From the sequence record PV662128.1: DNA of 64,000 nucleotides, one strand, 5' to 3'. Positions 1 through 64,000 of this stretch are shown piece after piece (position 1 is the first letter of the stretch; each line of letters begins with the position of its first letter). The notes below the pieces were generated by a model. The model was not told where the DNA came from, searched no databases, and was given only the letters and a program-made list of their open reading frames with translations. Both the position numbers and the translations under genes were made by a program.

Positions 1-37
1 CGTAATAAGAGATAAGAGTGTTTTCGATCTCCCAGAA

Positions 38-361
38 ATGGTTGAAAATGGCTTATTTGTAGAATTCGAGAACAGCGGTCTGAGTTGTCAGGCGGTAGAG
101 ATCTTTAAAGGAGTTTACGTCGTTGCTAATGAAAAAGCGTTGATCGATCTTTGTTTGGAAGTTGGGATGAAGAAACCCAATATACCAGGCTATGTCACCT
201 ATCCTTTAATCGCCCATCACGGCGGAGTTAACCAAGCGGATGAGCTACTAAAAGAAAACTGTTTAATTAGAATTAACCGGATATTCAATTCGATTAGTTA
301 TAACAAGTTTCTCAAAACTGTTTACAATTATAATCACTGGTTAACGTTCCGTGATTTTTAA
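38..361 (+). CDS. hypothetical protein
   Basis: 107-aa ORF in tightly packed + strand run; no motif recognised. Confidence 0.6.
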   Translation: MVENGLFVEFENSGLSCQAVEIFKGVYVVANEKALIDLCLEVGMKKPNIPGYVTYPLIAHHGGVNQADELLKENCLIRINRIFNSISYNKFLKTVYNYNHWLTFRDF

Positions 362-370
362 GGATTTAAT

Positions 371-808
371 ATGAGTCTACGTGCTTTGTATTGTGGTGGT
401 GTTGTTAAAAATGGAATAGTGGCTTGGGGTAATCACATCCCGGTTACTCATCGAGAGACTTTCCTTAAATTCAAATTTCAACTCAAAGGGTGTAAATCCG
501 CTGGATTCTTAGGAGGCGAAGAAGGCTATTTGAAAATTTACGGTAAGAGCATCAGTCTCAATATCGAAGCTAATGATTTTACCAATAAACGAATCAGAGC
601 CGGACAAGACAATTACCGGTTCTTCCGTTGTATGGTAACTGTGGGAAACTACGAGTTCCCGTTATTGTTCTGCGGAACTTACGAACCTGAGTTCTTTGAG
701 TTACGTAAGGAAATCACCAGAGACGAGCTTGATGACGCGTTAAGTCAGCTCGAACAACTCAGTTGCAATTACGTCAGTAACGATCGTAGAACCGTTAACT
801 GGCTTTAG
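371..808 (+). CDS. hypothetical protein
   Basis: 145-aa ORF, AGGA RBS upstream, operon packing. Confidence 0.75.
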   Translation: MSLRALYCGGVVKNGIVAWGNHIPVTHRETFLKFKFQLKGCKSAGFLGGEEGYLKIYGKSISLNIEANDFTNKRIRAGQDNYRFFRCMVTVGNYEFPLLFCGTYEPEFFELRKEITRDELDDALSQLEQLSCNYVSNDRRTVNWL

Positions 809-817
809 GAAAATGAA

Positions 818-3139
818 ATGTTCGAATATCTCATTCAGATAAATCAGGTTCTTTCTTCAGTCCCTATTATCGGTGGGAGTTTAGCGGTAGCCTTAGGCGG
901 CGGGATCATTGCCGCCTTCTGGAAAGGCCCCACGTTACTCTCGAGGATTTTTAACTCCACTGTTGTGGTTTCCTTCACTCTTAATAACTCAGGGTGGGGT
1001 AATAATACCAAGCACTACATTGCGTTTATTAAATGGTTTAACCGTTCAGATATTCTTAAGATAACACGATCTACCGGTTACGAGGCCGTTTACGATAGCT
1101 CTGGTAAAGGACCTAGTGTCGGCAGTCATTTATTTCGATTTAAGAATAAATGGTACTATCTCAAAATCAAAGAACTCCCTTCTACGGGGAGCGAACGTGA
1201 GAAGAAAGAGATATGTATAAAGACATTAGGATGTTCCGTCAGCATTTTCGACGACCTCTTCGAGGCCTTTAAGGATAAGACGGATGACGACGGAGAACTC
1301 AAAGTAAAAAGGTTCAGGGACAATTACTGGTACGACGCTTGCCTTCTCAGCAGGAGGTCGTGGGATACCGTTATCTTAAATAAAGAAAAGAAGGTAGAAA
1401 TAGTCGAACTCATCGAAGAGTTTTACGCGTCGAGGGAGTGGTACAGAGAAAGAGGAATACCGTATAAACTTGTTATCGTTTTGTACGGCCCGGCTGGGAC
1501 GGGTAAAGCCCAACCTTTGCATTCTAAAATCAAAGTCCCAGGTGGTTGGAGTACCATGGGAGACATGCGGGTAGGAACTAAAGTCATTGCCAGAGACGGT
1601 TCTATCACTAAAGTTACTGGAGTCCACCCTCAGGGCATCACTGATGTCTACAGAATAACTTTTGCGGATGGTCGATACACCGATTGCGCCCCGGACCATC
1701 TTTGGAAGATTCATGATAGAGAGGCCCCAGGAGGTAACGTTCGCGGAGGTAATTCTAAGAAAGATGTCAGAACTATTGAAGAGGCGCGTGCTAATAGGTG
1801 GAGAGTCGTTGATACCCTTACACTGATCGATTTATTTAACAGTAAATCAAGGAAGGGGAGGTTGTATGTTCCACTATGCGAACCCGAACAGAATAAAGAT
1901 AAACAATATTTCGTCGATCCTTATTTGCTAGGCGTCATTCTAGGTGATGGAAACACGGGTGGAATGGTGAAGATCACTAAACCCTATCAGCAACTTTTTG
2001 ATAAAATACAAACCCTTCTGCCCGACTGGATGGAATGTGTTTGGGTGACCGAACTCACGTTTAAACTAAGGAGGAAAAAGAACGCCGAACGATACCAAAG
2101 AAATGAGGTCGTGGATGGGTTAAGAAAGCTCGATATTTTAGCACTCAGGAGCTGGGAGAAGTTCATACCTCAGGAATACCTTGAGGGGTCCGCCGCACAA
2201 CGTTTAGCGTTACTTCAAGGTCTTCTAGACACCGACGGCACGGTCGATAAGAAAACTAAAACACCTTCCTTTAGTTCTTCTTCTGAAAAACTGGCTAAAG
2301 GCGTACAGTACTTAGTAAGGTCGTTAGGCGGGATGGCTAAGATTTCTACCCGAATCCCGCACTATACGTATAAAGGAGAACGTAAAGAGGGGAGAATGGA
2401 TTACCGAGTATATATTCGATTCCCTAACCCTGAATTACTCTTTACGTTAGACCACAAAAAGGAGAGAGCACAAAAAACCCAGTATTCTGAGAATTTAAAA
2501 TTGAAAATCGTTTCCATCGAGAAAATTGCTCAGGAGGAAACCCAGTGTATCACAGTAGAGGACCGCGAACATCTTTACATTACCGATGATTTCATAGTAA
2601 CACACAACACCACCGTTATCAAAGCGTTAGCACGCTTGTTTAACAAGAACCTTAACCTTATTTATCTTCACCAAATGACAGATAATACATTTCCGGCCAG
2701 CATAGAGGCAGTAGAACAAGGTTCTTTTATTGCCATAGAAGATTTTGATACGGTTTCTTCTATAGGGTCGAGGACCAAACCTAAAGAGGAGAAAGATCCG
2801 TTCCAAATAGACCTTTCGGACGGAGGATTAAATCTGACCACGGTTTTAAATACATTGGATGGGATAGCCGAATTGAACGGTCAGGTCATCTTTATGTCGA
2901 CTAACCATCTTGAAAAGATCGATAGTGCGCTGATCCGAACCGGTAGGGTAGACGCAAAAATCCATATCGGTCTTTTAGGTAAAGAAGAAGTCGAAGATTT
3001 CATTCAAATGATGTATCCCGGAACAGAGGCTGATTTGGATTTTGTTACAGAAATATCCGGATCGGATCTTCAGTCGTATGCGTTAGCCAACAAAAGAAAT
3101 TCGGAAGGTTTCTTAAAAGAGCTTAAGGGCCACTTCTAA
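818..3139 (+). CDS. BCS1-like membrane-anchored AAA+ ATPase precursor containing an intein (about 406 aa after splicing)
   Basis: N-terminal hydrophobic segment; Walker A GPAGTGK|T split by intein; Walker B IAIEDFD; LNTLDG and MSTNHLEKIDSALIRTGRVD match the BCS1-clade signature. Confidence 0.85.
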   Translation: MFEYLIQINQVLSSVPIIGGSLAVALGGGIIAAFWKGPTLLSRIFNSTVVVSFTLNNSGWGNNTKHYIAFIKWFNRSDILKITRSTGYEAVYDSSGKGPSVGSHLFRFKNKWYYLKIKELPSTGSEREKKEICIKTLGCSVSIFDDLFEAFKDKTDDDGELKVKRFRDNYWYDACLLSRRSWDTVILNKEKKVEIVELIEEFYASREWYRERGIPYKLVIVLYGPAGTGKAQPLHSKIKVPGGWSTMGDMRVGTKVIARDGSITKVTGVHPQGITDVYRITFADGRYTDCAPDHLWKIHDREAPGGNVRGGNSKKDVRTIEEARANRWRVVDTLTLIDLFNSKSRKGRLYVPLCEPEQNKDKQYFVDPYLLGVILGDGNTGGMVKITKPYQQLFDKIQTLLPDWMECVWVTELTFKLRRKKNAERYQRNEVVDGLRKLDILALRSWEKFIPQEYLEGSAAQRLALLQGLLDTDGTVDKKTKTPSFSSSSEKLAKGVQYLVRSLGGMAKISTRIPHYTYKGERKEGRMDYRVYIRFPNPELLFTLDHKKERAQKTQYSENLKLKIVSIEKIAQEETQCITVEDREHLYITDDFIVTHNTTVIKALARLFNKNLNLIYLHQMTDNTFPASIEAVEQGSFIAIEDFDTVSSIGSRTKPKEEKDPFQIDLSDGGLNLTTVLNTLDGIAELNGQVIFMSTNHLEKIDSALIRTGRVDAKIHIGLLGKEEVEDFIQMMYPGTEADLDFVTEISGSDLQSYALANKRNSEGFLKELKGHF
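1508..2608 (+). mobile_element. class 3 intein with LAGLIDADG homing endonuclease (367 aa)
   Basis: Starts AQPL after Walker A Lys, ends IVTHN with Thr +1; block B DHLW, block F TQCITV; LAGLIDADG motifs LLGVILGDG and LLQGLLDTDG. Confidence 0.92.
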
Positions 3140-3166
3140 TAACCATTTATTTTAGGACAAACATCG

Positions 3167-3721
3167 ATGATTTTACAAGCAGTTAGCGTCGGTGGTAAGA
3201 AAACCACCATAGAACTAGAAGAAGGGCTTGTTAATGTTTGGTTGTTAGCCAAGCACGACGTCTTCTTACAAAACTTACCTCCTCTGGTTTGCCACGCGTT
3301 GATTAAAGAACATATCGAACGCAATATTACCCGCCGACCTGACATTCCTTTAACAGCGCAAGTACGCGAGCTGATGTATCGTGATATTACCATTAAGCTC
3401 AACGGTAAAGCTAACTCGGTTATTCCTGTGGTTAAAGTAAGGCCCAGTAAAACCAGAAATCAGCTGAACCGAATCGTCAAAGAGTACTTCACGGTAAACA
3501 GCATGGAATTCGATAAGAAACTCACTGTTGGTGAAATGCGTAAATTGGAGAAACATCTCCTTTCTTTTTACAAAGAGCCCGTGCAGATTCACAAGAAAGA
3601 ATTCCCTAATGGGGTTTATGAACTCATCGGCGTGGAATACGAAAATGGGCGGTTTGAAATAACCTTCTCTGACGATTTCTTCTTCGCTTTATATAAGGGA
3701 CCTGAATACCATGTTCAATAA
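3167..3721 (+). CDS. hypothetical protein
   Basis: 184-aa ORF with AGGA RBS. Confidence 0.75.
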   Translation: MILQAVSVGGKKTTIELEEGLVNVWLLAKHDVFLQNLPPLVCHALIKEHIERNITRRPDIPLTAQVRELMYRDITIKLNGKANSVIPVVKVRPSKTRNQLNRIVKEYFTVNSMEFDKKLTVGEMRKLEKHLLSFYKEPVQIHKKEFPNGVYELIGVEYENGRFEITFSDDFFFALYKGPEYHVQ

Positions 3722-4115
3722 TGTCATTTTATTTGTCTTTGAAGACAATGAGCTTGCTACGCAATATACCGTGGTTAACAAAGGCGGAACAAGAAGATTA
3801 ACTAAGCCGGGTTACGGCGCCCTTCTATCTGACATCAAAGCCAGAGTGGGGGAAAGCAGTTACCGTAACAGCATTGTGGTATTTGTACGAAGAGGGGTTT
3901 TCTTTGTTTTCATGTGCGGGTCCGTTCTATACGGGTTGGTGGGTGATCTCGATCACCTATCCTGTTCTTCTACCGAGGAGGAAATTGATTTCGAAAATGC
4001 TTTTTGTGCGGAAGATCCTTATGATTCGGAAATCCTTCACCGATCCGTACCCATAATCGAAGGATCAAAATCAGATTTAATTTCGTCATATAAATTAGCG
4101 GAGGATGAGATATGA
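3711..4115 (+). CDS. hypothetical protein
   Basis: 134-aa ORF overlapping both neighbours. Confidence 0.7.
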   Translation: MFNNVILFVFEDNELATQYTVVNKGGTRRLTKPGYGALLSDIKARVGESSYRNSIVVFVRRGVFFVFMCGSVLYGLVGDLDHLSCSSTEEEIDFENAFCAEDPYDSEILHRSVPIIEGSKSDLISSYKLAEDEI

Positions 4116-5104
4116 TTATTGCTTTAAAAACGTTTGTTGGTAGTAAACTGTTTGGATTAGAAACAAATAATTCGGATACGGATATAAAGGGAATTTATAT
4201 TCCTTCTGCCAAAGATATTCTTCTGCATCGTTATTACCCTGTGATCGATAAATCTTCTAATAAGGGGACTTATCGAGCCAACAAGCCGGAAGATACAGAT
4301 GAAGTCTATTTCTCTTTGGACAAGTTTATCGAGCTTCTCATAAAAGCTGATACAACAGCTTTCGATATGCTGCACGCACCAGAAAGCAAAATCCTCATCT
4401 CCACTGACATTCATCACGAGCTTTGGAGAAACCGGTCCAAGTTTTATACCAGCCGATTGGATGGTCTGTTCGGCCAGGTTATTGCCGAAGCGAACACTTA
4501 CGGTGTTAGGAGTATGCGAGCTGCCGCTTTAAAAGAGGTCGTTGAAATCGTTTCTTCGTGGGATGATTTTAAATTGTCGGGTTGCAAATTGGGCGGACTG
4601 ATTTCCCAGCTCCCAGTCGATAATGTTTACACGCGTTATACGCGGGATGAGACACAGAGGGCCGGTTGTCAGGATTTCTATGAAATTCTAGATCGTAAAT
4701 TTCAGTACACCATCTCGGCTTTGAAATTCAAAACCGCTATCCTGGAATTATGGAGTGCCTACGGAGAAAGGGTTAAGAAGGTGGAGTTATCTGGGGGTAA
4801 TGATTGGAAGGCGTTAAGTCATGCTTTCAGAATCGGATATCAGCTATTAGATATCTACCGAGAAGGCGATTATACCTTTCCTTTAAAACAAAGCTCTACG
4901 ATCATGAAAATTAAACTCGGGGAGGTTTCAGAAGAAGAATCAAGAGAGATGCTGAATCAACTCATTTCCGATGTTAAAACCGCAGCAGGTAAATCTGGAC
5001 TTCCCACTGAGATTGACCCAGAACCCTGGTACGATTGGGTGGCAGACGTTTACGCTGGAGTAGTGAAGAAAGCTTACTTACCTAAAGGATTCAGATTATC
5101 GTAA
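4112..5104 (+). CDS. Pol-beta-superfamily nucleotidyltransferase (T4 NrdC.11/RlaP-like)
   Basis: N-terminal GSKLFGLETNNSDTDIKGIY (GS..DxD) motif, helical C-terminus with WKALSHAFR. Confidence 0.8.
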   Translation: MIIALKTFVGSKLFGLETNNSDTDIKGIYIPSAKDILLHRYYPVIDKSSNKGTYRANKPEDTDEVYFSLDKFIELLIKADTTAFDMLHAPESKILISTDIHHELWRNRSKFYTSRLDGLFGQVIAEANTYGVRSMRAAALKEVVEIVSSWDDFKLSGCKLGGLISQLPVDNVYTRYTRDETQRAGCQDFYEILDRKFQYTISALKFKTAILELWSAYGERVKKVELSGGNDWKALSHAFRIGYQLLDIYREGDYTFPLKQSSTIMKIKLGEVSEEESREMLNQLISDVKTAAGKSGLPTEIDPEPWYDWVADVYAGVVKKAYLPKGFRLS

Positions 5105-5179
5105 CGACAGCGATGATTTAGGGAGTCGTTTTCCTGTAGGTGATTTATTTTCCTCTTCCTCTTAATCAGGATCTTTAAA

Positions 5180-5446
5180 ATGAAATATTTCTTAGGGTTG
5201 TTAGTTTTGTGTTGCGGTCTGTCTTATGCAAAAAACTCTACAGTTACCGGGAGTTGTGTAGCGATGGACCATTACGAAAAGACTGTCTATCAGTGTAGCG
5301 ATGGGACAGTGACTGTCATGGACCACGACAACGCGACCATTTGTCGTCCTAATGATTCCGCTGTGACTGGGGGCGCTCAGCGCTGCTACCGGGTGGATTT
5401 AAAAACTGGGGAGACACATGAAATAGAAAAAGGAGTTAACAAATGA
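5180..5446 (+). CDS. putative secreted/periplasmic small protein
   Basis: Signal-peptide-like N-terminus MKYFLGLLVLCCGLSYA; four further Cys in the mature part. Confidence 0.65.
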   Translation: MKYFLGLLVLCCGLSYAKNSTVTGSCVAMDHYEKTVYQCSDGTVTVMDHDNATICRPNDSAVTGGAQRCYRVDLKTGETHEIEKGVNK

Positions 5447-5655
5447 TTGATTTCTTTTTCGCTCCGGTTTCTAAGGGATGGTTTATCGTTCAGGTCATGT
5501 GTACGGTTTACGCTTTATTAAAATGCGTAACGTCCTATATCGAATTCTGTAAGAACCCGAATAAAATTGATCTGATCATTTATTGGATTCAGGCGGGACT
5601 CGGGATAATCGTAACAACAAAAACAATTTGTTTCTTGGCGGCTGGGAGTTTCTAA
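5443..5655 (+). CDS. small membrane protein
   Basis: 70 aa, two hydrophobic segments. Confidence 0.65.
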   Translation: MIDFFFAPVSKGWFIVQVMCTVYALLKCVTSYIEFCKNPNKIDLIIYWIQAGLGIIVTTKTICFLAAGSF

Positions 5656-5731
5656 ATGAAAGGCGTTCCCAATCGACCGGGGATAAGCTCAGACACTTGA
5701 AAATCCACAGTACCCTGGAGGTTCCTCTGGT

Positions 5732-6070
5732 ATGGAACATGAATTAAAAATATCTTTAGCGAGTTACGGAAGATTAACTATATTAAACCCACTCAGAGGG
5801 ATCATAGGACATTTTGTCCCAAGATTAATAGTAGAGTGGTCAGTAGAAGAAAGAACGCTCAGATTCCGTCCTAGCGGCACTGAGGGGAATAAGTATTATA
5901 AAGGGTTTATTAAGTTAAGTCCTACCGCATGCGTCCATTTAATAGCACCTATTCTCAGAAAAGCAGAATACGGTAAAAAGATGGATAATCCAGATATCGT
6001 TGAAGTTCTCGGACATACCGTCACGATCAAAGTCAAAGAACAAGACGGCTGGTACTGCGCACAATTTTAA
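5732..6070 (+). CDS. hypothetical protein, possible AbrB/SpoVT-like fold; paralog of 6557..6964
   Basis: GGAGG RBS; shared motifs VE..RT.RF and DGWY with 6557 ORF. Confidence 0.7.
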   Translation: MEHELKISLASYGRLTILNPLRGIIGHFVPRLIVEWSVEERTLRFRPSGTEGNKYYKGFIKLSPTACVHLIAPILRKAEYGKKMDNPDIVEVLGHTVTIKVKEQDGWYCAQF

Positions 6071-6097
6071 CTCGAATATCAATTTAGGAAAAATATC

Positions 6098-6547
6098 ATG
6101 CGATTAGATAACATTTGGTTTTTCGGTATAGACGCAGAAGATCTAGAAAATTTTAAAGCGATCTTTACTGTAGAAGGGTTAAAGGAACCCTTCGATTTTA
6201 ATTTCATTCCCTTCAACATTTCGGCTCAGTCGATGGTCGCTCACACCAAAGAACTGACGATCACGCTTTACCCCGTTAAAGAGAAAATTTTATTAAACGG
6301 TAAAGTAGAACAAACGATCTTTAAAGGCTCCGACGGAAGGCTGTATTTTAACTTGGGTTCGATTATCCAGGTGATGAATAGCCGAATAGCCGCCTTTGTA
6401 GCTAAATCCTTTTCTGGGTTTAATAAACTGGGTTGGTTTATTAAAGAGATTGAGGGAACTCATATTTTGTTTAACGCCCAGAGCTTCAGTGACGAGGGGC
6501 TGATTAAACTGTATCGGTCTTCCACAATAACGGATAGCGCAAACTGA
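6098..6547 (+). CDS. hypothetical protein
   Basis: 149-aa ORF with AGGA RBS. Confidence 0.75.
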   Translation: MRLDNIWFFGIDAEDLENFKAIFTVEGLKEPFDFNFIPFNISAQSMVAHTKELTITLYPVKEKILLNGKVEQTIFKGSDGRLYFNLGSIIQVMNSRIAAFVAKSFSGFNKLGWFIKEIEGTHILFNAQSFSDEGLIKLYRSSTITDSAN

Positions 6548-6556
6548 GGAAACTTT

Positions 6557-6964
6557 ATGTTCGTTCCAATAAACTCCGTGGTGGATGACCGGCCCAAAAT
6601 AACAAACAACGTTATCAGTATTTCTAAGACCGGGCTGTGTCGGTTTTACGAGGCCTTTGGTAAAAAGATCACAGCCGATGGTAATAGTTTGGCGGTAGAG
6701 TACGATCCCCTTCTCCGAACTATCCGATTCAAATCTTCGGCTACGGGAAACCGAAAAATAAAAAACATGGCGTTTACTATTAAGGGCCGGATCGCTAAAG
6801 AGATAGTGGGCGGCATCCTTACTTCTTTCTTACACGGGGCATATTTCGAGAAGTGTAAACAAACTGGTTTCAATACCGTGGCTTTTATACCCACTCTAAA
6901 AAGTGACGGTTGGTATTATATCGAACCAGGTAAAAGGGTGGGAAAAGGAGAATCATCGTGGTAA
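6557..6964 (+). CDS. hypothetical protein, paralog of 5732..6070
   Basis: GAGGA RBS; LAVEYDPLLRTIRFKSS...DGWY similarity. Confidence 0.7.
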   Translation: MFVPINSVVDDRPKITNNVISISKTGLCRFYEAFGKKITADGNSLAVEYDPLLRTIRFKSSATGNRKIKNMAFTIKGRIAKEIVGGILTSFLHGAYFEKCKQTGFNTVAFIPTLKSDGWYYIEPGKRVGKGESSW

Positions 6965-7149
6965 TCTCAAACGCTGTTATCGTGTTGGTGGTTTGGCTCA
7001 CCGTTATCCCTCTCCTGATCTGGGAGACGCGTAACGACGGTTACAAGCCGATGAAGCGCTATATCTTCATCGTCATATGGCCTATCTCTGCAGTAGGGAT
7101 ATTTTTACATATCGTCTGGCAACTCCTGAAATATAAAGGATGGAAATAA
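6958..7149 (+). CDS. small membrane protein
   Basis: 63 aa, two TM-like segments. Confidence 0.65.
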   Translation: MVISNAVIVLVVWLTVIPLLIWETRNDGYKPMKRYIFIVIWPISAVGIFLHIVWQLLKYKGWK

Positions 7150-7496
7150 TGGGAATATTCTACGCCGGATTAATCCTTATTACTGGCCTTTTATTCGGGG
7201 TGGGATACTTGCTCTTTAAAAAGAGAAAAGACCCGCAGCTGGTATACTGGGACGACTGGATAAAACTTCATTGGAAGAAGTTTTTAATTGTCTTAATGAT
7301 CTCGCTGGGTGTTTATACTCTAATTTGTATCAAGCCCCTTTACCACACAACCAAATGTTACTTCTACGGTAAAACGTATAAGACATACACCGAATACAGT
7401 TGGATTCTTGGTGAGTGTTTGTATAAAGGTAAGACTGGGGCGATGTTACCTTTGCAGATCACTCGGGATAATCCAGACGGAGACGTCGAGGAGTAG
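7140..7496 (+). CDS. membrane protein
   Basis: Two TM-like segments followed by Cys/Tyr-rich soluble part. Confidence 0.7.
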   Translation: MEIMGIFYAGLILITGLLFGVGYLLFKKRKDPQLVYWDDWIKLHWKKFLIVLMISLGVYTLICIKPLYHTTKCYFYGKTYKTYTEYSWILGECLYKGKTGAMLPLQITRDNPDGDVEE

Positions 7497-7499
7497 AAC

Positions 7500-7937
7500 A
7501 TGATTTGGGTAAAACAAGCCTGTTCGTTATGGTACGAAAAAAGAACATTGAAGGACTGGGGGGAGATCCTTACTTTTATTAGTATGTTCTGTCTGATTGT
7601 AACACTATGTGCAAGTTTTGCAACTAGTTCTGTTCTTTGGCTAACATTGTGTGCGATCAATATAGTACTGATGATTTCTTTAGGGCCTTTGTTCGACTGG
7701 TTACACAAAAACAAATCCACGATCGTAATGAGGGTGGAGCGCGAAAGGATGTTAAAAGATCCTTTCGATAGCATGATCCACGCTTATTTAGAAACCGACG
7801 GCGCTGATATTGAAGAACTGTTGGACGTACTGCGAATGGATTCGTTTACGTTACACAATCAAATTAAAAACGCGGAGCTTAAAAGTAGGGTATCTGACGC
7901 TATCGCCAAGATGCGGCAAAAACAAAGCTCAAATTAA
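7500..7937 (+). CDS. membrane protein
   Basis: Two TM-like segments plus helical C-terminal region. Confidence 0.7.
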   Translation: MIWVKQACSLWYEKRTLKDWGEILTFISMFCLIVTLCASFATSSVLWLTLCAINIVLMISLGPLFDWLHKNKSTIVMRVERERMLKDPFDSMIHAYLETDGADIEELLDVLRMDSFTLHNQIKNAELKSRVSDAIAKMRQKQSSN

Positions 7938-7949
7938 TTAGGAAAACAA

Positions 7950-8813
7950 ATGAAAACAGCAGAACAACAGTATTTGGATTTAGGGTCTCGCATTGTCGAA
8001 GAAGGCGTGTGGGTAGAGAACAAACGAACCGGCGTTCGTTGTCTAACTGTGGCCAATGAAACTCTTCATTACGACGTGGAAAACGGACGGACTCCTGTTC
8101 TCTCCACTCGCCCCGTCCCTTATAAAGGAGGGTTAGGGGAATTCATCGCTTACCTGCAAGGGAAAGGGAACGCTGCTGAATTCCGCGAACTGGGTTCCAA
8201 CACCTGGAACTCTAATGCCAATGAGAACGAAGCCTGGTTGAAAAATCCTAACCGTAAAGGCGAGGATGACATGGGTCGAGTCTATGGTGTTCAAGGGCGG
8301 GATTGGACTAACCAATTCGGAGCGAAGCTGGACCAGCTGAAGAAAATCATTGACAACCTTAATCGGGGAATTGATGATCGCGGAGAGATTCTGTCTTTCT
8401 GGAATCCCGGGGAATTTGATTATGGGTGTTTGCGTCCGTGTATGCATACACACCAGTTTACATTACTCGGTAATAAACTCCACCTTACCTCAATTCAAAG
8501 ATCGGCGGATTGGGCGTTAGGTTTAACATCAAATATGCTCCAGTGTTATTTCTTGCTACAACTGATGTCGCAGGTTACTGGATATACCGCAGGTCAGGTC
8601 ACTCATCATGTGATCAACGCGCATATCTACGAGAACCAACTGGAGTTGGCTAAAGAGCAACTCAAAAGGACCCCTCACCGAACAGACACTCAGTTCTGGG
8701 TTAATCCAAATATCCGCACCCTGGAAGATATCGATAAGATGACTAAGCATGACGTCAAACTCATCGGTTACTTCAGCGATTATGATCCGATTGTTTATCC
8801 GTTCACGGTGTAA
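7950..8813 (+). CDS. thyA: thymidylate synthase
   Basis: LRPCMH catalytic Cys, QRSAD, NAHIYENQ, RTG motifs. Confidence 0.97.
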   Translation: MKTAEQQYLDLGSRIVEEGVWVENKRTGVRCLTVANETLHYDVENGRTPVLSTRPVPYKGGLGEFIAYLQGKGNAAEFRELGSNTWNSNANENEAWLKNPNRKGEDDMGRVYGVQGRDWTNQFGAKLDQLKKIIDNLNRGIDDRGEILSFWNPGEFDYGCLRPCMHTHQFTLLGNKLHLTSIQRSADWALGLTSNMLQCYFLLQLMSQVTGYTAGQVTHHVINAHIYENQLELAKEQLKRTPHRTDTQFWVNPNIRTLEDIDKMTKHDVKLIGYFSDYDPIVYPFTV

Positions 8814-8874
8814 GGTAAACTTACTTTCCGGTTAGTTTATTTACAACTCATCGTCCTCCTATTGGTTAAACACT

Positions 8875-8908
8875 TTATTCTACTCGGGGAAATCCCCGAG
8901 TAGAATAA
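8875..8908. terminator. intergenic 15-bp stem-loop, probable terminator
   Basis: TTATTCTACTCGGGG-AAAT-CCCCGAGTAGAATAA after thyA. Confidence 0.75.
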
Positions 8909-8931
8909 TTAACTTATAGAAAATATAACCT

Positions 8932-8940
8932 CTACATTAT
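8932..8940 (+). promoter_or_regulatory. candidate phage promoter core CTACATTAT (also at 16391 and 33153)
   Basis: Same 9-mer noticed in three AT-rich intergenic regions upstream of + strand genes. Confidence 0.4.
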
Positions 8941-8975
8941 TAATTTGTAATCACCAACTGTTAAGGAAAGACATC

Positions 8976-9458
8976 ATGAAGCTAGTTAATCAAAAAGTTT
9001 ATATCGTTAAGCCAGGCGATACGCTGTCGGAGATAGCAAACCATTTTTGTGGGGCTCCGGCCATCGGATACGATATAGCTGAGGACAACGGTATAGTTAA
9101 CGCCGGACTCATCTATCAAGGGCAAAGAATCTGGATAAGGGAGGAATTCCTAAAGGAAGAATTTAAGGGCGCTCCTAATGCCCAACCCAAAGAAGAACCT
9201 TTCAGAGAAGGGCAGCATGTTCAGATCACCCCATCGGGTAAATTAACAAGACTGGATCTTCATGACTTGTGTTGGAATACCGAACCATTAGCTAAGGGTT
9301 TCTTCGTGATTGTCGAGATACATCCAAATAAGACAGAGCTTTTAGTGCAAGATAATAAGAACCATCATTATTACTTCAATCTAAATGAATTGAAGGAACT
9401 TGTTCGGGTTCGTGGGGCGATAGAAATTTCCCCTAATCGTTTTATGCCGTTTAGCTAA
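8976..9458 (+). CDS. LysM-domain protein
   Basis: N-terminal YIVKPGDTLSEIA...NGIVNAGLIYQGQRIWI. Confidence 0.85.
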   Translation: MKLVNQKVYIVKPGDTLSEIANHFCGAPAIGYDIAEDNGIVNAGLIYQGQRIWIREEFLKEEFKGAPNAQPKEEPFREGQHVQITPSGKLTRLDLHDLCWNTEPLAKGFFVIVEIHPNKTELLVQDNKNHHYYFNLNELKELVRVRGAIEISPNRFMPFS

Positions 9459-9473
9459 ATCCCCGAGGTTCAC

Positions 9474-9872
9474 ATGAAAAAGATTATGATCTACACAGTC
9501 CCAAGGTCAAGCTTCTTAGGGGTTCCTCTAAAAGAAAAACTTTTAAAAGAGTTGGAAGTGACCTACGGTTATCTCTTTGATGTACAGGAAATAACCGAAA
9601 TGGGGATTGAACTAACAGCGCACGAATTCCTCATCTCTGATGAAGGATTCAATATTCTCGCTAAGGAGTGGGAGGGTCAATTTGAGGATCCGGAGATTCA
9701 CAAGATGGAGGACGTTTATATGTTCCCGTCCGATCTACTTAAAGGTGCTTTAAATAAACTAAAAGAAGTCAAGGAGCTCTTTACTATCAGAGTCGTGACT
9801 TTCCTTTTATGTTTGCCGGAAGAAACAGCAGTTTTAATCGAAGCTCAACCCGTCGAAGAAGAAGACGAATAA
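9474..9872 (+). CDS. acidic hypothetical protein, paralog of 10311..10688
   Basis: GAGG RBS; EF..IL..WE..F..YxF..LP..VLIE pattern shared. Confidence 0.75.
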   Translation: MKKIMIYTVPRSSFLGVPLKEKLLKELEVTYGYLFDVQEITEMGIELTAHEFLISDEGFNILAKEWEGQFEDPEIHKMEDVYMFPSDLLKGALNKLKEVKELFTIRVVTFLLCLPEETAVLIEAQPVEEEDE

Positions 9873-9887
9873 CTTTAGGAGATAATC

Positions 9888-10298
9888 ATGGGAACAAGAT
9901 TGTCTTTCAACAAAATTAAAAGGGTTCCTGAAGCGGATAAGGTGTATCCCTTTCCCGACAATAAGTTCGATGACATCCTTGACGAACTTATTTGGTTACG
10001 GGTGTTTTCTCACGACAAGGAAGTTAGACCGGAGATCTTTCAATTCTCAGGAACGCCCAATATCGTTTATTGCCTTTTGGACTGGATCGTCGATAAAAAA
10101 CTTTGTTCTTCTATAAAGGATGTGGAAATCCCATTCTCCATGTGGTTTAGTGAAAATGATTTAATTGAATTCACCGATTTTTCTCGTACTTGGTCCGGAT
10201 GGGGAAGGGATGAAAAACAATTCGTTTTGAACACGTTATTTTCTGTAAGGGCTAAAATCAATTACTCCACCCACCATCTTGTCGTTCAATATGCTTAA
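9888..10298 (+). CDS. hypothetical protein
   Basis: 136-aa ORF with AGGAG RBS. Confidence 0.75.
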   Translation: MGTRLSFNKIKRVPEADKVYPFPDNKFDDILDELIWLRVFSHDKEVRPEIFQFSGTPNIVYCLLDWIVDKKLCSSIKDVEIPFSMWFSENDLIEFTDFSRTWSGWGRDEKQFVLNTLFSVRAKINYSTHHLVVQYA

Positions 10299-10310
10299 AG
10301 GAAGTCTATC

Positions 10311-10688
10311 ATGTACGATGTTACCGTTTATCATTGTTCCAGACAAGAACTGGAAGAGAAAGATCAGGATTTCTTCGAGGACCTGACCAAGAATGAAGGT
10401 TGGGTTGCCGACATCGAAGACATTGAAATGGCGCTAGGTTCCAGGGATGGTTGCATTGAAGGTCAAGAATTCAGATTACCCGTCTCTGCTTTGGATATCC
10501 TGGAAATGAAATGGGAAGAGCGTTTTGACAAAGGCATTTGTCTGGCGCCGGCTATTTACTATTTCTCGCCCGAATGCATTGAATCTGTATGTCGTGATCT
10601 TTCCGATCATGGTACTCGGCAGGCCGCTCTCTTAGCGGAGTACCTGCGGGACATCCCCGATACCGAAATTGTCGTTATCGAAATCTAA
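10311..10688 (+). CDS. acidic hypothetical protein, paralog of 9474..9872
   Basis: AGGA RBS; shared pattern. Confidence 0.75.
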   Translation: MYDVTVYHCSRQELEEKDQDFFEDLTKNEGWVADIEDIEMALGSRDGCIEGQEFRLPVSALDILEMKWEERFDKGICLAPAIYYFSPECIESVCRDLSDHGTRQAALLAEYLRDIPDTEIVVIEI

Positions 10689-10715
10689 TTGCTGTGTAGT
10701 TGTGGTAGTTCTTTT

Positions 10716-10739
10716 GGGGGCCTTCGGGCCCTCCTTTTT
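10716..10739 (+). terminator. rho-independent terminator
   Basis: GGGGGCC-TTCG-GGCCCTCC followed by T run. Confidence 0.8.
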
Positions 10740-10750
10740 AAGGGGTTAAA

Positions 10751-11191
10751 ATGCACGACGACAAAAATATCTATAACCACACTGCATACATCAACGATAA
10801 CTACGTTGAGAAAAATGGGTGTGTGGAGGTTACATTATTTTCTTACGAAACTTTCGAAATCTATCAGCAGGTTGTTTTCGATTGGGTTAAGAAAAACCAT
10901 ACAGTAAAGCTGGAACTTTATCGTGGGTTATCTGACCCAGAAACTCCGGTCAACGTTTGTGGGATCGTTTCTAACATTCGTATCAATCCTCTCGACTTCA
11001 CAGTAACGGGTACCATTAAACCAAGCGGAAGAATGCAGAGTACGCTGATCGACACCATTAAGCGTAAACATCCCATCACCACCAGAATGCGTGGGATATT
11101 CACCGATGGACGCTCAGGCTATCGCTGTATAGAAATCAAAGGTCTCATCTTAATGGCCGGATTCAGTGCTTTCCGTAAGCGTATTTTTTAA
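10751..11191 (+). CDS. hypothetical protein, possible degenerate prohead-protease-like fold
   Basis: NVCGIVSNIRI..VTGTIKPSG..TRMRG resembles the T4 gp21/phiKZ gp175 scaffold. Confidence 0.55.
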   Translation: MHDDKNIYNHTAYINDNYVEKNGCVEVTLFSYETFEIYQQVVFDWVKKNHTVKLELYRGLSDPETPVNVCGIVSNIRINPLDFTVTGTIKPSGRMQSTLIDTIKRKHPITTRMRGIFTDGRSGYRCIEIKGLILMAGFSAFRKRIF

Positions 11192-11278
11192 CATGTAAAA
11201 TATTTCAAATCGATATTACTACAGTGTCTCAAACAAATTATTTTAGGTTGTTTTAACATCACTTAGGAGTACGCCCGT

Positions 11279-11653
11279 ATGCGTTATCAACATTTCTCTA
11301 TCGTCTCTTCCAAAGAAGCATTTTCTATTCGCCTTTCTTACATCCTGCAACATCTGAACAAAACAGAAACTCAGCGCTCTATCGCGGAGTATTGCGGGGT
11401 GAGTACGAGTACCATCTCCGCCATCTGCAACGAGCACGTCCAGTACGTATCCCTCAATACGCTGATGAAAATCGCGGATAAACTGAAACTTAACTACGAG
11501 GTTGTCTTTAAAGGCAATCGCGGTAAAGTCAGTAACTTTGTTACTGTTGAATCCGCCGTGGATTACATGAAGCTCGGGAAGTTGAACCCCGTTCGTAAAA
11601 ATGTGATGAAGGGTAGCTCTCCTGCATTTAAAGGCCGGGTGGCGACGCATTAA
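11279..11653 (+). CDS. XRE-family helix-turn-helix protein
   Basis: TQRSIAEYCGVSTSTISAI..SLNTLMKIADKL. Confidence 0.85.
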   Translation: MRYQHFSIVSSKEAFSIRLSYILQHLNKTETQRSIAEYCGVSTSTISAICNEHVQYVSLNTLMKIADKLKLNYEVVFKGNRGKVSNFVTVESAVDYMKLGKLNPVRKNVMKGSSPAFKGRVATH

Positions 11654-11658
11654 TCATG

Positions 11659-11682
11659 GTGGGAGTCCGCAAGGGCTCCCAC
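11659..11682 (+). terminator. stem-loop terminator
   Basis: GTGGGAGTCC-GCAA-GGGCTCCCAC followed by T-rich tract. Confidence 0.75.
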
Positions 11683-11714
11683 GCTATTTATTGATTTATT
11701 TTTTAGGATAAAAT

Positions 11715-12272
11715 ATGACTATCATCGTAGGTGTTGTAAAAGAGAAGTCGTTAAGTGCGGACCGTTATATACTGGATTACAAGCAGATCAACAAAACAGT
11801 ATCTTCGGTTTCACGTTACACCGAGAGTAAACTAAAAATATCTCCGGACAATCATTTCTGTTATGTCTTCTGTGGCGAACAAAAAGAAGAGATCGTTCCA
11901 TTGGTTCTTAACTATTTACTCAGATTCGAAAAAGGTCTAGTAAAGGAAGACGAGTTTATTCATTGTCCGCTCAAATCCTGTGACGCCCTCATTGTCATGT
12001 CCGCGAGACATTTTTATTCAATTCAGTTAAATGAAAAACAGGGTGTTTTAGAAGTTCAAATTCGTTTGGATGGTGCGGTCACCTATCCCTTTTTAAACAA
12101 CCATATGGTCGCCGGTCTCGATCTCCCAGGGGAAGTAATTCTCCAAGCACTGATGGAAGCCAATCTCATTCTCCACACCGATGAAAATGAAGTTGACGTG
12201 GTCCATCAAAAAGACCTCACTCTTATTAAGAAAGCCACCAAAAAGGAAATTAAAAATGCTCTTTTATCTTAA
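11715..12272 (+). CDS. putative Ntn-hydrolase (HslV/proteasome-beta-like) protein
   Basis: Starts M-T-IIVGVV..SADR, later K..DNHFCYVFCG, paralleling TTIV..AGD..K..GFAG of HslV. Confidence 0.5.
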   Translation: MTIIVGVVKEKSLSADRYILDYKQINKTVSSVSRYTESKLKISPDNHFCYVFCGEQKEEIVPLVLNYLLRFEKGLVKEDEFIHCPLKSCDALIVMSARHFYSIQLNEKQGVLEVQIRLDGAVTYPFLNNHMVAGLDLPGEVILQALMEANLILHTDENEVDVVHQKDLTLIKKATKKEIKNALLS

Positions 12273-12714
12273 CAAGCGGGTTATCGTCGACAGCGTAGCA
12301 AACATCTTTATGTTAGCGGACGATACCCCTCACGTCGAGTTCTTATTGGATGGTGACAAACGATGGGCCTTCATCCCCTATCATGAAAATAACGCCAGTT
12401 CGTTATCTGCGGTCATCTCAGTGAATGAACACGGTGTTTGTTATAACGCACATTTCAACTATAAAACGTTAAGTCTCGATCGTCGAATCCCCCTGCCTTC
12501 TAATTTGTTAAAAGCCTTTCAAACGGGGGGAGACTCCGACTACTGTAACAACATGCACGTAGCTAAGGCCGCTTTCTATCACTATAACTGCACCTTTGAC
12601 GAATTCCAAGCATTGCTAAATAAATCAGGCAGACAGTACAAAATGTTTGATTTATTAACGGTCTCTAAAAGACTTAAGACGATGCAACCGGAACAATTTA
12701 ACTGGGTTATTTAA
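12256..12714 (+). CDS. hypothetical protein, possibly degenerate Ntn-like paralog
   Basis: Start refined to ATG 12256 (AAGGA RBS); LFYLNKRVIVDS and TGGDSDY..AKAA weakly recall Ntn strand 1-2 and the GSG loop. Confidence 0.6.
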   Translation: MLFYLNKRVIVDSVANIFMLADDTPHVEFLLDGDKRWAFIPYHENNASSLSAVISVNEHGVCYNAHFNYKTLSLDRRIPLPSNLLKAFQTGGDSDYCNNMHVAKAAFYHYNCTFDEFQALLNKSGRQYKMFDLLTVSKRLKTMQPEQFNWVI

Positions 12715-12805
12715 AACCAAGATTCCTATTATACGTTAAAGAATTTTGGATCTATATCACCTTCTTGATGCACTAACCATAATCTTTTTTAGGAGTATTA
12801 ACATC

Positions 12806-14383
12806 GTGAACGTTCGTGGCGTGAAAGTAAAAGCAGAAACCCGTCAAATTATTGATAACACCGTAGAGCTCGTTGCAACCGCGGTAACCTCGACCATGGG
12901 CCCTAACGGCAAACTGGTTGTTATTGACGAAACGGGCAATCCTAAAATGACAAAGGATGGAGTGACAGTCGCCCGGTCCATTCGTTTGGATGATCGGGCA
13001 ATGGACATCATCGCCAAGATGATCACCGAAGCCTCAATCAAAACGGATGCCGAATGTGGCGATGGGACAACAACGACGGTATTCTTAACAAGGGCGTTTT
13101 ATAATGCCTTTAAGGATAAACTGGATTTCATGACCAAACGCCGGGTGGAAGAGTTAACCAAAGAAACGATCGAAATGCTCAAAGTAATGACGAAGGTTAT
13201 TTCTCTTGACAGCCCAGTGCTTCACAATCTGGCGTTAACAACCAGTAATAACGATCTGGATATCGTGGATAAACTCTACGGCATCTTTAAGACCATACCT
13301 GATCCCATGATTGATTATCGTCGGGGTGTAACAGGGATTGACGAGATCGAATACAGTAAGGGTAAGGAATTCACAGGCGGGTACGCGCACCCCACTTTCA
13401 CTAAAGATGGAAGTGGAAGCCCGATTACGATCGAATCGGGTTATGCATGCATCTTTGAAGGGAAGTTCAGTATTCTGGATGACGAGTCGGAGTTCCTGAA
13501 ACTCTTCGATGAAATCGCTGGAAGAGGGTATCGTCAGACTATCGTGATCGCGCGTGAATTCGACGAGCACACCCTGATGGTGATGAACAAAATGAATCAC
13601 GTTATGCTGACGCAGAAACTAGTGGAGGAACCGGTTTTCATTCCTGTGAGGGTTCAGGCTATCGGAACAGCGGGCGTGGGGATTATTGGTGATATCGCAA
13701 CCGTACTGGGGTTAAGTCCTGATGTGGACTATTTAGGTTGGAAGTCTCGTGACTATGAGGTGCGCTATATTGAAAACATTACGGTAAAGGGCGCTGTATT
13801 CTTTGTGGGTAGTGTATCCGATGAAGTCTCGGAACGCACCGCAAAACGTATTGGACAGATTAAAGATCAAATCGAGAATCTGCCAGCTGCTCAGAAGCAC
13901 ACCCCTTTGGCTAAGATCCTAAGGCACCGTATCTCTACGTTGATGGGTAACCGAGTGACGGTAACTGTTGGAGGAGAAACCGCTTCCGATATCAAAGAGC
14001 GTCTGGATCGCTTTGAAGACGTTGGGCGTGCAATCGCTTCGGCTTTGACTAACGGCGTGCTTCCTGGGATCGGGTATTCCCTGGCTTACGTTGGTAATGA
14101 GTTGGTGAAGAAATATCCTGGTGATTCTATAGTGAAACTGTACGCCGATGTATTGGGCGAACAGCTTCACATGCTGATGGGTCGGGAATTTAATGATCCT
14201 GAATTAGTCTATGTTAATCTGGCTACTGGGGAAACCGGTAAGCACCCTCAGGACATCAATGTCTGGGATGCGCAGTTAGCCACAGTCACCGCATTAAGGG
14301 CCGGTGTCAGCACCGCCATCTCTTTGGCAACTACTGATACGTTAATTATCGGTAGTCGTGCGGGTGGTGCGGATATTCCCTGA
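12806..14383 (+). CDS. groEL: GroEL-like phage chaperonin
   Basis: TMGPNG, TKDGVTV, GDGTTTT, GVLPG motifs; start refined to GTG 12806 after AGGAG. Confidence 0.93.
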   Translation: MNVRGVKVKAETRQIIDNTVELVATAVTSTMGPNGKLVVIDETGNPKMTKDGVTVARSIRLDDRAMDIIAKMITEASIKTDAECGDGTTTTVFLTRAFYNAFKDKLDFMTKRRVEELTKETIEMLKVMTKVISLDSPVLHNLALTTSNNDLDIVDKLYGIFKTIPDPMIDYRRGVTGIDEIEYSKGKEFTGGYAHPTFTKDGSGSPITIESGYACIFEGKFSILDDESEFLKLFDEIAGRGYRQTIVIAREFDEHTLMVMNKMNHVMLTQKLVEEPVFIPVRVQAIGTAGVGIIGDIATVLGLSPDVDYLGWKSRDYEVRYIENITVKGAVFFVGSVSDEVSERTAKRIGQIKDQIENLPAAQKHTPLAKILRHRISTLMGNRVTVTVGGETASDIKERLDRFEDVGRAIASALTNGVLPGIGYSLAYVGNELVKKYPGDSIVKLYADVLGEQLHMLMGREFNDPELVYVNLATGETGKHPQDINVWDAQLATVTALRAGVSTAISLATTDTLIIGSRAGGADIP

Positions 14384-14425
14384 TGCATTTTAGGGGAAGG
14401 AAACTTCCCCATTGGGAGAATTTTT

Positions 14426-14683
14426 ATGGGCGTTAGCACTTCGTCAATTAAAAATTCTAATAATAGACAACATAATAATTACAGCGATTCATCCTCCGCT
14501 CCGATTCAATTGGATCGTTCGGGGGAAATTATCGACACCAGAACTAAACTAACGGTCACTGGTGAAATTCCTCTTCGAAAGTTACCCACTTTCTCAAACC
14601 CACCGCAAAGAACAATAAGAGACGATAAAAAACCTTCATCACTCTGGGGGATGGTTAGAGCTCTGTTCTTTGTATTCATGTGA
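14426..14683 (+). CDS. hypothetical protein
   Basis: 85 aa, GGAG RBS, S/N-rich N-terminus, hydrophobic C-terminal end. Confidence 0.55.
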   Translation: MGVSTSSIKNSNNRQHNNYSDSSSAPIQLDRSGEIIDTRTKLTVTGEIPLRKLPTFSNPPQRTIRDDKKPSSLWGMVRALFFVFM

Positions 14684-14686
14684 TAC

Positions 14687-14716
14687 TATTCCTCTACCCA
14701 CGTGGGTAGAGGAATA
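14687..14716. terminator. intergenic stem-loop
   Basis: TATTCCTCTACCCA-CG-TGGGTAGAGGAATA followed by T run. Confidence 0.75.
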
Positions 14717-14815
14717 ATAACGCTTTTTTATTTTTTAAGGTTATCTCACTCATGGCTAAAATTTATTTCACTTACTCTTCTATTGTATAGTAGAAACGCT
14801 TATGGGGAAATAGAA

Positions 14816-15784
14816 ATGCCGAAAATTAGTGGCTACAAAGAACATCCGGTAATAAAAAACCTTTTCATCCATCCTACGGAAGATAATCACGTCCTGTATG
14901 TTAGGAAGAAAAAAGTATCTCGGATAAAGACCCATGTCGGTAAACGCGGATATGTGATTTTTACTATGTGGTTAAATGGGAAATCCAAGGGTTTTCGCTT
15001 CCACAAATTGAAAGCTGAAACGTATCTCAAGAAACCCAGTTCAGACCACACCCTAGTTGTCAATCATAAGGACCATGTTAAGATCAATAACGATCTCGAT
15101 AACCTAGAATGGGGGACTCAGAAAGAGAATGTCGATCATTCATTAAATATCCGTCAAAAACTTTTTCCCCTCTATCGGATAATGGATTTGACTACGGGGA
15201 GATGGTGTACGGCCGGCAGTCGTAAAGGGGTGATAGAAATGCTAGCTTGCACCCACCGACAACTCTCTAACCATATTAAAGACCCTCGCTATCCATTGCT
15301 CTTCAAGTGGGAGGTAACAAGGAGTTCCACTTGGAATCTTTCAAAAGAGGATGTCGGTAGGTGTAATCCACGAGAGCTTCTTCCTTACGTGGTAGAAAAG
15401 AATGGCGTCGTTTTTTACCTGGCTACATTAGTTGAAGTTGGTGAATTGACAAAGATTACTAAATACACGATTACAGTTGGTTTAAAAAATCAGCCGGTTC
15501 TGCATGCCAAGGGATTCAGTGTTCGGTTCATTAATTCCTATGAAGAATGGATGAAAACTGTTATTGAGAAATCTTATATTGATACCATGTTGAATAGAAG
15601 TAAAGGAAATAAAAAACAGATTGAGGTAATAAACGCTCTTACGAAGGAAAAAACCACGCTGAACGGAATTATAGAGTTAATGGAGTTGACTAATTATTCA
15701 CGATCTACCATCGACCGGGCAATGAAAAGTATGCGTGAAGACGGATGGGTGACTTTCAAAAATCTAAAGATAAGGTTTATATAA
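14816..15784 (+). CDS. free-standing HNH homing endonuclease
   Basis: FHKLKAETYL..VVNHKDHVKINNDLDNLEWGTQKENVDH; C-terminal NUMOD/IENR1-like repeats; start refined to ATG 14816. Confidence 0.88.
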   Translation: MPKISGYKEHPVIKNLFIHPTEDNHVLYVRKKKVSRIKTHVGKRGYVIFTMWLNGKSKGFRFHKLKAETYLKKPSSDHTLVVNHKDHVKINNDLDNLEWGTQKENVDHSLNIRQKLFPLYRIMDLTTGRWCTAGSRKGVIEMLACTHRQLSNHIKDPRYPLLFKWEVTRSSTWNLSKEDVGRCNPRELLPYVVEKNGVVFYLATLVEVGELTKITKYTITVGLKNQPVLHAKGFSVRFINSYEEWMKTVIEKSYIDTMLNRSKGNKKQIEVINALTKEKTTLNGIIELMELTNYSRSTIDRAMKSMREDGWVTFKNLKIRFI

Positions 15785-16371
15785 TGGCTAAGGTATTTTT
15801 CACTTTCTCTTCGATGAATTCTGGGAAGACCACTGGATTACTGCAATCGGCCTATAATTACGTTGAAAGAGGAATGTCGGTCTTACTTCTTAAACCTAAA
15901 CTCGATAATAGAGAAGGAACCGATCCACTAATTAAATCAAGAATAGGATTAGAAAGCAAGTGTGTTTTTATTCCTGATGATGGGGATGAATTGGCCGATC
16001 TTATTTATAACAACAAAGGTGTTTCGGCAATATTCATCGACGAGGTTCAGTTTGTTTCAGTACAGGCGCTCACCGCCATTATGGTAATATGCGACGCTAT
16101 GGATATTCCTCTTCTCTGCTACGGTCTCCGTAACGCTTATGACGGTAAAGGATTCCCGGGATCTGATTTCTTATTACGTCACGCTGATAAACTGGTCGAA
16201 TGCAAATCCATTTGTTGGTGCGGTAAAAAGGCAACCCACAACATGATGGTCGTGGATGGACAAGTGGTAAGGGAAACCACGTCAGGGGGAAATATGGTAG
16301 TGGGCGGTAATGAACTTTATCACGCCGTATGTCGACAGCATTTCTTCGAGGGTAAATACAAAAACGATTAA
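15784..16371 (+). CDS. tdk: thymidine kinase
   Basis: SSMNSGKTT P-loop, IFIDEVQF, YGLR, C-x-C Zn site, YHAVCRQHF; TAATG overlap with the HNH stop. Confidence 0.95.
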   Translation: MAKVFFTFSSMNSGKTTGLLQSAYNYVERGMSVLLLKPKLDNREGTDPLIKSRIGLESKCVFIPDDGDELADLIYNNKGVSAIFIDEVQFVSVQALTAIMVICDAMDIPLLCYGLRNAYDGKGFPGSDFLLRHADKLVECKSICWCGKKATHNMMVVDGQVVRETTSGGNMVVGGNELYHAVCRQHFFEGKYKND

Positions 16372-16449
16372 CTTATATTTATTTTGAGGTCTACATTATC
16401 ATGGTGTAAGCATAGTACGTTTTTATTTTCCTTTTTAGGAGTTAACATC

Positions 16450-16944
16450 ATGATGAGTCAACTTGTAAATATTCTGAGTGAACACAGATCGGCGTTTATT
16501 TGGCCCACCAACATCCTTCAGTTAGAAGACGATTACTTTTATCTCTCGGTCAAAATTACGGAGAGTGGCGTGGTCAAATGTGTCTTCCGGAACAAGCTTA
16601 CCAAAGACGTCCGTAAGTTAGACTTCTCTGATAGCATTTTTGATAAAGAGGGGCTATGGGATTATTTCAATGCGATCGGCAAAGAAGTCTACGCCATTGG
16701 GATTGACTACGGTAAAGGGTTCCAACTGAAAATGTTGTTTGAGCCGATTAAGGCGATGGCTACCGATCAGGCGCATAAGCCTTACAACGGCCATCTTCCA
16801 AGGGACATAAGAACTCCGTTATTCTCTCCGGTCAATGCTCACAGCATTTATCTCGATGAAAACGGCGAGGTTACTCTAGATGGTTTCGAATGGGCGTCTC
16901 GTGGATTGCAATTAAAAATCATTGAAGAGCTCTTAATTAACTAA
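16450..16944 (+). CDS. hypothetical protein
   Basis: Start refined to ATG 16450 after AGGAG. Confidence 0.7.
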   Translation: MMSQLVNILSEHRSAFIWPTNILQLEDDYFYLSVKITESGVVKCVFRNKLTKDVRKLDFSDSIFDKEGLWDYFNAIGKEVYAIGIDYGKGFQLKMLFEPIKAMATDQAHKPYNGHLPRDIRTPLFSPVNAHSIYLDENGEVTLDGFEWASRGLQLKIIEELLIN

Positions 16945-16987
16945 TTAATGTTATGCTAATTAGCTCATCACTGTAAAGAGGATTAAG

Positions 16988-17464
16988 ATGAAAAACCTGC
17001 TCAATTTAGTGCTCAAATTTTTTATTGAGCTTAACCCAGGCCTGGCCGTGCTGATGGAAGGTGGTTCGATCGTCAATGTGGTTGAAAAATCAGACATCGA
17101 TCGTTACGCTGGTGATATCATGCGCCCAGACGGCACAACCAAGGTTCTGTCGGTAACCTGGAAACCGGGTACATTTAAAGGCGTGTTCGGTCTCGATCCA
17201 GCTTTCGCTCCTGTCACGCAGGATGAAGCCGGCACCACCGAAGGTATCTTCCTGAAGACCGACGGCACGCCTTACTTTGCGTTGACAGCTGAAAATGCCA
17301 CCGAAGCCAAAATCGAAGAAATCCTCGGATATGCTTTCGAAGAAGGTACGGTCGCAGTAGACACCGAAACCAAAAAGGTTAGCTTCGCAACGTCTACCAT
17401 CGTTGCTGAAGTCGATCTGGTCGTTATCGAAGCGGCTCCGGTGGCCGACGGCCAACTGCCGTAA
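16988..17464 (+). CDS. acidic hypothetical protein with high-expression codon bias
   Basis: GAGGA RBS, followed by terminator. Confidence 0.8.
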   Translation: MKNLLNLVLKFFIELNPGLAVLMEGGSIVNVVEKSDIDRYAGDIMRPDGTTKVLSVTWKPGTFKGVFGLDPAFAPVTQDEAGTTEGIFLKTDGTPYFALTAENATEAKIEEILGYAFEEGTVAVDTETKKVSFATSTIVAEVDLVVIEAAPVADGQLP

Positions 17465-17472
17465 TAAGTAAC

Positions 17473-17506
17473 CTACTCCTACGTCCTTAACGGGGCGTAG
17501 GAGTAG
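17473..17506. terminator. intergenic stem-loop (CTCCTAC family)
   Basis: CTACTCCTACGTCC-TTAAC-GGGGCGTAGGAGTAG. Confidence 0.75.
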
Positions 17507-17569
17507 TTCGTTAATTATAACTGACTTTTTTAATATATAACCACCAACGTTCATTTAGGACATAACACC

Positions 17570-17776
17570 ATGTTGTATAACGCAATTGAAGTATGTTTTA
17601 TCGTAGCCTCTATTCTTTCCTTTATCTGGGTAATGAAGAAGAAAGGAACTGGGGCGATGTTAATTATTGCGTTTTCTATTGTTGTCGTGGCAGGATGTCG
17701 TTATCAAGATAACGCCGATACCGAACAAACTTTAGAACATCCAAAATATACCAAATCTAACTGCGGCTGCTTATAA
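17570..17776 (+). CDS. small membrane protein, possible lipoprotein
   Basis: Two hydrophobic segments, lipobox-like VAGC. Confidence 0.6.
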   Translation: MLYNAIEVCFIVASILSFIWVMKKKGTGAMLIIAFSIVVVAGCRYQDNADTEQTLEHPKYTKSNCGCL

Positions 17777-17853
17777 GAGGAACTGATTATGTTACCTTTA
17801 GAGTAAATAGAATGAAAAGCTCAAACTAGCCGTTATTCTTATCGGAGTTTAAT

Positions 17854-18993
17854 ATGTTTATTTCTAAGAAAGCTAAACTCCGACTCTATAAAGAAGATGT
17901 GGAGTTAGTTAATAAGACCTTTGGTTGTCGGAGATTTGTGTGGAATCAGTTACTGGGTCTACATAAAGATCGTTATGAAAAATGGAAAGAGGATAGAAGC
18001 TTAGAGAAACCTAAAGTTTCTATTTCTATCTTTAGAGAGCAATTTAAACAGATTAGATTAGAATACCCTTGGTTAAATGAAGTAAGCTCTATTGCTTTAT
18101 ATGAGACTATTACCGATCTTTATAACGCCTTTCAAGGTTTCTTTAAGAACGGCAGGGGATATCCGAAATTTAAATCTAAACGAGGAATACAGTCTTTTAG
18201 AATACCCTCTCGAGTCAACATGCAAATTTCAGATAATCGAGTTAGAATACCTAAGTCGAATTATTATGCGAGGTTCTCTAAAAATACGGTTTTAAATGAT
18301 CCTTCTTCCTATACGGTCACTCGGGATAACGTAGGGGATTATTTCATTTCTTTCGTAGACCAGATCGAAGAGATCGAACCCGAACCTGAAAGTAAAGGTA
18401 AGTTCGTAGGCATTGATTTAGGGATTAAATCCTTAGCGGTGATTAAACCGAATAAAGCGGAGCCCTGGGAGTTACAGAATCCCAAAACGTATACCAAATA
18501 TCAAAAAAGGAGAACGGCCCTACAACGTCGTTTAATGAAAAAGAAGGAAGGGAGTCAAAACAGAAATAAAGCCAGAATTAAATTAGCGAAGTTAGAACGT
18601 AAAGTTGCTAATATTCGTAAAGATCTTTTACACAAATTTACGACTACACTGATTAAAGAAAACCAAATGATCAGTATCGAAGATTTAAATGTAAAAGGGA
18701 TGGTTAAAAATCATAGCTTAGCTAAACATATTCAAGATTGTTCTTTTGGTACGATTAGAACAATGCTGGAATATAAGGCTAAGCGTTATACTCGAAATAA
18801 AACCATCACTATCGTTAATCGATTCTTTGCAAGCACCCAGCTCTGTTCTCAGTGCGGTGTTCTCCCTAAAGAACGTATCGGACTTAAAATCAGGAATTGG
18901 GTATGCTGGAACTGTGGGACTCATCACGATAGAGATATCAATGCAGCTACGAATATCCTTAACGAAGGAATTCGCTTAACTCAACCTTCCTAG
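17854..18993 (+). CDS. tnpB: TnpB RNA-guided endonuclease (IS200/IS605-IS607 OrfB type), no tnpA nearby
   Basis: N-terminal KTFGCRRFVWN HTH, RuvC D (GIDLG), E (SIEDL), D (DRDINAA), Zn finger CSQCG..CWNCG. Confidence 0.95.
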   Translation: MFISKKAKLRLYKEDVELVNKTFGCRRFVWNQLLGLHKDRYEKWKEDRSLEKPKVSISIFREQFKQIRLEYPWLNEVSSIALYETITDLYNAFQGFFKNGRGYPKFKSKRGIQSFRIPSRVNMQISDNRVRIPKSNYYARFSKNTVLNDPSSYTVTRDNVGDYFISFVDQIEEIEPEPESKGKFVGIDLGIKSLAVIKPNKAEPWELQNPKTYTKYQKRRTALQRRLMKKKEGSQNRNKARIKLAKLERKVANIRKDLLHKFTTTLIKENQMISIEDLNVKGMVKNHSLAKHIQDCSFGTIRTMLEYKAKRYTRNKTITIVNRFFASTQLCSQCGVLPKERIGLKIRNWVCWNCGTHHDRDINAATNILNEGIRLTQPS

Positions 18994-19083
18994 GTTAAGG
19001 GTATTTACTTATCCCTACCCTTGGTCTGAGGGGAAGTTAAGCCTGCGGAGCCGGGTTGCAGTTAGAACCCCCTATGAAACAGG
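18975..19083 (+). ncRNA. putative TnpB omegaRNA/right-end scaffold (5' boundary probably further upstream, inside tnpB)
   Basis: Hairpins CTTAAC/GTTAAG, CCCT/AGGG, GGGTT/AACCC, CCTG/CAGG; GCCTGCGGAG..ATGAAACAGGAA resembles tnpB right-end motifs. Confidence 0.55.
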
Positions 19084-19095
19084 AAATTGAAAAAT

Positions 19096-19395
19096 ATGCG
19101 ACATTTTTATGATTTGCTCAAGGTTTGCAAAGAACTCGTATTCTCTCATACTTTCAACGAAAGCAATCCTGACAAGGGTTACTTCGATACCTGGAAGTGG
19201 CGAAAGCTACTCATTAACGTGGTGAGCGTGACGTATAACACTCCTAAGCTTGCTGCGCTCACTCCACTCTTAAAGTCAATTTCTAGTAAAGAAGACGGGT
19301 TGACAATTTCCCCACAAACCGACAGCCAAGGACGGGTCACGCGAATCACTGTGACGCACAATAATAAATCAGTAGGTTTCAGATTCAAACGTTAA
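19096..19395 (+). CDS. hypothetical protein (possibly 5'-truncated by the tnpB insertion)
   Basis: ATG 19096 with AGGA 19081 as RBS; frame open back past 19087. Confidence 0.65.
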   Translation: MRHFYDLLKVCKELVFSHTFNESNPDKGYFDTWKWRKLLINVVSVTYNTPKLAALTPLLKSISSKEDGLTISPQTDSQGRVTRITVTHNNKSVGFRFKR

Positions 19396-19408
19396 AGGAA
19401 TAAAGACC

Positions 19409-19981
19409 ATGGGATACATCGAGCTTAAACACGGAACTGATAAAGACTACGTTCCCTACCGCACCAACGACATCTACGAGTTAGATGAAGATATCGCCGT
19501 CTTAACCGACGACAGTCGGGTTATTGACGAAAATAAAGAAACCTACTTTTTTGCGCCAGGGGTAGACGCGGAAAATATCAAGGTTAAGGTCGGTGATATA
19601 AACCAGTTTTTACTCTTCTGGTCTGTAAAGGAAGGTGTCGAGGTTAGACTCGTTTCGTTTGGAACTGGGAGAAAAACTACAAAGGTGGTTGGGTTCCTCA
19701 TGACCGAATTCCATCACCATTCCATTTACGCCAGCGTGTTCTCGTCTCTGTTACATCGAGAATCGAAAATGAATCTCCGTAGCAATAAGTTAGCGACGGG
19801 GATCATGTGTAAATTACTTCATCGTTGTCTCAAAAGTTTTAAGCTCCAGCATCCTTCACTTGGACGGATCTGTCTCGATATCGTATCTGATAATGGTGTT
19901 ATCAAGTACGTTAACCAACACGGTAATTTTAGTGGATTGTATTATCGATTCAATCCAGGATTTAAACCAGAATTACGCTAG
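19409..19981 (+). CDS. hypothetical protein
   Basis: 190 aa, AGGA RBS. Confidence 0.75.
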   Translation: MGYIELKHGTDKDYVPYRTNDIYELDEDIAVLTDDSRVIDENKETYFFAPGVDAENIKVKVGDINQFLLFWSVKEGVEVRLVSFGTGRKTTKVVGFLMTEFHHHSIYASVFSSLLHRESKMNLRSNKLATGIMCKLLHRCLKSFKLQHPSLGRICLDIVSDNGVIKYVNQHGNFSGLYYRFNPGFKPELR

Positions 19982-19989
19982 GAAAAATC

Positions 19990-20532
19990 ATGTCTGATAT
20001 CATCAGTTACAATAAAGCGCAGCTGGTTAATGGGTTCGAACTCGTTTGCCATCATCGCACCATTCACCTGTTTGAAGATGTTTTCGAAAAGGGCAGGTAC
20101 AATAAAGAGTTCGTTGCTAAATTTGACGAGCTGGAAGTATTTTTGGATGTTCGTTACGCGATCATCTTAGGGAGAAAAGATAAAGACCTCACACTGCATC
20201 TAATTCGCAGTAATGCGGCTCGTGAGATCGTCAGCTGGGACTATCATTACAAGTCCAATGATAACGGACTTGACAATTGGAAGATGGAAGCCATCGGCCA
20301 GTTTATCGTCAGTGACATGGAGCAGGGATATTTCTCCCTCTCCCCTGGTTATCGAAGCGATATCAACGACCTACTGACTTATATCGGTGGTCAAGAGAAA
20401 GAGGTCAATATTCGCAATACCGAAATCAGCGTCAGTGAAGGCAAATTTAACTTCGTCGGCCGTAACGGACAACTCGGCCCGGGTTTGTTGTCAGAGACCA
20501 AACCAGTTAACCTCATTAAGTTGTGGGCATAA
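19990..20532 (+). CDS. hypothetical protein
   Basis: 180 aa, AGGA RBS. Confidence 0.75.
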   Translation: MSDIISYNKAQLVNGFELVCHHRTIHLFEDVFEKGRYNKEFVAKFDELEVFLDVRYAIILGRKDKDLTLHLIRSNAAREIVSWDYHYKSNDNGLDNWKMEAIGQFIVSDMEQGYFSLSPGYRSDINDLLTYIGGQEKEVNIRNTEISVSEGKFNFVGRNGQLGPGLLSETKPVNLIKLWA

Positions 20533-20571
20533 TAATAACTCCTACTCCCTTATCGGGAGTAGGAGTTATTA
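20533..20571. terminator. bidirectional terminator between convergent genes
   Basis: TAATAACTCCTACTCCC-TTATC-GGGAGTAGGAGTTATTA (17-bp stem). Confidence 0.85.
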
Positions 20572-20582
20572 GCTTTTTGTTT

Positions 20583-22631
20583 TTAGAACAAATCTAAAAC
20601 TGAGGATGTGGATTTTGGAAGCGGCATGGTAGGTAATTCGAAATCCATTAACTCCAATGCCTCTTCTCCACCGATAGCCCTCAATGAAGGATTATTCAGT
20701 GTACTCTGAGATAACAGCTCTTCAACGTTGTCCCTCGACCACTGTAGAATATCGATGGACCGGGTCATGATGTTGATTTCTTTACCGGTGTCCAGCTCTA
20801 TCATCCAGAAGAAGCAAGGTTTATCCTGACCTTGTCTGAAGATACGCGCCTTGGTCTGTTTCAGCTCGTAATCCCTCCAAGGTGCGTCCATGAGGATCTC
20901 CTGGTTAGCCACGACCATGTGCGCGGATTCTCTCAAAGATCTGAAGGTGGTAACCGCTGGGTTCAGATCAGGTTCCGTATCAAACCGTTTGATCAGGACG
21001 TCTTTAGACTGATCAGCATCACCGTAAATCAATAACGGCTTAAAACCTTCCTTGTTAAGCACACTATAGACTTCATTCAGCACATCCACATAAGACGTAA
21101 AGATCAATGTTTTCTTCTCTACGTTGTTTATCATAGATGGAAGTCCTGCGTGCGCAACAACGGCCCTTACGGCTTCTATACGAGCCTTACCCAACACATT
21201 ACCTAAAGCCTCCCCTCTTATCTTCAAGCCAACGTACTTAACAGCCGATTTGATATTACGGAACTGTTTCAGCTGCTCTCCACGTAATCGAGCTTCAATA
21301 TCAATTTCGACGTTCTTAGCATACTGGGAATCGGCTGAGTCAGTAAAGTTATTATAACCGTGAGTTCTGAACCGATTCACGATCTGTTTGTATTTAACCA
21401 GTTCGCCCAACTTACCGTTGTCATCCTTAACGTAGCTTTCGTAATCGTCTAAAACGTGATTAAAGAAAGCCAAAAACATCGGCATGTTTTGTTCGTAGAA
21501 CTTGACTCGGTTCTGTATGTAAGAAAGCATTTCGAGTCTAATGGCTTTCAACGTGAATCGTTCGCCATTAGGAACGGTCACCGGAACCATTTCTACCGGT
21601 GGCTCCTCACCCATATCAAAGAGAGAATCAATGACGTAACGTGTCCTACCCAACCGATGGGCCAGAAGGGTGTTAAGTTTATCCCTGGATAGCCCGTAAG
21701 ACTTCATGAAACGCTCTCTGGCGTTTCCTTTAAAGAAAGGATCTATCAGTGCAAAGATTGAATACGCTTCCCTTGCCATGGCTTTTAGCGGGGTTCCTGA
21801 CATAGGAAGAGAATCATTGAAGGGATAATGATCAGCGGCTTTAATGATATTCTGGGTTTGTTTAGAACTCAGCTCGTTAAAGTTGTGGGACTCATCAACA
21901 ACGAGTGACACTCCGCCTTTACCAGCCGCTTCAAAAACCTGATCGAGAATCTTAAAGAAATCAGGATTCCTCACGTAATCAATGTGGATAAGGAAATACT
22001 CGCAAGATGGATCAAATGGTTTATTTTGACGGGTGCTCCAATACTTAGGAGGGTCAACAAAAACCTTTTCCTCCATGTGCAACTTCCAGACGGTATTGAT
22101 CCCTGCGTCTGGGCAAATGATGATATGTTTTTTATTACCCGTTAATCTTGTCCACATCAAGCTAGTGTAGGTTTTTCCACTACCTGCTTTGGCGTCCAGC
22201 AAAAGCCCTTTAAGGTGGTGCGATTTCTTAACCATCTTGTAAGTGGATATAAAACCCCATTGAGTATCATAAGGTTTTATTTTAAACTGCTTTAAAAAAG
22301 AAGCTTTGTCTATCGGATAAGCTGTAGGGGTAACAGTATCCTTTATCCAGGTATCCGTTCTGAGCTTTATTTGGAGTTCGTTAAGACTCTTGCGACTACT
22401 CCAAGTATTTCTTGACTGGAGTATCTTTGTTATTAGATGATCCAACTCCAATAAGAAAAAGTTATCCGTAACGAACTTATTGGACCCAACACGTCTGAAC
22501 ATATAACGACCTGGCGTGCTTGTACCATACGCGGTCTGTATGTCGTCATTAAAGTTACGGAAGTTAACATGATTGATTTCCGTAATAGTCGGTCCTTGTT
22601 TAACATCAGGCCCAAAGATATAGTTTAACAT
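20583..22631 (-). CDS. SF2 (SNF2/DEAD-like) helicase
   Basis: AKAGSGKT Walker A, DESH Walker B, MSGTP motif III, QTKARIFRQGQ motif VI; start refined to ATG 22631. Confidence 0.88.
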   Translation of the reverse strand: MLNYIFGPDVKQGPTITEINHVNFRNFNDDIQTAYGTSTPGRYMFRRVGSNKFVTDNFFLLELDHLITKILQSRNTWSSRKSLNELQIKLRTDTWIKDTVTPTAYPIDKASFLKQFKIKPYDTQWGFISTYKMVKKSHHLKGLLLDAKAGSGKTYTSLMWTRLTGNKKHIIICPDAGINTVWKLHMEEKVFVDPPKYWSTRQNKPFDPSCEYFLIHIDYVRNPDFFKILDQVFEAAGKGGVSLVVDESHNFNELSSKQTQNIIKAADHYPFNDSLPMSGTPLKAMAREAYSIFALIDPFFKGNARERFMKSYGLSRDKLNTLLAHRLGRTRYVIDSLFDMGEEPPVEMVPVTVPNGERFTLKAIRLEMLSYIQNRVKFYEQNMPMFLAFFNHVLDDYESYVKDDNGKLGELVKYKQIVNRFRTHGYNNFTDSADSQYAKNVEIDIEARLRGEQLKQFRNIKSAVKYVGLKIRGEALGNVLGKARIEAVRAVVAHAGLPSMINNVEKKTLIFTSYVDVLNEVYSVLNKEGFKPLLIYGDADQSKDVLIKRFDTEPDLNPAVTTFRSLRESAHMVVANQEILMDAPWRDYELKQTKARIFRQGQDKPCFFWMIELDTGKEINIMTRSIDILQWSRDNVEELLSQSTLNNPSLRAIGGEEALELMDFELPTMPLPKSTSSVLDLF

Positions 22632-22661
22632 CACCAATCACCCGTTATTAGGAGTAGTAAA

Positions 22662-23939
22662 ATGAATTCTGTCGACATCAACACCTATAAGAAATTCTTC
22701 TCTGCTGTTGCCGCTGAACTGTTCAGTAATCTGGAAGATCTCAAAATCGTTTCCCATCGTCATGCGCTGTTAAATATTCTGTTTATCGACGGGATCAAAA
22801 TCAGTACGGGTGAGCGTCGTCGCTATGCTTTCCACGAAAAGCATTTGAAAGCGGTCAAAGAACGTATTAACCTGGGCGACTTCTCTTTCCTCGATGAGCA
22901 GGTTCGTGATAAAGATTTCCAGCCGCGACAGTATAAAGGCGTCGAACTCGATCACGCTTATGGCTATGTGGTCAGCGCAGTACCGGTCTTCACTTCCATG
23001 GAACAGCGCGGTACCGGCGATAAGGAATTCGACAACATGACCACCGGCCAATTGGCACGCGTTGATCAGTGGTTTACTGACTACGCTAAGAAAGAAACCG
23101 GCCAGCTGAAAACCATCGCTGATCTTACCGAAGCCTGGGGTAAATTCACCACGACGGTCAAGGATCACGATCTCTACTTCGGATTCGACATCGAAGATCA
23201 TAAAATCAGTCTGACACTGGATAAGGCACCTCCTGTCGCTGATGAGGTTAAGATCCTTCGTCAGCCGGTTACCCTGGAACAGCTCGCTGAGTTCTCTGAA
23301 GATGACCAGAAGCACATCGCTGGCGTTCAGGCCGCCATTGACAAGATGAATGAACTCACTTCAGAGTTCTTCGATATCGAGCTGGGTAACAAATACCTCA
23401 CCCAATTCCGTGAGCGTATTTGGGAACAGAACTTCTCCATGCCGCTTCAGTACCAAGCCAACATCGTCTATGAGTTCACCGATAACACGCCTGAAACTCG
23501 CGCCCTCGTAGAAGCAGAAGTCGAAAAGGTTATCAGTCTGCTGAAAGATAAAGAAGCTGAGCTGGGTAACCGTGTCTACCTCGACACTAACTCGCTGGCG
23601 ACCTTCGTTATTAACGAAGAAGGCGCTAACGAATACTACGAATACCCGGTGATCCGTGAAATGTGGTCGAAGTTCGTTCGTTCGTTCGGTAAAGCGATTC
23701 TCAACCTGATGAACCAGACCGAGTCGGTTTACTTCAAACCCTACATCTCTAAGGTAACCAAAGTGGAAACCGAAGAAACCGTAGCCGTACCGGCCCGTGG
23801 CGAAACTCCGCATCTGGTCGCAGTGGATGAACCGGCTTTTGTCGAAGGTGACGAAGAAGCAACGGTCGCTGACGATTCTGCTCAGGACGAAACCTATGCT
23901 CTCGAAGGCAATGGCCAAGCTCCTGATCAAAACGTTTAA
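22662..23939 (+). CDS. abundant-type hypothetical protein with acidic C-terminal tail
   Basis: 425 aa, AGGAG RBS, strong codon bias. Confidence 0.8.
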   Translation: MNSVDINTYKKFFSAVAAELFSNLEDLKIVSHRHALLNILFIDGIKISTGERRRYAFHEKHLKAVKERINLGDFSFLDEQVRDKDFQPRQYKGVELDHAYGYVVSAVPVFTSMEQRGTGDKEFDNMTTGQLARVDQWFTDYAKKETGQLKTIADLTEAWGKFTTTVKDHDLYFGFDIEDHKISLTLDKAPPVADEVKILRQPVTLEQLAEFSEDDQKHIAGVQAAIDKMNELTSEFFDIELGNKYLTQFRERIWEQNFSMPLQYQANIVYEFTDNTPETRALVEAEVEKVISLLKDKEAELGNRVYLDTNSLATFVINEEGANEYYEYPVIREMWSKFVRSFGKAILNLMNQTESVYFKPYISKVTKVETEETVAVPARGETPHLVAVDEPAFVEGDEEATVADDSAQDETYALEGNGQAPDQNV

Positions 23940-23956
23940 TCGATAAATAAAGAAAC

Positions 23957-23988
23957 TATTCCTCCTACCCGTAAGGGTAGGAGGAATA
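23957..23988. terminator. bidirectional terminator
   Basis: TATTCCTCCTACCC-GTAA-GGGTAGGAGGAATA between convergent genes. Confidence 0.85.
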
Positions 23989-24007
23989 TATTTCTGTTAT
24001 TTTTTTT

Positions 24008-24667
24008 TTACGGCGTTTGTTCATTCTTAGCGGCTATTAACGCTGCCTCTAATTCCTGAATGTACAATTGTTGTTTGGTTATGGTTTCGGCTTGCTTAGC
24101 AAGTTTAATTTGATCCGTCTCTGCATTAGCAATAGCGTTAAGCCGGGTAGATTCAAATATTTCCGCGTCTTCTTTCGACACATAGGCCCTGGTAGGAATA
24201 CTGCCGATGTAGCTCTTCGCGTTAGTAAGTCCGAAATTAGTTTTAGTGTAATCTTGGAAGTGATCGATCAACGTGTTAATTTTATCCGCCATCTGAGGAG
24301 GACACGCTCCCAGGTCGGTATAAACAACAAATCTTTCAAAGATCACCCCGTCGATTAGGGGAAAGGATTTAATATACGTACTGGGGATATAAACCGGAGA
24401 TCCGTTTTTAGAGGTCAGGGTGATGATCGCCCCGTTATTCTCTTCTACCAGATCTAAGATACTTTCATAAGCATCTTCTGATATCCCTACTGGTTCGAAC
24501 ATCAATCCCCAAACATCGATATTCCTGTTTCGAAACTGTGCCGCCGTACAGACGTCTTCTACTTTATAAAAGATGGACTCGTCGACCACTGTTGTAAAAG
24601 GTGTGATCGCGGTAAATTGTCCCGCGGCATAGAGTGAAGGAATGACGTTTTTATCAGTGTCTGCCAT
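24008..24667 (-). CDS. putative virion protein (phiKZ-like core)
   Basis: 219 aa, GAGG RBS, C-terminal coiled coil; position in conserved block. Confidence 0.6.
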   Translation of the reverse strand: MADTDKNVIPSLYAAGQFTAITPFTTVVDESIFYKVEDVCTAAQFRNRNIDVWGLMFEPVGISEDAYESILDLVEENNGAIITLTSKNGSPVYIPSTYIKSFPLIDGVIFERFVVYTDLGACPPQMADKINTLIDHFQDYTKTNFGLTNAKSYIGSIPTRAYVSKEDAEIFESTRLNAIANAETDQIKLAKQAETITKQQLYIQELEAALIAAKNEQTP

Positions 24668-24677
24668 GGACTAACCT

Positions 24678-26015
24678 CTATTCGGTAATAATCCCGTCTT
24701 TAATAAACTGGGCCTTGGTCACCATCTGGAACCGAGTTGATCCGACCTGAATGGTTGCGAAGAGAATATTGTCTTTTACCAAACGCTTAATACCCGTTGG
24801 TACCAACCCATCTTCGGTCAAGACTTCTGCTCCGCTGATCAATGTTTGCATAGCGGTAATGAAGTTTGTTGTGGACGTAGACATCCACGCAAATTGGGAA
24901 TCGGTAGAGGGTATGAGCTGATAGTCAGGGTAGAGTTCTTTGATTTTAGTAACCCCGTTAAAGTTGGTTGGTTTACCAGCAAAGCATACTTTAGCGGATT
25001 TATAAAGGAAAGGAACGACCTGAGCTGATTTTATGATATTATCGGATGTAAAGCCTATGAGGTATTTCGTCGGATTGGTTAGGAGCTTTTCGTAGCTCGC
25101 GATTGGAGAATACAGTGAACTTCCGTCGGTTTTATTCTCCAGACCTAGTTCGTCCCAATAGGGGATCGCTATGAACTGGGTGGGATTAAAAAGATCAGGG
25201 ATGGCGTTCTCCCAATCCTCTTCGGTTTTAGAGGTTAACGCTAAAATAGCGTTAGCTATTTCGGTATAGATTTGATCTTCTTGATCGTCAGCGTTACCGT
25301 AAACCAATACGGTGAAATAAACAGTATTGTGGTTAGCTGTGTTCACCAAGTCGTAGACTTTGAAAGAATAGATGAAGCGAGAACTGTACCGATATTCCCC
25401 GTTATTCGTTGCTGCCAAAACGCGTTTTTCAATCTCGCTGGGGGTTTCTTGAGCGAGTCGGGTGGCGAGCTGTTGATAATTAAGCGTGACGAGTTTATCG
25501 ATTTCGTCGTCCGGGAGTACGAGGATCGGAACAATTTCGCAGTAAGGGTATTCTGCTTCAAAGTAAGCGTTAGCAAACCAGATCTTAAAATAGACGGTGT
25601 CCCCGTTAGTCAGCGTCTGGGTACCCTCAATATGAGAAGGAAGATAAATGACACTATTCGTGACCATCGTTCCTACACCGCTAAATACCACTCCAGCGGT
25701 AAAATGCGCTTGCACTAACTGCAAGCATGCTGTACTATCGTTAGTTAATACCCCGGCCACCGCCTGTTGATATAGCCACTGAGCGATGTCCAGCTGTTTG
25801 TTTTTTGTTTCGTCCGGCATGATTTCTGCAACATCATCCTTCACGCCATAAAAATTAATTAAGGTGGGGATGCGATCATCGCTGCGATAGAAACCCGGAT
25901 CTTTCGAATACGCTCTCGTTTTGCTAGACAGCTCCCCTAACGGGGAAACCACTTTCTCGTGGTTATCACTTAGCGCTGCAATAGCACTAAATGAAAGGTA
26001 TGAATATTTGCTCAT
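24678..26015 (-). CDS. putative virion structural protein (phiKZ-like core)
   Basis: 445 aa; SPLGELS N-terminal motif recalled from phiKZ-like virion proteins; synteny. Confidence 0.6.
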   Translation of the reverse strand: MSKYSYLSFSAIAALSDNHEKVVSPLGELSSKTRAYSKDPGFYRSDDRIPTLINFYGVKDDVAEIMPDETKNKQLDIAQWLYQQAVAGVLTNDSTACLQLVQAHFTAGVVFSGVGTMVTNSVIYLPSHIEGTQTLTNGDTVYFKIWFANAYFEAEYPYCEIVPILVLPDDEIDKLVTLNYQQLATRLAQETPSEIEKRVLAATNNGEYRYSSRFIYSFKVYDLVNTANHNTVYFTVLVYGNADDQEDQIYTEIANAILALTSKTEEDWENAIPDLFNPTQFIAIPYWDELGLENKTDGSSLYSPIASYEKLLTNPTKYLIGFTSDNIIKSAQVVPFLYKSAKVCFAGKPTNFNGVTKIKELYPDYQLIPSTDSQFAWMSTSTTNFITAMQTLISGAEVLTEDGLVPTGIKRLVKDNILFATIQVGSTRFQMVTKAQFIKDGIITE

Positions 26016-26041
26016 AATGTCGTCCGTTAAGGAAAGTGAAA

Positions 26042-26446
26042 ATGTTTCCCATAGCCAAAGAACTGGTGGATAGGTTCATAGAATGGCTCCTCAGGCGAGC
26101 GTCTGGGGAGACTTTAGAAGAAAAACAGAACTCGGCTATTCGGCATATTTCCTACGTCGCCGGGGGATTGTTGTGGGCGGTTTTGACCCTCGTCGTCATT
26201 GATATTAACTTATCTTTACGTATACACGCCACCGAAGGTGCGGCTGCTGCGGTTAACAAAATGTTCTCTACGGATAAGAACCCTATAGACGAGCTGATTA
26301 AAATCAACCGCACATTAAGCGATAGAGTGGAATCTCTGCGAGAAGAAAATATTCTTTTGATTAAGGACAATTTACACCTGTTGGATCAAACCAAAATCAT
26401 GGAAGATGTTATAAAAACCTGCAAGAAACCATCATCCAGAAAATAG
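26042..26446 (+). CDS. single-pass membrane protein with C-terminal coiled coil
   Basis: YVAGGLLWAVLTLVVIDI TM segment; heptad-like tail. Confidence 0.65.
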   Translation: MFPIAKELVDRFIEWLLRRASGETLEEKQNSAIRHISYVAGGLLWAVLTLVVIDINLSLRIHATEGAAAAVNKMFSTDKNPIDELIKINRTLSDRVESLREENILLIKDNLHLLDQTKIMEDVIKTCKKPSSRK

Positions 26447-26456
26447 CAATATTTTT

Positions 26457-26490
26457 ATACTAGGGATCCCAAATATGGGATCCCTAGTAT
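26457..26490. terminator. intergenic stem-loop
   Basis: ATACTAGGGATCCCA-AATA-TGGGATCCCTAGTAT. Confidence 0.7.
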
Positions 26491-26515
26491 TACACCATGA
26501 CAAAGGCCTTGAACT

Positions 26516-28006
26516 ATGTCTGAGATTAATCTCGTTTATTATTTAGTGAGTCGAAAAGTAGAAGGTAAGAAAACAGAAAGGGCTTGCGCGGGCGCTTTCG
26601 GTTACTCTTACGACGTATCCGTGGTAGGTAAGAAAAAGTTACAAAAAGACGTCCCGACTACCGTAGGGTTTTATGTCGGAAATACGACGAACAATGGAAC
26701 TGTGGTAGAACCGATTGATTCCCTCTCTGTGGTTGTTTCAGATAGAGCTCTGGAAATAGAAGCCCAGCTGGACTTGCTCAAAGTTATTCTGGAAGACGCT
26801 GTAGAACATGAGGATGTTAAGAACATCGGGTTAATTGGGAAATACCCGATGCTCGAAAAGCTTCTTACAGTGGACCCTTCCAAAATCGTAGAAAAGGAAT
26901 ATAAGTTAGGTAAAACGGAATTTAATAAAGAGGCGGTTAAATCTCTTACAGATATCCAAGCTCTTATGGATAAACTAAAGGGAAGAAGTAAACTCATCTT
27001 TAACTTTACACTAAGTGTTGAAGGCGGGATGGGTCCTAAGATGGCGTGGCAGTCGGCTGGTATCGCCGAGGTAGAAACAGTTTGGGGAATGGAGCCCATA
27101 GCGGCTTTATACCGTCAACCGATGAAAACTTTCCTTAATCCGGAGAGTGACTTTAACCGTATCATTTGTGGCAGTCGATGGTATTTTAACACTGGCGAAG
27201 GTAATGACTTCTATGAGCTAAAAGAAGGCTACCGCCGGTATGGTTTCGGTAAAGTCGAGAAAGATAAGAAGTATTACGGTAAGCTCACTCCAGATGTGAC
27301 TTATTCCTCTTTCTACACACAGACCCCGATAGCGCTGTTGGACAAGCTTTATGATTATACCGAGAAAAGAACACATAACCCTAAAGGCTTGATGCTAGCC
27401 GGGAACATGCAATTCGTCAAATCTAAGGAAATAGCCAGGCTTATCGATAACTGCCCTGGGGTAGTGAGAGAAAAGGACTTGATAGTTCCGTTTAGGATGG
27501 GTTCTCAGGACGAACCTACTTTGGTAGAGTTAATTGACCCACCTGGACTCACTTACCGTATTTCTGACGTCATGGAAGAACACGACATTATCTTACATAG
27601 TTTCTTAAATAAAGATGAGTTCAATAAATTCGGGGAATATCAAAAGTTCTACGATATAACGAATATCATTTTTGAGAAACTCCCAAATAAAAAAGGGGAG
27701 ATAAAGTTAAAGCTTCAGCCAGACTTCACTCAAAACACGCAAACGTTTAAAGTCAACGTAGAGCACCGAAAAGCAGTTAAAGCGGTGCCTGTGACGTTAA
27801 GCGTCGGATTTGATTTACCAGAGCGGAACGCGCTTAACTCAGTAAAAGATCCCGACGTTCAAGTTTGGGTTAACATTGACGAAGCCAACGACGGATGTTT
27901 GATCTACCGCATCATTGTTAAAGCGGAAGACTGGATTTACGTACATGCGTCTGGGTGCGCCAATGTAAGGGTGTTGAATAAAGCCGAGCTAGGCAGAAAA
28001 GATTAA
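26516..28006 (+). CDS. RNase H-like protein (phiKZ gp155-like), possibly catalytically degenerate
   Basis: Size and position next to UvsX; AGAFGYSY strand pattern; canonical acidic residues not evident. Confidence 0.55.
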   Translation: MSEINLVYYLVSRKVEGKKTERACAGAFGYSYDVSVVGKKKLQKDVPTTVGFYVGNTTNNGTVVEPIDSLSVVVSDRALEIEAQLDLLKVILEDAVEHEDVKNIGLIGKYPMLEKLLTVDPSKIVEKEYKLGKTEFNKEAVKSLTDIQALMDKLKGRSKLIFNFTLSVEGGMGPKMAWQSAGIAEVETVWGMEPIAALYRQPMKTFLNPESDFNRIICGSRWYFNTGEGNDFYELKEGYRRYGFGKVEKDKKYYGKLTPDVTYSSFYTQTPIALLDKLYDYTEKRTHNPKGLMLAGNMQFVKSKEIARLIDNCPGVVREKDLIVPFRMGSQDEPTLVELIDPPGLTYRISDVMEEHDIILHSFLNKDEFNKFGEYQKFYDITNIIFEKLPNKKGEIKLKLQPDFTQNTQTFKVNVEHRKAVKAVPVTLSVGFDLPERNALNSVKDPDVQVWVNIDEANDGCLIYRIIVKAEDWIYVHASGCANVRVLNKAELGRKD

Positions 28007-28014
28007 CTTGGTTG

Positions 28015-28054
28015 AATATAACAGTTAGGGTCGTGAGACCCTAACTGTTATATT
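28015..28054. terminator. bidirectional terminator
   Basis: AATATAACAGTTAGGGTC-GTGA-GACCCTAACTGTTATATT between convergent genes. Confidence 0.85.
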
Positions 28055-28056
28055 AT

Positions 28057-28854
28057 TTATTTTAATTTACCCAGTTCTGCTGTTTGAGATTCAAAAACAG
28101 CAGTCAACTCATTTAAGAGAACCAATCCAGCTCCAGTAACATTAATCAACGTGTTGTACGTATTAATGGTATCTTGGAGTGTTTTTAAACTATCTTTGTC
28201 GAAGATCAACTGAGACGTTTTGATCTTGTCAACGATGATGTTTCCCAGGTGATAAACTTCGTCAATCCGATCAGCGAGAGAACGGATATCTGAGGACTTA
28301 ATACCTGACACCGCCCCGTTGAAATGCTCTACGGTATCGTAGAACGATTTGAACGAATCGTAAAACTGATTAAGACGATGGTGGGTATTACGAGAAGACT
28401 GAATCCCTTCCATAAAGGACTGCAGGTCGTTGGCCAGTGTATCCGTCTTACTGACACTGAACCAGAACGAAGAACCGACAGTACCTGTCTTAGCAACATC
28501 TTTCAGCCACTTGTAAATTCGGCCGGATTCTGTTAAGGCGGTAGAAAGCAGCAGAGCGGTGGAAGAAACCATTTTAACGTAATAGCCCCATTCAGTCTTC
28601 TCCGGGTTAAAATAAGCCGGGCCGGTCAAAGGAACCATTGTATGTTTAAAGTAATTTACTGCGGCGAGGTGTTTGGCTGTCTTGCCGTAATCGATGGTGT
28701 GGGCCGATGATTTAAGTTGACGAAACGCCTCTTTAAATCCACGTGATATTTCGGTCATTTTAAGTGAAAGAGACTCACCGACTGAAAGTTTTTCAGAACC
28801 GTCTATACCGAAAATAACAGGTTGCTTAACCTGTTCGATAAAACTGTTATTCAT
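28057..28854 (-). CDS. putative virion protein (phiKZ gp153-like)
   Basis: 265 aa helical protein between RNase H-like and UvsX; synteny. Confidence 0.55.
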   Translation of the reverse strand: MNNSFIEQVKQPVIFGIDGSEKLSVGESLSLKMTEISRGFKEAFRQLKSSAHTIDYGKTAKHLAAVNYFKHTMVPLTGPAYFNPEKTEWGYYVKMVSSTALLLSTALTESGRIYKWLKDVAKTGTVGSSFWFSVSKTDTLANDLQSFMEGIQSSRNTHHRLNQFYDSFKSFYDTVEHFNGAVSGIKSSDIRSLADRIDEVYHLGNIIVDKIKTSQLIFDKDSLKTLQDTINTYNTLINVTGAGLVLLNELTAVFESQTAELGKLK

Positions 28855-28913
28855 TACTGGCGCTCCGTATTATTAGGTCAATAGCGTTTTTCATAGAATC
28901 CAAGAGGTAAACG

Positions 28914-30368
28914 ATGAGTACCCCTTTTCAATTTTTACAAAATGTAAAAAGCAGCCCGATGGTTCACATCGGCTTTAATTATAGTCCGCTTTTTGACATG
29001 ATCAATGGCCGATTCTTTAAGGGATACGACGAACAGTATTACCTGAACGGCGGGATCATGGACAACAACGCCACGGTAGGAGGAAGCAACACACAGAAAA
29101 CCGGACAGTTGGTATTCGCCTGCCGTCGTTTCCTGCAACGTTTCCCTATGGGGGTAATCATCTATGTTGACAGCGAGTCCACATTAGATATTGGTCGACT
29201 GGCCGATGCTGTCGATGCCGATTTCGGTGTTCCTGGATACTTCTACGATGAGATCTTCGACAAACGGTTCATCTATAAAACGAGCAAAGATGAATTCGAT
29301 GGTACCGCTTTCCACAATCTCATCAAAGACGCTTACGCTAACTTCAAGGATAACAAAGATAACCCGGACATGTATGTCCAGACTCCATTCCTGGATAAAG
29401 AAAATAAACGGATCAAATGCATTGCACCGATCATGGTTATCTGTGATTCTTTAAGCGATCTTCGTTTCACCGAAGCTTCTGCCAAATTCACCGAAGGTGA
29501 TGTGGATGAAGGTGGTAAGAAACGTACTCGTGATATGGAGTTCGGTAACCTCAAACGCGTCGTCTTTGAAGACTCCAGCAACCTGGGTGGTATCGCCGGG
29601 CTCAGACTATGGTGGGTGGGTCAGATCGCCGACATGATTAACATGGACGGTAAGCCGATGGAGAAACAGTCCACCTTCATTCGTCCGGGTAAGAAGATCG
29701 CTAAGTGCCCTAAAGCGATTCTCCAGTTACCGAGTATCGGCTATGAGATCATTAAGGGCAGTGGGCTGAAAGTCGATCAAGAATGGATGTACCCGAACCC
29801 ATTCGGTCGCGACGTTGTTATTGATGCTGATGCACGGGAAAACCCGGACCTCTTACTTTACAGTTTCACAATGTATCGTAATAAGGGCGGGAGTTCCGGA
29901 CTGCAATGTTCTTTCATTGGTTCTCAGTCAGACGGAATTCAGGAAGGACTGAGTATGTATCACACCATTAAAACCGACGGCTATTTCGGTTTAAGTGTGG
30001 GTAGTAAAGTCAGTCACGCCTGTGACCTCATACCGGACCTTAAGGTTGGTCGAACCACCATTCGTAAGATCGTCAACGAGAACCACCAATTCTACAGGGC
30101 GATTACTATCTGTTACCAGATGTGGTTCATGCAGAACTATTGGATGCGTCTGGATCACAAATACCGCATGACGCCTGCCGAATTATATGCGAAGGTGGCT
30201 GAAGCCGGTTATGACTGGGCGGAGTTATTGGAAAACTCCGTTGATTACTGGCATCTCAACCCGGACATCAAGAAACATACTCTGACCACTATGCAGCTGT
30301 TGGCTGTTGCGTGTGGCGAAGGTTCTATTCCGTGGGCTTCTAATCGTTTATTAAAGCAAGCGGCATAA
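28914..30368 (+). CDS. uvsX: UvsX/RecA-like recombinase (phiKZ gp152-like)
   Basis: Variant P-loop GGSNTQKT, YVDSE, ICDSLS Walker B. Confidence 0.8.
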   Translation: MSTPFQFLQNVKSSPMVHIGFNYSPLFDMINGRFFKGYDEQYYLNGGIMDNNATVGGSNTQKTGQLVFACRRFLQRFPMGVIIYVDSESTLDIGRLADAVDADFGVPGYFYDEIFDKRFIYKTSKDEFDGTAFHNLIKDAYANFKDNKDNPDMYVQTPFLDKENKRIKCIAPIMVICDSLSDLRFTEASAKFTEGDVDEGGKKRTRDMEFGNLKRVVFEDSSNLGGIAGLRLWWVGQIADMINMDGKPMEKQSTFIRPGKKIAKCPKAILQLPSIGYEIIKGSGLKVDQEWMYPNPFGRDVVIDADARENPDLLLYSFTMYRNKGGSSGLQCSFIGSQSDGIQEGLSMYHTIKTDGYFGLSVGSKVSHACDLIPDLKVGRTTIRKIVNENHQFYRAITICYQMWFMQNYWMRLDHKYRMTPAELYAKVAEAGYDWAELLENSVDYWHLNPDIKKHTLTTMQLLAVACGEGSIPWASNRLLKQAA

Positions 30369-30423
30369 TTTGAAGGGGAGGGAGACCTCCCCCTACTTTT
30401 ATTATTTAAGGATTATTAGGGTT

Positions 30424-30792
30424 ATGATTAAACCAGAACTAACCATTTTGATTGTCTCGGATTCTAACTTTAAGAATCTTTGTGATGACCCGACGAGTTA
30501 TGTCGAAAAGCTCTACGGGATCTTAAACAATCGGTATAAGGTTCCTATCAAGATCATTACGGTCAGTGGTCGTTACGGACTCAGCGCAATCGATAGTAAC
30601 ATTGAGACGCTCGATGTTGAGGATCGCAATAAGACGCTGTTCACCCAAACTATCGAGAACCACGCTGCGGTATTTGACGAACTGCAGATCATTTCTTTAA
30701 GTAACATCGTGGATCCCTTTATCGAAGGTGTAGCGGATACCATGAGTGCGTTACAAAAGAACATTACTCGTTATTCGTACAAACGTAAGTAG
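30424..30792 (+). CDS. hypothetical protein
   Basis: Start refined to ATG 30424. Confidence 0.7.
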   Translation: MIKPELTILIVSDSNFKNLCDDPTSYVEKLYGILNNRYKVPIKIITVSGRYGLSAIDSNIETLDVEDRNKTLFTQTIENHAAVFDELQIISLSNIVDPFIEGVADTMSALQKNITRYSYKRK

Positions 30793-30798
30793 GTTAAC

Positions 30799-31473
30799 AT
30801 GGGTAACAGAAAAGCTGCCGAAGACGTTATTTTGGATTTCGTGGGTAAACTCACTAAAGGTGGGTTTAACCTGAAGGTCTATACCGACCTTTTTAAAAAC
30901 ATGAACGACGCTCAGTTTGAACAGTTCATCGATAAGATCGATAAACAAGGCGGTATGCCGCTATGGACATCCAACTGGGATAAGAACGAGCACATCGAAT
31001 ACGACGCCGTCCTCGGCCTCGCCAAAGAATACGGAGTAGAACTCGAGACCCAGCTCATTATCACCGATGAAGATACTGGGGTTGAGCTCATTACCCCAGA
31101 AACGTATTTGGTTGGGATAGCCGAGATCCGTAAACAGCGTCAGATGCTCGTTAAAAAGTTTGGTGCCGCTAAAGACGATACCAGCACCGACGACTTAACG
31201 GGTCAGGTCGTTGGGGATAGCCGAGGAACAGGTATTTCCTCTCCGGAAATTAAGATCCTTATGGCGCTCGGACTCAACACCGTCGCAAAAGAAATCTACG
31301 ATGTCAAAGGCGGTGATGAAAAGGCATTGGAAGTTTATAGAACAGAGCTCATGGAGACTGGATCGACTAACGTCAATAATGCCTTGAAGCGGGGCAGTGG
31401 TGTCAAATCCCTTCAGACCACCCACTATCTGTTTAACGCCAGACACATCGAAAACAATATCGATAAGAGGTAA
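30799..31473 (+). CDS. virion RNA polymerase beta subunit, C-terminal piece (phiKZ gp149-like)
   Basis: TDDLTGQVVG..ISSPEIKILMALG resembles RpoB C-terminal ..TQQP.GG..FGEME..AL region. Confidence 0.8.
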   Translation: MGNRKAAEDVILDFVGKLTKGGFNLKVYTDLFKNMNDAQFEQFIDKIDKQGGMPLWTSNWDKNEHIEYDAVLGLAKEYGVELETQLIITDEDTGVELITPETYLVGIAEIRKQRQMLVKKFGAAKDDTSTDDLTGQVVGDSRGTGISSPEIKILMALGLNTVAKEIYDVKGGDEKALEVYRTELMETGSTNVNNALKRGSGVKSLQTTHYLFNARHIENNIDKR

Positions 31474-31475
31474 CG

Positions 31476-31904
31476 ATGGAACACATCAATCGAGCCGTAG
31501 AGGTCTGGGCTCAAGAATTTGCAACGCTGGCAGAAATCGACGAGCTCAAAGTTCTCCAAGATGCGATCAGTAATGCGATCATTACGAAGAGCATCCTTTC
31601 TTTTGACGAAGGCGTTTCTGAGCTCGAGCAAAGTTTATCCTCCCAGCCGGAGTACTACGATCAAATCCATGGTGTGATCTTCCGGCTATTGGCTGAGGTT
31701 CCTTTGGATAAGCTTAAAGCTGAACTTAACGAGATCGTTACGGAAATGAATGAAACCGGGTATTTCAAACACTTACGCCCCACTCTGGATACGCCGATGG
31801 ATGTTTTCTGTTTCGTTTTAAAGATCTATTACAAACAGATCGTTGCAGAGCTGGGCCGACACATTCAAATCCCTACGAAGAAAACTCGCCCAACCAACGT
31901 GTAA
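31476..31904 (+). CDS. hypothetical protein
   Basis: 142-aa ORF, operon packing. Confidence 0.75.
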   Translation: MEHINRAVEVWAQEFATLAEIDELKVLQDAISNAIITKSILSFDEGVSELEQSLSSQPEYYDQIHGVIFRLLAEVPLDKLKAELNEIVTEMNETGYFKHLRPTLDTPMDVFCFVLKIYYKQIVAELGRHIQIPTKKTRPTNV

Positions 31905-31913
31905 AGGATTCTC

Positions 31914-32612
31914 ATGAACACGCTTAACGTTTACACCGAACTTGATTCACTTTTTGATTCCCGGCGTGCGACTTTGGAATCGCTCCTCCCTAGCAATGAA
32001 ACCTGGGAAGGTGTTTACGCCAAGCAGTATAAAGAACGTAAGCTGGATCTATTCGAACGAAAAGAACTCGGGATAACCCAATCCATTTACGAACAGGCTT
32101 ACAATAATCGAGACCTGTCTTTATTCACCAACATCAAACCGACGCAAGTACTGAGCAAACTCCTGCTGTTGATACTGGATAGTGAACAACTGGTCGGGAA
32201 ACCCATCGCCTTAAACGTCGTCAACATCACCATCAATCTTTATCCCTATGATCTCGACGAAGATTTGGTTAACGAGCTAGAAAAGAATATCAAACAAGCT
32301 TTGGTTTTCAAAAATGAACTCACTTTTGTTTCCAAATCTCCCACCGATCTCGACGCAAGGTATTTCAAAAACTTCGATAATGTTTTTAAATATGACATCT
32401 TGATCGGTAAGGACTCTAAAACGTTCATGGAATCCTTAGCGAGTTGCCCTATTAAAGATACGAAGTTCTTCGTCCCGGATCTTTACGTTAAGCAACCGGA
32501 CAATGGGATTGTTTGTTCTCCTGAAGAACTCGTTGAAAGTTTTAGTGTGGTGCTCGCGCCGGCGCTTACGTTACTTTGCATACGACACAGCGTCTATGAT
32601 TACATGGAATAA
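31914..32612 (+). CDS. conserved hypothetical protein, possible HAD-like fold
   Basis: N-terminal VYTELDSLFDSR resembles HAD motif I. Confidence 0.6.
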   Translation: MNTLNVYTELDSLFDSRRATLESLLPSNETWEGVYAKQYKERKLDLFERKELGITQSIYEQAYNNRDLSLFTNIKPTQVLSKLLLLILDSEQLVGKPIALNVVNITINLYPYDLDEDLVNELEKNIKQALVFKNELTFVSKSPTDLDARYFKNFDNVFKYDILIGKDSKTFMESLASCPIKDTKFFVPDLYVKQPDNGIVCSPEELVESFSVVLAPALTLLCIRHSVYDYME

Positions 32613-32615
32613 CAG

Positions 32616-32638
32616 GAGAGAGGGCATTGCCCTCTCTC
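32616..32638. terminator. bidirectional terminator
   Basis: GAGAGAGGGC-ATT-GCCCTCTCTC between convergent genes. Confidence 0.75.
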
Positions 32639-32645
32639 TCATTTT

Positions 32646-33140
32646 TTATACTGAGGGTTTTACAATTTCACCTTCAAAGTCAACCGATATGGCGCCCATA
32701 TCGAGTTCTTTATCTTTAATCCTGCCGATATCAGCAAGTTGAGAAAGCGGGACGTTAGGATCGAGAAAGGTCGGTTGTCCTGGTGCGAAACTAGGAAGTT
32801 TTAGTTCACCAGTACTTAACGACTGGAGTGCGTCGACCATTTGTTTGAATGAAACTTTATTGTCTTCATTCTCTTTTTTCTTCGCGCGTTCTTTTCTGTC
32901 ATCTCGAACTGATTTTTCCAACTGAGTTAACAAAGAAGAAATCGCTTCCAGTAGTTTAGGATCGCCGGGTTTATTGGAGTAGGCCATAGAGGCAATATCC
33001 AGTATCATACTACGGTGTGACTGCACCGCCTGAATGAGCTGGGTCTGTTCAATATCTTCGTCAGTCGGATGGAGAGCGGCATTGATTGCAGACATCACCT
33101 TTTCTATCCGTATCTGAACGGGTGCTTTTTCGTCCATCAT
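32646..33140 (-). CDS. hypothetical protein
   Basis: 164 aa, coiled-coil-like middle. Confidence 0.75.
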   Translation of the reverse strand: MMDEKAPVQIRIEKVMSAINAALHPTDEDIEQTQLIQAVQSHRSMILDIASMAYSNKPGDPKLLEAISSLLTQLEKSVRDDRKERAKKKENEDNKVSFKQMVDALQSLSTGELKLPSFAPGQPTFLDPNVPLSQLADIGRIKDKELDMGAISVDFEGEIVKPSV

Positions 33141-33210
33141 AATTTTTTAAACCTACATTATTAAAGTAGTGGAATAAATAAAATGTTTTTAGCCCTTAGG
33201 GAACGTTAAC

Positions 33211-33804
33211 ATGCTTAAGAAATTTTTCAACTGGCTGGGGTTTAAAAGCAAATCGATAGGTAAGGCAGATACCCCGTTAGACGTCATAGAACGCATCAGG
33301 GAAGGCTTTCTTCCTAAGAACATGCGAAGCTTAGATAAACCTTTGTCTCTTCTATACGATTTAATTAAGACGCTTCCTGAGCTGGAATACAATGATTATA
33401 AAAAGTTACAGCGTAACACAGTTAAGGTTAGATCGCTGAGTTCGTTAGACATGTTCCATCTTTTAAAATCATCGGTTTTATCCAACCAAGCAGAATATAT
33501 GGATGCTGTGCAACGTTTAAATAGCGTGGGTACTGAAAGGCCCTTTCTTCATTGGTACTCTGGAGAGGAAAGCGCTATCGCACTTAACGAATTGTTTTTA
33601 AAACTTCTACCTAAAATAATCCTTTTCCACCAACTTAACAACCAGAGTACATTTCAACAGAATGAAGATATAACCGGATTTACGAATATCGAGATCCGGT
33701 TCTTTAGTTCTGTTCAGCTAAGGTATATGGTCGAAGACTATATCAGCATGTTGGAAGTGCTACTCTCACATCATTTTGGAGGCTCGGTTGAAGAAGCCCA
33801 TTAA
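33211..33804 (+). CDS. hypothetical protein
   Basis: 197-aa ORF. Confidence 0.75.
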   Translation: MLKKFFNWLGFKSKSIGKADTPLDVIERIREGFLPKNMRSLDKPLSLLYDLIKTLPELEYNDYKKLQRNTVKVRSLSSLDMFHLLKSSVLSNQAEYMDAVQRLNSVGTERPFLHWYSGEESAIALNELFLKLLPKIILFHQLNNQSTFQQNEDITGFTNIEIRFFSSVQLRYMVEDYISMLEVLLSHHFGGSVEEAH

Positions 33805-34204
33805 ACATCCCGTAGAACTTGAAATCTCTAAGCTGTCCAATAACTCATGCGCCGACAGTGATTTAGCTGACGAACCCGCAAGGTTATTCCGTAAGCTTTT
33901 ACGTAAACTCAACATGAATGTTGACAAGCTCTGCTTGCTTATGAACGAGTATGTCAAGTGGACCGTCACTGGCGAAGACGAGGCGGAGATTAAGAAAAGA
34001 CGATCTTACACGATGGGGAATATTAAAGACACTTACTTTAAGAACCCCACGTTAACCTTCAGTAAACTCATCGAGGGATTAAGTATTATCCGGATGAGTA
34101 AAGTGGAGGTCATCCTACGAGTCTATGATAAGAAAGGTAATGTGACCGAGGTCTCAGAAACAGTGAGAATCATCAGTAGCCCCGACGATAAAAAAGACGA
34201 TTAA
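33776..34204 (+). CDS. hypothetical protein
   Basis: 142-aa ORF; start uncertain. Confidence 0.7.
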   Translation: MEARLKKPIKHPVELEISKLSNNSCADSDLADEPARLFRKLLRKLNMNVDKLCLLMNEYVKWTVTGEDEAEIKKRRSYTMGNIKDTYFKNPTLTFSKLIEGLSIIRMSKVEVILRVYDKKGNVTEVSETVRIISSPDDKKDD

Positions 34205-34216
34205 TCTTATAGCCCG

Positions 34217-34244
34217 AATACTCCTACCTTAGGGTAGGAGTATT
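34217..34244. terminator. intergenic stem-loop (CTCCTAC family)
   Basis: AATACTCCTACC-TTAG-GGTAGGAGTATT. Confidence 0.75.
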
Positions 34245-34276
34245 TAACCCTATTATTTATTTTTTAGGATATCGCC

Positions 34277-35395
34277 ATGGATTTAAATCCTAGTAGTATT
34301 TTTGACAACATCGATTTTAATTCTCCCGTATCCGACATCAAAAAAGAAGCGGATACTAAACTCGCCGATTTAAAAGGTAGCGTCCTTAACCCAATCAGTT
34401 CTAGTACCGCAAGGATTAAAGACGGCATCGCCCTATTAAACAACATGGACACTAAGTTTAACCAAGCGGTGACAGGATTTAAATCTGACGTCATGGGTGT
34501 CGCTAACAGTATTATCGGCACCCTTCAAGATGGATACTTCACCATTAATGAATTAGTAAGTATGGTCATAGGTGCTTACACCAGCCTGACTAATCTTGCT
34601 AACATTGGCGACGATCTCAAATCTATACTGGGGACTAACGTCAGCAATATCGACGGGTTCTTAGATCGGTTCAGCAACATCTTCGTCAGTAGCATTAACT
34701 CGAAGGTAAGGGCGAGTGGATATAAATCTAACACAGTTAGTAGTGGTGGAGAATTTCTCACTATCACTCAGAGTAATAACAATCCATCTTCCCAGGCTAT
34801 CATCGCAGCGTTGGGTAAACTGTCCGTAGGTGATCTTCAGGATTCTTACGATAGTTCAGTTTCCACCGCGGTGTACAGCACTCTCTTATCACAAGCCGTT
34901 TCCAGTGGTTTGACTTCCTCCTACGCCGATCTTTATAACAAGATCACTGATAAAACCGAAGCCGATAAAGCAGTCGTCTCAGCAATAGGTAACGCCCTTG
35001 CTAACGGCGATCTAACTTCAATCGTAAATCTCTTAGCGTTGATCACTAACAGCGGGACGAAACTCACTATTGGTTCTACCTACCCTAACGCAGCTGAAAC
35101 ACTGTTAAGCAAATACAAACCTCTGGATTCTCAAGATGTTTCGGATTACCCGGCTATCTCCGAACAGCTGAAAACCATCTTGGTTCTCTTTGGGGGAGTG
35201 AATTGGTGGAAAGTTTACACCTCTTTAGGCTGGGTTCCTAATTTACTTATTGCTTCTAAGCTCTCAAGTAGTGTCAGAGATATTTGGATGGAAGATGCCG
35301 AGCTCTTTGCATTAGTGGCTTGCAAAGGTTTCTTTAAAGAGATGACCGCGCGTAAAGCTTTCTTAACCAACTTTCCACAAACCCCGATAAGTTAA
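34277..35395 (+). CDS. putative virion structural protein
   Basis: 372 aa, S/T/A/N-rich, AGGA RBS. Confidence 0.6.
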   Translation: MDLNPSSIFDNIDFNSPVSDIKKEADTKLADLKGSVLNPISSSTARIKDGIALLNNMDTKFNQAVTGFKSDVMGVANSIIGTLQDGYFTINELVSMVIGAYTSLTNLANIGDDLKSILGTNVSNIDGFLDRFSNIFVSSINSKVRASGYKSNTVSSGGEFLTITQSNNNPSSQAIIAALGKLSVGDLQDSYDSSVSTAVYSTLLSQAVSSGLTSSYADLYNKITDKTEADKAVVSAIGNALANGDLTSIVNLLALITNSGTKLTIGSTYPNAAETLLSKYKPLDSQDVSDYPAISEQLKTILVLFGGVNWWKVYTSLGWVPNLLIASKLSSSVRDIWMEDAELFALVACKGFFKEMTARKAFLTNFPQTPIS

Positions 35396-35430
35396 ATAAC
35401 TACCGTCTCCCAAAGGGAGACGGTAGTTAT
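35396..35430. terminator. bidirectional terminator
   Basis: ATAACTACCGTCTCCC-AAA-GGGAGACGGTAGTTAT between convergent genes. Confidence 0.85.
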
Positions 35431-35444
35431 AATTAGGTTATTTT

Positions 35445-36509
35445 TTATCTTGGAAATTGTTCTGGTTCAATTTTTTTGATGAAGTAGTTTTTATACATTC
35501 CGTTGTTTTTATAAGACCGGTTCATGTTAGCCGAATTAGTTCCGAAATTGGCCAGTTCAATTGTTCCAGTCAGTCGAGTGACACACTTCGTGCGTTTGTG
35601 TGTTAACTCCCAGGTTACCCTATCCGATCTATTTGACTTCCTACCAGTTCTATCATAAGCGTAGTTTCTGATCGCGTTTATCAAATCCTGATCGGGCTCT
35701 TTATAATACTTAGTGTATTCTTCCTTGCTCACTTCCTCCCACTTACATCCTTTGTGAGTTTTAATTTTACCAATCCTTATGGCGTGAAGGTGGCGATTAT
35801 CTAAACCGAATTTCTCACACTGATCTTTACCGCAAACATATATCACCCTTTTCTTAAATCCTGGGATATCAATCACGGTACCTCTCATAGGGATAACGAA
35901 AGGATGTGACAAATGCTTGTGGGAAACAAGGAGATTATTCTCTTTAGCATGTTGCTTGTTTTGGGCGGGGGTAACCCACTCTAATGATTCAGTATCGTTA
36001 CAATGCTTTCCTTTTAAGTGGTTTACTTCAAGTTCGGAATAATCGTAAAGATTAAGTTCTTCTGGTTTTGGTATCCAAGACGAACCCACCATCCTGTGAA
36101 TCATCATTGTGTATCCATTCATCATATACACTTTATAACCGTAATGATTAAGCGTACCCTTGACTAATTTGTATGTTCTTAGATTAAAGACCCTACCTTT
36201 GTTGCTAACCCAAATATAGGAAAATGCTCTTGGGTTTTTCTTATTGATATTAAAGTTTTTCGGGCTATAAGGGAAATAACTTGCCGGCACCCAGTACTCT
36301 GATTCTGGGTCCTCTCGTAATAATTTCGTTAACTTGGTATAATAAGCTTTTTTACGTTCTTCATCCGATAAGAGATTCAATAAGGCATTGGCTCTTTTGC
36401 CCATTGCGTCAATAATGGATTTATATTCTTTAACAAATAATGGGAGGTTTTTCCTAGCGATTTCGTCCCATTCTTCTTCGGTTCTTATTCTCGGAGGTCT
36501 GATTTTCAT
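35445..36509 (-). CDS. free-standing HNH homing endonuclease
   Basis: WVSNKGRV, IHRMVGSSWI, EVNHLKGKHCNDTESLEWVTPAQNKQH; start refined to ATG 36509 after GGAG. Confidence 0.88.
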   Translation of the reverse strand: MKIRPPRIRTEEEWDEIARKNLPLFVKEYKSIIDAMGKRANALLNLLSDEERKKAYYTKLTKLLREDPESEYWVPASYFPYSPKNFNINKKNPRAFSYIWVSNKGRVFNLRTYKLVKGTLNHYGYKVYMMNGYTMMIHRMVGSSWIPKPEELNLYDYSELEVNHLKGKHCNDTESLEWVTPAQNKQHAKENNLLVSHKHLSHPFVIPMRGTVIDIPGFKKRVIYVCGKDQCEKFGLDNRHLHAIRIGKIKTHKGCKWEEVSKEEYTKYYKEPDQDLINAIRNYAYDRTGRKSNRSDRVTWELTHKRTKCVTRLTGTIELANFGTNSANMNRSYKNNGMYKNYFIKKIEPEQFPR

Positions 36510-36514
36510 GGTTA

Positions 36515-36558
36515 CACTACTCCAAATTACATTATCTCTCATATAATAAGGAGTAGTG
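36515..36558 (-). promoter_or_regulatory. RBS-occluding hairpin with TATG late-promoter core in loop
   Basis: Minus strand CACTACTCC..TATTATATG..GGAGTAGTG-taacc-ATG; 9-bp stem covers GGAG. Confidence 0.65.
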
Positions 36559-36596
36559 GTATTTCATTAAAAGGATAAAGCCTTTAATTTCAAGGG

Positions 36597-38777
36597 CTAC
36601 CTAGGAAATTGCTGATTAAAAAGACGTCCAACATCATTTAGGATCGAGTCGTTCACAATACCCGCGATGTTACCTGCAGAAACGGACTGACTTATCGAGT
36701 TCTTAGCCGAGGTTAATCTCCTTGAGAGTTTGTTCCATCTTAAAACGGTATCAAGGTAATCCGACCCGGATAATCTCGTAACGTAGTCCGTGTATTTCCC
36801 GGTATCGACCAACATCCTGTTAACCGCTTCAGCAGGGTTCGTCATATCGAGTAAAGAGACTGCCCTGGAAATGGGAAGCGAGACGTGCTTTTCTAAATCG
36901 ACAAAGGAAATGTCGACGGTGCAATTCAACGGTTTACGGTCTTTCTTCCAACCGCCAACACCTTGACCAAAGGAGATCGTTGCGGAATCGACCATACATG
37001 TTCTCATAATGGCCCGACTCTTAGAAAAGATCTTACACAGGAAGGGGGAGGTGTGAGCTGAAGGACCGGCGCTTAACGGCAGAATGATCGGCATCAATAA
37101 TGATAACGGCACCCAGATATTCATCAGTTGTGAATAAGGGTGAGCGTAAGTTGCCTCAAAATAGAAACGATACGTTTCTTTATGTAAGCTTGCTGACGAT
37201 TCCGCCCAGTGATCCGGAATGTTGATATAAGAGTTGTTCATTAACGCCATGGGAATGTTAGCGATCCCTATAGAGTTAATCCCGCCCATAGCAACTTCTT
37301 TCAGTCCACTAATAACGCCGTCAACAACACCTACGCCTGTCATTCCTCCGGCTAAATCAAAACGAAGATCATTAGCTGCCTTCGACATACTGTTGAATTT
37401 ATCCGCTACAGCGGACTGAGTGGCAGAGTTAGAGAAGTTATCCGTTACCTCACCTAAATGTTCCACTCGCCAGGTGATGGCATCTAGACCACCGTACCAA
37501 GACGTTTTAACGAGATCGGCAACTTGTCCGGCCCACGAAGAGTCAGTGACATTATCCGTAGCAGCAGTTAATCTTGCGGTAACGGAATCCAAACTTTCCG
37601 AAGCAGAAGAAAAGACACCTTGGCCGGATGCAGCCGTGGTCGTCGTCCCGCTTCCGTCGGTATTCATTGACGAGGCGTCTGAGGGTGCGGTAGTCGCCGT
37701 TCCTGTTCCGGTTGTATCCGTAGTGATTGCTTGCGGGAGGATGCTCGTGTAAGCATCTTGGTCGGTAAAGGCCGAAGCTTTCTCAGGATAGTACCCTTCT
37801 TCTTTGGCACGATATTTACCCGTGGTATTCAATTCCTTTTGCATCAGCTCATTGACACCATACTGCTTCCCGGAGAGGGTTTCAGTATTGAACTGGATGT
37901 TTTTGGCGATATCCGCCATGGCGTCGTATTTTTCTTGGGCTGAGTTAATGGTTCGTTCGTTGAGCTTCTCGATTTCGGATAAGAACTTACGATACTTTCT
38001 TGTCCCTAGCGAGACCAGTCGAATAACGTCAATTGTTCCATCGTCATTGATGCAGTCGGGGAATAAAGCGTTTAACCGCGCTATTTCATTATAGTAATTC
38101 CCGGCGTCTTCTGGGTCAACACCGTTGATTGGCGCTCCTGGCGGTTTCTTAATAGCAAGAACGGGTTTGATGAACCCTTGAGCGGTCGCAACGTCGTTTA
38201 AGAAGTTATTAGCTGCAGTCAGGTACATCCCCATGCTAGGCTTCACGTAATAGTACTGATTACGCGGGGTATCCATGAGGAAGTCTAAGAACGTCATCCC
38301 GATACTGATCAGCTGGATGGGCCAGAATGCCAAAGTCCCTAACCCCTGACCGAAATAAAACGCCAGGCTGGGGCTACGACCTTTATTAGCCTGAATAGCC
38401 GCTACTGGGTCGAACATGCGTTCTAAGAAAGTCAGTATCCCTGTGAATTCTGGAACACCAACAGTGATGGTAAGAAGAGACGCATTATCGTCATAGATCT
38501 TCTTATACTGTGTTCCCATCCCGCCGTATGAGGAAGACAAAAATTGGGAATAACGGGGGTCTGTTGCCGGCCCAAATTGAGGGACTGGGTTGATGTACCG
38601 GTTATCCCCAATCGCACTACTGAAAAAGTTGTAATAAAGGTCTTTGTTAAGGTGATCTCGGATAGTGACGTTATCTATCCCAGTGCACATTAATTTGAAA
38701 GACTTAGCGATGAGATTTCTATCTCGTAAAGATATGCTGTTAGCCACGCCGTGTCTCCTGATTGGTGGGGCTTTCAC
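36597..38777 (-). CDS. virion structural protein (phiKZ gp182-like)
   Basis: 726 aa adjacent to the giant tail protein; synteny. Confidence 0.6.
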   Translation of the reverse strand: MKAPPIRRHGVANSISLRDRNLIAKSFKLMCTGIDNVTIRDHLNKDLYYNFFSSAIGDNRYINPVPQFGPATDPRYSQFLSSSYGGMGTQYKKIYDDNASLLTITVGVPEFTGILTFLERMFDPVAAIQANKGRSPSLAFYFGQGLGTLAFWPIQLISIGMTFLDFLMDTPRNQYYYVKPSMGMYLTAANNFLNDVATAQGFIKPVLAIKKPPGAPINGVDPEDAGNYYNEIARLNALFPDCINDDGTIDVIRLVSLGTRKYRKFLSEIEKLNERTINSAQEKYDAMADIAKNIQFNTETLSGKQYGVNELMQKELNTTGKYRAKEEGYYPEKASAFTDQDAYTSILPQAITTDTTGTGTATTAPSDASSMNTDGSGTTTTAASGQGVFSSASESLDSVTARLTAATDNVTDSSWAGQVADLVKTSWYGGLDAITWRVEHLGEVTDNFSNSATQSAVADKFNSMSKAANDLRFDLAGGMTGVGVVDGVISGLKEVAMGGINSIGIANIPMALMNNSYINIPDHWAESSASLHKETYRFYFEATYAHPYSQLMNIWVPLSLLMPIILPLSAGPSAHTSPFLCKIFSKSRAIMRTCMVDSATISFGQGVGGWKKDRKPLNCTVDISFVDLEKHVSLPISRAVSLLDMTNPAEAVNRMLVDTGKYTDYVTRLSGSDYLDTVLRWNKLSRRLTSAKNSISQSVSAGNIAGIVNDSILNDVGRLFNQQFPR

Positions 38778-38789
38778 CCCACCGTATGG

Positions 38790-41700
38790 TTATTTGCTCG
38801 TATACCCCATCCTAGGATCTGGAGCTTTCTGGTTCTGGATTTCTTTAAGCAATTGAGCGAGTAAATCGTTAGTTCTTCCTTGGGCTTGGACTTGAGCTAT
38901 TGTACCCGGATCGGGTTGTTGAACCGGCTTAGCCAACGGGGTTGGTGGAGCAGAAGTACTTTGCTCAGTAGGAACCTTAACACGATTAAGTGGATTAGCC
39001 GGGTCTGATTTGTACGCGACTGTTCCCTCGCTCACCGGGGTAGAAGGTACCGCACCAATAGGCTTAGGTCCTTGGTTAACCGATGGAGAAGTAACCGCTG
39101 AAACTGCTGCGACGCTGTTAGCTGTTCCTACGTTTTCCGATTTCATCGTAGGCGGTTTGGCATCAGGACTGACAGAGGAAACCGAACTCGGAACACTTTC
39201 CCCAGAAGAGGAAGGTTCTGTCCCGGCATTAGGATCTACTGTCAACTCATTGGAAGTCAAACGTTTCATATACTGCTGATAAAGTCTTGTCCTCGCTGGC
39301 ATATCAGGTAAGCCATTGGGGTTAAGTCCTTGCGCCGCATATTCAAACGAGTTGTTCTTCACAATGGACTGAAGCCGTTTACCAGTCCCGCCGTTGGAGA
39401 GATACCAGATCAAGGTTTTCGCCATGACTTCTGGATCAGTGGAAACCAACTCTGGATTCTTAACGAGGTCTTTCCCCGCATACTGAGAGGCAGCTCTGAA
39501 GTTATCCTTACCCGTAAGCTGAATGAACCCACGGCCTCTGTAGAGCCATCCATCGTTAGGACCACTGTTACCCATCCTACCACCATAAACCGCGTTAGCG
39601 ATGGCCTGAGGCCCTCCAGCTACGATCTGCTGGGCTTGACCCATAGACTTCACTCTACCTGGGAAAATTTCCAACAACCGACCTGGCTTGTAGTTCATGT
39701 TTTCCGCGGTATTTTTAAATCCTCCGCTTTCAAAGTTAGCCAAAGCCAACATTTCGGCAATAAGACGAGGATCTGTGAAACCGGCCTTAATCATCTCCTT
39801 CATGATTAATTGCTCTGCGGCTTTCTGGGGGACACTGACGCCTTTGTCTCCGCCTCCCGATCCACCTACCGGAGCGACACCAGAAAGATCAACTGTTGAC
39901 GTATCGGTATTACCCGTAATAGGTTTATAGTTGATAACTGGCTGGCCGCCCGCGATGACGTTATCGCTCGTTGCCGCAGTCGCAACAGCCTGATTTAATC
40001 CACCCTCACCCATTGAGTGAGCCGAAGTATACGGAACGACTTCTTTGGGTCCAGAAGCTTTAACTTCTTTGTCCCCATAATTCAATTTCGCATATTTCGC
40101 AGCGGTATCAAGGTTGTTAATGATTGCTTTGACTTGAGGTGTAATCGAGCCAGAAGTTGTATTAGGGAACGGAGACCATTTAACCTCCCAAACGGAAGTC
40201 GGGGTTTTACCGATATTCACTTTGAGCCCTAAAAGCTCTTTTGCGAAATCAAAAGCGTTAGTGGCTGTCATAGACTTCCAACCCGCGCTAGGTTTCACCC
40301 CCCTCATGATCCTCACGTATTTCACCCATGCCATACAGACTGGGAGGAAACGATCCCTGAACCATGTACACCATTGGTTAGCTTGGTCGTCGGTTATTCT
40401 GAATGAGTTCTTAAAGAGGTTATATACCGCACCTGTGGTAGAAGTAAATCTTGCATCGTTACCGATTACGCTGATGTAATCCTCACAATACCGTTCTAAC
40501 TTCAACACAGCTTCAACACGCCATGGGATGTGTTCCGTGTCACCGTAGGCCGCTAATCTCAATGCGGTTATCCCGGCCAGAGGCTTATCGCCCCCTGGTA
40601 AAAGATCGGTGATGTTGATTTCCATGACCGATTTTGTTACCGGATAACGTTTATTGATCTCTTCAATATCAGAACGATCCTCGTACGTCCCACCCACTCT
40701 CATTTTAAGACTAGACCACCAACCTGCCTTCTCAGATTTTTCAACCTGTTCAGCGGAGGTCTTCATGGTCACGACGCCTTCTTTCTCTATCCCCTCAGCC
40801 GTTCTTCCGTGTCTTTCGTTAAAGCTTTTCAGTTCGTCCAAATACAACCTAACCTGATTAATGGTTTGGTCTTTACCCATTATAGGCGTGGCTTCATCGA
40901 ACTGAGCGGCTATCTGATAAGGATAAGGATTGATGGTACCTATTCTGTCATTGATGGTGGAGACAGTAGAGTACAATTTAGCGTCGGTCGATTTATCGAA
41001 CGTCTCAAAATCCCTATACCCAGCGGTATCGATCGCAGAAGCATAAGTCAGGAAAATAGGTTTGAAACGAAGATTAAACCACGTAAAGTAAGCCTGCTGT
41101 TGACCCTTGTCATTGGCTTGAGGTATGAAGCTTTGGAATATCTGTTCGAGAGGAGCTGATTTGGCTATTGAAGCCACCCCAGCGGTTACGACGACATATT
41201 CACGTAAAGCTTCTTCGGCAGATCTCACCTTAGCGGCTAAATCTGACTCGACGTCCTTGATACCATATTGAGCCATACGAAGTTTGAACTGCGACCCTTT
41301 CCCTTTGGCGTAATACTTATAGACCAAATACCCGGCACCTGCAACCGCCCCAATCCCCAACGTTACTGGATTAAATAACAGAGGAGCGACGGCGGTAGCC
41401 AAAGCACCTGTGCCAGATACAATAGCTGACCCGGCAGCACTCGCACCAGAAGCAATGGCCGATCCGATACCGAGGTTAATCCCCATAGCTGACATGGCGC
41501 TAGAACCTAAAGATACCGCCGAAGCTGCAGTAAGCGTGTTGCTCGCTACATCCTTCCAGTTAGTGCCTTCGTGCTCTTCATTGGTAGAGTCGAGGTACAT
41601 TCCTAATCCAGCGGTAGCCAAACCCGCTAAGCCGAATTTAAATGCTCTTCCTCTACCTACCCTACCGCCTCTGGTTCTTCTTCCTCTACGTCCCCCTGAA

Positions 41701-44700
41701 GCTCCTCCTGCGGCATCAACGATATCATCAACACCATCGGACGCCCTACGGCCTAACAGACCAACAGTGAGGATCTTAGCTAACGACGTTAATCCACCTA
41801 CAATAGCTGGCAAAGTAGTAATGCCGAGGGTTAAGAATTTGGAGAGTTTAACACCAAGTCCGGCGACCCCACCCAAAATAGTTCCCATGGGGTTCTTAAC
41901 GAAACCCAAGAGACCATTAAGGAATCCGCCACCTTTCTTCTCTTCATCGGGAGAACCGGAACCTCTCTCTCCTTCTCCACGGCCGGCAAGATCGATGATG
42001 GCGTCTTGATAACGAGATTCACGTTCGGCTTTCGCTTTACGTTCCTTATCTTCTAAGGAGTTTAAACGAACGTCGTCTGTGTTTCCCATTCGACTTGTTT
42101 CGTTAACAATATCCGCCTTGATATCCGGCATGTCGTTAATGTCATAACCAAACTTACGGCAAAGCAGAGCGTAAATACGATCGACCGAATTGGTAATAGG
42201 CGTATAGTCCGCGGTTACAAGATCATTGATCTTATCCCCAGCTCGCTTACCATAGCCTTTAGCTCGATCACCCAGTTTCCTACCCAGGTCAAGAAGTTTA
42301 CCACCCATTACTCCCGTCATACGTTTGAGGGATTCTATTTTCATTCCCCCGGATGTAATGAGCCCATCCTCGTATTCGGCTTGGGTAATAATAACGTCGC
42401 CGTTCTCATCATACACCGGTCCGTCGATATCTCTCCAACCCTTTACAGGAACGACGCTACCGTTCAAACGTTTGAAGTATTTACCGTTCTCAAAACCCTT
42501 CCTTGTCAGAACAGGGGAATCCTCTCCAACTCGATAAACATCCATTTGGGTTATTCGATTGGTAATACCCTGACCTATGCCTTTCAATCGGTTAAGAGGA
42601 TCTAACCAGTTAAAAAGTTTTAATCCGGCCGATTTCACCGCGTTTAAGCCACGAAGCACGACCGCTTTGCCTTCGGCACTGAACAGTTTGCCCGAAAGAC
42701 GTTTAGCGGAGATCACGACCTTGGTTCCGAGATCAACGATCGATCCTTTGATCTCTTTCCAACTGGTGATAATTTTCTTTAACACTTTGTCGTAATACTG
42801 ACGGGCTCTGAGTTTACGCGCTTCGAGTATCGGATCTTCACTCTCCCCATCGTAAATGTCTTCATCGTCACTGACGTCTCTGGCGTCCGCCATACTACGA
42901 ACTTTGGTATATAACGCCCAGGCTGCAGCGCCGCCACCGATCAACGCTGCCGTTTTGGGATCGTGGATCGCCAATCCCGCTAACCCACCTAACATCCCAC
43001 CCAGCATCAGTGGTTCGTGAGCCAGCAGTTTATCCATGCCCGCACTGAAAATATCTTTAATCCCACCAAGACTTTTAATGCGGTCGAGGATGGTTTTCTT
43101 CTGTGCGGTATCAGCGGCATCTTCAGCATCAGTTTTGGGCTTATTCACCTCGGCTGGCTGACGAGAAAGGATTTGTTTTAGGACTTCCAATTGCTCCTGA
43201 TTAATATCCCTTATTCCCATTACAGAATCCGTTAAAGATTTAACTTGCTCTGGGCTTAATCCATTTCCGTCTTGTCTACCAGGAATCCCGAGTTTAAGCT
43301 GCTCGGTGAGTTCCGATAGGGCGGTAACCAGTTTGCCGGAATCCTTCCCGGACAACCCGCGACGGTTATTGATAATGGTTTTCGAATTACCCCCACCCAT
43401 TCCACCACGAGTAGGGAGAGGACCTACGTCATCCTCTTCGATAAGCCCTTCGTTACCATTAAGCTCTGATTTTAATCGATCCCATATCGCATCGGTGTTA
43501 AAGAAATCTGACCCGTTTTCACTATTAATCAAATTCATTTCTCTTAATAGTGGATCGTAACCAGCGTTTCGTAACAAATCGATTTGCTGAGAAATATTAG
43601 GGAGGTAACCTTTGAGGTTTTTGGCTCGCAGGCTAAGATCGGCCGCCAAACGTTTACTTTTAGCAGTGGGCATAATCAGCTGAGCTTTAATGCCAGTCAC
43701 CCCGGATTGTTTAGCCGCTTCAATATGCTGATCAGTTAGTCTGAATGATCCCCGCATCACCTGTTCAATTTCTTTACGAACAGAGGGGGTTAATCCTTCT
43801 TCGTCTTCCATCCCGAAATAGTTGAACGGGTTAAACCCTTTATCTTGGTCGACGTCCCTCGCCAAACGATAGGATAAGAAACGTTTAGCTTCTGGTGACA
43901 ACGTTCCATTTTTGTCAATAGCGGAAACCATGTCGGACGTACCTGAGGCCAGTCCACTAAATTCTCTGCCGTTCAACAGATTACGCTTAACGGCGTTTTG
44001 GGTTTGTTTATGGCTTAAGAACTTCCCACTGTGGTAATCGAAACGTTCTTCTTTCAGGTTATCGTTACCCGTACGAATTTTTTCCAGACTTAGATGAAGC
44101 TTAGCGAACCACCCAGGAATGATCTCATTTAACGTACGATCGGATTGACCGCTCCAGTAGCTGGGCTGAGTCAAATCCATCAAGTTACGTTTCTTGAGTT
44201 CGTACTGTTTACCACGGGAATCGTTGATATTAAAAGAAAGATCGTTTAATCTATTTCCCAGGAAATTTTTACCTGTTTGTTTTAAACGCCACGCACTTTC
44301 ACTTAATGGTTTTTCACCGGGAGCAAGTGAGTCAAGGTAATCGTCGTAGGTAGAAAAGTCTTCTTCGTAGTTAGCGTTATTGCGGAGAATCGTTCCTGCT
44401 AAACCAGCCGCGTTAGTTCCGGCGTATGACAGAACGCTACCCAGCTGTTCCAACTTGCGGTATTGCCGACGGATATTCTTGGCTTCTTTTGGATAGAGGG
44501 TCTCGAGTTTGTTAATAAGCTTAGCACCCTGCCCGGATTTAAAGAAAGCTGGGCCGTTCTCGATGACCTCGTTAGCTAGCATCTGCCCGATAATGGTTCC
44601 CATATTGAGACCCATTCCCTCGGACATCTCCATCCCCATTCTACCAGCGCCAACCATTCCGCTTAAACCAGAAAGCATCCCTTCTCTGGCTTCTTTACCG

Positions 44701-45596
44701 AAAGTCTCGGACAGATAACCCATCACCCCGCCGGACCTATGTCCAATTGTGGAGAAGATGGAATCGCGTAATCTGCCTTTAGCCGCCATGGCCAGGGAAG
44801 TTTTCTCGTAATCACTCTTACCTGAATTAAGGGTGATCTTTTTAAGCTCGTCAATCTGACGATGCATCGAGGCTTCCATGAACTTGTAATATTTAGCGTT
44901 GGTTAAATGCATCCTGGCCAATAAGTTGATTTTAACCGCATCGTTCTTAGCCTGGATTTTATTCTGGTAACGCAAAATACCTTGAAGAGTGGTCGAGATT
45001 CCGCCTAACAGGGAATTGGTTGCTTGCTGCTGGGCTAATTGACGACCGCCAACTACCGCAGTCATGCTGTTGATAGCCCGCCCAATACCCACCATCGTTC
45101 CTGTCTGTTGAGCTGTGACCCCGGTAATAAACTCACTCAACCCTTCGTCATCAACATCACCCATGCTTGGATCAGAAGGAGTGTATCCCCCTTGATCCCA
45201 ATGGCTAAAGTCCTTATTACTGAAGGTCTCCAACCCCTGGGCAATTTTATTAGGAACCTTGTCGCCGTGGCGGTCTAAGGTCATCTGAGCAATTGCCTGG
45301 AGATCTTCCACCATATCTTTTGATCCGGCTTTAACCTCACTTAGGATCTCCTGCTTCTTCCAATCAAACTCTCTTTTTAAATCAAAGACAGTCCCAAATG
45401 ATTTTGGGAGGAGCATTTTAGCCGTTCTCAACCTACCTTCTGAACTTCCTATCGTACCGCTGTGGAGCTCACTGAGAAAACCACTCCCCATGCTCGCAAA
45501 GAAACCTTTTTTAGGTGCGTTATCGAAGTCGAAGTCGAAATCTATATCGCCGGCGAACGGGTCGTCTCCCCAATCGTCGAAATCATCTTTAGCCAT
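38790..45596 (-). CDS. giant tail (tape-measure-like) protein with GH19 lysozyme domain (phiKZ gp181 position)
   Basis: 2268 aa; FESGGF..ENMNY..GWLYRGRGFIQLTGKDNF GH19 motif near the C-terminus; hydrophobic Gly/Ala segments. Confidence 0.85.
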   Translation of the reverse strand: MAKDDFDDWGDDPFAGDIDFDFDFDNAPKKGFFASMGSGFLSELHSGTIGSSEGRLRTAKMLLPKSFGTVFDLKREFDWKKQEILSEVKAGSKDMVEDLQAIAQMTLDRHGDKVPNKIAQGLETFSNKDFSHWDQGGYTPSDPSMGDVDDEGLSEFITGVTAQQTGTMVGIGRAINSMTAVVGGRQLAQQQATNSLLGGISTTLQGILRYQNKIQAKNDAVKINLLARMHLTNAKYYKFMEASMHRQIDELKKITLNSGKSDYEKTSLAMAAKGRLRDSIFSTIGHRSGGVMGYLSETFGKEAREGMLSGLSGMVGAGRMGMEMSEGMGLNMGTIIGQMLANEVIENGPAFFKSGQGAKLINKLETLYPKEAKNIRRQYRKLEQLGSVLSYAGTNAAGLAGTILRNNANYEEDFSTYDDYLDSLAPGEKPLSESAWRLKQTGKNFLGNRLNDLSFNINDSRGKQYELKKRNLMDLTQPSYWSGQSDRTLNEIIPGWFAKLHLSLEKIRTGNDNLKEERFDYHSGKFLSHKQTQNAVKRNLLNGREFSGLASGTSDMVSAIDKNGTLSPEAKRFLSYRLARDVDQDKGFNPFNYFGMEDEEGLTPSVRKEIEQVMRGSFRLTDQHIEAAKQSGVTGIKAQLIMPTAKSKRLAADLSLRAKNLKGYLPNISQQIDLLRNAGYDPLLREMNLINSENGSDFFNTDAIWDRLKSELNGNEGLIEEDDVGPLPTRGGMGGGNSKTIINNRRGLSGKDSGKLVTALSELTEQLKLGIPGRQDGNGLSPEQVKSLTDSVMGIRDINQEQLEVLKQILSRQPAEVNKPKTDAEDAADTAQKKTILDRIKSLGGIKDIFSAGMDKLLAHEPLMLGGMLGGLAGLAIHDPKTAALIGGGAAAWALYTKVRSMADARDVSDDEDIYDGESEDPILEARKLRARQYYDKVLKKIITSWKEIKGSIVDLGTKVVISAKRLSGKLFSAEGKAVVLRGLNAVKSAGLKLFNWLDPLNRLKGIGQGITNRITQMDVYRVGEDSPVLTRKGFENGKYFKRLNGSVVPVKGWRDIDGPVYDENGDVIITQAEYEDGLITSGGMKIESLKRMTGVMGGKLLDLGRKLGDRAKGYGKRAGDKINDLVTADYTPITNSVDRIYALLCRKFGYDINDMPDIKADIVNETSRMGNTDDVRLNSLEDKERKAKAERESRYQDAIIDLAGRGEGERGSGSPDEEKKGGGFLNGLLGFVKNPMGTILGGVAGLGVKLSKFLTLGITTLPAIVGGLTSLAKILTVGLLGRRASDGVDDIVDAAGGASGGRRGRRTRGGRVGRGRAFKFGLAGLATAGLGMYLDSTNEEHEGTNWKDVASNTLTAASAVSLGSSAMSAMGINLGIGSAIASGASAAGSAIVSGTGALATAVAPLLFNPVTLGIGAVAGAGYLVYKYYAKGKGSQFKLRMAQYGIKDVESDLAAKVRSAEEALREYVVVTAGVASIAKSAPLEQIFQSFIPQANDKGQQQAYFTWFNLRFKPIFLTYASAIDTAGYRDFETFDKSTDAKLYSTVSTINDRIGTINPYPYQIAAQFDEATPIMGKDQTINQVRLYLDELKSFNERHGRTAEGIEKEGVVTMKTSAEQVEKSEKAGWWSSLKMRVGGTYEDRSDIEEINKRYPVTKSVMEINITDLLPGGDKPLAGITALRLAAYGDTEHIPWRVEAVLKLERYCEDYISVIGNDARFTSTTGAVYNLFKNSFRITDDQANQWCTWFRDRFLPVCMAWVKYVRIMRGVKPSAGWKSMTATNAFDFAKELLGLKVNIGKTPTSVWEVKWSPFPNTTSGSITPQVKAIINNLDTAAKYAKLNYGDKEVKASGPKEVVPYTSAHSMGEGGLNQAVATAATSDNVIAGGQPVINYKPITGNTDTSTVDLSGVAPVGGSGGGDKGVSVPQKAAEQLIMKEMIKAGFTDPRLIAEMLALANFESGGFKNTAENMNYKPGRLLEIFPGRVKSMGQAQQIVAGGPQAIANAVYGGRMGNSGPNDGWLYRGRGFIQLTGKDNFRAASQYAGKDLVKNPELVSTDPEVMAKTLIWYLSNGGTGKRLQSIVKNNSFEYAAQGLNPNGLPDMPARTRLYQQYMKRLTSNELTVDPNAGTEPSSSGESVPSSVSSVSPDAKPPTMKSENVGTANSVAAVSAVTSPSVNQGPKPIGAVPSTPVSEGTVAYKSDPANPLNRVKVPTEQSTSAPPTPLAKPVQQPDPGTIAQVQAQGRTNDLLAQLLKEIQNQKAPDPRMGYTSK

Positions 45597-45616
45597 TTTA
45601 ACCTCGTGGTGCGAAT

Positions 45617-47062
45617 ATGCAACCTACTAATATTACGTTATTGAACCCAAACAAAGTGGCTTGGGCTCTCATGAAAGCCGTGACGTCAACAGACGTCCAT
45701 GAGGGGATGACCAACAACCTTCATGAAGATGGTTTATACTCTCCAACAATCTTCGGTCGTGTCGGTACCGACCAACGAGATAAAACTCAATCTTACATCA
45801 ATGTTAAGATTCCTGTCTTCAACCCGACTTATTTTAAGGCTTTGATTGGGTTAAAGGGTTTATATCTCGGAATAATCAAAGGGACGGAATACGCCCTTTG
45901 GGACGCATCAGAACGCGACTTCATAAAATCAAACCTCCTGGAAGGAGAAACCGGCTACGGTTTCTTTATGCGTCACTTTTACGACTTAGAACCTAAGTTA
46001 AACGAAAGTTATAAACGCAAACAGCGCGTAGAACTCTTTAATAAATTTAAAGACATCGCGTTGACTAAAAACATTATTGTGCTGCCGGCCGGTATTCGTG
46101 ATATCCAGGTTGAACCCAACGGCCAGATCGTGGAACCTGAAATAAATGATTTCTATCGTAAACTGATCTTCCGTAGCCGCAGCGTGGTTATCCAGGAAGG
46201 TGAAGAAGACAACCCGATTTACGATAACATCCGTTGGGCGATTCAAAGCGTGTTCAACGACATCGACGATTATATCTTCCGGCTGATGGAAGGTAAGCGC
46301 GGATTCTTACAGCGCCGAGTCTCAACTCGTGGTGTTGTCGGGGGTACTCGTAACGTTATTACCGCTCGTAAAGTTTCTGTTGCTGATGCGGATGATGATA
46401 ATGGGGTTGACGTCAACACCACAGATATCGGGATGTATCAAGCGTTGCTGGGTTTCCAATACGTCGCGCGATATGCGTTACTTAAAGGCTTCTTAAGCCG
46501 CGTGTTTACGGTAGGGTCAAGTACAGCTAAACTCGTCGACCCCAGAACGTTTGAATATCAGTACGTGGAAGTCGAGAGCAACATTGTTGACAAATGGTTG
46601 TCAGCCGATGGACTCACCGCTTTGTTCAACGGATTCGGTACCAGGCACTTGCGGCATAAACCGATCAAAATCAACGGCTATTACATGGGCCTGACCTATG
46701 ATGACGGTAAATATGTCAAGTTACTCGGTGACGTAACCGAACTTCCTCCTGGGTTTGATAAGAAGTTCTGTAAGCCGTTAACTTACATGGAACTCTTCTA
46801 TTTAAGTTGTGTCGAAGAAATAGAAAAGAGGATGCTTCAGGTTACCCGTTATCCGATTACTGGGATGGGGTCCATCTATCCTAGCTTCATCAAAATCAAA
46901 ACAACGACTAACGCCCAAAAAAGAATTATTTTAGATGATTACTGGGAAGAAGGTTATCGTTGCACATACTACCCAGTCCGAGAAACTAAACCAGATTATT
47001 TCGACGCCATGAGTGTCGATGGCAGTCGGTTAGGTTTATTGGGTGGGGACTTCGATGGCGAT
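45617..47062 (+). CDS. rpoC: virion RNA polymerase beta-prime subunit (phiKZ gp180-like), exon 1
   Basis: GLYSPTIFG, VLPAGIRD, KRGFLQRR, ends in catalytic GGDFDGD; spliced product predicted 537 aa. Confidence 0.9.
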
Positions 47063-47113
47063 TTTTGAAAGTATGTGTTTTGATTAATGCAAGAGTGAAT
47101 GGACCGTCTAAAT

Positions 47114-47141
47114 CTCTATTATATGTGGATTTATAATAGGG
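47114..47141 (+). promoter_or_regulatory. RBS-occluding hairpin with TATG at the loop edge
   Basis: CTCTATTATA-TGTGGATT-TATAATAGGG, 10-bp stem over the AGGG SD of the intron HNH. Confidence 0.65.
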
Positions 47142-47148
47142 GGTTTTG

Positions 47149-48423
47149 ATGGAACGTTTTATTAAGTTTCAAGGCAAATCTTTGGTTGTGTCGGACCAAG
47201 AAATTTTTGATATTCATAAGAAGAGACGCATTCCTATTTTTCAAAAAAGCAACACTGAAAAATATTTCTTTCTTGATCTAAAAGACGGAATTAAGAAAGT
47301 CGACTATGGTTTATTCTTACTTTTCATGGACAAAAGGTTTTTTCTGCCATTTGATCTTTGGGAGAAAGTAAAAGTCGATTTACTTAATGACAAAGACGGA
47401 TTTACGCGATCTAATTTGTATTTGGTTTATCCGGAAGAAACGATTGAATATCCAGATAAACCCGGTTACAGTTACATACCCGGGTATGAGCTAAACGTTA
47501 TTAACCGCTCAGGAACCGTTTACCGGATCCCCGATGGGAAAGAGTACTTACCGTCCGTTTCTGATAAGAAAAAGAAAGAGAATAAAGAATACGTTTATAC
47601 TTTGGTGAGAGTTAACGAGGGTAAAGTCACAGCTAGAGTACTTCATAGACTTCTAGCGATAACTTTTAAAAACCCTCCTAAGAAATACCCTAAGTTGGTA
47701 GTCGATCATTTAAATGGTAAAAAGTGGGATTACAGACTCTTAAATTTGGAATGGGTTTCTTCCGCAATAAACAATTTAAGGGCTGTTAAAAATGGATTGA
47801 GGGAAGACGGGTTTCCTATTCTAGTTAAGGATAAGAAAACCGGTAATATTTCTGAGTATTTCAGTCTGACTGAATTCGCCAGGTGTCTTAAAACACACCC
47901 CCAATGTGTGGTGAACGGTAAAAATAACCCAAACCAAACAATGATAGGGCGATACATCATCAAAGATGTCGATGATGATAGACCTTGGGAATACTTCGAA
48001 AATATCCCTCTTAATCGAGAATCGGTTAAACTTAAAGCCAAACATGTTATCACCGACGAGATTTCGTTTTACCCCAGTTTTAAATCGGCCTCTAGACTCA
48101 CCAACACGACCCAAAGTATGATTATGAATTACTTTAAGGCTAAATCCGAACCCGCAATTATCAACGGGTACGAGTGGAAGCTAGAAACCGACGACTCCCC
48201 ATGGTTCTCGTTTTCCCCATATCAAATTGAAATTTATAAGCGTGGGTTACATCGTCACACACGCGTTTATAAAGTAAGTAATCTGATAACCGGGGAGAAA
48301 TGGGTCGAGTACGGTTGGAAAGGCATATCGGCTATTTCCGGTGCGAATAAAAGGACCGTAATCAATGCCGGGATCAACTCCACAATCCTTAAAGATAAAT
48401 TTAAACTTGAAATATTGCATTAA
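47149..48423 (+). CDS. intron-encoded HNH homing endonuclease
   Basis: LHRLLAITF, VVDHLNGKKWDYRLLNLEWVSSAINN; three C-terminal NUMOD-like repeats. Confidence 0.88.
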   Translation: MERFIKFQGKSLVVSDQEIFDIHKKRRIPIFQKSNTEKYFFLDLKDGIKKVDYGLFLLFMDKRFFLPFDLWEKVKVDLLNDKDGFTRSNLYLVYPEETIEYPDKPGYSYIPGYELNVINRSGTVYRIPDGKEYLPSVSDKKKKENKEYVYTLVRVNEGKVTARVLHRLLAITFKNPPKKYPKLVVDHLNGKKWDYRLLNLEWVSSAINNLRAVKNGLREDGFPILVKDKKTGNISEYFSLTEFARCLKTHPQCVVNGKNNPNQTMIGRYIIKDVDDDRPWEYFENIPLNRESVKLKAKHVITDEISFYPSFKSASRLTNTTQSMIMNYFKAKSEPAIINGYEWKLETDDSPWFSFSPYQIEIYKRGLHRHTRVYKVSNLITGEKWVEYGWKGISAISGANKRTVINAGINSTILKDKFKLEILH

Positions 48424-48799
48424 TAAACACATCTCAATAGTCCCACCAGACGAGAAATCTCTGGTGCGTATCTCTACAAAGTGCTGGTAAACCCACAAAA
48501 GTTCTACGCCTAGAGATAGGAGCCGATAAGGCAGAAACAAGGTAGAACCTGGTCTATGCGAAACAATATAGCTAAGGACCGTTAACAAGGGGCGCTCAGC
48601 AGCCAGGCTTTCTTAATAAAAGAAAGTAAGGTTCAACGACTAAGACCTAGCCAGTCTGTACTCTTACTAAGGAAGTGAGGGGAAACGAAGAGAGACCTAA
48701 GTCGGGCACTAGTCCGATACGGTTATGATATAGTCTGCTCCCTAATAGCACTAGGGCGGGTGTCTTAGCACACCGGGTACTGGAGTACCGGACAACAGG

Positions 48800-48967
48800 C
48801 AACTTAACAGTAACTCCATCAACGGAGAGGATGCTATTGCTGAAGCTAAAGCTTTAATGGGCAGACGCGATTACTACATCACCGGCACAGGACAATTCCT
48901 TTATAGTCCAACGGTGGAACCTCACGAATTCTTATTCCGAAATCTCAGTAACGGACTCAACCTATGA
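48800..48967 (+). CDS. rpoC: virion RNA polymerase beta-prime subunit, exon 2 (55 aa)
   Basis: QLNSNSINGEDAIAEAKALMGRRDYYITGTGQFLYSPTVEPHEFLFRNLSNGLNL*; stop overlaps next ATG (ATGA). Confidence 0.85.
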   Translation, partial: QLNSNSINGEDAIAEAKALMGRRDYYITGTGQFLYSPTVEPHEFLFRNLSNGLNL

Positions 48968-51900
48968 GCGTATTATACCAACAGTTCTTCCGTAATTTTG
49001 TTCTTAGGAAAAAACAAGAAATTACAAATCCTAAGTTTCACCATCTGACGGATATGGTGTTGCCGAGAGAATCGGTAATGATGTATCTACCGAAGACGCA
49101 AGAAGATATCGGCCCAAGTACCGAGGAGCCCTTAATAGGGACTTACCCTGATGGGGTTAACATTTATTTCAACAGTCTTTATATAACCCCCATCGGAAGA
49201 ACTCGACCCGTTCCCTTTAACGAAAAGCAATCTATACAGCTTTATCGTAAAAGCCATTTCAAATACAACTGGGCGAGGACGCTGTCCAACTACCTGAGCC
49301 GTCGTCAGGAACTATTGGTAAACAACATAGCGATGGGGCCTCATCGTCACCGTTATGTCTTCACTCGTTTTGTTCAGTTTGAACGAGCTTATAACCAACT
49401 GGCTTCCGGGATCGAAGCGGTTAAACAAATGAGTAAGGAAACGACCCGATATCAGTACTGGCGAATAGAACTTCCTCCAAGCGTCCCCGATTATCGTCAG
49501 CTACTGGTAGCGGTCGATCATTATAAGAAGGCGTTCAAAGACGGTGTTTATACTACCACTGACAATCAGGCGGTACTCCCATTTAAGGGTTACGGGTCTT
49601 ATTGGATTATGGACTGGTATCTCTTCTTGATAGGCGAAAAGAACTACAGTCTGTTTAATCGCTTAGATAAAGAAGAAATGGATAAACTCCACATCATCTT
49701 TAGTCATAATGGGCTCAGCTGGGTAGTTAATCTCGGCATCGTCTCTCAATGGATGGAAGAACTTAACGACAAGCACGGCAATCCCACCAGTATGCGTGTT
49801 AACGCGGCTAAACGGTTCCTGCTTGGATTTAGGGCTCTGATAGCGGGCGGCACGCTAAGTGAAACCATAGAGGAGAAACCTCATGCCGCAGAGAATGTCG
49901 GATTGGGTACTGGAACGCCAGAAGAGGAAAGAAGAAGCCAGGAAGTTAATAAGGAATCAGAAGAAGAACCGCTGGATCTCGATGAGTCTGAAGAGATTAC
50001 TGATCAGTCTGTTACTATGCTTGATCTTTTCATGGGCAGCAAAAAGGCTGATACAGAATCTGATGATGACCAAGGAGGAGAGGATCCAGGAGGAGCTGAT
50101 GAGAATCACGGAGAAGAGTGGGCAGCAGCGGTCGACGATGAATTACTTTATAACGCCGAAACGGAAGGATTAGGGGAAACCAAGAAAGTTATTTTCAGTA
50201 CCCCGGAATCCGGCATCCTGAGAGCCTTAGAGCAAAGAGCCAAGGCCGGGACATTAACTGTTGCGGAACAACGTTATTACACTAATCTCGCGCAATCATA
50301 CAAAACGATCAAAATGCCTAACGGTGAAAGTCTTGAAAGTTTTGTTAAGATTGATCAGGCCAAACTCCGCCACCTTCCTGCTAAAATTGCTCCTGAGATG
50401 AGAGGGATCATCGACCCTTCTCAGCTACAAAGTAGAGCGACGAATCTTAAAACGAAATACTCTGAAGAATTCCTTAACCGGGATATCGCTGGGATGATTC
50501 TTAACGTTCAGAACGCCGGTATCGTTTTAACCGATCTGAAACGTGAACGTATTGTCAATGCGGAATCAGCTTACGACGTTTATACAATGAACGTTCATCC
50601 GGTTGGTGGATCGCCTAAGACCGCGATGTTCCGTATCCCCAAAATTGACAAAGACGGAACCTTCACTGTCGATGGGGTAAAACAGCATCTTCAACTTCAG
50701 CGTATGGAAATACCGATTCGTAAGATAAACTCGGAGCAGGTTGCTTTGACGAGTTATTATGACCGCAAGATCATGATGTCTCGTTCTACCAAGGTCGCCG
50801 ACGATTACGGATTGTGGCTGAACAAGCAGCTTATTCTGTTGGGTGAAGCCGGTAAAGTATCTGGGGTGTTGGGCGATGTCTATAATCGTAGTTACGCTGT
50901 TCCTCGTACTTATTCTGCGTTAGCCAAACGGTATCGGTCATTAAAGGCGGGCGGGATTGAATTCAACTTCGATCTTTCTAGTCTTGTTGGATCAGAGAAA
51001 GAAATCAATAAGCTGATTTCTCCTAACTGGGTTCCGGTGGCTAAAGAAGGTGACGACTTCATCTTTATGGATGATGGCGGTAACCTTTATAAAGATAAGA
51101 CGCACATTGGTTCTTTCGAAAGCCGCTGTGGAATTGACACGACGAAGGCCCCAGTCGATATCGTTACGGTGAATGTAAACGGATACGCTTTCCCTATCGG
51201 GGTAGTGCTCGCTTACTACTTCGGATTCGACGAACTTCTTAAAGCACTCAATGCTGACTATCGGACCGTTCCGGCCGGTGAGAAAGTTCGGATGGGTCAG
51301 GACGAATACGCGATAACCTTTAACGATGAAACGCTCATTTTCAACAGACGAGATAGTTTAACCGCACTCATTATGGGTGGGTTCCGGAAGTTAGCGAATT
51401 TGAGTAACTTCTCTCGCTATGACCTAAACACGAAAGGCGTGTGGGTGCCGGCTATCGGGGATAAGAAAGTCAAACCAGGTCATTTTGATGAAATGCGTTT
51501 GATGTTCGAAATGTTCATCGATCCTATCACCAAATCCGAACTGGTTAAAAGGGGTTATCCGACCGAGCTTCATTATCTCATGATCGAAGGCGTCAAAATG
51601 CTGAACACCGATCGGACTGCTCACGAGATAGAATTAACTGAGCAACGTTTCGTTGGGTATGAACGTTTCGCCGGACGGGTCTATAACGAAATTGTTAAGT
51701 CGACTCGTCAATTCAGGAATAAAGGTAATGACAAACGTTTCACCTTCGATATGAACCCTGAAGCGGTTATCATGAGTATCATCACCGATACGAGTGTAAA
51801 CCTAGTTGAAGAGGTTAACCCCATCCACGAAATCAAAGAACAGGAAGTTGTTACCTTTGGTGGCACTGGTGGGCGAAGTGAAACGACAATGGTCAGACGT

Positions 51901-52111
51901 ACACGTGGTCAGCAAGAGAACTATGCTGGGGTTATCTCCGAGGCTGGTAAAGACTCCGGTAAAGTTGGGTTCGTGAGTTACTTAACGAGCAACCCTAAGA
52001 TCGCCGATTTCCGTGGTAACGTCGACCTAAGCATGCCTGACACTCTGAGCGGCAGACTGTCGGTAACATCCAACCTTTTAGCTCACTCGACCTCCGATGA
52101 CCCCAAACGGT
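48964..52111 (+). CDS. rpoB: virion RNA polymerase beta subunit (phiKZ gp178-like), exon 1
   Basis: VTFGGTGGR, SEAGKDSGKVG, SDDPKR motifs; spliced product predicted 1418 aa. Confidence 0.9.
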
Positions 52112-52125
52112 TAACTGTAATATTT

Positions 52126-52157
52126 TCCTGAGTACAATATTATGTTGAGACTCAGGA
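52126..52157 (+). promoter_or_regulatory. RBS-occluding hairpin with TATG in loop
   Basis: TCCTGAGT..TATTATG..ACTCAGGA covers AGGA of the AGGAG SD before ATG 52168. Confidence 0.65.
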
Positions 52158-52167
52158 GCAAATTAAG

Positions 52168-53220
52168 ATGAAACCAATTGAGTGTAAAGATTTTCCAGGG
52201 TATTACGAGATACCCAATTTTTCCAAGTACTGCATTAATAAAAAATCAGATATTATTCATAAACGCAAAAACAAAAAAATCAGACAGTACGACGTTAAAT
52301 CTTCTGTGACGTCCAGGCCAGAAACCGGGTGTTATAAAAGAGTGACGATGTATTCTGATGATAAAAAACTCCACGCCTTTTCGGTCCATCGGTTAATGGG
52401 CTTGGTGTTTAAACATCCTGGTGCCGGGTTTCACTCTCTACAGGTCCACCACGGAGATGGGATAAAATTTCATAACGACATCGATAACTTAGAATGGGTT
52501 ACACCCAAGACCAATATTGTTTTAGCAAACGATTATTACATGGGTAAAGCTAAAATACCCGTCCAAGCTAGGTCTAAAAACGGTGAAGTTCTAAATTTTT
52601 CTAATCTAAGTGATTGTGCTAAATTACTCGGGATCCATAGGACAACCCTTATCTCCAGATTAAGTACGTTTGGAGAAAAGTTTGTTCACCCAGAGGGCTA
52701 TCAACTGAGGTACGGAAATTCCGATAAGCCATGGGTTGCACCAGACGAAGAATCAGCTAAGGACTTAGATGAGTTTTACTCGTCACCCATTTTGGTAAAA
52801 AATCTCAACACTGGCGAAGTGAGGGAATTTAAAACAGCCAAAGGCGTGATGGAATTAATAGTAAGATCTCCGTCAAGCATAAGTACTTTGAGTAATGATT
52901 CGACTCAACCCATTGTGATGGGTAAAGATAACGTACCGTACATTCTCATAAAAAAATATTCTGGGGTCGATTTCAGGAGAGTTGACGATCCAATGAATGA
53001 TTTTGTCGAACAACAGACCAATACCAGAACGGTAGTTGCGACGAATGTTACGACTAATGAGAAGAGAGTTTATACGACCGCGCAGGCGTGCGCATCTGAT
53101 TTTGGAATAGGGAAAACTACACTTAATTGGCGTCTTAAGAAACCCATCCCTGGTGTTTTCGACGGATGGATTTTTAGATATTACGAGGCCCGTATGGGAG
53201 GAAACACCCATACGCAATAA
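52168..53220 (+). CDS. intron-encoded HNH homing endonuclease
   Basis: NUMOD4-like N-terminus FPGYYEI, VHRLMG, VHHGDGIKFHNDIDNLEWVTPKTN; three C-terminal repeats. Confidence 0.88.
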   Translation: MKPIECKDFPGYYEIPNFSKYCINKKSDIIHKRKNKKIRQYDVKSSVTSRPETGCYKRVTMYSDDKKLHAFSVHRLMGLVFKHPGAGFHSLQVHHGDGIKFHNDIDNLEWVTPKTNIVLANDYYMGKAKIPVQARSKNGEVLNFSNLSDCAKLLGIHRTTLISRLSTFGEKFVHPEGYQLRYGNSDKPWVAPDEESAKDLDEFYSSPILVKNLNTGEVREFKTAKGVMELIVRSPSSISTLSNDSTQPIVMGKDNVPYILIKKYSGVDFRRVDDPMNDFVEQQTNTRTVVATNVTTNEKRVYTTAQACASDFGIGKTTLNWRLKKPIPGVFDGWIFRYYEARMGGNTHTQ

Positions 53221-53545
53221 TCTTTAATTGTTCTGGGACGATCTCGAAGACTCTCATACCAAAGCGGAATACGAAAGTATAGACGTCATGGTTTTAAAAG
53301 TTGAGAAGAGAGACGATCTAGCAGCGAAGCACCTACGTATCTTCGAGAGAAGAGATAGGGTGAACGTTCAACGACTATGGGTGAAACTCCCAGTAGAGAG
53401 TACATGATGTAATCTCGAAACAGGATTCCCTTCGAGTGTGCTGTAGAAGCACAATACTCATGGGTGAAATATAGTCTGCTCCCTACGGCGACGTAGCGGC
53501 GGGTGTCATAGCACACCGGGTTGATGGAAGCAACTGGACAATAGG

Positions 53546-54654
53546 CACTTTTCTCAGGGGTTCAGCAAAGTCAGGGGGTGTCTGCGACTAACTATCAGAC
53601 CAACTGGTTACGTACCGGGGATGAATTGGTTATCGCACACCGGACATCCGAGCTTTATTCTAAACCTGCTAAGCTCGATGGTAAAGTTATAAAGCTTACT
53701 AAAGAAGGTTTAGTGGTCGAATACAAGGATGGAACGACGGACAGTTACCCATTGGGCTTAACCATCGGTAGTGCGTCTGGTGAATTCCACAGACACACAA
53801 GAGTCACTGATTTAAAAGTCGGTGATAGTTTCAATGCCGGAGATATCATCGGTTGGGACGAAATGTACTTTGAAAGGGATTTGGCTAACCCTAATCAGGT
53901 GGCGTGGAAATGCGGGGTAATGGTGAGGATTGCCTTTGTTGAGAATCAGTTCACGTTTGAAGACTCCATTGAGGTTTCTAAAGACTTCGCTGAGCAGACG
54001 AAAACGCCTTATTTGAAGTTGAAAGAATTCTCTTTAGACTTCGAACAAACTCTCGTCCCTCACGTAGAAGTCGGGTCGGAAGTCGACATGGACGCGATTT
54101 TATGCTCGATAGAGGATCCCCACGTAAGTGGTCTGGACGATTCTGATGACACTTTCTCAGGATTAGAGCGTTTAGGGGTTAAACAAATTCGGTCTAACCA
54201 TCATGGCCGTGTTGTTAAAATTGAGTGTGTTTATAACGGTTCAATTGAAGACATGTCAGATAGCCTGAAAGGGTTTGTGACTAAGTTAGATAAAGAACGT
54301 CAGCAGCTCAATAAGGTCACTCATACCGGGATCGTTAACGGTAACGTTGGGGGAAACACGTATGTTAAGAAAGCCAGTGTTGAACCTAATCGGGTTACGG
54401 TTAAAATCTTTATTGAGGATCTCAATAGCTCCGAAACCGCCGATAAATTTGTGGTCGGTAACCAGATGAAAGGTACCGTGGGGAATATCGTGAACTACAC
54501 AATGCGTACACTGGATGGTCGTATTGTCAAGATTCGATTCTCATTTAAATCGATGTTCAACCGCATGGTTCTGAGCTTACGAGATAAAATGGGTATCAAT
54601 GAAGTTAACGCCAACCGCACTTCGGCAGCAGTTAAAGCTTTCAGAGGAAAATAA
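53546..54654 (+). CDS. rpoB: virion RNA polymerase beta subunit, exon 2
   Basis: LRTG, FTFEDSI, ADKFVVGNQMKGTVG RpoB motifs; frame open back to the splice site. Confidence 0.88.
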
Positions 54655-54655
54655 A

Positions 54656-55516
54656 ATGTCTATCGCCCTAACCAAAGCGATTAAAGATATCCAGGTATCT
54701 TTAAAAGAGGTGGGGCTTTATCCTTCTAAGATCGATGGTGTATGGGGGGATGGAAGTTCGACTGGCTTCCTTACCCTCATCAACTATTATGCGTCTAAAG
54801 AAGGTAAAGCGTCTCAAGTTAAAATCGGTCCTAAAGTCGGCAACGAAGTAGCCTTTAAAACAGTTCAGCAACAACTCCAAAACATCGGGCTTTACACCGG
54901 CACGATCGACGGACTTTGGGGTAACGGAACCAAAACCGCTTTGGCAACTCTGAACAGCGCCTTCCGTTTAGGTTATCAACTGCCTAAATACAGCGCATGC
55001 TGGAGTAAGAAGGTTGAACCGGCATTCGTTGCCCGTTGTAAGAAATGGGTGGACGACGAAGCTCTGGTTCCTGAATGCCTTGATTTCGTCATGGCGATTA
55101 TGTGCTTCGAATCGGGCGGTACTTTCCGACCAGATATTCAGAATGGTGCCGGTGCCAACTATTGGGGTTTAATCCAATTCGGTACTGCGGCCGCAACCGA
55201 TCTGGGTACTACTCTTGACAAACTCAAGAAGATGACTCAGATGGAGCAACTGGAGTATGTGTTTAAATACTTCAAGATGCGGATGAGATCGTATAAACTG
55301 AAAAGTCTGGAAGATTTCTATATGTCAGTATTTTACCCGGCCGCAATAGGTAAATCTCCTGACACCATGATCTTCGCCAATGGTTCCGTTGGCTATCGTC
55401 AGAACATCGGTCTGGACGTTGACAAAGACGGTAAGATTACCGTTGGAGAAATCAGCGTTAAAATCTATCAAACTTACTACGACGGGATGCTACCCGTTAA
55501 TCGGAGAATTGTCTAA
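54656..55516 (+). CDS. modular endolysin: two peptidoglycan-binding repeats plus lysozyme/SLT-like domain
   Basis: GLYPSKIDGVWG and GLYTGTIDGLWG repeats; CFESGGTF..GLIQFG catalytic motif; start refined to ATG 54656. Confidence 0.85.
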   Translation: MSIALTKAIKDIQVSLKEVGLYPSKIDGVWGDGSSTGFLTLINYYASKEGKASQVKIGPKVGNEVAFKTVQQQLQNIGLYTGTIDGLWGNGTKTALATLNSAFRLGYQLPKYSACWSKKVEPAFVARCKKWVDDEALVPECLDFVMAIMCFESGGTFRPDIQNGAGANYWGLIQFGTAAATDLGTTLDKLKKMTQMEQLEYVFKYFKMRMRSYKLKSLEDFYMSVFYPAAIGKSPDTMIFANGSVGYRQNIGLDVDKDGKITVGEISVKIYQTYYDGMLPVNRRIV

Positions 55517-55677
55517 TGGACGATACCATTAAAGAAGCGGTCGCTATCGCCAATTTGTTTGAATTGGTTAAAGCAACGACCGGGAAAGTTGGACTTGAAT
55601 ATATGGCCCCCATTGATGATTCTCGTGCCGACGAAATTATCAGCGGTGCTATCAACGCGGCAGTAAAAGGACAATAA
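55516..55677 (+). CDS. small hypothetical protein (53 aa, not in ORF track)
   Basis: TAATG-coupled to endolysin stop, ends 2 nt before the next ATG. Confidence 0.65.
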   Translation: MDDTIKEAVAIANLFELVKATTGKVGLEYMAPIDDSRADEIISGAINAAVKGQ

Positions 55678-55679
55678 CA

Positions 55680-57179
55680 ATGATCAAGCAATCTTCCGTT
55701 TTCATTGCGTTGCCTATCGCAGAAAGTTTGGTTGGTGTTAACAAAACCTTTGCTGATAAAAGCCATCCGCTCATTAAAGGCCTAAGCGATTGCAGCTATG
55801 GTCTGGTTCCTTATACCCTCGATAACCTTCCTTTGACTTTACCGGAAGTTACTCACGAGGAAATGGAACACGGCTTGCTGCTGGATGAAGCCAGTACAAC
55901 GCTCGCCGAATCTGTCCGTAAAAGTTTCCAGCAGATCAGCCATTACCTCAAGCCTTTCGCGAAAAATCTCATCGAAGAAATCTACAAGGCCACGGATATC
56001 GATGAAGACGCCACACGTCAGATTTTTGACCGTCTTCAGATTGAATACCGTAAGCTCGATTACGGTTTCTTCGACAGCCCGTTTTACCCGAAAGAGATCG
56101 ACTCCACTATCGACTACAGCAAGATCCCTCTGAAAGATCTGATGTTGCCGGATAACACAGTCGATAAAGACTTCACTGGGTTCGCTGAGTATATCCAGGC
56201 GCCTAACGCAGAGATCAAAGAGATCTTCGAAGCATATCAGCCAGGCTGGGCGTTCGATAAATTTATTGGGAACAACAACTGGGCTGACGTCTTCAATATT
56301 TTCAACGGCAATGTTGATCTGACAACGGCCGGTTACAAAGACCCAGCTCCTCTGTTCAGCCTGTACGTACTGTTTACGAAAATGAAAGCGGATGAAAATC
56401 CGGCTCCGTTCGTAAAAAATATCGAACTCCATCAGTATCGTGGTTACGTCAACCGGATGCACAACTTCCTGACTGTAGCGCTTGTTTTTTGTTCTCGCTA
56501 CTATCAGGGTTTGAAACTCACCCCAATGCCTGTTTTGTCTTTGGTGGGCAAAATGGAAATGGATCGTGGGATTAACCTTCTGCGCGGTAAAATTGTCGTA
56601 GGTCTTACTAAAAAAGGTCTCGATCTTTACGCAGCAGCAGCACCCGACGGTTCTGTGAGTGAAGCACTGGCTGGTAAGGCCGTCGCCATGATCGCAACCA
56701 AGTCTGATAAAGCTGGTTTGAACATCATCGCTGGCGCAGAGTACTTCCAAGAAGTATTCCGTAATTACCTGGCTGGGGTAACGGGATCTCTGAACGCTAA
56801 GATCACTGAATCCTGCCGGGATGCCGTTGAAAACGCACTGATCAAGTTCCAGAACGAACACGCGGAACTCAAAGATACCGTGATGGGTCTCAATGACAAA
56901 ATTGAATTCCGTCGTCTGAGCCACGCTCTGCAGTCTGACGTGGATTCGTTTGTCGGTGGTTATAAATCGCAAGTTGTCGCTAACGGTGTTCCGTTACCTA
57001 AATACGTTATGGGATCTGATCTCGTTGCGTCTCTGGGTAACCTGATGGGTATGACGTTCGCGGCAGATGTACTGCGCACCAGTTCTCGTTTGATCGGTTC
57101 AGGCGAAATCACCGACGTTCAGAAACGCGAAGCACTGACTGAAGCGGTTGTAAAATCTTTAGTTAAACATCTTGTCTAA
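55680..57179 (+). CDS. conserved phiKZ-like protein (gp177 position)
   Basis: 499 aa, strong codon bias, synteny with RNAP beta and protease. Confidence 0.7.
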   Translation: MIKQSSVFIALPIAESLVGVNKTFADKSHPLIKGLSDCSYGLVPYTLDNLPLTLPEVTHEEMEHGLLLDEASTTLAESVRKSFQQISHYLKPFAKNLIEEIYKATDIDEDATRQIFDRLQIEYRKLDYGFFDSPFYPKEIDSTIDYSKIPLKDLMLPDNTVDKDFTGFAEYIQAPNAEIKEIFEAYQPGWAFDKFIGNNNWADVFNIFNGNVDLTTAGYKDPAPLFSLYVLFTKMKADENPAPFVKNIELHQYRGYVNRMHNFLTVALVFCSRYYQGLKLTPMPVLSLVGKMEMDRGINLLRGKIVVGLTKKGLDLYAAAAPDGSVSEALAGKAVAMIATKSDKAGLNIIAGAEYFQEVFRNYLAGVTGSLNAKITESCRDAVENALIKFQNEHAELKDTVMGLNDKIEFRRLSHALQSDVDSFVGGYKSQVVANGVPLPKYVMGSDLVASLGNLMGMTFAADVLRTSSRLIGSGEITDVQKREALTEAVVKSLVKHLV

Positions 57180-57194
57180 TCGGGAATTTAATCC

Positions 57195-57920
57195 ATGAAC
57201 TATTCGGCTCTAACGAGAAATAAGGATCGGGTCTTTAAAGCATTAAAAGAGTTAGAGGACCATTCGGTTATCGCTCTGGAGCCGTTAGAGGTTCATATCC
57301 CCAAACGCTTTATCGAGCGATCATTAGCCGATATCGGTGATAAGGTTGAAACGATCGGCGTTCTGGGGATCGTGATTCCCGATGTCGCTTATTGCTGCAT
57401 GTATCGCGTCGCTACGGTGACGCTGTCGCCAAGTAACATCCGGGAAATCACATTAGACGGAGTGAGATATGTCGTGTTGGATTTCGAGAAAGGGGACACG
57501 GTCTTTAACAACATCGAAGTCGTTAAAGACGAACATCTCAACTACTCTTACTACATGGAGTTTGGGTATTTCGCAAGGATCCCTTGGTACGTCGACGTAA
57601 CGATGGCGCCTAAGCTTTTCGATTACGCAGGACTGATCACTGGTAAGAAAGTAGGGACGAGTCCTCAGGTATTCAGGGTGCTTTACGGATTGTCCTATCG
57701 AGATCCCGATAACTACGAAATCGCTTATCGCTACGGTCCAGGAATTAAGGCCGGGAAGAAACCTCACCTGGTGGGGCTCAATAACGGCAGCATGTTGATA
57801 GATGGAACATTCAACCGCCTCATGGGCGGATATCTGGCCGACAACACCATTGCGGCTATTCTTAATCCTGATACCAAAGTCACTGATTCAGAAAAAGTGA
57901 TGAAGGGATCGCCAGAATAA
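57195..57920 (+). CDS. conserved phiKZ-like protein (gp176 position)
   Basis: 241 aa, synteny. Confidence 0.7.
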   Translation: MNYSALTRNKDRVFKALKELEDHSVIALEPLEVHIPKRFIERSLADIGDKVETIGVLGIVIPDVAYCCMYRVATVTLSPSNIREITLDGVRYVVLDFEKGDTVFNNIEVVKDEHLNYSYYMEFGYFARIPWYVDVTMAPKLFDYAGLITGKKVGTSPQVFRVLYGLSYRDPDNYEIAYRYGPGIKAGKKPHLVGLNNGSMLIDGTFNRLMGGYLADNTIAAILNPDTKVTDSEKVMKGSPE

Positions 57921-57934
57921 AATAAGGGTAAACC

Positions 57935-58798
57935 GTGAGTCAGTTTTCTTTCGGCAACATTATTCTTGCCAGCAATGGTAAGAAAGGACTACTAAAGCCG
58001 ATCGATGATTCTGGTTACTATCTGCTTAACGCGGGGGGATTCAACGTCCCTAACCGTAACAGGATTAAATATACTGCCAATCAGTATATTCAAGAGTGTA
58101 TGTCCGAGGACTCCGATCTCATGCGTCGCATTAAACGCGGTGAGGTTTATGGGGAATGCGGGCATCCTCCTATGTTCTTTTACGAACGCGTCAACGGTGT
58201 GATAGTAAGAACCAAGATCACCGATCTTTATCAATGGATCATGCGTCTTAAAACTATCGACATGGACAGGGCGGCTTTCCACATTCGCAATATCCATTTT
58301 GATACCGACGCATGGACCCCTAACAACAACGGCCCGATCTATAACAGTATCGAAGTTAAACCTTACCTCTCAACCGTGTTTGGTAAGATGTTTGAAGAGA
58401 ACCTGTTAACACCTGATATGAACACCTCTGTTTCTATCAGGACGGTCACCGCTCCTCAGCAATTCGGTCATAAGACTCGTGAGGTCGAATACTTCACTGG
58501 TTACGATTGGGTTTATGAAGCAGGCATGGATTGGGCTAACAAACACATGACTGCAGGATGCGAAGCATTCCTACAAGAAATGGTGTTTGATGAAAAACAA
58601 TCCATGACGCTGGATACCGATACAGCCATTCAGCTGATCGAAGCAGGACTGGAGAAGGTGGACAATATTCGTAGCGTTGAGGGTGTCGAAGCCTTTGAAT
58701 CTATCAAAGGACTGCTCGGGTCTCTTAAACGTCACAACGAAGATCGTAAACAGAAACACACCATTTCTTACGCTTCTAACTGCCTGGATTTATTCTGA
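57935..58798 (+). CDS. prohead (head maturation) protease, phiKZ gp175-like
   Basis: LNAGGFN, YGECGHP (His), VSIR (Ser), YDWV (Asp); start GTG. Confidence 0.85.
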   Translation: MSQFSFGNIILASNGKKGLLKPIDDSGYYLLNAGGFNVPNRNRIKYTANQYIQECMSEDSDLMRRIKRGEVYGECGHPPMFFYERVNGVIVRTKITDLYQWIMRLKTIDMDRAAFHIRNIHFDTDAWTPNNNGPIYNSIEVKPYLSTVFGKMFEENLLTPDMNTSVSIRTVTAPQQFGHKTREVEYFTGYDWVYEAGMDWANKHMTAGCEAFLQEMVFDEKQSMTLDTDTAIQLIEAGLEKVDNIRSVEGVEAFESIKGLLGSLKRHNEDRKQKHTISYASNCLDLF

Positions 58799-58800
58799 TG

Positions 58801-58830
58801 ATAACTGGAGAGGGAAACCTCTCCAGTTAT
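58801..58830 (+). terminator. stem-loop terminator
   Basis: ATAACTGGAGAGG-GAAA-CCTCTCCAGTTAT plus T run. Confidence 0.8.
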
Positions 58831-58884
58831 TTTTTACTCACATCCTATTTTTATGTCGACATAACACAATAAGCGAGTTTAACC

Positions 58885-59535
58885 ATGTTTAAGAAAGATC
58901 TCTCACTCACTCAACTTAACGATCTGGCAGCAATCAATTTTCTGGTAACCACCCCTCTGGAAGTTAAATTGATCACCAACCTTTACGGCGAGATGGAACG
59001 TATTTGGAGTCAGATGCGCGATCAATATGGCGAGCATCTCATCGAACGCAATCTCGGCGGCGGGGTTAAATCTGACGGTGTAAGAGATTATGCCGAGAAA
59101 CTCACTGTTCTCGTTTTTAACTCCATCGGGTCATTCCAGCGCGGTCTGTCAAAGAAAACCATCGGTGATAAAAATGATGAAGCGACGACGCTCATTCGCC
59201 GCGTACCGGCATACACTGATCTGTCAAACGAAAAACTTTTCAAGATCTTCATGATCAACCTCTTCGGTTACGACGAAGATCTTATCGCAATCTCTTTTGC
59301 GACTAACGATAAAGATCGTAGCAAGCTGCTCTTCCGCTACATCCTCAATCGTTTTGACATCGTTCGTAACAATCCTGAGTCCGAAGAACTTATGGAAGGT
59401 TTCTATCCTGATAACTTCTTCGAGATCGTTGCCGAAAGGCCAAGCGACGTTTATCAGGAATGTTTCGCGTACATCGTGGAACAGGGTTATCCAGTCATGA
59501 AAGCGCTGCAGTACTACGCGTCCTCATTACGCTAA
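58885..59535 (+). CDS. conserved hypothetical protein (gp174 position)
   Basis: 216 aa, synteny. Confidence 0.7.
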   Translation: MFKKDLSLTQLNDLAAINFLVTTPLEVKLITNLYGEMERIWSQMRDQYGEHLIERNLGGGVKSDGVRDYAEKLTVLVFNSIGSFQRGLSKKTIGDKNDEATTLIRRVPAYTDLSNEKLFKIFMINLFGYDEDLIAISFATNDKDRSKLLFRYILNRFDIVRNNPESEELMEGFYPDNFFEIVAERPSDVYQECFAYIVEQGYPVMKALQYYASSLR

Positions 59536-59665
59536 AAGTTTTAAGACCTATATAACTAAGGTGAGGCAAACACAGACAAAACAGTCTGGGTGATGTTGTA
59601 ACATCATCTTTTTGTTTCCTCATCTTTCTTATTTTAACATCCAATTTATTATCGAGGACCGAAGA

Positions 59666-60109
59666 GTGAGCAAACTTAACAAAACTTATGCTGAATCCCA
59701 AACTGCCGCTATTGCCAATCTGACCGAACACGCGAGCTACGACAAAGCAACGGCACACACTACCTTTTCAGCAGAAAAGTTTTCTTTGCCTGAAGGGGTA
59801 ACTCCTGAAAGTATTAAGACGCACAAAGATCTCTTCATTGACATCACCGGTGCAATTGAAGAAGCTACCGCGCAACAAACGCTGGCTGCTCATAAAGCCG
59901 ATGAAAAAATTCTCACCACCACGGGTTCTCTGGAACTGGGCGGGGTTGTCTTTACCTCTCAACACCACCTGAAACAAAAAGTAGGGGAACACGAACTGTT
60001 CGGCGGGAGTGTAACCAGCGTCGATTACATCTATTCTCCTGAAGCGACCGAATGGGCGGCAAGCATGCGCGCCAATAACGCGAGTATCGCCGAAGATCTT
60101 TTTAAATAA
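59666..60109 (+). CDS. hypothetical protein
   Basis: Start refined to GTG 59666 after GAGGA. Confidence 0.7.
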   Translation: MSKLNKTYAESQTAAIANLTEHASYDKATAHTTFSAEKFSLPEGVTPESIKTHKDLFIDITGAIEEATAQQTLAAHKADEKILTTTGSLELGGVVFTSQHHLKQKVGEHELFGGSVTSVDYIYSPEATEWAASMRANNASIAEDLFK

Positions 60110-60116
60110 GGCATTC

Positions 60117-60143
60117 TTACTCCTGCCCTTAGGGCAGGAGTAA
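60117..60143. terminator. intergenic stem-loop (CTCCT family)
   Basis: TTACTCCTGCCC-TTA-GGGCAGGAGTAA. Confidence 0.75.
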
Positions 60144-60179
60144 ACAAGACGTTTTTATTTTTTAGGGGAAGAGAGTCGA

Positions 60180-60458
60180 ATGGCTTCTAAGTCAACCACA
60201 AGAATCTACGAACTCGCAGATGGTGGAGTTAGGATTGGATTTGTGAGAAGTGAAAAATCGATAAAGGTGAAAGTGGAGCAGTTTGATCGAGAGCGTAAAC
60301 TCATGAATTTGTATGGGGCAACCATTCATATTTTAGAAAAAGGCGGCGCCATCACCGAACTAAGAAAAGTATTAGGTAAGCAATTTCCGCGTTGGGGGTT
60401 CGATATGAATCCTGAAGCAAAAGAAGACATCGTACTTACTTTTATCAAATTGTTCTAG
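60180..60458 (+). CDS. hypothetical protein
   Basis: 92-aa ORF. Confidence 0.65.
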   Translation: MASKSTTRIYELADGGVRIGFVRSEKSIKVKVEQFDRERKLMNLYGATIHILEKGGAITELRKVLGKQFPRWGFDMNPEAKEDIVLTFIKLF

Positions 60459-60577
60459 TATTTTATGGTAGGGGTGCTTTAGGCACTCCTGCCGGACTCA
60501 TCATGCATTTTAATTCAACACACAAAAAGAATGAGACCTGTACTATTAAAGTAAGAACAATGATAGGAGTTGTTTTC

Positions 60578-61261
60578 ATGGATTCATTAAGCTGGTACGA
60601 AAAATTTAAAGCGGTAACCGGGGATTTGATTCCGGTTGATCTTTTACGGCACTGCTTATGGTCGATCACCTTTAATGATAAAGCGCATGATTTGAATCAC
60701 GTTTATCATGTTTGTAGACAAGGAAACGATCTTGCACTATTACAAGATTACGATGACCACTGGCGAAGCCTAGTATTGGCCGGTTGCCTGCTTCACGACA
60801 TTGGGTGTCGTTACGATCGTAAAACCCATCATCTCATAGCGTATGGGTTGGTCTTCGACTTAACCCATCGTTATTGCACCGGACACTATTCGCCAGAAGA
60901 GACATTGATCATTGCGAAAAGTTGCCTGGAGCACAGAGCAAGCTGGGAAGGTGATTTCAGTCATCCTATTTCAGAAACGGTTGCTCTGGCCGACAGGGGT
61001 ATTCCTGATTTCGAGTTGTATTGTAAAAGAGCTGTTCAGTTCAGGTTAGATAACAACTTGACTGAAGATGTTTTGGTTGAAGAAGTTCGCGTTCACATGT
61101 TAGACAAGTTCCTACCTAAGACTGGTTACGTTTGGAAAAACTATCCCGAATTAGGGTTGTCTTTATATGAACAAGAATGGAAAGTGTTCCACGATAAACT
61201 TAAAGATGAAGTTGTCTTTAGAGAGGCTGTATTAGAAGCGTACCGTAAATTAAAATCTTAA
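60578..61261 (+). CDS. HD-domain metal-dependent phosphohydrolase
   Basis: AHDLNHV..LLHDIG..H..EH..ALAD pattern; start refined to ATG 60578 after AGGAG. Confidence 0.85.
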   Translation: MDSLSWYEKFKAVTGDLIPVDLLRHCLWSITFNDKAHDLNHVYHVCRQGNDLALLQDYDDHWRSLVLAGCLLHDIGCRYDRKTHHLIAYGLVFDLTHRYCTGHYSPEETLIIAKSCLEHRASWEGDFSHPISETVALADRGIPDFELYCKRAVQFRLDNNLTEDVLVEEVRVHMLDKFLPKTGYVWKNYPELGLSLYEQEWKVFHDKLKDEVVFREAVLEAYRKLKS

Positions 61262-61265
61262 TCTA

Positions 61266-61300
61266 TATTGTTAACGTCCTCATAAGGGGCGTTAACAATA
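61266..61300. terminator. intergenic stem-loop
   Basis: TATTGTTAACGTCCT-CATA-AGGGGCGTTAACAATA. Confidence 0.65.
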
Positions 61301-61318
61301 ACCTACAAGGAAATCACT

Positions 61319-61813
61319 ATGATTATTTTATTTGCTGTTTTTGCTATTATCCTTTGTATTGGTTTTTGTTATAAAAAGATCAATATCAAAAACGACATCG
61401 GAATCAAGGTTAATAATGCCACAAAAATGGTTATCGATATTAACCTTGGTAAAATTAAAGGTGAGTTCAAGATAGTTAAACACAGTCGGTGTTTCAAACC
61501 CAGGGTCTCGCCTGGATTAAACGGATTGGTTTACACCGTTCCTGTGTTTTGTACGTTATCCGAATTCATCACTGGTCTATATTCCGAAGAAATAAGGCCT
61601 TACGACAAACAGAAAGATAAACACCTCTTAGACGTCGTCAGAGCCATCGTAGGGGCCGAATTAAAGGACGACGGTATGATTGCCTTATTCGACGACACGA
61701 CCCTTTGTGAGACCGTAGAGAGAGCCAGAGAGTCATTTGTTATGAATAAGGATTATTTCTTCTCCGAGAAGGGATGGAACCGAGGTAATGTTATTGCACC
61801 TATCAACCTTTAA
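61319..61813 (+). CDS. membrane-anchored hypothetical protein
   Basis: N-terminal hydrophobic MIILFAVFAIILCIGFCY. Confidence 0.7.
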   Translation: MIILFAVFAIILCIGFCYKKINIKNDIGIKVNNATKMVIDINLGKIKGEFKIVKHSRCFKPRVSPGLNGLVYTVPVFCTLSEFITGLYSEEIRPYDKQKDKHLLDVVRAIVGAELKDDGMIALFDDTTLCETVERARESFVMNKDYFFSEKGWNRGNVIAPINL

Positions 61814-61827
61814 TTAAGGATTTTAAA

Positions 61828-61968
61828 ATGTCTGACATGTTTGACGTGGATCAACTCAACAACCTGAACCTGGAAGCTGTTGAAGAGAAAGTGGAATCTC
61901 TTCGTGATGGCGGTGGCGAGGTTGTCGAGGCTTCCGATGAATGTGAAGGCGGCGCCTGCAAAATTTAA
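61828..61968 (+). CDS. 46-aa acidic peptide ending in a class Ia RNR alpha-subunit redox tail (not in ORF track)
   Basis: AAGGA RBS; MSDMFDVDQLNNLNLEAVEEKVESLRDGGGEVVEASDECEGGACKI*; high-expression codons; terminator follows. Confidence 0.8.
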   Translation: MSDMFDVDQLNNLNLEAVEEKVESLRDGGGEVVEASDECEGGACKI

Positions 61969-61977
61969 AACGCATAA

Positions 61978-62011
61978 TAACTCCTACTCCCCATATGGGG
62001 AGTAGGAGTTA
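61978..62011. terminator. bidirectional terminator
   Basis: TAACTCCTACTCCCC-ATAT-GGGGAGTAGGAGTTA between convergent genes. Confidence 0.85.
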
Positions 62012-62031
62012 GATATACTTATTTTTTTTTC

Positions 62032-62928
62032 TTACAGCATGTATTCAGGAGCGGTAACTTTAGCCGCTTCACGAGTCATCGCAGCAAGAGTACCAGAATC
62101 GGTGAGACTCTGGAGAATCGCCGTAGGCTGCAGGAATCCAGATTCAGCACCGCGACCAGCTGGGTTATACATCGGGAGTTTGCTCAGGAAAGAACGAGCA
62201 ATCTCTTTAGCGGCCTGGGTATCGAAATCGATAAGGCCGGTGTATTCCATGTTGATATCACGCATCTGACCGGCTTCGTCTTTGTTACGACGCATCTGGA
62301 TTTCAACGGTGTTACGCGGCATGATACCTACTGCAAGAGCAGCGTGGGCAACATCACGCATATTACGCGTCGGTTCCAGATAAATGTTCGCACAGGAGAT
62401 TTGGTCGATCAGGAGATCGCCTGGATCATCGAGGATGACTGCACGAGGATGACCCAGATCCGGATCATTCAAACCATACAGAGACCAGGAGCGATGGAGG
62501 TTAGTATAAACCTCACCTTCGATATCCACGCCAGCATGGTTGATAACACCGAGGGTACGAGTACCGCCCGACGGCACGGAGAATACACGGCCAGAGAAAC
62601 GCTGTTCTGCGAATTCGGTCTCAATACGTTCAGAGAGACCGGTGATTTCACGACTACGCGTTTCAAACCAGGATTTCGCCAGTGAGTGAAGGATGTTACC
62701 TGCCGGCATACGGCTAAACAACGCAGGGGTACTGATACAGAAGCACCAGGTCTGCTGTTGGATATGCGGATGCTCGGAGACCATGTTGGCGATATTGGGA
62801 GCCCAGCCATACTGGCCCCCTTGAGGGCCATTCAGAACGGGACGATCACCTACGCCGAACGCAGAGTACCATTCAGAACTCCCAGGTACCAGCGTGGTTG
62901 TGTTCCTAAACGGAGTGTTGCTTGACAT
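62032..62928 (-). CDS. tail tube protein (phiKZ gp30-like)
   Basis: 298 aa directly downstream of the sheath; GGQYGWAPN..ISTP pattern; strong codon bias. Confidence 0.75.
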   Translation of the reverse strand: MSSNTPFRNTTTLVPGSSEWYSAFGVGDRPVLNGPQGGQYGWAPNIANMVSEHPHIQQQTWCFCISTPALFSRMPAGNILHSLAKSWFETRSREITGLSERIETEFAEQRFSGRVFSVPSGGTRTLGVINHAGVDIEGEVYTNLHRSWSLYGLNDPDLGHPRAVILDDPGDLLIDQISCANIYLEPTRNMRDVAHAALAVGIMPRNTVEIQMRRNKDEAGQMRDINMEYTGLIDFDTQAAKEIARSFLSKLPMYNPAGRGAESGFLQPTAILQSLTDSGTLAAMTREAAKVTAPEYML

Positions 62929-62943
62929 TTAGAGTCACCTTAC

Positions 62944-64000
62944 TTAGGAGTTAGTGGTATCGAGATCTTCTTCGTTATACGCAGCAAGACTCATGTTCAT
63001 CATATACTTACCTTTACGGAACCAGACGTTACCAACGCTGTTCAGGACAGCTCGGCTACCGGCGCCAGTTTCGTTGTAAGTGCAATCAACCCGAAGGTCT
63101 TTGAACATGGTACCCATGCGACGGCGGATAGCCGCTTCAGAAGTATCTTTGACGGTTGACGCATAAGTAGTAGCATCAATGGTCGTATCACCGGATACCA
63201 GTGTCCACGCATCAGCTATAACCTTCTCGATACAAACCGCAGTGAAGTTAGTGATCAGATCCTTCAACACAGCGTCGTTATCGTCATACACTGTTGGAAG
63301 TGCAGGACGGTAATACTGAGACGTGTTGTACGGACGAAGACTGATACCGCCTTCATCGAAGTTATTCGCCGCAGCGTCATCACCTTCGAAGTCCATGGTC
63401 GGAGAATGCATCTGGGTCAGAATGCGGTTATCGCCATGATCCGGAGAATTCACCGAGCTCAGGTTACCAGAGCTGTTACCGCCAAGACGAGCGAAGAAGT
63501 AAGCCAGGTCCAGCGTTTGCGGGAATTCAAGGCCGGTGCTTTCGTCGATGATCTTAGCATCCCACAGGGAGATAGCTGCACGGGACGCCGGAGTGCCGTA
63601 AAGCGAAGATTCCGGATACAGACGAATCTTAGTCGCCAGAGACTGCATCATGGAATAACGCTGGGCGATGGTGTTGTTTTCCAGCCATTCGGAAGCCTGC
63701 AGGATCAGAATCTGATCTTTGCGGGTGTTCCAGAGTTCGATCAACGCGTTCTTAATATCCAGGTTATAACCCACATCCCAGATAACGGATTGACGGTTAC
63801 GTGTCCAATCGTTAACAGTAGATGATTGAGCATAAGCCTGAATATCGGACAGATACAGAGACTGAGCTACGGTCCAAGCGTCTTTGGTGCTCAGCTGGTC
63901 GATGTGACCGTTGTTAGTCGCCGGATCGAAGTTGTAAGTCCCTTCAACCGGAACTGGCGTAGTCCGATCTGCTTTCAGGAACGGAGAGATACCGCCAGCA
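62944..64000 (-). CDS. tail sheath protein (phiKZ gp29-like), 5' part outside the window
   Basis: Frame open from window edge (codons from 63999); RPALPTVYDDNDAVL motif; adjacent to tube gene. Confidence 0.75.
   Translation of the reverse strand, partial: AGGISPFLKADRTTPVPVEGTYNFDPATNNGHIDQLSTKDAWTVAQSLYLSDIQAYAQSSTVNDWTRNRQSVIWDVGYNLDIKNALIELWNTRKDQILILQASEWLENNTIAQRYSMMQSLATKIRLYPESSLYGTPASRAAISLWDAKIIDESTGLEFPQTLDLAYFFARLGGNSSGNLSSVNSPDHGDNRILTQMHSPTMDFEGDDAAANNFDEGGISLRPYNTSQYYRPALPTVYDDNDAVLKDLITNFTAVCIEKVIADAWTLVSGDTTIDATTYASTVKDTSEAAIRRRMGTMFKDLRVDCTYNETGAGSRAVLNSVGNVWFRKGKYMMNMSLAAYNEEDLDTTNS

Follow-up and report, generated by a model that had tools for sequence, protein, structure and literature searches.

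How HNH endonuclease genes might be kept silent on long transcripts and yet be expressed late in infection is a question raised by four such genes, two of them inside RNA polymerase genes, in the window analysed here, a 64,000-nucleotide stretch of sequence record PV662128.1. The window derives from Raoultella phage VB_ZK_P1, a 257 kb Miamivirus-like jumbo phage with phiKZ-type RNA polymerases. An earlier note had proposed that each gene is preceded by a hairpin that hides the ribosome-binding site (RBS) and contains the TATG core of a late promoter. The literature premises of this explanation (PMC4666361, PMC12809450, PMC2988022) include two on which that note relied, and both hold. The late promoters of phiKZ possess an experimentally established TATG core with the +1 at the G, and all four bases are required; TATG is frequent, and is necessary and not sufficient (PMC4666361). 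Expression of I-TevI in phage T4 is governed by an RBS hairpin together with an internal late promoter (PMC2988022).

Interrupted RNA polymerase genes and their HNH cassettes

Sequence evidence identifies each insertion as a group I intron that interrupts a virion-type RNA polymerase gene. The genes and introns are as follows.

45617..47062 (+): exon 1, virion-type RNA polymerase subunit (phiKZ gp180-like); PHROG 2986, E 4e-200
47063..48799 (+): predicted group I intron 1; Rfam RF00028, 34.5 bits, E 4.5e-6, under the Rfam gathering threshold
47149..48423 (+): intron-1 HNH homing endonuclease gene, 424 aa; Pfam HNH_3, PHROG 59
48800..48967 (+): exon 2 of the gp180-like gene, 56 codons; aligned to Miami L001 2464-2631
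48964..52110 (+): exon 1, large RNA polymerase subunit (phiKZ gp178-like); PHROG 3148, E 0
52111..53544 (+): predicted group I intron 2, boundaries +/-1 nt; Rfam RF00028, 49.9 bits, E 1e-10, under the same threshold
52168..53220 (+): intron-2 HNH homing endonuclease gene, 350 aa; Pfam NUMOD1, PHROG 59
53545..54654 (+): exon 2 of the gp178-like subunit; from Miami alignment and junction analysis
35445..36509 (-): free-standing HNH endonuclease gene, 354 aa; Pfam NUMOD4, PHROG 59, E 7e-20
14816..15784 (+): fourth HNH endonuclease gene, 322 aa; Pfam HNH_3, PHROG 59

The gp180-like exon 1 is collinear with the intronless Miami gene to 47061/62 and ends right after the catalytic GDFDGD motif, with U47062 as its final base; intron 1 closes on G48799, and the stop codon of exon 2 shares bases with the start codon of the gene that follows (ATGA). 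The gp178-like exon 1 is collinear with Miami to 52109 and ends ...DDPKR, with the junction at 52110 or 52111 (a 1-nt uncertainty), and its exon 2 opens with a conserved GCN (Ala) codon within ALFSGVQQ. Neither insertion is found in Miami, KPN8, YC1 or BUCTxx100. Intron 2 is found in phiKp_32, where the relative of intron 1 is ORF-less, the leader and ORF being missing jointly.

The ribozyme core of intron 1 lies at about 48425-48799, and its leader and HNH ORF occupy a peripheral loop near the 5' end, enclosed by a helix (47073-47089 with 48418-48432) that covaries in homologues. Intron 2 likewise carries leader and ORF at its 5' end, with the core at about 53221-53544 and a P1-like pairing of 52105-52113 with approximately 53223-53231. 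Because the control module is also present on free-standing genes, is lost with the ORF, and lies with the ORF inside the covarying helix, it is part of the ORF cassette and not of the ribozyme.

The start codons used for the four HNH genes are those of the GenBank CDS annotations. The intron-2 protein also matches HNH_3 slightly under the curated cut-off (23.7 vs 24.8 bits), and its homologues include PhiPA3 gp210 and 2050HW gp101; homologues of the intron-1 protein occupy RNA polymerase introns of EL, FishSpeaker and PDCC-1. A thymidine kinase gene lies downstream of the fourth HNH gene (neighbours annotated in relatives).

Leader hairpins occlude the ribosome-binding sites

All four layouts described in the earlier note are present at the coordinates it gave, and differ in strength.

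47114..47141 (+): leader hairpin 1 (intron 1); -10 kcal/mol, z -2.70
52126..52157 (+): leader hairpin 2 (intron 2); -15 kcal/mol, z -3.54
36515..36558 (-): free-standing HNH leader hairpin; -21.2 kcal/mol, z -5.76
14759..14815 (+): fourth HNH leader; alternative weak pairings over GGGGAAATAGAA, z -0.95

In hairpin 1, 47114-47123 pairs with 47132-47141 (10 bp, one G.U, 8-nt loop), which masks the Shine-Dalgarno (SD) sequence AGGGGG (47138-47143) over its first four positions, ahead of the AUG at 47149. Hairpin 2 pairs 52126-52133 with 52150-52157 (8 bp, or 9 with a terminal U.G, around a 16-nt loop) and masks the SD AGGAG (52154-52158), with TATG at 52141-52144 and the AUG at 52168; its 5' arm includes the codon at which the upstream exon frame terminates (52129-52131). 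In the free-standing leader, 36558-36550 pairs with 36523-36515 (9 bp, 26-nt loop), placing the SD GGAG in the 3' arm, with TATG at 36543-36540 and the AUG at 36509. TATG is therefore in the loop, as had been claimed, in intron 2 and the free-standing leader; the TATG of intron 1 (47122-47125) instead spans the junction of 5' arm and loop. The z-scores, each calculated against 200 dinucleotide shuffles, place these three hairpins beyond chance and the fourth not. The weaker 7-bp stem that had been described for the fourth gene (14778-84/14809-15) can be drawn but is absent from the minimum-energy fold.

The cost of opening the region from SD to AUG was ranked against 289 gene starts from our own simple gene caller, whose costs have a median of 5.7 kcal/mol and a 90th percentile of 9.6 kcal/mol. 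The HNH genes rank 4 (free-standing), 5 (intron 1, 17.0 kcal/mol), 23 (intron 2, 10.4 kcal/mol) and 28 (fourth gene, 9.4-9.8 kcal/mol), and a pairing-probability measure ranks them similarly. RBS occlusion by the HNH leader hairpins is well supported, as the hairpins are unusually strong for the genome and persist in homologues without a common stem sequence.

We folded both transcript isoforms. When the RNA begins at the G of TATG, the opening cost at the four HNH sites falls by 11.8, 8.7, 6.0 and 5.6 kcal/mol (11.8 for the free-standing gene, 8.7-8.9 for intron 1 and 5.6, rank 6, for intron 2), which are ranks 2, 3, 5 and 6 among 108 upstream TATG sites with a median relief of 0.15 kcal/mol. 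This brings the cost to about the genome median; the SD of the short isoforms retains weak alternative pairings, with residual costs of 3.7-8.1 kcal/mol. Relief at ATT(T/C)TATG sites before other genes, including structural ones, ranges from -1.3 to 4.1 kcal/mol.

A late-promoter-like block within the leaders

The consensus ATT(T/C)TATG was derived from this genome, where it precedes genes for the major head protein and tail fibres. The genome has 17 copies of ATTTTATG. Eleven of them are intergenic, and each of these 11 is at most 150 nt upstream of a same-strand gene, including genes for the major head protein, tail-fibre-like proteins and virion structural proteins; ATTCTATG is distributed in the same manner. 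TATG-type late promoters thus seem, from this strong enrichment upstream of structural genes, to operate in this phage too. Three of the four HNH sites agree with the consensus at 7 of 8 positions, and the HNH blocks deviate from its strong form at -4 or -5. The sites are as follows.

47118..47125 (+): late-promoter-like block ATTATATG, intron 1; 7/8 consensus match, conserved in homologues; predicted +1 G47125, 24 nt before the AUG
52137..52144 (+): weaker late-promoter-like site ATATTATG in the loop of hairpin 2; sequence match; predicted +1 G52144, 24 nt before the AUG
36547-36540 (-): ATTATATG in the free-standing hairpin loop; predicted +1 G36540, 31 nt before the AUG

The block ATTATATG of the intron-1 and free-standing leaders has four copies in the genome, three of them intergenic, and ATATTATG has only two. 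TATTATATG is shared, as had been reported, by two sites, which are its only copies in the window, and intron 2 has TATTATG. The TATG that had been assigned to the fourth gene at 14801 is not its conserved element, which is instead TTCTATTGTATA at 14779-14790, whose last base is A, not G.

Leaders of homologous HNH genes

Among 26 leaders of homologous HNH genes in other phages and in metagenome contigs, the median opening cost is 10.1 kcal/mol and 14 exceed 9.6 kcal/mol, the background being the genome of the window phage and not their own. The sequences of their stems are unrelated to one another. Conservation of the stem in a relative, which the earlier note had made a test of its proposal, is seen in phiKp_32, where two altered pairs leave the free-standing stem intact: an A-U pair has become G-C by compensatory change, and a C-G pair has become a U.G wobble. 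TATTATATG is kept as well.

An anchored alignment brings 13 HNH leaders, from at least three HNH subfamilies and several phage genera, into register on ttcTATTnTAT(G/A), the most conserved portion of the leader, with 22-38 nt between its +1 and the AUG. The homologue L036 has ATGTTATG at the position equivalent to ATATTATG of intron 2. The block ends in TATA in FishSpeaker, PDCC-1, L030 and the fourth window gene, and such a site may not fire, since phiKZ needs all four TATG bases. Occluding hairpins devoid of TATG precede phiKZ gp179 and gp72, PhiPA3 gp210, L033, L037 and L038, and several metagenomic homologues are among the leaders without TATG, which suggests that the hairpin alone may suffice in some phages; the phiKZ gp56 leader has neither hairpin nor TATG. 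As the homologous leaders share ancestry, conservation of the block may be partly inherited rather than selected.

A model for HNH gene control, weighed against its rivals

In the model that we favour, a compact control module would sit immediately before each HNH start codon. On a long RNA, whether the RNA polymerase pre-mRNA, an excised intron or a read-through transcript, a pyrimidine-rich anti-SD arm is computed to pair with the SD region, and ribosomes would consequently load poorly. For the intron genes, the T4 td/I-TevI precedent suggests that ribosomes would be kept away from the P1/internal-guide strand, with which the last part of the ORF overlaps, and would leave splicing of the essential polymerase genes undisturbed. 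If a phage nucleus is built, ribosomes would never meet the nascent pre-mRNA and this rationale would be weakened; a BLASTP search of this phage with phiKZ gp54 as query did not find chimallin. The block ttcTATTnTATG spans the last part of the 5' arm and the beginning of the loop, and matches the late-promoter consensus of the phage. In phiKZ, the non-virion RNA polymerase binds an element of this type from -3 to +1 and starts at the G. Late transcripts from G47125, G52144 and G36540 would lack the 5' arm, leaving the RBS ordinarily accessible and allowing the endonuclease to be made; those from the introns would be missing the 5' strand of P1 too and could serve only as mRNA. The layout of the four genes would in this way recreate the T4 on/off logic using a phiKZ-type promoter. 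The explanation as a whole, in which the hairpin silences the long RNA and a G-started late transcript is translated, is in our judgement somewhat better than an even bet. A late-promoter switch at the HNH genes is the plausible part that we infer. The proposal in the earlier note is partly supported: the hairpins, premises and coordinates stand, and the start sites are predictions.

The hairpin could instead be a constitutive attenuator that permanently damps HNH translation, limiting nuclease toxicity or ribozyme interference, with no internal promoter; the endonuclease would be made at a low level via hairpin breathing or RNA processing, and the TATG block would be conserved merely as an anti-SD arm inherited with the cassette. 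The TATG-less hairpins named above, the four TATA variants, the predicted nature of the HNH late starts and the finding that PhiPA3 gp210 is made and active in infection (PMC11620839) are all consistent with this account. Yet TAT(G/A) lies mostly in the loop, free of pairing constraint, and is nonetheless invariant in the 13 leaders at its restricted distance from the AUG; moreover, the block equals a consensus derived independently from structural genes, and TATG is placed exactly where truncation strips the 5' arm, the four sites being in the top 6 of 108. We regard permanent attenuation as a serious possibility, though a doubtful one. A protein-binding operator, at which the endonuclease (an autorepressor like I-TevI) or a phage translational repressor would bind the block in place of, or in addition to, the polymerase, would agree with the overlap of the T4 I-TevI operator with its late promoter (PMC2988022) and with a block that, at about 12 nt with a conserved ttc upstream, exceeds the 8-nt promoter consensus. 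The block is, however, common to HNH proteins that are 21-33% identical or not detectably similar, which cut different targets and are unlikely to share an operator, and by eye it does not resemble the intron-1 insertion site in the intronless Miami allele; a role of this kind is improbable.

Two further readings are more readily set aside. The ATG within TATG might open a short upstream ORF whose translation melts the 3' arm and couples to the HNH start, and such an ORF does overlap the HNH start in both introns (TGATG at 47147-47151, ATGA at 52168-52171) and is in frame in the free-standing gene. No SD precedes the three ATGs (introns 1 and 2 and the free-standing gene), the upstream ORF of homologues is inconsistent in length (1 to 7 codons), frame and end point, and a G-started transcript would lack the AUG, leaving coupled translation very unlikely. 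AT-rich leaders might also fold by chance around a frequent 4-mer: the 16.3 kb of sense-oriented intergenic DNA contains 72 copies of TATG, about 16% of genes have one 11-50 nt upstream, the window shows no excess of TATTATATG when one mismatch is allowed, and the fourth hairpin is unremarkable against its shuffles (z -0.95). Against this, rank statistics give chances of about 7e-5 for all four genes ranking 28th or better among 289 in occlusion and about 3e-6 for all four sites ranking 6th or better among 108 in truncation relief, and the layout recurs among the 26 homologous leaders. Coincidence is disfavoured, and we give it hardly any credence.

Comparison with known systems

PhiPA3 gp210 and phiKZ gp179, gp72 and gp56 are likewise HNH genes in putative group I introns, which interrupt RNA polymerase genes of the phiKZ type. 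PhiPA3 gp210, with 28.7% identity to its homologue in intron 2, belongs to an intron whose insertion site precedes that of intron 2 by three codons (after DD vs DDPKR), and its leader also has an SD-occluding hairpin; unlike the window leaders, those of PhiPA3 gp210 and phiKZ gp179 and gp72 have hairpins without TATG. The study of PhiPA3 gp210 by Birkholz et al. (2024) contains no mention of a promoter, hairpin or ribosome-binding site (PMC11620839), and ONT-cappable-seq gave no evidence of splicing for the phiKZ introns (PMC10914365). The TATG core is common to phiKZ late promoters and this phage, and its enrichment before structural genes here fits the phiKZ late class. Conservation in phiKZ is confined to the four bases, and its late promoters are said to be bioinformatically unpredictable (PMC7598289); in this phage, by contrast, the 8-nt consensus ATT(T/C)TATG stands out.

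The closest likeness, on sequence and computed folds, is to T4 I-TevI of the td intron, whose scheme is also found in I-TevII, I-TevIII, segB and Aeh1 mobE. As with I-TevI, the endonuclease gene lies within or beside an earlier-expressed host gene, a stable hairpin hides the RBS when the transcript is long, a late promoter (here a candidate) in the hairpin region yields late RNA without the 5' arm, and the ORF occupies a peripheral loop of the intron, its 3' end entering the ribozyme structure (PMC2988022). The T4 late promoter has TATAAATA at about -10 and is used by the host polymerase with gp55/gp33, whereas the candidate element here is ATTnTATG overlapping the +1, of a type recognised by a multisubunit polymerase that is phage-encoded and lacks an exchangeable sigma factor. 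The enzymes here belong to the HNH rather than the GIY-YIG family, and the host genes encode RNA polymerase subunits rather than functions of nucleotide metabolism. Judged by this comparison, the HNH module would be a new variation on the control of I-TevI in T4.

Introns and HNH genes of VB_ZK_P1

The window matches Raoultella phage VB_ZK_P1 (PV662128.1, 257,087 bp) at 100% identity; this phage is related to Klebsiella phage Miami (Miamivirus). Window positions equal record positions minus 186,000. VB_ZK_P1 encodes phiKZ-type multisubunit RNA polymerase genes, two neighbouring members of which, a gp180-like gene with the catalytic GDFDGD motif and a gp178-like gene, are affected by insertions. 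These genes are uninterrupted in Miami, KPN8, YC1 and BUCTxx100, from which both insertions are absent; VB_ZK_P1 carries both and phiKp_32 carries the second. With 47063-48799 (intron 1) and 52111-53544 (intron 2, to within 1 nt) taken out, the exons join in frame and read as they do in Miami. An Rfam scan of the window at the gathering threshold returned nothing, and both introns surfaced only with E-value thresholds, the group I model RF00028 giving 49.9 bits (E 1e-10) for intron 2 and 34.5 bits (E 4.5e-6) for intron 1 against a gathering score of 50.

In intron 1, U47062 is the last base of the 5' exon and G48799 the last intron base. The intron 2 junction (52109-52112, 53543-53546) is ambiguous by one base; the terminal intron base is G, and the base at -1 depends on where the junction is set. 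In five homologues the 3' junction has G and then a GCN Ala codon, and the 5' junction has GGT. On one reading, which retains the conserved Ala codon, the 5' exon would end in G, unusual among group I introns; on the other it would end in U, and the conserved Ala of RALFSG would become Ser.

Each intron is ordered as 5' splice site, short leader, HNH open reading frame (ORF) and putative ribozyme core. A helix that pairs the stretch immediately 3' of the splice site with the last part of the ORF (47073-47089 with 48418-48432 in intron 1) encloses leader and ORF, and it is retained in metagenomic homologues despite different sequences. In an ORF-less relative of intron 1 in phiKp_32, leader and ORF are missing together; the leader hairpin thus belongs to the ORF cassette rather than to the ribozyme. 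This relative, a group I intron (L002:2460-2836, where L002 is phiKp_32) homologous to the core of intron 1 (47063-48799), is inserted 6 nt upstream, after DFD|GD rather than after DFDGD|Q, which defines two neighbouring insertion sites in the catalytic motif. Intron 2 (52105-52111; compared with sequences L014 and L015) lies three codons downstream of the PhiPA3 gp210 / 2050HW intron site, after DDPKR rather than after DD. Both sites fall within one conserved beta-like motif, the counterpart of E. coli HDDANRALMG.

The four proteins of the window are HNH endonucleases, with Pfam matches to HNH_3, NUMOD1 and NUMOD4, and all match PHROG 59 (E 7e-20 to 3e-26). Their pairwise identity is only 21-33%, or no similarity is detectable, so that their leaders did not arise by recent duplication. 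With the four as queries against IMG/VR, three returned nothing and one only distant fragments, none of them usable as a relative.

Occlusion of the ribosome binding sites

An earlier note had described, upstream of three HNH genes, a stem covering the Shine-Dalgarno (SD) sequence with a TATG in its loop, a weaker version at the fourth, and TATTATATG in two of the leaders and TATTATG in the third; the four stems and TATG positions, and these motifs, are present in the sequence exactly as described. Hairpin stability was assessed by local folding against 200 dinucleotide shuffles. In addition, the whole genome was gene-called (290 genes, the same count as GenBank), and for each gene we computed an opening cost, the free energy needed to make the region from SD to AUG single-stranded in a context of -100 to +40.

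Leader hairpins of the four HNH genes (folding energy; z-score; approximate opening cost in kcal/mol and its rank among 289 genes)
Free-standing HNH gene, 35445-36509 (-), hairpin 36515-36558: -21.2 kcal/mol; z -5.8; 17.6, rank 4
Intron 1 HNH gene: -10 kcal/mol; z -2.7; 17.1, rank 5
Intron 2 HNH gene: -15 kcal/mol; z -3.5; 10.4, rank 23
Fourth HNH gene, 14816-15784 (+), leader 14759-14815: -9.3 kcal/mol; z -0.95 (marginal); 9.8, rank 28

Three of the genes therefore have a stable structure sequestering the SD, and the fourth is marginal: its proposed 7-bp stem can be drawn in place and is absent from the minimum-energy fold. The genome-wide opening cost has a median of 5.7 and a 90th percentile of 9.6 kcal/mol. 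By a pairing-probability measure the four genes rank 4, 6, 18 and 32.

We extended the comparison to 26 homologous HNH leaders, from phiKZ (gp56, gp72, gp179), EL (two), FishSpeaker (two), PDCC-1, 2050HW, PhiPA3 (gp210), HHBS8_1, phiKp_32, BUCTxx100, KPN8 and 12 metagenome contigs recovered by protein searches. Their median opening cost is 10.1 kcal/mol, with 14 of 26 exceeding 9.6 and 24 of 26 exceeding 5.7. The stems are unrelated in sequence (for example TTCCTGAGT/ACTCAGGAG, ATTCTCT/AGAGAAT and CAATCC/GGATTG, with CTCCTTAA/TTAAGGAG in the intron 2 family) and are not positionally homologous; blastn of 71-nt leaders against the phage collection matched phiKp_32 alone. In that phage, the closest relative of the free-standing gene (85% amino-acid identity) retains all nine pairs, with one A-U pair replaced by G-C through a double change and one C-G pair replaced by U.G. 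The high costs among homologues, the unrelated stem sequences and these pair-preserving changes together indicate that occlusion of the ribosome binding site (RBS) is a conserved trait of the cassette. Occlusion of the HNH genes is well supported, and we regard it as very probable.

A repeated intergenic hairpin family with arms CTACTCC / GGAGTAG was also observed, each arm occurring in 10 intergenic regions where about 1.5 would be expected. Its sites include ~17480-17520 and 36515-36558 (-), as well as other intergenic regions genome-wide; at the free-standing HNH gene the same arms surround a 26-nt loop.

A proposed late-promoter consensus and its occurrence in HNH leaders

Late promoters of phiKZ have TATG with +1 at the G, a premise of the earlier note that holds in the literature (PMC4666361; PMC12809450); all four bases are needed and are not sufficient (PMC4666361), and the non-virion polymerase binds TATG through its beta-like subunit (PMC4666361; PMC12809450). 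In VB_ZK_P1, ATTTTATG is the top-enriched 8-mer of oriented intergenic regions, occurring in 10 regions against 0.5 expected. Of its 17 genomic copies, 11 fall between genes, each of them no more than 150 nt upstream of a gene on the same strand; among the genes behind it are those for the major head protein, four tail-fibre or tail-spike-like proteins and two virion structural proteins. ATTCTATG behaves similarly, with three of five copies upstream of genes, whereas genome-wide GTTTTATG (0 of 12 intergenic) and AATTTATG (0 of 5) show no such placement. Because the first two sit upstream of genes, structural ones included, and the latter two do not, we infer that ATT(T/C)TATG is the late-promoter consensus of VB_ZK_P1.

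Examples of late-promoter-like sites in the window
28885-28892 (-)
~60461-60468

There is a second promoter-like class, in which CTA(C/T)ATTAT comes after a T-run, at a distance of 36-51 nt from the start codon. In the window it precedes the genes that begin at 8976, 16450 and 33211, and further copies occur in other parts of the genome; it is similar to AT-rich motifs that have been described as early (virion polymerase) promoters in jumbo phages.

All four HNH sites contain TATG. In three of the genes, the junction of arm and loop holds a candidate late promoter that agrees with the consensus in 7 of 8 positions. The intron 1 and free-standing leaders have ATTATATG, differing from consensus once, at the variable -4, and intron 2 has ATATTATG, differing once, at -5. 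The TATG previously put forward for the fourth gene (CGCTTATG) fits ATT(T/C)TATG poorly as a late promoter; the corresponding block there is TTCTATTGTATA (14779-14790), whose final base is A. Upstream of this gene, a terminator-like hairpin (CCTCTACCCACGTGGGTAGAGG) and T-run at 14694-14740 set it apart from the preceding gene, and 3' of the hairpin lies TTTTTTAAGG, resembling the upstream half of the early-like promoter class; the fourth gene may have its own upstream promoter.

A MAFFT alignment of leaders placed the window sequence 2 columns off, and anchoring on the block was used instead. Thirteen HNH leaders from several subfamilies and genera, so anchored, read ttcTATTnTAT(G/A), with a spacing from +1 to AUG of 22-38 nt, mostly 23-27. 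The block is the best-conserved stretch of the leaders, and its TAT(G/A) lies mostly in the loop, where pairing sets no constraint. It ends in TATA in four leaders. TATG is absent from the leaders of PhiPA3 gp210 and of the homologues L033, L037 and L038, and from those of phiKZ gp179 and gp72, which have occluding hairpins with 9-nt and 4-nt loops; the phiKZ gp56 leader has neither hairpin nor TATG.

The ATG within the TATG of each intron (47123-47151, 52142-52171) opens an upstream ORF of 8-9 codons, and its stop shares bases with the start codon of the HNH gene, as TGATG and ATGA respectively. The ATG of the free-standing gene, at 36542, has the same frame as the HNH ORF. Homologues are inconsistent on this pattern.

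Predicted effect of starting RNA at the G

At 108 TATG sites lying 10-120 nt upstream of start codons across the genome, we compared the opening cost of the long RNA with that of RNA started at the G. The relief has a median of 0.15 and a 90th percentile of 3.6 kcal/mol. In folding of both isoforms, a check suggested in the earlier note, starting at the G lowers the computed cost of the HNH genes by 11.8, 8.7, 6.0 and 5.6 kcal/mol (ranks 2, 3, 5 and 6 of 108), to 3.7-8.1 kcal/mol, near the genome median of 5.7. The chance that all four would fall in the top six is about 3e-6. At ATT(T/C)TATG sites before other genes, structural genes included, the relief is -1.3 to 4.1 kcal/mol. The geometry of a candidate promoter inside a hairpin is therefore specific to the endonuclease genes and to two small genes outside the window. 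The latter are adjacent (record 153379 and 154080) and have the same layout of TATG inside an RBS hairpin; Pfam gave no match for either protein.

The two small genes (L008, a piece of VB_ZK_P1 outside the window)
TATG site L008:3325-3332, gene at L008:3379: relief 7.7 kcal/mol, rank 4 of 108
TATG site L008:4054-4061, gene at L008:4080: relief 18 kcal/mol, rank 1 of 108

Discussion

On balance, we lean towards a complete switch, in which occlusion is combined with a late internal start at the predicted G (G47125, G52144 and G36540), as the best single explanation of these leaders. Occlusion alone may nevertheless be the ancestral and sufficient function, the internal promoter having been added in some lineages or surviving as a remnant of inheritance, since phiKZ gp179 and gp72, PhiPA3 gp210, L033, L037 and L038 lack TATG and four leaders end in TATA. 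PhiPA3 gp210 is expressed and active in infection (PMC11620839). A role of the hairpin as part of the ribozyme was rejected on its presence in free-standing genes and its absence from the ORF-less intron, and a role as an intrinsic terminator on the lack of U-tracts in most leaders. Coupling of the HNH start to an upstream ORF was judged unlikely, and coupling to termination of the upstream exon frame could apply to intron 2 only, where the stop (52129-52131) lies in the 5' arm; that of intron 1 is 46 nt upstream of the hairpin. The rationale that ribosomes are kept off the intron so that splicing proceeds derives from T4 (PMC2988022) and would be weaker if VB_ZK_P1 separates transcription from translation in a phage nucleus; BLASTP with the phiKZ chimallin gp54 found no homologue in VB_ZK_P1, a result compatible with either arrangement.

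It is possible, though we think it rather unlikely, that a portable, self-contained timing module travels with the HNH cassettes of phiKZ-like jumbo phages and is read by the non-virion polymerases of many genera. In such a module an anti-SD arm would run into an ATTnTATG start-site promoter, with the SD arm behind it, and since this promoter type is recognised at -3 to +1, the entire promoter would fit inside the RNA hairpin. A single 40-nt element would thereby keep the gene silent on RNA of the host gene or intron and let it be active on a late mRNA of its own. A conserved module would explain how the nucleases are off during splicing of essential polymerase pre-mRNA and on late, and the same layout at the two small genes would make it a general late translational switch of the phage. 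Its stem, its TATG and their spacing offer concrete and cheap targets for mutation. A review places the late promoters of such phages beyond bioinformatic prediction (PMC7598289); for Miamivirus-like phages, the consensus proposed here would provide a readable one, thought hard to obtain from sequence alone.

The jumbo-phage intron-endonuclease literature accessible to us describes neither such promoter-in-hairpin control nor how and when intron-encoded HNH endonucleases of jumbo phages are expressed; one of them, PhiPA3 gp210, has recently been shown to serve as a weapon between co-infecting phages (PMC11620839). The layout would work in the manner of T4 I-TevI, I-TevII, I-TevIII and segB and of Aeh1 mobE (PMC2988022). 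Unlike in the T4-type systems, the candidate promoter here is of an unrelated type that overlaps the start site, so that the whole promoter can sit at the junction of arm and loop. If the complete switch is correct, the regulatory logic of T4 would have arisen here on unrelated transcription machinery.
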